This document shows positions 1-24,348 of a stretch of DNA of 24,348 nt, piece by piece. Made by a program: the position numbers and the translations under genes. How positions within the stretch are numbered: position 1 is the stretch's first letter; each line of letters starts with the position of its first letter. Source of the DNA: a virus. Taxonomy: Duplodnaviria > Caudoviricetes. Location: positions 1 to 24,348 of the IMG/VR virus record IMGVR_UViG_3300032277_000077; one strand, 5' to 3'. The notes beneath the pieces are model-generated. The model was not told the origin of the DNA. It did not search any database and saw only the letters and a list, made by a program, of their open reading frames with translations.

Positions 1-42
1 TATAAGACTGTGTTAGACTATCTTTTCTCTATCCGCACATAG

Positions 43-71
43 AGTATTGCAATAATACTTGCATTTGTAAA
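43..71 (-). promoter_or_regulatory. Possible leftward sigma70-like promoter overlapping inverted repeats (possible operator)
   Basis: Minus strand TTTACA-17 nt-AATACT with TG upstream of the -10; inverted repeat AGTATT-N5-AATACT at 43-59. Confidence 0.35.
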
Positions 72-97
72 GCCCCCTTTTTAGGGGGTTTTCTTTT
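69..97 (+). terminator. Intrinsic terminator, better U-tract on the plus strand (possibly bidirectional)
   Basis: CCCCCT-TTTT-AGGGGG hairpin followed by TTTTCTTTT on plus; on minus only CTTT follows. Lies at the stop of the HTH gene. Confidence 0.55.
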
Positions 98-290
98 ATA
101 GCGCGATAAACTCATCTAAATTGTATTCTAAGGCACTGCAAATCTTGATGGCAGTATCTAACCTCACGTTGGTTTTATTGCGCCAGATGTTAACCTGCTG
201 TCTGTGAACGCCAACCAGTCGTGCAAGCTGTGAACTGTTTACGTTTTTTTCTTGCTGTGCCTTCTTTAAGCACTGGCCAAAATCTATCAT
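96..290 (-). CDS. Cro/C1-type (XRE) helix-turn-helix regulator, 64 aa
   Basis: LKKAQQEKNVNSSQLARLVGVHRQQVNIWRN...RLDTAIKICSALE is a typical HTH_3 pattern. Start placed at ATG 290 because AGGAG (303-299) lies 8 nt upstream. Confidence 0.85.
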   Translation of the reverse strand: MIDFGQCLKKAQQEKNVNSSQLARLVGVHRQQVNIWRNKTNVRLDTAIKICSALEYNLDEFIAL

Positions 291-302
291 TGGGTTTTCT
301 CC

Positions 303-313
303 TGTGGTATATT
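303..313 (+). promoter_or_regulatory. Extended -10 promoter on the plus strand (antisense to the genes)
   Basis: TGTGGTATATT matches TRTGnTATAAT with one mismatch; no clear -35. Confidence 0.45.
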
Positions 314-319
314 GTCGGT

Positions 320-377
320 GATGGTTTTCCCCGATCATCACTCCTATGGTTTACCCGCCCTTCGGGGCGGGGTTTTT
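320..377 (+). ncRNA. Candidate ~58-nt small RNA with anti-Shine-Dalgarno seed
   Basis: Bounded by the extended -10 (303-313) and a plus-oriented terminator (354-377); 5' hairpin GATGGT/ATCATC followed by ACTCCTAT. Confidence 0.45.
354..377 (+). terminator. Intrinsic terminator, plus-strand oriented
   Basis: CCCGCCC-TTCG-GGGCGGG (7-bp GC stem, cUUCGg tetraloop) then G-TTTTT; the minus strand has no U-tract. Confidence 0.75.
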
Positions 378-379
378 AA

Positions 380-688
380 CTAGAACGGAATGTCATCTTC
401 TAGTAAATCAGCTTCCTGCATTACCTCTTTAACCTTCTCGGTATTGCTAGGTGCGCTACCATCGGTATAAAAGACTTTGACGTTACCCAGTATTGGTGTT
501 TTCTCGCCTGCCTCGCGCTCTTCTTTGCTCTGGCTATGGCTGATAAAACCGTTGTTGTCATACTGGTCTTTGTTATCAGTATCGACAAAGGTTGTCAGGT
601 CTAAGTATGTTCCCTTAGCACCCTTATACAATCGCGACTTGTCGATCTTAGTTACATCTATTCTTACGTTTAATCCTACTTTCATCAT
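380..688 (-). CDS. Phage single-stranded DNA-binding protein-like
   Basis: 102 aa ending in the SSB-type acidic tip EDDIPF; beta-rich core; near a Sak-like recombinase; AGGAG RBS. Confidence 0.7.
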   Translation of the reverse strand: MMKVGLNVRIDVTKIDKSRLYKGAKGTYLDLTTFVDTDNKDQYDNNGFISHSQSKEEREAGEKTPILGNVKVFYTDGSAPSNTEKVKEVMQEADLLEDDIPF

Positions 689-697
689 CTTCTCCTA
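681..697. repeat. 17-bp direct repeat, copy 1 (TTCATCATCTTCTCCTA; RBS and start of ssb)
   Basis: Identical to 879-895. Confidence 0.9.
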
Positions 698-886
698 TCT
701 TGGTCTTGGGCAAAATGCTATGCCGCTAGTTGTTGTGTGAACTGCTTGTGAGCCAAAGCCGCATCTCCATGTGCAGACAACACCGCCTTGTCCCTTAATT
801 TCTGCAACCTTAGTCCAAAAACATGAACTGTAAACTGCTGTACTCATTGATAGTAAACTCAAAGCTATAATTAACTTCTTCATCAT
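695..886 (-). CDS. Small secreted cysteine-rich protein, 63 aa
   Basis: MMKK plus hydrophobic core LIIALSLLSM and cleavage-like AVYS; mature part has 4 Cys; AGGAG RBS. Confidence 0.7.
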   Translation of the reverse strand: MMKKLIIALSLLSMSTAVYSSCFWTKVAEIKGQGGVVCTWRCGFGSQAVHTTTSGIAFCPRPR

Positions 887-895
887 CTTCTCCTA
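879..895. repeat. 17-bp direct repeat, copy 2 (RBS and start of the 63-aa gene)
   Basis: Identical to 681-697. Confidence 0.9.
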
Positions 896-1501
896 GTTTG
901 CTTCCCTAAATTCAGGGGTTTTCATTATGGCGCGTTCTTGAGTGCTGAACACCCCGCCTTTGCTTGGTGCTTTCCATAGCAGTTGTTTCTCCGTATCTGT
1001 TAACTCTCGCCATGCCTCATTAGCGGTAGATAGATCGCCAGTAGCAATACCGTCTTTAATCGCCTTAACGCTAGGCAAAAGGTCAACAATCATATCTTGA
1101 TAGGCTTCTTTTTCTTTGCTTGCATCTGTAAACTCTTGCGGTTTAACCTGCCCCATGTATAGGCACATACCTAAGCCATGCATTGCAATCGCCTTAACTA
1201 AACAGCGTATACGCGCATCAGATATATCTCTGCTAGATGGGTTCTCGATAGCCTTGTTTCTAAAGTCCATAACAGGCAACCACATAGAAATAGCCTTGCC
1301 CTCTACAGTTACTGTTACCTCGACCTCTACAGTGTTGGTTTTCTCGCACCATCTAGGCTCGCTGTAGCTGTAACTAGAATCAGGATAGTGTTCGCAGAGG
1401 GTAGACCAAGCCCACCCCCACGATAGATAATGCAAGCCACCTTTAGTCTCAATGTGATTAGACACATCAATCTTTGATAGCGTACTCCATACGTTACTCA
1501 T
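893..1501 (-). CDS. Sak/Rad52-like single-strand annealing protein (DUF1071-like)
   Basis: LSKIDVSNHIETKGGLHYLSWGWAW, MWLPVMDFRNK and RCLVKAIAMHGLG are characteristic of this family. Confidence 0.85.
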   Translation of the reverse strand: MSNVWSTLSKIDVSNHIETKGGLHYLSWGWAWSTLCEHYPDSSYSYSEPRWCEKTNTVEVEVTVTVEGKAISMWLPVMDFRNKAIENPSSRDISDARIRCLVKAIAMHGLGMCLYMGQVKPQEFTDASKEKEAYQDMIVDLLPSVKAIKDGIATGDLSTANEAWRELTDTEKQLLWKAPSKGGVFSTQERAIMKTPEFREAN

Positions 1502-1695
1502 TTATATTCTCCCATAGTTTGTTTTATAAAAGGTTCAAAGATGTCCTCGTTATACCAAGAGGCGCAGGCTTCTTTGGCATACTGCTCGCCATAGCCTCTG
1601 TAGTATTCATCTGAATCGCAATCTCTTGCTTGATGACCATGAACGCAGTCCCATTCTCCGCGCTCGTAGTCAGAAAGTTTGTTAATGTCTGTCAT
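1498..1695 (-). CDS. Hypothetical phage early protein, 65 aa
   Basis: GAGG RBS; ATGA overlap with the Sak gene; YERG...YYRGYGEQY motif. Confidence 0.7.
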   Translation of the reverse strand: MTDINKLSDYERGEWDCVHGHQARDCDSDEYYRGYGEQYAKEACASWYNEDIFEPFIKQTMGEYK

Positions 1696-1728
1696 TTTTT
1701 ATACCTCATTTGATTAAGTGACAAGCAA

Positions 1729-1757
1729 AGGTTAAACGATTACTTAACAAATGTAAA
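1729..1757 (-). promoter_or_regulatory. Sigma70-like promoter for the early recombination module
   Basis: TTTACA-17 nt-TAACCT in an AT-rich gap just after the late terminator. Confidence 0.5.
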
Positions 1758-1777
1758 CAGTTAATTTAACTTTAGGC

Positions 1778-1803
1778 AAAAAAAAGCCCCACATAAGTAG
1801 GGC
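1778..1803 (-). terminator. Intrinsic terminator ending the late/lysis operon
   Basis: GCCCTAC-TTAT-GTGGGGC followed by T8, downstream of the endolysin stop. Confidence 0.85.
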
Positions 1804-1823
1804 AAAGGGAGTACACTATGAAA

Positions 1824-2252
1824 CTAGTAAGACCAGATTGCTTCTTCTGGGAAATAATCGCGGTCAGGAAAGTCTTCTTTCGTACAAATGTCTAAGTGGA
1901 TAAATCTGTTCATTCCTTTTTGCTGTACGCCAATGCGGGTAATACCGTTAGCAATAGCGACTGATACTAACTCCATCGCCTGCGCTCCACTTACTGCAAT
2001 GTCGATAGCCTTGCCTGTGCAGTGTGCGCCTGTAGCTTGCTTGCGCGACTCGTTAGGGTGAGTAGGATGCCTATAGGCGCTAGTTACTCTGAAAGGAAAA
2101 TCGCATTCTTCTCGAATCTTGTTTAGTAGATCAAGAAACTCTTCATCAAACTTATACTCGCCAGTATGCTTGCACTTTAATTCACGCTCTGAAAAGTAGC
2201 TTTTTTTCTTAGCTTTCTTTGGCTTTTTTTCTTCTTTAATTTCTTCTGTCAT
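1824..2252 (-). CDS. Endolysin, peptidase M15 family (Zn D-Ala-D-Ala/LAS peptidase)
   Basis: YFSERELKC, SAYR, H-x6-D (AHCTGKAID) and FIHLD zinc-ligand motifs; downstream of a holin. Confidence 0.85.
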   Translation of the reverse strand: MTEEIKEEKKPKKAKKKSYFSERELKCKHTGEYKFDEEFLDLLNKIREECDFPFRVTSAYRHPTHPNESRKQATGAHCTGKAIDIAVSGAQAMELVSVAIANGITRIGVQQKGMNRFIHLDICTKEDFPDRDYFPEEAIWSY

Positions 2253-2260
2253 ATTAACCT

Positions 2261-2974
2261 CTAATCGTCTTTGACCAGTATAGCTTCTAAGAAAATGCTG
2301 ACTTCGTTTTCACTAGAACTGCTTTTAGCCTCAAAGTGAAAGTCTGATTTCTCGCCTATCTTGAATGGTACTTGGCGATCAAAGCTAACTTGGCTTGTTG
2401 AAAATGTCGCTTCTGCTACTCGTAAAGTCCGACCTGCACTAGTAGTAACAACATTACGGAACGTCAAATACTTTTGCCCATTGTTAGTACCTGAGCATAC
2501 ATCAATTCTGAGTAAATATAAACTATGACCTGCGGGTACAGTGTAGACACTGGATTGGGTTGTGCCTAAAGTAGCACCGATAAATCCATAGGTTGTGCCG
2601 CCATTCGCAATTGTTATGGTACCTACGTTAGAACCTGCCAGAATAATAGCTGAATTAATACGTAGGAATGATGCTGTCGTAGTCACTGCAACTGTGCCTG
2701 TCAGGGTTACTGTCTCGCTGATCTCTGCATAGTTAGCATCTAGCCCACTGATTAATACATCCATCGTGTCGCTTGCTGATGATGATACTGCTGTCATCTG
2801 TACGGCTGATGTAGGGAATGTATAGTTCCCGCCATCATCCCAAATCGTCTCAAAGGCAGTGCCGATAGTGCGATTAAAACCAAAGATATTCAATGGTCTT
2901 GTATCCCACATATTGCCTTTGACAATATCGTGAAACAGGTGCGGTGTTGGTCTGTCTTTGTGATACTGATACAT
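2261..2974 (-). CDS. Hypothetical beta-rich phage protein, 237 aa
   Basis: Long Thr/Ser-rich ORF filling the gap between holin and endolysin. Confidence 0.75.
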   Translation of the reverse strand: MYQYHKDRPTPHLFHDIVKGNMWDTRPLNIFGFNRTIGTAFETIWDDGGNYTFPTSAVQMTAVSSSASDTMDVLISGLDANYAEISETVTLTGTVAVTTTASFLRINSAIILAGSNVGTITIANGGTTYGFIGATLGTTQSSVYTVPAGHSLYLLRIDVCSGTNNGQKYLTFRNVVTTSAGRTLRVAEATFSTSQVSFDRQVPFKIGEKSDFHFEAKSSSSENEVSIFLEAILVKDD

Positions 2975-2975
2975 T

Positions 2976-3347
2976 TTATTTCCTCATATTCATTAGCTTG
3001 CTAACACCTTTGATGCCAAAGCTAGAGCTAATCGCAATAAACAAAAGATACTGATACCACTCAGGCAAGCCAGATAGCGCGGTAAAGCCTTGCTCTACTC
3101 TGTCGATAACAGTCACATCATTAATAATAATAGCATAGCCAATCATAAAAATAGGCACTGCCAAAACTACTGTCCAGAACTCGTCTTTCCAACTGTGTGC
3201 AGAGGCATCAACTGCTTTAGATTCCCAGTCGGCATCATTCTTTATCATGTTCATTTTGGCTTTGTGTTTAGCCTGTTTCTCTTCTGCCTTGTTCTTCATG
3301 TAGCCACCTGCTAACTTGGCTACTGGTGCAATTAAATTCATCCACAT
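2976..3347 (-). CDS. Putative holin (3TM/GTA-holin-like), 123 aa
   Basis: Hydrophobic segments around SWKDEFWTVVLAVP and LPEWYQYLLFIAISSSFGIK with a basic tail; start at ATG 3347 after AGGAG. Confidence 0.7.
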   Translation of the reverse strand: MWMNLIAPVAKLAGGYMKNKAEEKQAKHKAKMNMIKNDADWESKAVDASAHSWKDEFWTVVLAVPIFMIGYAIIINDVTVIDRVEQGFTALSGLPEWYQYLLFIAISSSFGIKGVSKLMNMRK

Positions 3348-3361
3348 GGTTTGTTCTCCTG

Positions 3362-3832
3362 TTATAAAGGCATGGCTAGGGCATCTAATGCCTGCCAAAT
3401 ATCATCATACTCCGTTTTGGCAGTATCCCAATTAGCCTTAATCTGATTTACATCTTCAACGACTAACTCAGCCTTTGCAACTATTGCTCTCATAGTCTCA
3501 ATATCTTTCTCTAGCTTAGATACGCTTGTAGTGATTTCTAAGAGCTTTTCTTGTTGAGAGGATATAGTTGTCAGGTTTGTTCCTAAAGTGGCTAATTTCG
3601 CGCTTAAATGGCTTATATCGTTGTCTTTAAGCTGTTGTTCTATTAGCTGTATAGATTCATGCAAAGGGGCTACGTCTGGAACGCTTACCGCCTCGACCGC
3701 TTCTAGTCTTCCATACAGACTTGATGCAGTCCAAACACCCCCGCCAATGGTAGAGCCAATCGCCAAAACCACCATAATCCATGCGCCCTTAAAAGTCTGA
3801 CCGCCTATCTTCAACTCACTGTCTTCAATCAT
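3362..3832 (-). CDS. Membrane-anchored coiled-coil protein, 156 aa
   Basis: N-terminal TM (AWIMVVLAIGSTIGGGVW) then heptad-rich helix; ATGA overlap with the upstream gene. Confidence 0.75.
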   Translation of the reverse strand: MIEDSELKIGGQTFKGAWIMVVLAIGSTIGGGVWTASSLYGRLEAVEAVSVPDVAPLHESIQLIEQQLKDNDISHLSAKLATLGTNLTTISSQQEKLLEITTSVSKLEKDIETMRAIVAKAELVVEDVNQIKANWDTAKTEYDDIWQALDALAMPL

Positions 3833-4662
3833 TGCTCACAATCCATCTCAAAGAAACAATCATAACCCATACCAATAGGTGATGTTTTGTAGAACTCTGA
3901 CTCTGTACCTAGTGCAAGAATATCTGCTTCGCTGTAGTACATATCAAGTCCGTAATTACCACTGCCGTTAAGCATCACGACTGTTAGGTTTCTAGTTGTG
4001 TTGTAGCCCATCGCTACCCACTGCGCTCCTGCATCATAGAAAATATTAACATCAGCAGATGTAGTGTTGTTATCCTCTATCGACTGCTGTAGAAAATCTG
4101 CGGCTTCGCTGTTTGCTACGGCTAAGTAAGCTGATGCTTCGTTAGCTGATGTCTCGATCTGGTCAACACTGGTATTGTATGTTTCTACCTCTTCCTGAGT
4201 GATCGTCAGCATATCCTGATTTTCAACAACAAAGGTCTGCACTTCTTCTTCTTGTTTGGGGGTGCTTGCTGTTTCTGCTTTCTCTGCTACCTGCTGTACT
4301 GCGATCATATCAACAACCACTTCTGTAAACGTACCGATAGCTACATCCATTTCCTCTAATGAATCCATAGCCATATCTTCTAGCACCTGCTGTACTGGCG
4401 CGCCATAAGGCTGATAGTTAGCAAAGTTTTCAACAGCTAGATTGTAGGCATCGACCTGCTCTGTCGTAATGTGCGCCGTGCTAGATAAAGTGCCATCAGA
4501 AAGACCGCCGCCAGTGTGCGCGTAATCCATACCTGCGCCAACTAGCTTAACGCCAGTATCAATCTGATCGACAATAGCAGAACTGCTATCAATCAGGTTA
4601 TCTAATTCACTGCTTTGTACTGCGGTACTTATCGCTAATAGAAATATTATCTTCTTGAACAT
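3829..4662 (-). CDS. Acidic secreted/periplasmic hypothetical protein, 277 aa
   Basis: Signal peptide MFKKIIFLLAISTAVQS; very D/E-rich; C-terminal Cys pair CFFEMDC. Confidence 0.75.
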   Translation of the reverse strand: MFKKIIFLLAISTAVQSSELDNLIDSSSAIVDQIDTGVKLVGAGMDYAHTGGGLSDGTLSSTAHITTEQVDAYNLAVENFANYQPYGAPVQQVLEDMAMDSLEEMDVAIGTFTEVVVDMIAVQQVAEKAETASTPKQEEEVQTFVVENQDMLTITQEEVETYNTSVDQIETSANEASAYLAVANSEAADFLQQSIEDNNTTSADVNIFYDAGAQWVAMGYNTTRNLTVVMLNGSGNYGLDMYYSEADILALGTESEFYKTSPIGMGYDCFFEMDCEQ

Positions 4663-5227
4663 CTGCGCTAACCTCTTTGCCTATCTGGAGAATGCCGTTG
4701 TAATACTTACGGTTATCCTTGTAATCAGGAATGTATAGTTTTGGGTTCTGCTTAATCAGCATCAACCCCCTCTTCCCCGCTACTAATCTCCCATTGCTTA
4801 TAAACGGGCATGGTGAACCCGCTAGGAGCATCGACTTATAAACCTCTTCGCTCTGGCATAGCATAGACACTGCCGCCACTTTTAACCCAAGAGCAGACAG
4901 CATTCTTGAATACTTTAACCTAGTACAGTCTACGTCTAAGGTGTAACCGCCTGAACTAAACCCAATGGCAACTGTCTGCACTGAGCCTGCTGTGCCTTTT
5001 AAACAAGTATCAGAGCCGTTAGACATAAAGGTTGGGCTAATTGCAGAGCCTACAGGGATTTCGCTTGATGAACCTGCGCCATTGTAGGTGTTGCTTGTTG
5101 ATGTATCTGTGGTTTGGTTGTTACTGTTGGTGACAGAGTTCTCACCATGATAAGTGTTTAAGCTACCCTCTTGATCGTTTGCCATAGCTAGTGATGTGAA
5201 TAGCCATAGGATAGCTATGCGTTTCAT
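4607..5227 (-). CDS. Secreted Cys-containing hypothetical protein, 206 aa
   Basis: Signal peptide MKRIAILWLFTSLAMA, N/T/S low-complexity linker, 4-Cys domain (DTC, VDC, MLCQ, AGSPCP). Confidence 0.78.
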   Translation of the reverse strand: MKRIAILWLFTSLAMANDQEGSLNTYHGENSVTNSNNQTTDTSTSNTYNGAGSSSEIPVGSAISPTFMSNGSDTCLKGTAGSVQTVAIGFSSGGYTLDVDCTRLKYSRMLSALGLKVAAVSMLCQSEEVYKSMLLAGSPCPFISNGRLVAGKRGLMLIKQNPKLYIPDYKDNRKYYNGILQIGKEVSADVQEDNISISDKYRSTKQ

Positions 5228-5472
5228 TGTTGTGACTCAAGCAACTCTCTTATGTGAATAATGTTTTCATCCATTCTAGCTAGGCGCACTTCATGCTCGC
5301 GCTGTCTGTTATCTAAAACAGAAACCCTTTCGCCGACAGCAACAATGTCTTTAGAGTTTTGCTCAACGCCGACCTCTACTTTTGTAAATGCTCCAGAGAC
5401 AGAAACAGCTTGCACTACTAATGCTAAGAATAGTGCTATGGGTACGTTTCTGCTTAGATGCCAGTTTTCCAT
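5224..5472 (-). CDS. Small membrane-anchored coiled-coil protein, 82 aa
   Basis: Start at ATG 5472 (AAGGT upstream); TM VPIALFLALVVQAV then coiled coil; ATGA overlap with the next gene. Confidence 0.7.
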   Translation of the reverse strand: MENWHLSRNVPIALFLALVVQAVSVSGAFTKVEVGVEQNSKDIVAVGERVSVLDNRQREHEVRLARMDENIIHIRELLESQQ

Positions 5473-5506
5473 GATTAAATACCTTTGTTGTATTTGCAAT
5501 TATAAG

Positions 5507-6778
5507 CTAAATAGAGGCGATAATAAAAGCTAAAAGTTGTTCATACCTAACCCCTAGCTGTGTAACTTCTGTTGCATCGCTTGGGGCTTCGCTTCTATCT
5601 GTGTACTTTTGACCATCATGTTCATACCAAGTATCAGAGCAAAACACTGCATACTTAGCAGGGTCTAATCCCTCATCAATAAATGCTTGCTGTAGGTCTT
5701 GGGCTATAATGCCAAAATGGATTCTAGCATTTTCGCCTTTTTCTTCTACGCTTTGTCTGTATTTGTATTTTTTTAACAGCCCTTTACAAACGACAGCAAC
5801 TCTGCGCTCTGCATCGTTAAGGTCTTCTATGTCTTGTTTTAAGCTACGGTCTGAGCCAACAATAGGATTGCTTGCTAAATATATTTTAGCCCATCTAGCG
5901 TATTGTTGCCCTAAACTGTGTGCGTTATCATCAAGACTAGCATTTTCATCAATAGGGTGTAACCCACTAAAACTAGAATTGCCTGAATAAGCCAACCTTA
6001 AACCAAAGCCATCAGGATTAATTATAGTTGGCTCTCTGCTGCTATAATTAGAGCCGCCTGTATTATCAATTCCTATATGTAAAAACTCTTTAGTAGTTCC
6101 GCTAGGGTATGTCGCATTGTCAATTTTGCCCTCAATAATTATAAAAGGACATCTTGATGTAGCTTCAATAGGTCTTGTAGTATTTTCTATAATAAAAAGA
6201 CCAGTGTAAGGTGTACCTGCACTCGCAATACGTGCGCCAGTATCCTGACCAACAGCAGTTTTTTCTGTTCCAAGTTTTAGGCTTGCTGACTGACAATAGA
6301 TGTCAGTAGTATCTCCGCGCAATTCAAGCAAATTAGTTGCATCAATAGATATAGTTTGACCATCTAAATTTATTGTAGATGAATTTAAATTGAATGTAGG
6401 ATTTGTGCCTGTAGTTTGCAAAGTTGTTGTAGAGGTCGAACCAGTATCAGCCAATCCTAAAGAAAATGAATTAGTTATGCCGCCTGTTACGTTTTCAGAT
6501 TTGAATTTGCTTAGATAAGGCACGCTAACATCTGTTGAGAATGGAATCTCTGCGCTGTAATGGGGTGAGACAACTGATAGCTGTGTTGCGTTTTCGTTTA
6601 TTTCAACTGTTGTTGTTGTATAGCCAACTGTGACTTCTGTAGCTTGTTGGTTGAGTATAATCTGGTCTGCGCCTGCAACCTCTACTGTTGTTGATTCCGC
6701 AGATACGCTAACATCAGTATCAACTCCGCTAGAAGATACTGTTGTGATTGCCTCTGTAACGGTAACATCATTACCCAC
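5507..6778 (-). CDS. Tail fibre/spike with C-terminal intramolecular chaperone (peptidase S74)
   Basis: SDRSLKQDIEDL...HFGIIAQDL...LGVRYEQLLAFII S74 signature; T/V/E-rich beta-strand N-terminus. Confidence 0.85.
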   Translation of the reverse strand: MGNDVTVTEAITTVSSSGVDTDVSVSAESTTVEVAGADQIILNQQATEVTVGYTTTTVEINENATQLSVVSPHYSAEIPFSTDVSVPYLSKFKSENVTGGITNSFSLGLADTGSTSTTTLQTTGTNPTFNLNSSTINLDGQTISIDATNLLELRGDTTDIYCQSASLKLGTEKTAVGQDTGARIASAGTPYTGLFIIENTTRPIEATSRCPFIIIEGKIDNATYPSGTTKEFLHIGIDNTGGSNYSSREPTIINPDGFGLRLAYSGNSSFSGLHPIDENASLDDNAHSLGQQYARWAKIYLASNPIVGSDRSLKQDIEDLNDAERRVAVVCKGLLKKYKYRQSVEEKGENARIHFGIIAQDLQQAFIDEGLDPAKYAVFCSDTWYEHDGQKYTDRSEAPSDATEVTQLGVRYEQLLAFIIASI

Positions 6779-7109
6779 GAGTAACTTCTCTAGTCACTTC
6801 TGCTTTGCCTTCAATCAAACGCTGAACAGTATTATTACCACTATGGACTAGTTCAACATCATAAACATAAGAGCCTGCATCTAAATCGTCTGTAGCTGTG
6901 TGCGCCATCTTCATAATGATAATGCCATCATCGTCATAGTCAGATGTGAATGTAAAATCATGTGCTGTTGTGTCATCGTATGTTTTACGCATTGAGCCGC
7001 GCGCAGTAAAGCCATCAAGGTTTTTAACTGCACCGCCCTCTTTAACTGTGAGAGTCAGGCTAAAATCTGAACCCTGCTCAATCGTTATGTCGTATTTACC
7101 TGCTGTCAT
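6771..7109 (-). CDS. Ig-like tail fibre adaptor (BppU N-terminal-like)
   Basis: YDITIEQGSDFSLTLT...GSYVYDVEL...RLIEG pattern; directly before the fibre gene. Confidence 0.65.
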   Translation of the reverse strand: MTAGKYDITIEQGSDFSLTLTVKEGGAVKNLDGFTARGSMRKTYDDTTAHDFTFTSDYDDDGIIIMKMAHTATDDLDAGSYVYDVELVHSGNNTVQRLIEGKAEVTREVTRG

Positions 7110-7110
7110 T

Positions 7111-7353
7111 TTAAACCTCTGGTGCGCTTGGGGGTAATGGTGTATCTACATCCATTATTAAATTGATTTCATATTCTGTGTCGCTTGTTGCGACTCCGTA
7201 AAAAAACAGAAGAACATCTTCGTTGTCAGCCTGTGCTGTACGCAGTGCAAGCATTGCCGACTCTGCATCTTCTTTTTCGCTGTGCCTGCTGTCTTCTACG
7301 TATTCAAAATAAGGCTCGTTTTCTAATCTTCTTTCATATCCTACCACAATCAT
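7111..7353 (-). CDS. Acidic hypothetical tail-region protein, 80 aa
   Basis: Fills the gap; ATGA overlap with the upstream gene. Confidence 0.65.
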   Translation of the reverse strand: MIVVGYERRLENEPYFEYVEDSRHSEKEDAESAMLALRTAQADNEDVLLFFYGVATSDTEYEINLIMDVDTPLPPSAPEV

Positions 7354-8564
7354 TCGTTTTGCTCTCCTGTCATTCTGCTTTTCATCATTACTGTGCCATT
7401 AGTAATATTTAAAGTATCACCACTAAAAAAATGCCTAGCCCTGATTCTGCATTCATGTGATGTTTTTTCAATACCCAGAAAAGCCTCTGTATCAACAGTA
7501 AAATAGTTAGTATATGAGTTGGTTCTAATACTTGTTATTAATGTTTTAACTACTCTCCAAGTACCTGCTGATGCACTACCATAGGGGTGGTGATATATTC
7601 TAGTTGGTATTGTCGAATGAATGACCTGACCGCCTGATGTGGAAACGTCAACATAAGTTCTTGGCTCTGTAAGATACAGATTAACATTATCAACAGCAAT
7701 TAAATTTCCTTGTGTTGCGGAATCGTTTTCAATAATTACGTAAACAGAATCATAATCTATCTTAACATTGTGCTGTGAACTACCGCCTGCTGAACTAATA
7801 AAACCTGTAAAAAAAGCATCAGCAATATCACTGCTTGTAGACAAATGAAACCTTGCATTAGCACTAGATTGGGAGTAAACAGTTTTATCAAACCTGTAAG
7901 TCTTACCTGCTGTCGTAGTTACTTGCTGATAAATATGCGCTTTATCTGCTGTTGCATCTTGCACAATTTGACCATATACACCATATTCACTTGTAAACGT
8001 ACCGCTTACAGAAGTCCAATCGTTAGTGTTAGCAAAACTGTTATTAGCTACTAAATTATTAGCAGTAAGCGCATAAAATTGTTCAAACCTGAGATTCCTA
8101 TAAGCTCTGTAGGTTGATGTGGTACCCACCTCACCAGTGCCAAATCTGTTTAAATAATTTCCTGTAATATATGCTCGCTGATAGCTGCCTGACTGAAAAC
8201 TTTCGTGTGTGAAAACGCCAATGTCTCTATAAGTTATTGAGTCTGGAACTTTGACTTCAATGTATAGATAAACTGTACTTCCGACAGTTGAAGATGTGCC
8301 TGTGTATAGTGTGCCATTAAAGGTAGCTTGAATGCTTTGTGACTTAACTAGTTCTAGTTCTGGCGTAGGAAAATCAAACTCATGCAAGGTTACATAAGTA
8401 TTGAAGCCGATACTCTGTCCGCTAAACTTATTAAAATACTGCTCCTCTGTAGCACCTTTAAACTTATTAGCCGTCAGAGAGTCAGTCTTAACTTGATCTG
8501 CTTCAATAGAGCCATCAACTATTAGTGCGCCAGTTATGTACTTTGGTCTTTGTACTAGTGCCAT
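7350..8564 (-). CDS. Putative receptor-binding/tail tip fibre with carbohydrate-binding-like domain
   Basis: N-terminal IVDGSIEADQVKTDSLTANK resembles J-type trimer repeats; internal NLVANNSF...WT...YQQVTTTAGKTYRF...VDNVNL resembles a CBM4/9-like jelly roll. Confidence 0.65.
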   Translation of the reverse strand: MALVQRPKYITGALIVDGSIEADQVKTDSLTANKFKGATEEQYFNKFSGQSIGFNTYVTLHEFDFPTPELELVKSQSIQATFNGTLYTGTSSTVGSTVYLYIEVKVPDSITYRDIGVFTHESFQSGSYQRAYITGNYLNRFGTGEVGTTSTYRAYRNLRFEQFYALTANNLVANNSFANTNDWTSVSGTFTSEYGVYGQIVQDATADKAHIYQQVTTTAGKTYRFDKTVYSQSSANARFHLSTSSDIADAFFTGFISSAGGSSQHNVKIDYDSVYVIIENDSATQGNLIAVDNVNLYLTEPRTYVDVSTSGGQVIHSTIPTRIYHHPYGSASAGTWRVVKTLITSIRTNSYTNYFTVDTEAFLGIEKTSHECRIRARHFFSGDTLNITNGTVMMKSRMTGEQNE

Positions 8565-11176
8565 TAGCCTGGATACCTCGCAAAAGTCAAATAAAAATCA
8601 GGCGACTCTATTGTTTCTGTACCATTGCTAATTTGTAATTTATATGTATCCATAAAAAAGAAGCTACTATTGAAATATGAACTATTGAGTTCAAATCTAA
8701 CAAAAACATTGGGTCTATCTATTAAGGCATCCATTTGAGTAGCTATATTGTCAAACAAACCATCTTCATAGATTACTTCGCCATCGACTACTGTACCATT
8801 GCCATCTAAAGGTCTTACTGCATTTCCTGTTGTGTAAAATGTTGCGGTTCCCATAGTTCTAAAGTTATGTGTTGATGATGAGGAGCCTTCTGCTACCATG
8901 ACAAGATTATATGTATAAGTTGAACGCAGTCCAAAGGCATATTGTGCATTAAAGAAAATATCAATAAACATTCTTGAAGAATTAGGTCTTATTGGTGGAT
9001 TTCTCAGGGCATTACTTACATTTACCAGTTGTGCGTACGTGTGTTTTAAGTCGTCTTTATATTCAAAACTTATTGAATCTACTACATTTCCACTACTATC
9101 TACCTGCTGAAAAATTATCTCATCACCGCCTACAGGTGGATTTCCGCCATTTGCTAAAGTTATTTCTTCTTCTGTCGGCTCTGTTAATGCATTTTCAGTT
9201 TCAACAAATATGACAGGTGCTTGGTCTGGCTCTATAACTATTCTTCTGTGGTCTTCGCTTATAGTAAACTCAGAAGAAGCTATGTCAGAATATACACCGC
9301 TAATGTTTACTGCTTGGCAAGTGACCCTAAAAATTCCTTTACGCCTATCGACTAAATCAATTAGGTGATTGACTCTAAAGCCAAAGTCTCTAGTCAAAGT
9401 AAACTCTTGAGAGTCAGTTAAGTATCTTTGATGCCCTGATGCGCCACTGTAAGGTAATTTGTAAACGTGAATCTGATAGTGCGTTATATATGGGCTAGGA
9501 TTATCGTTGATGCTTAATTGTAGTTTAGGTGTAGAGTTACCATCGTCATCCATCACAACATAAAACCCTGCATCAATGCTTGTTGGCGCATCAACAGTCT
9601 TACCGTCATAGCTATTAACGCCTTGCGTAGCAGGCACATCTATCGCAGAAGATGTATCATAAATGGTTGCATTAGGGTCATCTTCGACAGCAGTTATATC
9701 AACATATACACCAAGCTCAGGGTCAGGAATAATCTGCAAGTGCTGAATCTCAAAAACCTTTTCTACATAACCAAACTTGCTGTAAGTAATTTTGACGTTA
9801 TCACCTACCTTAAATCTCATGCCTGTGAGGTTTAGCTTAAGGTTTATGGTTGCTTGTTGCCTAGACTTACCTAATGTGACATAAGCTATTCTTTGCGCCC
9901 TAAAATGATTGGTTGTCATTGGCAGGTCTACATCTAATGTAAGAATCTCACCATCATCTGCAATGTAAGTTGCCACGTCTCTTATCGGGTAGTCAGTAGC
10001 AACATAGTTAGCATCTTCATTATTAAATTGACCTTTGACCGTATTGTACTGATTGCGTCTTGATGTCTTGGTTGATAGGCTAATGCCGCCAATCATCATA
10101 TCCTCTGTTATTGTTGTCGATTCGCTCACCTTTGAATCGCCTACAGCAGACATAAAAAAAGCACCTGATGAATAGTAAAGTTTACCTATCATTGTTGAAA
10201 GGATGTTTTCAATGTTTGTAGATAGCTTATTACCTGAATCAATTACACCATCGCAAGTGTATCGCTTGTGCGTAGTGCTAAGGAAACTTACATCATCATC
10301 ACAAATGTTTATGCAGGTTTCTAAGGCATCTAAATTGAAGCTGTCCATTGGCTCGCCTAAACCATAAACAGGGTCTCTCATGTAATCTAATAAGCATAAA
10401 GCAGGGATATTAGAGAATGTCCAAGTCTGTGGCTGATTTTCCCTATGAGATGAAACACCTAAACTAGAATCATATATATCTGAAGTGCTGTCTTTTCTTG
10501 GGTCGTAAACTTTTCTGCCATCTACGACAAAAGATACATTAGGCATACCGTTTGCAAACTTTTCCTGATCGTATCTAAGGCGTACCATGACATAAGCAAT
10601 ACCCTGTAACTTATGAGATGAAGTCCAAGCAGGATTAAAATCAGAATATAAACTAGGGTCATGTGACGTTTGTGAGCCGTCATAAAACTTCATGTATACG
10701 TAGGGTGACTCTGTTGCGCTAGTGCTTGCCCACCCTGACTCATAAGTGAACGTATTAGTAGAATTGTTATAGGTAGCTACTAATTCATCGTTGAAATAAA
10801 CCTGATGCAATCCCTCTAACGCGGCAACAGGATTATTGTTATAAGAATAAGTATGCGCTGTGTCAGCTATAGCGTAGGCGTGATATAAATACTGATTCCC
10901 TTGCCCCTCAGTGCCAGAAAAAACAATAGTTCCACCAACTCTAGTTCTACCGTAAATTAAACGTCTAGTAGCTACTGAGTTTTTGGCTGAGATCGTTGTC
11001 CCGCCCTGACCTGCATTTAAAGTAGGAATCTCACCTTTAGGCATCAAGGCTCTTGATACTGCACCTAACGCAGTGAATGCCGCAGTAGTAGCAACAAAAG
11101 CACCAAGAGTCATGCCACCTGCCGCTATTGCCGCGCCTGTTGCTGATATTAAACCCGCTACTAATGATACTGCCAT
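8564..11176 (-). CDS. Tail tip/central fibre hub protein (lambda J / GTA-like)
   Basis: 870 aa; RRLIYGRTRVGG, LQGIAYVMVRLRYD, GRKVYDPR, NIPALCLLDY and YTCDG motifs; follows Dit and L-like genes. Confidence 0.85.
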   Translation of the reverse strand: MAVSLVAGLISATGAAIAAGGMTLGAFVATTAAFTALGAVSRALMPKGEIPTLNAGQGGTTISAKNSVATRRLIYGRTRVGGTIVFSGTEGQGNQYLYHAYAIADTAHTYSYNNNPVAALEGLHQVYFNDELVATYNNSTNTFTYESGWASTSATESPYVYMKFYDGSQTSHDPSLYSDFNPAWTSSHKLQGIAYVMVRLRYDQEKFANGMPNVSFVVDGRKVYDPRKDSTSDIYDSSLGVSSHRENQPQTWTFSNIPALCLLDYMRDPVYGLGEPMDSFNLDALETCINICDDDVSFLSTTHKRYTCDGVIDSGNKLSTNIENILSTMIGKLYYSSGAFFMSAVGDSKVSESTTITEDMMIGGISLSTKTSRRNQYNTVKGQFNNEDANYVATDYPIRDVATYIADDGEILTLDVDLPMTTNHFRAQRIAYVTLGKSRQQATINLKLNLTGMRFKVGDNVKITYSKFGYVEKVFEIQHLQIIPDPELGVYVDITAVEDDPNATIYDTSSAIDVPATQGVNSYDGKTVDAPTSIDAGFYVVMDDDGNSTPKLQLSINDNPSPYITHYQIHVYKLPYSGASGHQRYLTDSQEFTLTRDFGFRVNHLIDLVDRRKGIFRVTCQAVNISGVYSDIASSEFTISEDHRRIVIEPDQAPVIFVETENALTEPTEEEITLANGGNPPVGGDEIIFQQVDSSGNVVDSISFEYKDDLKHTYAQLVNVSNALRNPPIRPNSSRMFIDIFFNAQYAFGLRSTYTYNLVMVAEGSSSSTHNFRTMGTATFYTTGNAVRPLDGNGTVVDGEVIYEDGLFDNIATQMDALIDRPNVFVRFELNSSYFNSSFFFMDTYKLQISNGTETIESPDFYLTFARYPG

Positions 11177-11628
11177 TATTCGCCTATATATTTACTGTAG
11201 ATGCGCTCTATCTGTTTGAAGCCCATACGTTCTAATAGTTTGTCAAACGGCTGATGTATCTTCGTATTTATTATCATCAAAGACACGCCCATTTGCGTTA
11301 ATTGTTCTTCTGCGTACTTTATCAGTTTATAGCCTGCACTACCATTCCTGTGGTCAGGGTGTATGAAGATAACATCATTAATAGCAAACTTGTGGTCTTG
11401 ATAGTGCATAGATGTGCTTACTGTTACAGCAAAGTAACCGACTAGCTTACCATCTTGCCTCGCAGTAAATAGCTTTAGGATGCCTGATTCATCAAGATTA
11501 ACGTACTCAGCCCAGTTTGGATTGAGTTTGATTTTGTCTTTGTTTAACGCTATTAGTTCCCAGTGTAATTCTAACAGGCTTTGCATTTCTTTCTTAACAA
11601 ATACTAGCCTCTCTAATGCAAACTCCAT
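11176..11628 (-). CDS. GNAT-fold acetyltransferase-like protein
   Basis: DGKLVGY strand, motif A-like IFIHPDHRNGSAGYKLIKYAE, C-terminal LERMGF. Confidence 0.75.
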   Translation of the reverse strand: MEFALERLVFVKKEMQSLLELHWELIALNKDKIKLNPNWAEYVNLDESGILKLFTARQDGKLVGYFAVTVSTSMHYQDHKFAINDVIFIHPDHRNGSAGYKLIKYAEEQLTQMGVSLMIINTKIHQPFDKLLERMGFKQIERIYSKYIGE

Positions 11629-11638
11629 GAACTTCCCC

Positions 11639-12226
11639 TTATGCGTTTCGACCCCATACAGACACTTGCTCTTGAATCTCGTTAACTAAATCTAAGCCTC
11701 TGTCACTGCTATAGTAGTTTTTCTGGTCTTGATGTGTATATCGTCTGCTATGTGTTCTGCCAAGCCTTACTAGGTTGCTTTCAGCGTTTAACTTAATGTA
11801 TGCGCCATCACCGCTATCCTCGACAGTCATTATGTCCATTCTGCCGTCAAACAAAGTTATTAGCTTCTCACTACCTGCGTTACCGACAATGTTACCGTCT
11901 GCATCTAGCAAACCTAAATAAACCTTAATGCTCTTATTTTGATAGTCTTCTGTTACGGCTTTTGTTAGCAAGTTAGTTGCTCCCGCATCTGATGAAAGGG
12001 CTAATGTTAATGTGATACCTGTTGCACCTAAATCACTTGTTTCTTCAACACCGCCAAAGCCTAAGATGCCACCCGCCCCAATATAGTTATTACCGTTGTG
12101 GCTTATATTAGCACCTGTGCTATTCATATATACAGGACTAGTGAACATAGCATCAATAAACACAACAGGTCTTACAACCTCGTTATCTAAATCTTGCCAG
12201 ACTGTACCGTTTACGTCTCTGCCCAT
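11639..12226 (-). CDS. Minor tail tip protein (lambda L / DUF2163-like)
   Basis: YIGAGGILGFGGVEET, LFDGRMD and RRYTHQDQKNYYSSDRGL motifs; position after Dit. Confidence 0.7.
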   Translation of the reverse strand: MGRDVNGTVWQDLDNEVVRPVVFIDAMFTSPVYMNSTGANISHNGNNYIGAGGILGFGGVEETSDLGATGITLTLALSSDAGATNLLTKAVTEDYQNKSIKVYLGLLDADGNIVGNAGSEKLITLFDGRMDIMTVEDSGDGAYIKLNAESNLVRLGRTHSRRYTHQDQKNYYSSDRGLDLVNEIQEQVSVWGRNA

Positions 12227-12228
12227 AA

Positions 12229-12840
12229 TTACACGCTATGAAATGAAAAAGATATTTTATGTCCCTCTGTAACATCAACACTGAAGCCAGTCTTGTTGTC
12301 CATGAGCCTGAAAGTTCCAATAGGATTAGTAGTGATTAAATCTTCACCAGTGCTGTAGCTTATATAATTTGCTCTAGGGGATACATTATGTTCATCATTA
12401 ATGTTACCGCTATAGTCTTCGCTCATCATAAATAATCTTCTACTGCCTGCGCTACCCAAGCTAAAGTAGGTGCCTCTAGTTAGACTGTGGTCAGGTGTAA
12501 CACCAGTTTTAGGTCTTATATGTATATGATTCTGTGTGCTGAATGCAGAGTTTAACTCATAGTGATTGGAAAGGTTTTGCGGTATAGCAAACTGGAAAGT
12601 CCCTCTCCTGCCTTGTACGGAGTTTAAAAAGCCGCGCATATTTCTAGCATCTTCACCATACAATGGTCGGGTCGTTATTGTGCCTTCCCATCTGTCTGCG
12701 CCATAGTCTTGAATTTGCTGTGCAAAACTAAAAGGTGACTCAGATACGCCAACTTTATTAACTAGTGCTAGGTTGTAAGATTCTATTAGCGTTCTACCGT
12801 CACCGCCAATAGGCATAAATACTGGAAAAGTTACTGACAT
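12229..12840 (-). CDS. Distal tail protein (Dit-like)
   Basis: ESPFSFAQQ...RWEG...FLNSVQGRRGTF; immediately after the tape measure gene. Confidence 0.65.
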   Translation of the reverse strand: MSVTFPVFMPIGGDGRTLIESYNLALVNKVGVSESPFSFAQQIQDYGADRWEGTITTRPLYGEDARNMRGFLNSVQGRRGTFQFAIPQNLSNHYELNSAFSTQNHIHIRPKTGVTPDHSLTRGTYFSLGSAGSRRLFMMSEDYSGNINDEHNVSPRANYISYSTGEDLITTNPIGTFRLMDNKTGFSVDVTEGHKISFSFHSV

Positions 12841-12842
12841 TA

Positions 12843-14552
12843 TTAGTTCCCTATTGATCTGGCAAAAGTACCACCACGCATAGCTGACTCTGAAACAGCT
12901 TGTTTTGCGCTCTGTGCAATCTGTGGCATTAGGTTTTGTATCTCTGCGCGGACTGTTTGTTGAACGCCAGTGGTTACATTGATTGTTTGATTAACAACTA
13001 CGCCACCCATTCCCTGACCTTTAGTGTGGTCAATGACAGTCTCGTTAGGATGCAGTATAGCAGGGAATCCACCTTTACCATCTAATCCACCTGCCCTTGC
13101 GCCTGAGCCAGTGAAGCCGCCGCCATTTAAATTCATTTTGAACGCAGACATATCGACTGTGCTACCAAACGGCTTTTGCGTTATATTTGTCAAAGCACTG
13201 CCAGTGGTTGTGGTTGTTGGTGCGCCAAAGCCGCCTACAAATCCTTTTATAGCTTCAAAAAGTGGGGCAGTGATGTAATACTGAACAAGCATTTTAGTAA
13301 GGCTATCAACAACACTTTTAGCAACATCTTTCATTCCATCAGCGAAAGACTTAGCCCCTGTGATTGCATCTGTAAAGCCTTTAGTGAGACTGTTAGAAAG
13401 AACATTAGCAACACTAACCATGTTTTCCTGTAGTGACGGGATAGCATCTTCTGCGGCAGAAATACCATCTTTCCAATCATCCCAGATATTTCTATTGTCT
13501 TTTGTGTTAATACTGTTTTTAATTAATGATTCATCTAGAGGTGCAAGACTGTTTTTGAATTTCTGTATGCTTAGTGCGGCATCTAAAAAGAATCCACTGA
13601 CAGTGCCAACATTTGTGTCAAATTGTATGTCAGTTATCTCGCCATCTTCCATCAACTGCTTTAACCCAAGATAGAAAAATGTAACCCTATCAGCCGCTTT
13701 TTCAAATCCCTGTGCAACTTTTGCAATACCGCGTATCAAAGATATAAAGCCATTGAGGACTTTTTCCCTAATGATTTCAGCAAACCTTGTCATGTTGCCG
13801 CCAACAGCATCAATCTGCTTGGCTAATTTGTCTTTTAGCGCAGTTGCTAGACTTTCTATTACTGGTGCGAATGCTCCTACTATCTGGTCTCTAACGCCTT
13901 TTAAAATAGCAAATAACTTAGTAATTGCATCGTTTGCCTTTTCAACGCCTTTAGCGGCACTAGAAGACATAACAATGCCAAGCGTTTCAGCTTCTTTAAA
14001 TAGTTCCTGTAAGCCCTCTTTCCCTAAAGCTAGGGTATTGACTAAAGAAACGCCCTCAGAGTCAAACAGCTTCATAGCTAGGCGCACTTTATCGGCAGAA
14101 TTTACTTGCTTGTCAAACGCCTCAGACAGAGCAATCATCTGCTCATCTAAGGGCATAGTAAGCAATTCTCTTGCGTTAATGTTTAATTCTTTGAGCGCGC
14201 CTTTTGCTTCACCAGTTCCTCTTGCCGCCTCAGCAGTTCTGCGTACAAAACGCTGCAATGCCATATCCATAGTTTCTGTAGATACGCCAGTCAGTTCAGC
14301 CGCGAACCTCATCTTACTCAGTTCTGCTGTGGTCGTGCCTATCTTAGAGGCTGTTTTAGCTAATGTGTCTGTTGCGCGTAGCGACTGCCTAACCAGTAAG
14401 CCTAAACCTGCTACACCTACAACACCTGCAAGCGCAGTCTTCATGCTTAGTACGGCAGAGCCAACAGCCTTAATGCCTCTAGCGGCAGAGGCTAATGCGC
14501 CTTTAGTTTTGTCAAAGGCTTTAATGGTAATGTTTAAATTTTGGTTAGCCAT
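12843..14552 (-). CDS. Tail tape measure protein, 569 aa
   Basis: Ala/Leu-rich helical protein, N-terminal ITIKAFDKT, C-terminal GGGFTG...GGLDGKGGFPAILHPNETV. Confidence 0.9.
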   Translation of the reverse strand: MANQNLNITIKAFDKTKGALASAARGIKAVGSAVLSMKTALAGVVGVAGLGLLVRQSLRATDTLAKTASKIGTTTAELSKMRFAAELTGVSTETMDMALQRFVRRTAEAARGTGEAKGALKELNINARELLTMPLDEQMIALSEAFDKQVNSADKVRLAMKLFDSEGVSLVNTLALGKEGLQELFKEAETLGIVMSSSAAKGVEKANDAITKLFAILKGVRDQIVGAFAPVIESLATALKDKLAKQIDAVGGNMTRFAEIIREKVLNGFISLIRGIAKVAQGFEKAADRVTFFYLGLKQLMEDGEITDIQFDTNVGTVSGFFLDAALSIQKFKNSLAPLDESLIKNSINTKDNRNIWDDWKDGISAAEDAIPSLQENMVSVANVLSNSLTKGFTDAITGAKSFADGMKDVAKSVVDSLTKMLVQYYITAPLFEAIKGFVGGFGAPTTTTTGSALTNITQKPFGSTVDMSAFKMNLNGGGFTGSGARAGGLDGKGGFPAILHPNETVIDHTKGQGMGGVVVNQTINVTTGVQQTVRAEIQNLMPQIAQSAKQAVSESAMRGGTFARSIGN

Positions 14553-14694
14553 CAGAATCCTTTAGTAACGTGAAGTAAGCCATCCACTCATTGAACTCAG
14601 TAACGCTTATCTGCTCTACTTCTTCAATAGTCTTATGTAGCCGATCAGCCAGAGATATTAAATTCATTCTATGGTGATCGGTTCTTAGTTTTTT
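14545..14694 (-). CDS. Tail assembly chaperone frameshift extension (lambda T-like, -1 frame)
   Basis: A AAA AAC heptamer at 14694-14688 before the TAA; the -1 frame stays open (LRTDHHRMNLISLADRLHKTIEEVEQISVTEFNEWMAYFTLLKDSDG) to TAA 14547-14545, overlapping the tape measure ATG. Confidence 0.8.
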   Translation of the reverse strand, partial: KKLRTDHHRMNLISLADRLHKTIEEVEQISVTEFNEWMAYFTLLKDSDG

Positions 14695-15032
14695 GCTAAA
14701 TCTTCCTCAGACTCGATCTCAGCAAACATCTGATTAGCAATCTCACTAATTACAGTTGTTTCTTCTGACATCAACTCAACGCGGTCTTCAATCCCATTAA
14801 ACAACTTAGCACCAGTATCGTCTTGCGCTTTCATAATGATTAAATCAACCATAGCACTGATAGTGGTGTTAGTCATAAAGTCAGGGTGTTTCTTCTGTAG
14901 CTGATTTAAATCAAAGCAAGTTATAGGCTTGCAATATAATTTAAATGCACCAGACTCATCACCCCACTCTGGAACCACGACTTCCCTTGTCTTAATCTCT
15001 CTGCGTTCTCTTAACTGTTTAGCCATTCCCAT
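14685..15032 (-). CDS. Tail assembly chaperone (lambda G-like)
   Basis: Between tail tube and tape measure; VPEWG motif; ends at a slippery site; GGAG RBS. Confidence 0.8.
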   Translation of the reverse strand: MGMAKQLRERREIKTREVVVPEWGDESGAFKLYCKPITCFDLNQLQKKHPDFMTNTTISAMVDLIIMKAQDDTGAKLFNGIEDRVELMSEETTVISEIANQMFAEIESEEDLAKN

Positions 15033-15049
15033 GATTTATACTCCCCGTA

Positions 15050-15439
15050 TTAAGCTACTGTAACTGCTGTGGTTAGCTGTAGTGAAAAACTAGCTTCTAC
15101 CATGCCATCATAAGATGCTGTTACTGTCTTGCTTGTTACAATACCTTGACCGCTATAGTTTTCACCAGTTGCGCCAGTTGGTTGAACTTGGAAATAAAGC
15201 GTGTCACCTACGTCAAAATGGTCTTGCTCGCTAGTGCTTGCAGAATCCCATAGTGCATCAATACTTACTGTTCCTGTTGTGAAGCTAGGAACAAAAGTTC
15301 TGTTAGTGTCACCCATAGAAGTTGATTCAATAGTATCAGCAGTTTCTTCGATACTGAATGAACGAACCTCGCCCACTGCTGTTACGGTGCTAGTTGTACC
15401 TACTCCAACAATGCCTGAATTACCCGCATAAGCTGTCAT
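15050..15439 (-). CDS. Major tail tube protein
   Basis: GEVRSFSIEETADTIESTSMGD...YDGMVEASFSLQ; synteny; GAGG RBS. Confidence 0.8.
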   Translation of the reverse strand: MTAYAGNSGIVGVGTTSTVTAVGEVRSFSIEETADTIESTSMGDTNRTFVPSFTTGTVSIDALWDSASTSEQDHFDVGDTLYFQVQPTGATGENYSGQGIVTSKTVTASYDGMVEASFSLQLTTAVTVA

Positions 15440-15457
15440 TTTTCTTACCTCATAAAG

Positions 15458-15892
15458 TTAAAGTGTACCGCGCTGATACCTATACAGTACACGCAGTGTA
15501 ATAATTACGCCCCCAACAGGGGCAATCGAACCCTCATCTGTTTCAATGCTAACAACCTGCGTATCTATGGCATAGCCGCCTCGCGTTCTGTCAGTATCCA
15601 AACTCTCTTCTACAGCCTCTATAATGTTGTTTCGGGCTGTGTCGATAGCTTTACTTTTTACAAAGCAAACTAACTCATAATTTATTGTTCCCATGCGGCT
15701 AGACATAGAGCCACCTAGTGTATCATCTTCTCTGTCTTCACCTGCACTTCGCACTAGTATAGCAGGAAACTGAGCGTTCGATAGCTTCTCAAATTCAAAC
15801 GGCTCTCTGGTTACGTATTTAACGCCTAAGGGCGAATTAATCGCACTAAGGGTATCAGTTAGGTTGACCGCTATGTCTTCTCTAATGCTCAT
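15458..15892 (-). CDS. Tail terminator / tail completion protein
   Basis: 144 aa acidic protein before the tail tube; SIREDI...FPAI...DRTRGGYA pattern. Confidence 0.65.
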   Translation of the reverse strand: MSIREDIAVNLTDTLSAINSPLGVKYVTREPFEFEKLSNAQFPAILVRSAGEDREDDTLGGSMSSRMGTINYELVCFVKSKAIDTARNNIIEAVEESLDTDRTRGGYAIDTQVVSIETDEGSIAPVGGVIITLRVLYRYQRGTL

Positions 15893-16311
15893 TTAATGTA
15901 CCTGAAAAACACCTCAGCAAGCTGTCTTTCTTCTTTTCTGTTAAATCCAAAAAACGGTCTCGTCTTATTGTTGATAGCCGCTTTCTTCGCTTCTTCGCCT
16001 CTAGTAAAAAAGATAGTAGCTTTCTTATCTGTAGCCTTACTGGTCATAGAGCCTAACATTCGCCCTGTGAACTGTAGGTCTACATCTTTGCCGCGACCTT
16101 TTTTCTTTCTAAATATTCTGTATTTTTCAGTATAAGGCTTAAATCTACCTGCCTTAAAACCAACACCACTTTCAGTCCTGCTTTCAATGATGTTGATGCC
16201 CTCTTGGGCAGTTATAGATAACGCTCTTTTAAGGCTCTGCTTTACGTCTTTGCCTTTTTGCTTTAATGCCTTTTCTACCTGCTTGGCATTAGTCTTTATA
16301 TTGACCTGCAT
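15889..16311 (-). CDS. Neck/tail completion protein (virion morphogenesis family-like)
   Basis: Basic; VDLQFTGRMLGSM and RPFFGF motifs; synteny. Confidence 0.65.
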   Translation of the reverse strand: MQVNIKTNAKQVEKALKQKGKDVKQSLKRALSITAQEGINIIESRTESGVGFKAGRFKPYTEKYRIFRKKKGRGKDVDLQFTGRMLGSMTSKATDKKATIFFTRGEEAKKAAINNKTRPFFGFNRKEERQLAEVFFRYIK

Positions 16312-16724
16312 TATCTACTTAATCTACCGCTATGGATAGACTTTTTCTCGTCTTCTGTTACGACACTATCATTATCAGCATCGTACTCAATGCCATCTCT
16401 TAGAATGCTTTCTAGCTCTTCGCCATAACGCGACTTGTAGAAAGTAATCATGCTCTGGAATCTGTCGCCATCAACCCAGTTAGTCAACTGAGGCAATGCG
16501 TACTTCCACAACACCAAGTAAGATGCACATCGTGTAAACTGTGAGTCTGTCAGGTATGCGCTGTTTAGCTCTCCTGATAACCCTTTCTTGTCCCACCATT
16601 CGATTCTAAGGTCACGTAGAATATCGTTCTGTGCCTTAGTATGCTCAGCAGTGAACGAGTCAATGCCTAGCTGTAGGATGTCAGGCACTAAGTCTTGTAA
16701 ATCTGTGTCTGTTGAAAATGCCAT
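16311..16724 (-). CDS. Head-tail adaptor/connector, 137 aa
   Basis: MAFSTDTDL start coupled by TAATG to the upstream stop; size and position after the capsid gene. Confidence 0.6.
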   Translation of the reverse strand: MAFSTDTDLQDLVPDILQLGIDSFTAEHTKAQNDILRDLRIEWWDKKGLSGELNSAYLTDSQFTRCASYLVLWKYALPQLTNWVDGDRFQSMITFYKSRYGEELESILRDGIEYDADNDSVVTEDEKKSIHSGRLSR

Positions 16725-16999
16725 TACCACTTCACCTTATCTGCCCAGTAAGCCCCAGACATCTTGCCTTTGGCTATGTTCTTTGCATGGCGCGCTTTGA
16801 ACGCCTTGCGCTTTGCTTTATCTGCCGCAGATTCGTTCTTTCTAGGTGGCTTGTTATCTGCCCCCTGCTGTCCAAATCTAATCAGCTTAATCTTATCTCC
16901 TTCTTTAGCTAATACAGCGTGAGACTTAGTCGCATGACCAGATGTTCTTTTGGGCTTGTTGTAGCCACTGAACCTTTCGCCTCTATATGTAATCGCCAT
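16724..16999 (-). CDS. Highly basic hypothetical protein, 91 aa
   Basis: GAGG RBS before ATG 16999; KLIRFGQQG...FKARH...SGAYWADKVKW; K/R-rich. Confidence 0.8.
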   Translation of the reverse strand: MAITYRGERFSGYNKPKRTSGHATKSHAVLAKEGDKIKLIRFGQQGADNKPPRKNESAADKAKRKAFKARHAKNIAKGKMSGAYWADKVKW

Positions 17000-17009
17000 A
17001 TTAACCTCA

Positions 17010-17040
17010 GAAAAAGAATAGCCCCCACCTAAGCAGGGGC
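17010..17040 (-). terminator. Intrinsic terminator/attenuator after the major capsid gene
   Basis: GCCCCTGC-TTAG-GTGGGGGC followed by TATTCTTTTT. Confidence 0.75.
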
Positions 17041-17048
17041 ATTCAGTC

Positions 17049-17888
17049 TTAAAGAGCCGCGTCAGCAGTGATTTTAACACCATAGCTGTCGTCTAGCTCA
17101 GCAACACCATAAACAGCAGTAGCAACTAACTCAGTGCCTCTGCGTGTAGCATTACGTTGTGTCTCAAGGTTGAACTCAGATTTAAGAGCAATAGCAAGTG
17201 CTTCTGGAGCAAATACTGCCGCAACTGCATCATCATCACCATCAACTGCAACATTAGCTGACTCATATACATCAATACCTGCGATAGTACCAACATACCC
17301 TGAACGCATAGCTTCGTTTTGTAGCTCACCGCCATTAGGGTTAACCATAGTGTTGGTTAGGTTAGCTTTTAAAGCATAGGCTTGGAACGGATGCACAACA
17401 GCCGCCATAGAGCCAGTTACTTTGTTAGCTCGTAGAGTAGCCGCCGCTTTAAATAAATCAGCAACAGTAATCTCAGAACCTGCCGCGCCTAAAGCACCAG
17501 AGAAGCCAGAGAACAAAGCAATAAGATCAGAATCAATCTTAGTAGCGATAGCGTTACCAAGAACAGTACCAAGCTCATCAGCAGGGTTGCCTGCGCCCAT
17601 AGCCGCAAGATCAGTTAAAAGTACGCTGTTACCTACTTCTGAACAGGTTACTGTTACAGATGAAGTTGATACGTCAGTATCAGCAGGAGCAGTACCTTCA
17701 TCCAAAGCCGCCGCAGTTACCGCAGGATACTTAGGAATTTGTACAGTTTTACCTGCCTGACCTGCAATATTGTACTGAGTTACAAGACCTAGCATTAGGC
17801 TTTGCTCTTCAGCAGTGAAACGGGCTTGCGCCACAATGTTGACAAATAGATCGTCTAAAGTTGTTGAATTAGTTCCTGATATAGCCAT
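17049..17888 (-). CDS. Major capsid protein (HK97 fold), 279 aa
   Basis: After the scaffold; GKTVQIP, AIATKIDSDL, VHP, GYVGTIAGIDVYES and ETQRNA...YGV motifs; GAGG RBS. Confidence 0.88.
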   Translation of the reverse strand: MAISGTNSTTLDDLFVNIVAQARFTAEEQSLMLGLVTQYNIAGQAGKTVQIPKYPAVTAAALDEGTAPADTDVSTSSVTVTCSEVGNSVLLTDLAAMGAGNPADELGTVLGNAIATKIDSDLIALFSGFSGALGAAGSEITVADLFKAAATLRANKVTGSMAAVVHPFQAYALKANLTNTMVNPNGGELQNEAMRSGYVGTIAGIDVYESANVAVDGDDDAVAAVFAPEALAIALKSEFNLETQRNATRRGTELVATAVYGVAELDDSYGVKITADAAL

Positions 17889-17921
17889 TTTAAAACCTCA
17901 ATAAATAGAAAGAAAAATAAT

Positions 17922-18590
17922 TTAGCCTTTCCTCTTCATAGCGGCATAGGCTTCTTTGCCACCGCTATTCCAATTCTCGACCATCCAATCCACCGATTGA
18001 GGCTTCGGAGTAGAGCCACCTGCGTTACCCATACTACCTGCACCGCCACCAGAGGCGCGTACAAAGTGTGGGTTAGCAGTCAAAAATTCTGTAACCATCT
18101 CATCGACAGATAACAGATCACCTTTATCATTATATCTAGGTGTTCCGTTATTATCTACAATCTCGACAACACCATCTTCATTAAGTCTGGTCTTGCCTTT
18201 CAGGAGTTGTGTTACCTGTGCTGTATCAACTGCGTTATTACGACTAGCGGCAGTGGTTAACTGTCCATCAATTAACGTCTCTTGCAATCTAGTTTTATAA
18301 CTGTTGATAACTGCATCTTTCTTTTCGACTGTTTGCTTCAAGATAGAATCAAACTCTCCGCGCTGTTTCTGTTGCTCTAGTTCAGCCTGTTCTCGTTGTT
18401 CAAGTAACTCTTTGGCTTCATCTAAGTTAATGCCACCTAGTTTCTTGTCAAACTTGCGCTGTTCTCTAGCAATCCGATCAGCTACGATACGGTCTAGTTC
18501 TTCTTGCGAAAACGTCTTTGCCTGAGTTGTCTCTGTTGCCACTGTCTCAGTTACAGCTTCATCTACGGTTTCCATGATTTCATCGCTCAT
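17922..18590 (-). CDS. Capsid scaffolding protein
   Basis: KTFSQEELDRIVADRIAREQRK, coiled coil, FL..NPHF then Gly-rich tail. Confidence 0.8.
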   Translation of the reverse strand: MSDEIMETVDEAVTETVATETTQAKTFSQEELDRIVADRIAREQRKFDKKLGGINLDEAKELLEQREQAELEQQKQRGEFDSILKQTVEKKDAVINSYKTRLQETLIDGQLTTAASRNNAVDTAQVTQLLKGKTRLNEDGVVEIVDNNGTPRYNDKGDLLSVDEMVTEFLTANPHFVRASGGGAGSMGNAGGSTPKPQSVDWMVENWNSGGKEAYAAMKRKG

Positions 18591-18626
18591 GTTACGAACC
18601 TCACTAAGAGTAATTGGTGAATCGTT

Positions 18627-18637
18627 AGTTTAACACA
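18627..18637 (-). promoter_or_regulatory. Possible extended -10 promoter upstream of scaffold-capsid
   Basis: TGTGTTAAACT in the only sizeable gap of the head module; would pair with the terminator at 17010-17040. Confidence 0.3.
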
Positions 18638-18639
18638 AG

Positions 18640-18714
18640 TTATTTCTTTGTCTTGCGTTTCTTTTTCTTTGGTCTACCGACCTTGCTTCCGTATGTTCCT
18701 GCACCCTTTGGCAT
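18640..18714 (-). CDS. 24-aa basic peptide MPKGAGTYGSKVGRPKKKKRKTKK (absent from the ORF track)
   Basis: GAGGT 7 nt upstream of ATG 18714; fills the gap; GRPKK AT-hook-like motif. Confidence 0.7.
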   Translation of the reverse strand: MPKGAGTYGSKVGRPKKKKRKTKK

Positions 18715-18726
18715 AGTCTTTACCTC

Positions 18727-19473
18727 TTAATCAAAAACTGGTCTGAACCTATGGCGGCAGTTATAGCCACCTGCTGTAGCAAATGCGTTTGAACTACTTT
18801 TACCTGCCCACTCGCCTTGCCAAATTTCTCTAATCTCATCTATTGTGTAAACTTTATTAACGTGCTTCTGGCAAAAGTCTCTTGTTACTTCGTCATCTGC
18901 GCCTTTATAAATAAACTTTTCTGCTCCTGAATCTAAAGCAACTTTAACATTAACTGTTCTATCAAACTGCGTTAAAGAATCATGTACTTGTTGCTTAACA
19001 TATCTACCCATGCCATCTGCGACAGTAGCTTTAACTGCGGCAACACTAGCGGCAAATGTAGTTCCTGTTAATGTGCTTTCATATACTTGCTTTGCTAAAA
19101 CATCAAGATACTCAACACCTAAATCTTCAAGTCCCTGAAACGACATTAATTGTAACTGGCTAATAACATCAGGGTCTAAATCTATAACATCGCCATAAGT
19201 GCCTAACATTGTTACAGCATCATCAGCTACGCCTTTATAATCTCTTACAATGCTATCAACTTCTGTTAAGTATTCTTCTGTAATAATCTGTCTCAACTCA
19301 ACTCTAGCATTTAACGCCCATTGTAAATCAAACAACTCACCATCTTTTAGCGGTGCAGTAGCCATTAGGTCTGCAACCCTATCTTCCATTTTTACTAACG
19401 CAGAGGCGATGCGCTCTTCATGTCTTTCAGCCAACCTTTCAACAATGCTGTAGTGGTCAGTATCAGCCGCCAT
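18727..19473 (-). CDS. Head morphogenesis / minor capsid protein (SPP1 gp7 / Mu F-like)
   Basis: After the portal; C-terminal D..TRDFC...GGYNCRH motif. Confidence 0.8.
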   Translation of the reverse strand: MAADTDHYSIVERLAERHEERIASALVKMEDRVADLMATAPLKDGELFDLQWALNARVELRQIITEEYLTEVDSIVRDYKGVADDAVTMLGTYGDVIDLDPDVISQLQLMSFQGLEDLGVEYLDVLAKQVYESTLTGTTFAASVAAVKATVADGMGRYVKQQVHDSLTQFDRTVNVKVALDSGAEKFIYKGADDEVTRDFCQKHVNKVYTIDEIREIWQGEWAGKSSSNAFATAGGYNCRHRFRPVFD

Positions 19474-20851
19474 TAGTTATTTCATCCGCAAAGTTGCCAA
19501 TGCGCTGTGAGCCTGCTTCTATTTCTGTATGCGCTTTTACTAACGTATCATCATCTAAAATAAGATCTGCAATCTTCTTATCAATCTCTTGCGCTAATGT
19601 TTCAGACTGTACGCCAGTTGCTCGCATTTGCTGTAAAAATACTAACTCTTTGTCATAGTCTCTTAGGTCGAACGCATCAGGATAAAACACTTCTACGTCA
19701 TTGGTTACTTGTTGCCACTGACAGAACAGGTCAAATATCTGCTCTTCTGCTAGTTCCAATATATCTGCTTTCTCAGCCAGTTTAGCGTTTAGCATCTGGA
19801 ACTCTGTCTGCATCGCTACGCCTGACTGTGTCATTGCCTGTGTGCCACGCACTGCGCCCATGTGAGCCATACGGTTAATAGATTCTACCTTGTCCTTAAT
19901 AGACTTCATTACAGCATCAAGGTTCGCCCCTGACGGTTGCATCTGGTACGGCTTTAGGTTGCCATCCATATCATCAGGCAGGTTAATGATTGCGCCTGCA
20001 CCTGCACTAGCATCTGTCTCGAACGTCTTAACTAGCGTTGGGTGATTACTAATACGAATCAACTGCTCTACTTCTGATAACTCTTGGTATATAGCGCGTT
20101 GCATATAAGACACATCAGAAATATCGCTTGTACCAATGCCACGTAAAGGTGAACGGTTAGCAGGTAGGAAAACAGCAGGTATCTTGCCTAGTGTGTTGTC
20201 GATAGTCTCTAGGTGCTGTTCTTCATTGTTAGTGGCTCGCCAAGTCTCAATAGTATCTTCGCGCCATACTCTGTAATAAACCTCAGTTTCAGTGTGACTA
20301 ATGCGGTCTACTGATTCCCTAACCTTTAAGTAGACTAGCTTATGTCTGCCACTAGCTGTACGCTCATACTTCCAATCAAATACATTTTCGGGGGTGATTA
20401 GAGTTATATAAGGTCTAATCTCTTGCTCTAGTTCTTCTGCCCTTGTAGATGCATTAGACTGCGGCTTATCAATCATTAGCCAAACGTGACCATAAACGCT
20501 AGACCATACCTGCGCCTGTCTCATAAACGCATCAAAGCTACGACCATCTAAATCAGCATCTTTTAAAAATGGTTGCAGTGATGAATCATTAGCTAGGTTG
20601 CCAAATGCTCTTGTAGGCGGTACGCGCCATAGAAAGCTAGAGTAAATGTGGACAATGTTCTTACAGTGATTGTCCATTGGAGTAAGGTCTAAACGCCTTG
20701 CATATTCGTCTTTGTCTTCTGAGATGTAGCTTGTTAGGTAGCCACCATCTTTATAATCTTCACCACCCATGTAGCTTCTTAGATAAAAAGACCATCTGTG
20801 CTTGTAGTCTTCGTATATTGGGTGTGTGTTGTCAATTACGCTGTTTTCCAT
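19463..20851 (-). CDS. Portal protein, ~462 aa
   Basis: After TerL (TGATG coupling); YMGG, DADLDG, YGHVWLMID, LGKIP and SGVA motifs. Confidence 0.88.
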   Translation of the reverse strand: MENSVIDNTHPIYEDYKHRWSFYLRSYMGGEDYKDGGYLTSYISEDKDEYARRLDLTPMDNHCKNIVHIYSSFLWRVPPTRAFGNLANDSSLQPFLKDADLDGRSFDAFMRQAQVWSSVYGHVWLMIDKPQSNASTRAEELEQEIRPYITLITPENVFDWKYERTASGRHKLVYLKVRESVDRISHTETEVYYRVWREDTIETWRATNNEEQHLETIDNTLGKIPAVFLPANRSPLRGIGTSDISDVSYMQRAIYQELSEVEQLIRISNHPTLVKTFETDASAGAGAIINLPDDMDGNLKPYQMQPSGANLDAVMKSIKDKVESINRMAHMGAVRGTQAMTQSGVAMQTEFQMLNAKLAEKADILELAEEQIFDLFCQWQQVTNDVEVFYPDAFDLRDYDKELVFLQQMRATGVQSETLAQEIDKKIADLILDDDTLVKAHTEIEAGSQRIGNFADEITNGG

Positions 20852-22077
20852 CAAGTCCACCTAGTCGGTTGTGTGGTGTTATATTCAGTTCTGATCGGGA
20901 ACAAATACTCTACCAAATAGCCTAACGCATCATTCATGTGGTCAGTGCCATCTTTATTAGGAATACTTGTACCCTCTTTATATGTCTGTCTTTCTAAACT
21001 CTTAATGGTTTGCTTGCACTTTGGGCTAACAAACAAATGCCGTTCACCATCTCCAGATAACAAACGACTGTTTACCGCATTGATTCTATCCCTGACCAAT
21101 GGGTGAGCTTTCTTCGCCTTAACGCTAAATCCTGCGTTTTGTAAGATCGACAAATCAGTCCGACCACCTGCGCTTGTTTTGCGCTGTCTTGATGCGGGGT
21201 CAGGGTAGATAATACAGTGCCGATCAGGATACCTATCCTTTATCTCAGCAACCATCTCATCAGTGTTTGACCCATACATTACAATCTCATCTATCGCCAG
21301 TAAGTCTTGTCCATGCCTCAAGCATATAACAGCACTCATTGGGTCTAAGTTGAAATCCATGCCAATATGTAAAGTGCCACCAGTATCTTCTATAGGTTGT
21401 ACTGACAGTTCTCTACTAAATGCATAATATATCAAACCAGAGTAAGTAACAAATTCTGCGCAGTATTCTTGGTTAAAAGTGCGCTCATCTAAGTCCATTC
21501 TGGCTTGTTCTATTTCTTCTTCTGGTACGTTGCCACCATCAATGGTTGTATATTGATAACTCTCCCAACCATCTTGCGCTGTTAAACCTGTTGCCCATAA
21601 GTCATAGAAATGGTTTCTGCCTTTAGGCGTACCGATAAACAATGATCTGGTCGGGCTGTCCTCAGTATGCCTATCAGATAAACTTGGTCTAATAACTTCG
21701 CTCCAAGTTTCAGGCTTCATATCTGCAAACTCATCTAGCACTACAAAGTCTAATGCTCTACCGCGTAGGTTGTTAGGCTTCTCTGCGCCTTTAAGGCTAA
21801 TGGTCGAACCGTTAATCAGTTTGATCGTTAACGCTGTCTCATTAGTCTTAGCTATGTATTCTTCTGGGATAGTGTGAATCAGCATATCCCAAGCAATCTC
21901 TTTAGCAGAGCCATAGGTGGGGGCGATATACCATACGTTTCTATTCTTACCGCCAATAGCCGCCCTAAGTATTTCTATGGTAGACAAAAACGTCTTGCCA
22001 AACCTACGCCCTGCAACAACAGTTCTAAATCTAGCAGGTGATGTAAATATCTCAGTCTGAGGGGTTGTCAGTAGCAT
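20851..22077 (-). CDS. terL: Terminase large subunit
   Basis: Walker A VAGRRFGKT, Walker B FVVLDE, motif GTPKG, RNase H-like GMDFN and DHMNDA. Confidence 0.95.
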   Translation of the reverse strand: MLLTTPQTEIFTSPARFRTVVAGRRFGKTFLSTIEILRAAIGGKNRNVWYIAPTYGSAKEIAWDMLIHTIPEEYIAKTNETALTIKLINGSTISLKGAEKPNNLRGRALDFVVLDEFADMKPETWSEVIRPSLSDRHTEDSPTRSLFIGTPKGRNHFYDLWATGLTAQDGWESYQYTTIDGGNVPEEEIEQARMDLDERTFNQEYCAEFVTYSGLIYYAFSRELSVQPIEDTGGTLHIGMDFNLDPMSAVICLRHGQDLLAIDEIVMYGSNTDEMVAEIKDRYPDRHCIIYPDPASRQRKTSAGGRTDLSILQNAGFSVKAKKAHPLVRDRINAVNSRLLSGDGERHLFVSPKCKQTIKSLERQTYKEGTSIPNKDGTDHMNDALGYLVEYLFPIRTEYNTTQPTRWT

Positions 22078-22429
22078 TGCTTAATACAATATTCAATGGT
22101 GGTATTTCTAAAGGCTCTTGCTGTTCTTCTTTCCAACCGCCCTGCGTTTTCAAATAAAAGATATTAGCTGATACATTACCTGCTTTAGCTAACTGCACTA
22201 GGTTACTACCCATGCTTGCTATCTGTTTAACTTTACCCTTTTTATATGCGGTATTTACTTCTGGCTGTCGCTTCTCTACTTCTCTTAAAGTTTTCTCTGT
22301 TATACCGAAATAATCAGCTACTTGGCTTTTGTTAAGTACAGCAGATAGTGCCTGTAGTTCTATGATCTGTTGATCGGTAAATACTACTGGTGGTCTGCCG
22401 CCCCCTTCGCCTTGTTTGCCATTCTTCAT
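22052..22429 (-). CDS. terS: Terminase small subunit
   Basis: GGGRP N-terminus, HTH (KSQVADYFGITEKTL), GNVSANIFYLKTQGGW; overlaps terL. Confidence 0.8.
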   Translation of the reverse strand: MKNGKQGEGGGRPPVVFTDQQIIELQALSAVLNKSQVADYFGITEKTLREVEKRQPEVNTAYKKGKVKQIASMGSNLVQLAKAGNVSANIFYLKTQGGWKEEQQEPLEIPPLNIVLSNATDNPSD

Positions 22430-22431
22430 AT

Positions 22432-23508
22432 TTATCCTACATATTCAAAAGATGCTGTTAATCTTTCAGTAGATGTTGCTTTAGTTTTATTGCTAAACCC
22501 ACTGCTTTTGCCTGCGGGCTGTACTCTTGACGGCTTTCTAACCATAAGCCAGTTTTTAGATTGTTGCAGTCCATGTATAAAATTAGGCGCAGATGTAACA
22601 AGTCTTATTCTGCATCCATCTGTTTTGTATTTTTTCGCTAAAACTGACATAAACTTTCCACCTATCCCTATTCCTTGATAATCAGGCTTTACAACTATCC
22701 TATGTATTCTTTTGCAGTTTTTCACTTTTGCGTGTGGAAAATGCAAAAAGCTACACCATGCAACTGGTTCACCATCGATTTCTGCAATATATCTATGCGC
22801 TGATTTGTTATGTTCAGCACTTAAATAATGAAACTCTTTAAATAATTTCCATTCTGATTGGTCTGCTTTACGGATATTGACTTTAATATCTGGTCGCCTA
22901 AGACGCCCCCGATAAAACTCTTTTTTATTGACATCATATACCCAGTCAGGTTCTAACCATTCTTCAATATCATAATGACAAGAAACAGCTATAAATTGTT
23001 TATCTTCTTTTCTGATAAATTTTTGTATAGCCGAACTACCAATCTGTGCGACTTGTCTATCAACAACAGATGTAAACTCGTCATATATAACTGGTTTATC
23101 AGTTTCCAATATTAAACGCGCCAATTCTGCGCGCATCTTTTGACCGTTAGATAATACACCAAACGGCTTTAACCAATCTGGCGGGCTTGAAAAACCAACC
23201 TTTGATAATGCTTCGGTTATTTGCTTTGGCGACAGCCCATCTTCAAAGTCATCAATAATAGTTTTATCAGACCAATCAAAACCTTCAAATAATTCAAAGT
23301 CTTTAAATACATTTTTGGCTATAGTTGTTTTACCTGAACCGCTTGCTCCAACTATTAAGCCTATATTCCATTTTTCATCTTCAATCGGTATATTAACATC
23401 AAATTCTTTTTTTATAATTGAAGCATCATAATCAAATTGCCCTTTAACCTTTTCTACGCGGAAACTTGATGGAATCTTCGTTTCAATTACAAACTTTGAA
23501 CTTGGCAT
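22432..23508 (-). CDS. ABC-type ATPase fused to a C-terminal GNAT acetyltransferase domain
   Basis: Walker A GASGSGKTT, signature LSNGQKMR, Walker B VIYDEF, H-loop VSCH; GNAT with FHYLS and motif A RIVVKPDYQGIGIG. Confidence 0.88.
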   Translation of the reverse strand: MPSSKFVIETKIPSSFRVEKVKGQFDYDASIIKKEFDVNIPIEDEKWNIGLIVGASGSGKTTIAKNVFKDFELFEGFDWSDKTIIDDFEDGLSPKQITEALSKVGFSSPPDWLKPFGVLSNGQKMRAELARLILETDKPVIYDEFTSVVDRQVAQIGSSAIQKFIRKEDKQFIAVSCHYDIEEWLEPDWVYDVNKKEFYRGRLRRPDIKVNIRKADQSEWKLFKEFHYLSAEHNKSAHRYIAEIDGEPVAWCSFLHFPHAKVKNCKRIHRIVVKPDYQGIGIGGKFMSVLAKKYKTDGCRIRLVTSAPNFIHGLQQSKNWLMVRKPSRVQPAGKSSGFSNKTKATSTERLTASFEYVG

Positions 23509-24029
23509 TCATACCCCTTTTCTAGTAATTCGTTATAAACTCGTTCCTGATGGCTTTCATCTTTACAGCTAACAATAATATTAAATACTTCTTTATAATC
23601 TTCTTCTTCTAATTCTGGCTCAGTTTCTTCCAAGCCGTCTATAATTGCTGACAATTCATCATCATCAAACCCAAGCAAAGATAGATCAATATCATCGCCT
23701 ATATCCAACATTTCTAACTTTAACGCCTCATAATCCCAATCAGCATTTAAAGCTAATTTATTATCAGCAATGACATAGGCTTTGCGCTGTGCTTCTGATA
23801 ATCCTTTTAATGTTATTGTTGGCACTTTGTCCAAATTTAAAACTTGGGCGGCTTGCAATCTACCATGACCTGCTATTATACCATCTTGCTCATCTATTAA
23901 TATCGGGTTAGTAAAACCAAACTCCTTAATACTAGATGCTACTTGCTGAACCTGTTGTTCGCTATGTGTTCTACTATTATTGACGTATGGTATTAACTCC
24001 CCAGTTTCCCTATAGTTTATTTTCAACAT
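23487..24029 (-). CDS. ParB/Srx N-terminal domain protein (no methyltransferase domain)
   Basis: LIPYVNNSRTH...SIKEFGFTNPILID...IIAGHGRLQAA...ADNKLALNADWD; acidic linker and small C-terminal domain. Confidence 0.88.
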   Translation of the reverse strand: MLKINYRETGELIPYVNNSRTHSEQQVQQVASSIKEFGFTNPILIDEQDGIIAGHGRLQAAQVLNLDKVPTITLKGLSEAQRKAYVIADNKLALNADWDYEALKLEMLDIGDDIDLSLLGFDDDELSAIIDGLEETEPELEEEDYKEVFNIIVSCKDESHQERVYNELLEKGYECQVQSL

Positions 24030-24283
24030 TACAAATCTGCTCCGAACACCTGTCTGGTATTCATCTTGGGGTTCTTGATTATTATATCATGCTCTTGTGG
24101 TGGTAGTCCTTTGGTGCGGCAGTCAACCGCATCTTTCCAGAAGACTAATGCTGTTTTGATCTGATGCCCTGCACTAGGGTTCTCGATTAGGCTCTGGGTG
24201 ATCTCGTCTAGCTTAGACAATAGATCAGTCCATCCGTTCTCTTTACAAGTGTTGATCTTGTTAGTTAGCTCTAGGCTCATCAT
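24029..24283 (-). CDS. Hypothetical protein, 84 aa
   Basis: GAGGT RBS; TAATG coupling to the ParB-like gene. Confidence 0.7.
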   Translation of the reverse strand: MMSLELTNKINTCKENGWTDLLSKLDEITQSLIENPSAGHQIKTALVFWKDAVDCRTKGLPPQEHDIIIKNPKMNTRQVFGADL

Positions 24284-24319
24284 AGTAGTTACCTCATTAT
24301 TGGTTCTATCTATCGCCTA

Positions 24320-24347
24320 TATACTATAACTAATGCTTTACAGTCAA
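24320..24347 (-). promoter_or_regulatory. Possible promoter for the packaging operon
   Basis: TTGACT followed by TATAGTATAT, but spacings to candidate -10 hexamers (13, 15 or 18 nt) are non-ideal. Confidence 0.3.
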
Positions 24348-24348
24348 G

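Follow-up and report, generated by a model that had tools for sequence, protein, structure and literature searches.

A swappable, ParB-led phage cassette encodes an ABC ATPase-GNAT fusion that probably acylates DNA and carries a conserved, predicted +1 frameshift signal at its domain boundary

We analysed a 24,348-base stretch of viral DNA (hereafter the window), which represents the late region of a tailed phage and is encoded on the minus strand. Along this strand, an 84-aa ORF (24029-24283) is followed by a ParB-like gene of 180 aa (23487-24029; PF02195 at residues 20-85, E 4.2e-7; phrog_620, E 6.8e-57), an ABC-ATPase/GNAT fusion gene of 358 aa (22432-23508; PF00005, E 1.5e-8; PF00583, E 2.3e-12; phrog_11143, E 4.5e-105), terS for the terminase small subunit (22052-22429; phrog_309, E 3.4e-14), terL for the large subunit (20851-22077) and the portal gene (19463-20860). 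These coordinates agree with the original prediction in the order of the ParB-N, ABC-ATPase/GNAT and terS genes, in the 22-nt overlap of the first two and in the 2-nt gap ahead of terS. The predicted lack of a membrane partner was likewise borne out, as the pair is flanked by the 84-aa ORF, which has no family match, and by terS, and no permease family, as would be expected of an ABC transporter, was found among the neighbours in the window or among 28 scanned neighbours of homologues. The 84-aa ORF marks the upstream edge of a variable slot, and its homologue lies upstream of terS or of a ParB cassette in many relatives. The block had also been described as more AT-rich than the head genes, which holds to a modest degree: its GC content is 0.35 compared to 0.39-0.45 in the head genes, but the tail genes reach 0.37-0.39, and the GC3 of the cassette pair (0.23-0.27) is near that of the capsid gene (0.27) and the spike gene (0.26). 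In addition, a second GNAT gene, which stands alone and encodes 150 aa (11176-11628, minus strand; PF00583, E 1.3e-8), is located in the tail region, flanked by the genes for a tail protein and the central fibre.

Motifs and fold matches place an ABC nucleotide-binding domain at approximately residues 1-201 of the fusion (22906-23508, minus strand, as are all features below), with Walker A GASGSGKT at residues 54-61 (23326-23349), the signature LSNGQ at residues 119-123 (23140-23154), Walker B with its DE at residues 143-144 (23077-23091) and the H-loop histidine H178 (22975-22977). The GNAT domain follows at approximately residues 205-358 (22435-22896) and contains an HYL segment (HY = H227/Y228; 22822-22830) as well as R270 and the acyl-CoA motif QGIGIG (both within 22660-22701). 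As had been read from the window alone, Walker A, Walker B, signature, H-loop and HY are intact, and across 66 homologues their key residues show full conservation or conservation of 90% or more. With a pLDDT of 90, the fusion is modelled confidently, the ABC domain reaching approximately residue 201 and a plain GNAT beginning near residue 205; ABC-domain fold matches cover model residues 1 to 197-212 (Z 13-15), and a Foldseek search with the whole model returned ABC domains only among the matches listed.

The presence of an ABC ATPase and a GNAT in one gene is the hallmark of the predicted ABC-coupled GNAT (PHROG 11143), and the phrog_11143 match runs along the length of the window protein. 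This family is large, with 7,802 matches among 8,000 candidates scored, 580 clusters at E <1e-30 and 61 cultured-phage records. The original prediction supposed that the fusion might have been noted computationally, and this is correct: Iyer et al. 2021 (PMC7824862) describe a GNAT coupled to an ABC ATPase with a predicted acyl modification of a DNA base, with phage pT24 as an example, and trace the base-acylation prediction to 2013 (Iyer, Zhang, Burroughs and Aravind). The homologue in Tenacibaculum phage pT24, which we matched to that example by phage name, is 37.6% identical over 89% (tblastn, E 1e-53), and its record carries an internal stop. The published system is the same two-domain, phage-borne predicted enzyme; the passage concerned in PMC7824862 is without the ParB tail, slot interchange or frameshift described here. 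Neither a test of the enzyme nor a modified base turned up in the open-licence literature searched, and a term search of the main text of MetaGPA (PMC8670742) gave no match. Among cultured phages, Pseudoalteromonas phage SL25 (MF370965.1, locus 2400-4400; our locus L184) carries a 67% identical, unannotated gene, and Lactococcus phage P335 and Gordonia phage Axumite are further carriers.

ABC-ABC-GNAT tandem fusions were sought among 29 long homologues and none was found; matches in several stretches corresponded to insertions, one of them a confirmed intein. Three of these proteins (P0125, P0173 and P0267) have large ABC-domain insertions, the one within Walker A of P0125 being a Pfam-confirmed intein and those of P0173 and P0267 being intein-like and situated at the signature motif. 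A further member, P0222, is an ABC-GNAT-ASCH fusion, and P0178 has a C-terminal extension of ~500 aa behind the ABC-GNAT.

Using TerL as an anchor, we surveyed the slot, defined as the genes between the 84-aa ORF and terS, in the best 80 of 586 confirmed loci (TerL about 78-93% identical), with cargo labels taken from Pfam matches for 55 representatives and transferred from these to the others by BLAST. The slot was filled in 42 loci, empty in 27 and too short in 11, these counts referring to related loci, several of which are near-copies. The filled slots held an N6/N4 methylase (9 loci), Mom (PF25680; 6), a TET-containing cargo (19), TAGT with sugar enzymes (2) or ABC-GNAT (6). None of the six ABC-GNAT loci had a second cargo class in the upstream DNA examined. 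We placed 68 of these loci and the window (69 rows, one truncated locus being omitted) in a TerL tree, in which Mom (95% identical in TerL), TET and methylase are the cargoes of the closest neighbours of the window; ABC-GNAT requires 4 changes on this tree and all labels together 21. The proposal that the enzyme takes the place of the usual methylase in DNA modification thereby gains support, since methylase, Mom, TET/TAGT and ABC-GNAT are swapped in one slot among close relatives, and because all identified alternative cargoes are DNA base-modification families (or sugar supply), we regard this interchange as the best evidence for the function of the enzyme.

The type of TerS tracks the presence of the cassette in 69/69 loci. 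Compared to the window protein, which is of the type found in cassette-bearing relatives, TerS is 56-96% identical in 42/42 filled-slot loci and 32-40% identical in 27/27 empty-slot loci, so that two TerS types alternate before nearly the same TerL. A functional connection with packaging may underlie this association, or the genes may simply have been exchanged as a block. The suggested link to packaging is common but not obligatory, as homologues are also encountered away from the terminase, in T4-like phages, jumbo phages, replication clusters and the right end of Mu-like phages. In the latter, the cassette follows the tail genes, a position akin to that of com-mom in D108. We considered the cassette as a com-mom replacement and found the case weak: close relatives carry an acyltransferase moron or nothing there, and the position is poor evidence because the matching right-end slot of BcepMu and vB_E433 holds an annotated O-acetyl/acyltransferase.

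The ParB-like protein had been taken for a stand-alone ParB-N protein. The ParB-N domain is indeed present, but the protein is not a plain one, its last ~40 residues forming a separate, enzyme-specific domain (residues 136-180; 23490-23624) that occurs with ABC-GNAT. The N-terminal part is 52-80% identical to the ParB genes of methylase, Mom and TET cassettes; ParB-N is thus common to all cargoes while the last ~40 residues vary with the cargo. The ABC-GNAT type of tail recurs in a clade merely 33% identical, forms a stand-alone ORF of 49-54 aa in Mu-like phages and is fused ahead of ABC-GNAT in a single chain in 9/29 long homologues; no tail homologue was seen upstream of the pT24 and PX29 genes. 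Moreover, the 22-nt overlap between the ParB and ABC-GNAT genes is kept in all 63 assessable loci (of 80). The tail may bind the enzyme; a complex prediction for ABC domain and ParB tail scored 0.00, which weighs neither way. We also considered whether a slip at A_AAG_GGG could join ParB and the ATPase, and rejected this because an in-frame TGA precedes the ATG. At the position of the stand-alone tail before ABC-GNAT, a Porphyromonas phage (L181:3337-3465) has a 42-aa ORF annotated as 'acr candidate protein'.

At the boundary between the ABC and GNAT folds, the fusion gene contains a predicted +1 frameshift signal (22896-22910), composed of a Shine-Dalgarno sequence GGGGG (22910-22906), a 3-nt spacer and CTT (22902-22900, codon 203) followed by AGG C. 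The linker of the window reads CGG GGG CGT CTT AGG C and conforms to the family pattern NGG RGG NNN CTT; at the linker of in-frame genes, nucleotides are conserved while residues vary. A slip at this site would append a +1-frame tail of 26 codons ending in F-I-I-stop (22821-22901; TAA 22823-22821) and thus end a putative ATPase-only product of ~228 aa, and the +1 frame likewise ends after 26-27 codons in most genes. Contigs of three DNA runs span the site with no indel. RNA runs matched small parts of the window, and the one mapped onto it gave no coverage of these genes.

Dereplication of 187 genes at 95% left a discovery set of 120, of which 115 have the Shine-Dalgarno motif, with CTT 3 nt on in 95/115 (background, 12% of Leu codons); the +1 frame was open to HYL in 120/120, its stop fell exactly at HYL in 119/120, and the next Ser codon was AGY in 47/48. 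Synonymous-codon redraws, a null that ignores phylogeny although the loci are related, gave 0.10 for the motif, 0.006 for motif plus CTT, 0.58 for the open frame and 0.32 for the stop. Independently of the linker, 90 test loci were taken by ATPase motifs only; 85 were parsed as intact fusions, and the five excluded comprised three with the motif by eye, one -1 split and one unreadable junction. From these we obtained a test set of 49 genes less than 60% identical to one another and to all earlier genes. Here the motif was found in 44/49 and CTT or GTT 3 nt on in 42 (CTT 31, GTT 11, the latter in about a quarter of the set), the +1 frame was open in 49/49 with a stop at the same codon in 47/49, and AGY was used in 26/26; the same kind of null, with the same disregard of phylogeny, yielded 0.08, 0.009 (motif plus CTT/GTT), 0.64 and 0.26 for motif, motif plus codon, open frame and stop, respectively. 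A few test genes have poorly shifting codons or no motif (5/49). The A-site codon was a sense codon in 115/115 and 44/44 genes of the two sets and varies (CGG, AGG, CGA, CAA or TGG). The residue pattern expected from the motif was furthermore detected in 103/136 distant proteins compared to 19/2,499 control windows. On these comparisons, the +1 ribosomal frameshift at the domain boundary is very probably real. We found no report of it for this gene in the open-licence literature searched, and the pertinent passages of GeneTack (PMC3711429) and of a BREX paper (PMC12839542) contain no description of the +1 frameshift or of an enzyme test. Breaks in four other homologues (L026, L034, L058 and L094) were rejected as frameshifts, since they lie at other, unshared positions and were taken as damage or error.

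In several Firmicutes-type phages the gene is in two pieces at the same linker, with reversed (-1) polarity. In this split clade, the ATPase ORF is extended by a tail that ends in I-I-I or I-T-I, and the -1 frame holds the GNAT together with its HY; a start codon ahead of HY is missing from 13 of the 18 split loci, and G_GTT_TTT or T_TTT_TTT occupies the linker in 15 of the 18. The +1 layout and its mirror image, the -1 split, would each yield the full fusion and, beside it, a short ATPase; in the split clade, this short form is the default product and has all ATPase motifs.

Our preferred reading, to which we assign a probability of roughly 0.6, is that the locus is a swappable ParB-led cassette whose enzyme would acylate the phage's own DNA and would be made as two products through the conserved +1 frameshift. 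It builds on the gene order, the intact ATPase and acyl-CoA motifs and the cassette interchange, together with the cargo-specific ParB tail, the conserved shift signal, the open +1 frame with its fixed stop and the -1 split, all of which are apparent from sequence comparison; the chemical steps, the ABC dimer and the shift itself are what we infer. Taken singly, acylation of DNA is a probable activity of the enzyme, and for the short ATPase-only form to be a working subunit we see an even chance. In this model, ParB-N would load onto phage DNA late in infection, and the ParB tail would recruit an ABC dimer of short and long forms and so couple ParB to the enzyme. As ABC domains act in pairs, the short and full forms would pair with each other and so set the number of active GNAT domains per ATPase dimer. 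The use of ATP would open or track the DNA, as the helicase does on RNA in TmcA/NAT10, the GNAT would transfer an acyl group from acyl-CoA to a DNA base, and the resulting mark would guard against restriction in the late phase of infection and may also be recognised when the DNA is packaged. More tentatively, and with the odds somewhat against it in this complete form, the family may constitute a very widespread DNA-acylation machine that needs both products: a ParB-tethered, asymmetric ABC dimer with the ratio set by a prfB-type +1 slip at sense codons in most lineages or a -1 slip in others, a hitherto undescribed acylated base varied by formyltransferase or decarboxylase, and a dedicated TerS.

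It is conceivable, if unlikely, that the frameshift is real and acts as an attenuator only, the short product decaying via its hydrophobic I-T-I/I-I-I end and thereby limiting a toxic DNA modifier. As modelled, the tail of a natural short form lacks order (pLDDT <50), so that it may be no more than a decay tag. In addition, selection acts on the stop and on the last residue: the Tyr codon that sets the final residue (Ile) of the short form is TAT in 56/60 representatives (background 0.43) and in 32/34 GC-rich representatives (background 61/236). Artificially expressed Mom is moreover toxic (PMC12707154). Against mere attenuation, the default product of the split clade is the short form with all ATPase motifs, and both products are kept under opposite polarity, which recalls tau and gamma of dnaX.

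A target other than DNA, with the enzyme acetylating protein, tRNA or a small molecule (TerS, virion parts or host targets), appears improbable. Its appeal derives from the GNAT domain, which aligns over 127-139 residues to plain GNATs and finds its best fold matches (Z 13-15) in generic protein and small-molecule acetyltransferases, among them RimI and the N-terminal acetyltransferase NatA, and whose best sequence matches include polyamine acetyltransferases. The extension of P0178 is terminase-like by eye, w/o Pfam support, and formyltransferases occur among the neighbours, making up 26 downstream neighbours across 113 representative loci. On the other hand, the remaining identified cargoes of the slot all belong to DNA base modification or sugar supply, and homologues occur far from the terminase.

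Mom-like chemistry, by which an amino acid would be passed from a charged tRNA onto adenine N6, seems more improbable again. Mom uses Gly-tRNA to yield 6-NcmdA and needs H58/Y59, R111, S124, D149 and R151 as well as an HTH-like insertion (PMC13219725). The resemblance of the HY segment to Mom that had been pointed out stands in part, as H227/Y228 are conserved and align with the HY of slot Mom proteins (E 0.015), but at low probability. R270 is invariant, precedes motif A and may correspond by position to Mom R111, a true Mom occupies the same slot, and formyltransferase and aspartate decarboxylase neighbours would suit an amino-bearing adduct. Membership in the Mom family was nevertheless not upheld: the window GNAT has no PF25680 match (E up to 1) and an intact canonical acyl-CoA motif, and PF25680 matches among 51 family members amount to five weak ones (best E 0.034). 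Likewise, hhalign against six slot Mom proteins gave a probability of 3% (0.2% with the whole protein). The best 50 fold rows, which contain no Mom, weigh neither way. The QxxGxG/GxGxG acyl-CoA loop that follows R270 is invariant, and in phage Jace the neighbours of the homologue are an aspartate decarboxylase and a CoA-transferase III domain, the latter at odds with a tRNA donor. Because of the non-Mom profile, the acyl-CoA loop and such accessory genes, an acyl-CoA donor is favoured. As the target we consider an exocyclic amine most likely, cytosine N4 being a weak favourite; ASCH is adjacent to or fused with some homologues, and the ASCH protein YqfB hydrolyses N4-acylcytosines.

Least probable is a linker motif that merely pauses the ribosome or starts a small overlapping gene in the +1 frame, for, although no RNA structure stimulator was detected at the shift site (z -0.21), a pause would neither keep the +1 frame open nor fix its stop, ATG, GTG or TTG was found in the +1 frame just behind the motif in 0/115 genes while +1-frame stops are common upstream, and the split clade encodes the same tail within its ATPase ORF.

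Returning to the ATP-driven acylation of DNA that we favour, several known systems provide partial parallels. In TmcA/NAT10, a helicase opens or tracks RNA with ATP, and an ATPase is joined to a GNAT as in the window protein, the two sharing an R-x-x-V-x-P-D-Y-Q-G-x-G stretch. The suggested comparison with TmcA/NAT10 did not reveal membership, however: the ATPase of the window protein is of the ABC type rather than a helicase, TmcA/NAT10 acts on RNA, the GNAT motif A match to NAT10 (E 0.0048) covers a short stretch and is equalled by other GNATs, and PF13718 scores 16.6 bits, under the Pfam cut-off of 24.6. Phage Mu Mom (PF25680, PDB 8BV8) has the GNAT fold, the N-terminal HY and the phage DNA context in common with the window enzyme, but contains the essential HTH-like insertion and no ATPase, whereas the window enzyme combines an ABC domain with an intact acyl-CoA loop.

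The shift signal resembles that of prfB (release factor 2), in which the stimulator GG_GGG or GG_AGG lies 3 nt before CUU (PMC5009743); ABC-GNAT genes have the same internal Shine-Dalgarno sequences at the same spacing before CUU, and the window heptamer CUU_AGG_C is identical to that of Ty1 (PMC5009743). In contrast to prfB, where a stop occupies the A site and the shift completes the protein, the A site here holds a sense codon and the shift would truncate. A parallel for the outcome is dnaX tau/gamma, in which a single gene yields both a short ATPase and an elongated version that carries an additional domain, with polarity reversed in some lineages; dnaX encodes an AAA+ clamp loader and uses a -1 shift or transcriptional slippage, while the present genes have an ABC domain and mostly a +1 layout, with -1 in the split clade.

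What is new here is a prfB-like +1 signal hidden in an in-frame gene, the enzyme family itself having been predicted already. As these genes look like ordinary single ORFs, no annotation flags the signal. In the reviews consulted, the principal natural example of bacterial +1 frameshifting stimulated by a Shine-Dalgarno sequence is prfB, and a signal of this type is conserved across hundreds of phage genes. The 2013 prediction of an acylated base gains direct comparative support from near-identical phages in which three kinds of DNA modifier take the place of the enzyme, and ParB plus ABC-GNAT offers a minimal two-gene system in which to test it. Codon-optimising the gene or purifying the full fusion alone would remove the short product and might miss activity.

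Several minor observations concern the tails and the alternative cargoes. The end of the +1 tail (G-x-x-L-x-x-I/F-T/I-I; 22821-22850 in the window) loosely resembles the end of the ParB tail (G-Y-x-C/L-x-V-x-x-L/V; 23490-23516), a likeness that may arise by chance from GNAT-frame codons. Other slot cargoes, found in the locus group L173 (1284-4649), L148, L132 and L163, include a PLP enzyme, an uncharacterised 366-aa gene and a kinase together with TET, as well as TAGT with an epimerase and a UDP-sugar dehydrogenase, no TET being seen in that slot. In four of the six Mom cassettes (L100:1112-1318, L142, L164 and L178), a 68-aa ORF w/o Pfam match lies between ParB and mom, and both of the ParB tails read among these cassettes end in a CPHC motif. 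Lastly, an alignment of three distinct Mom types revealed a long identical C-terminal stretch, with 28-53% identity elsewhere.
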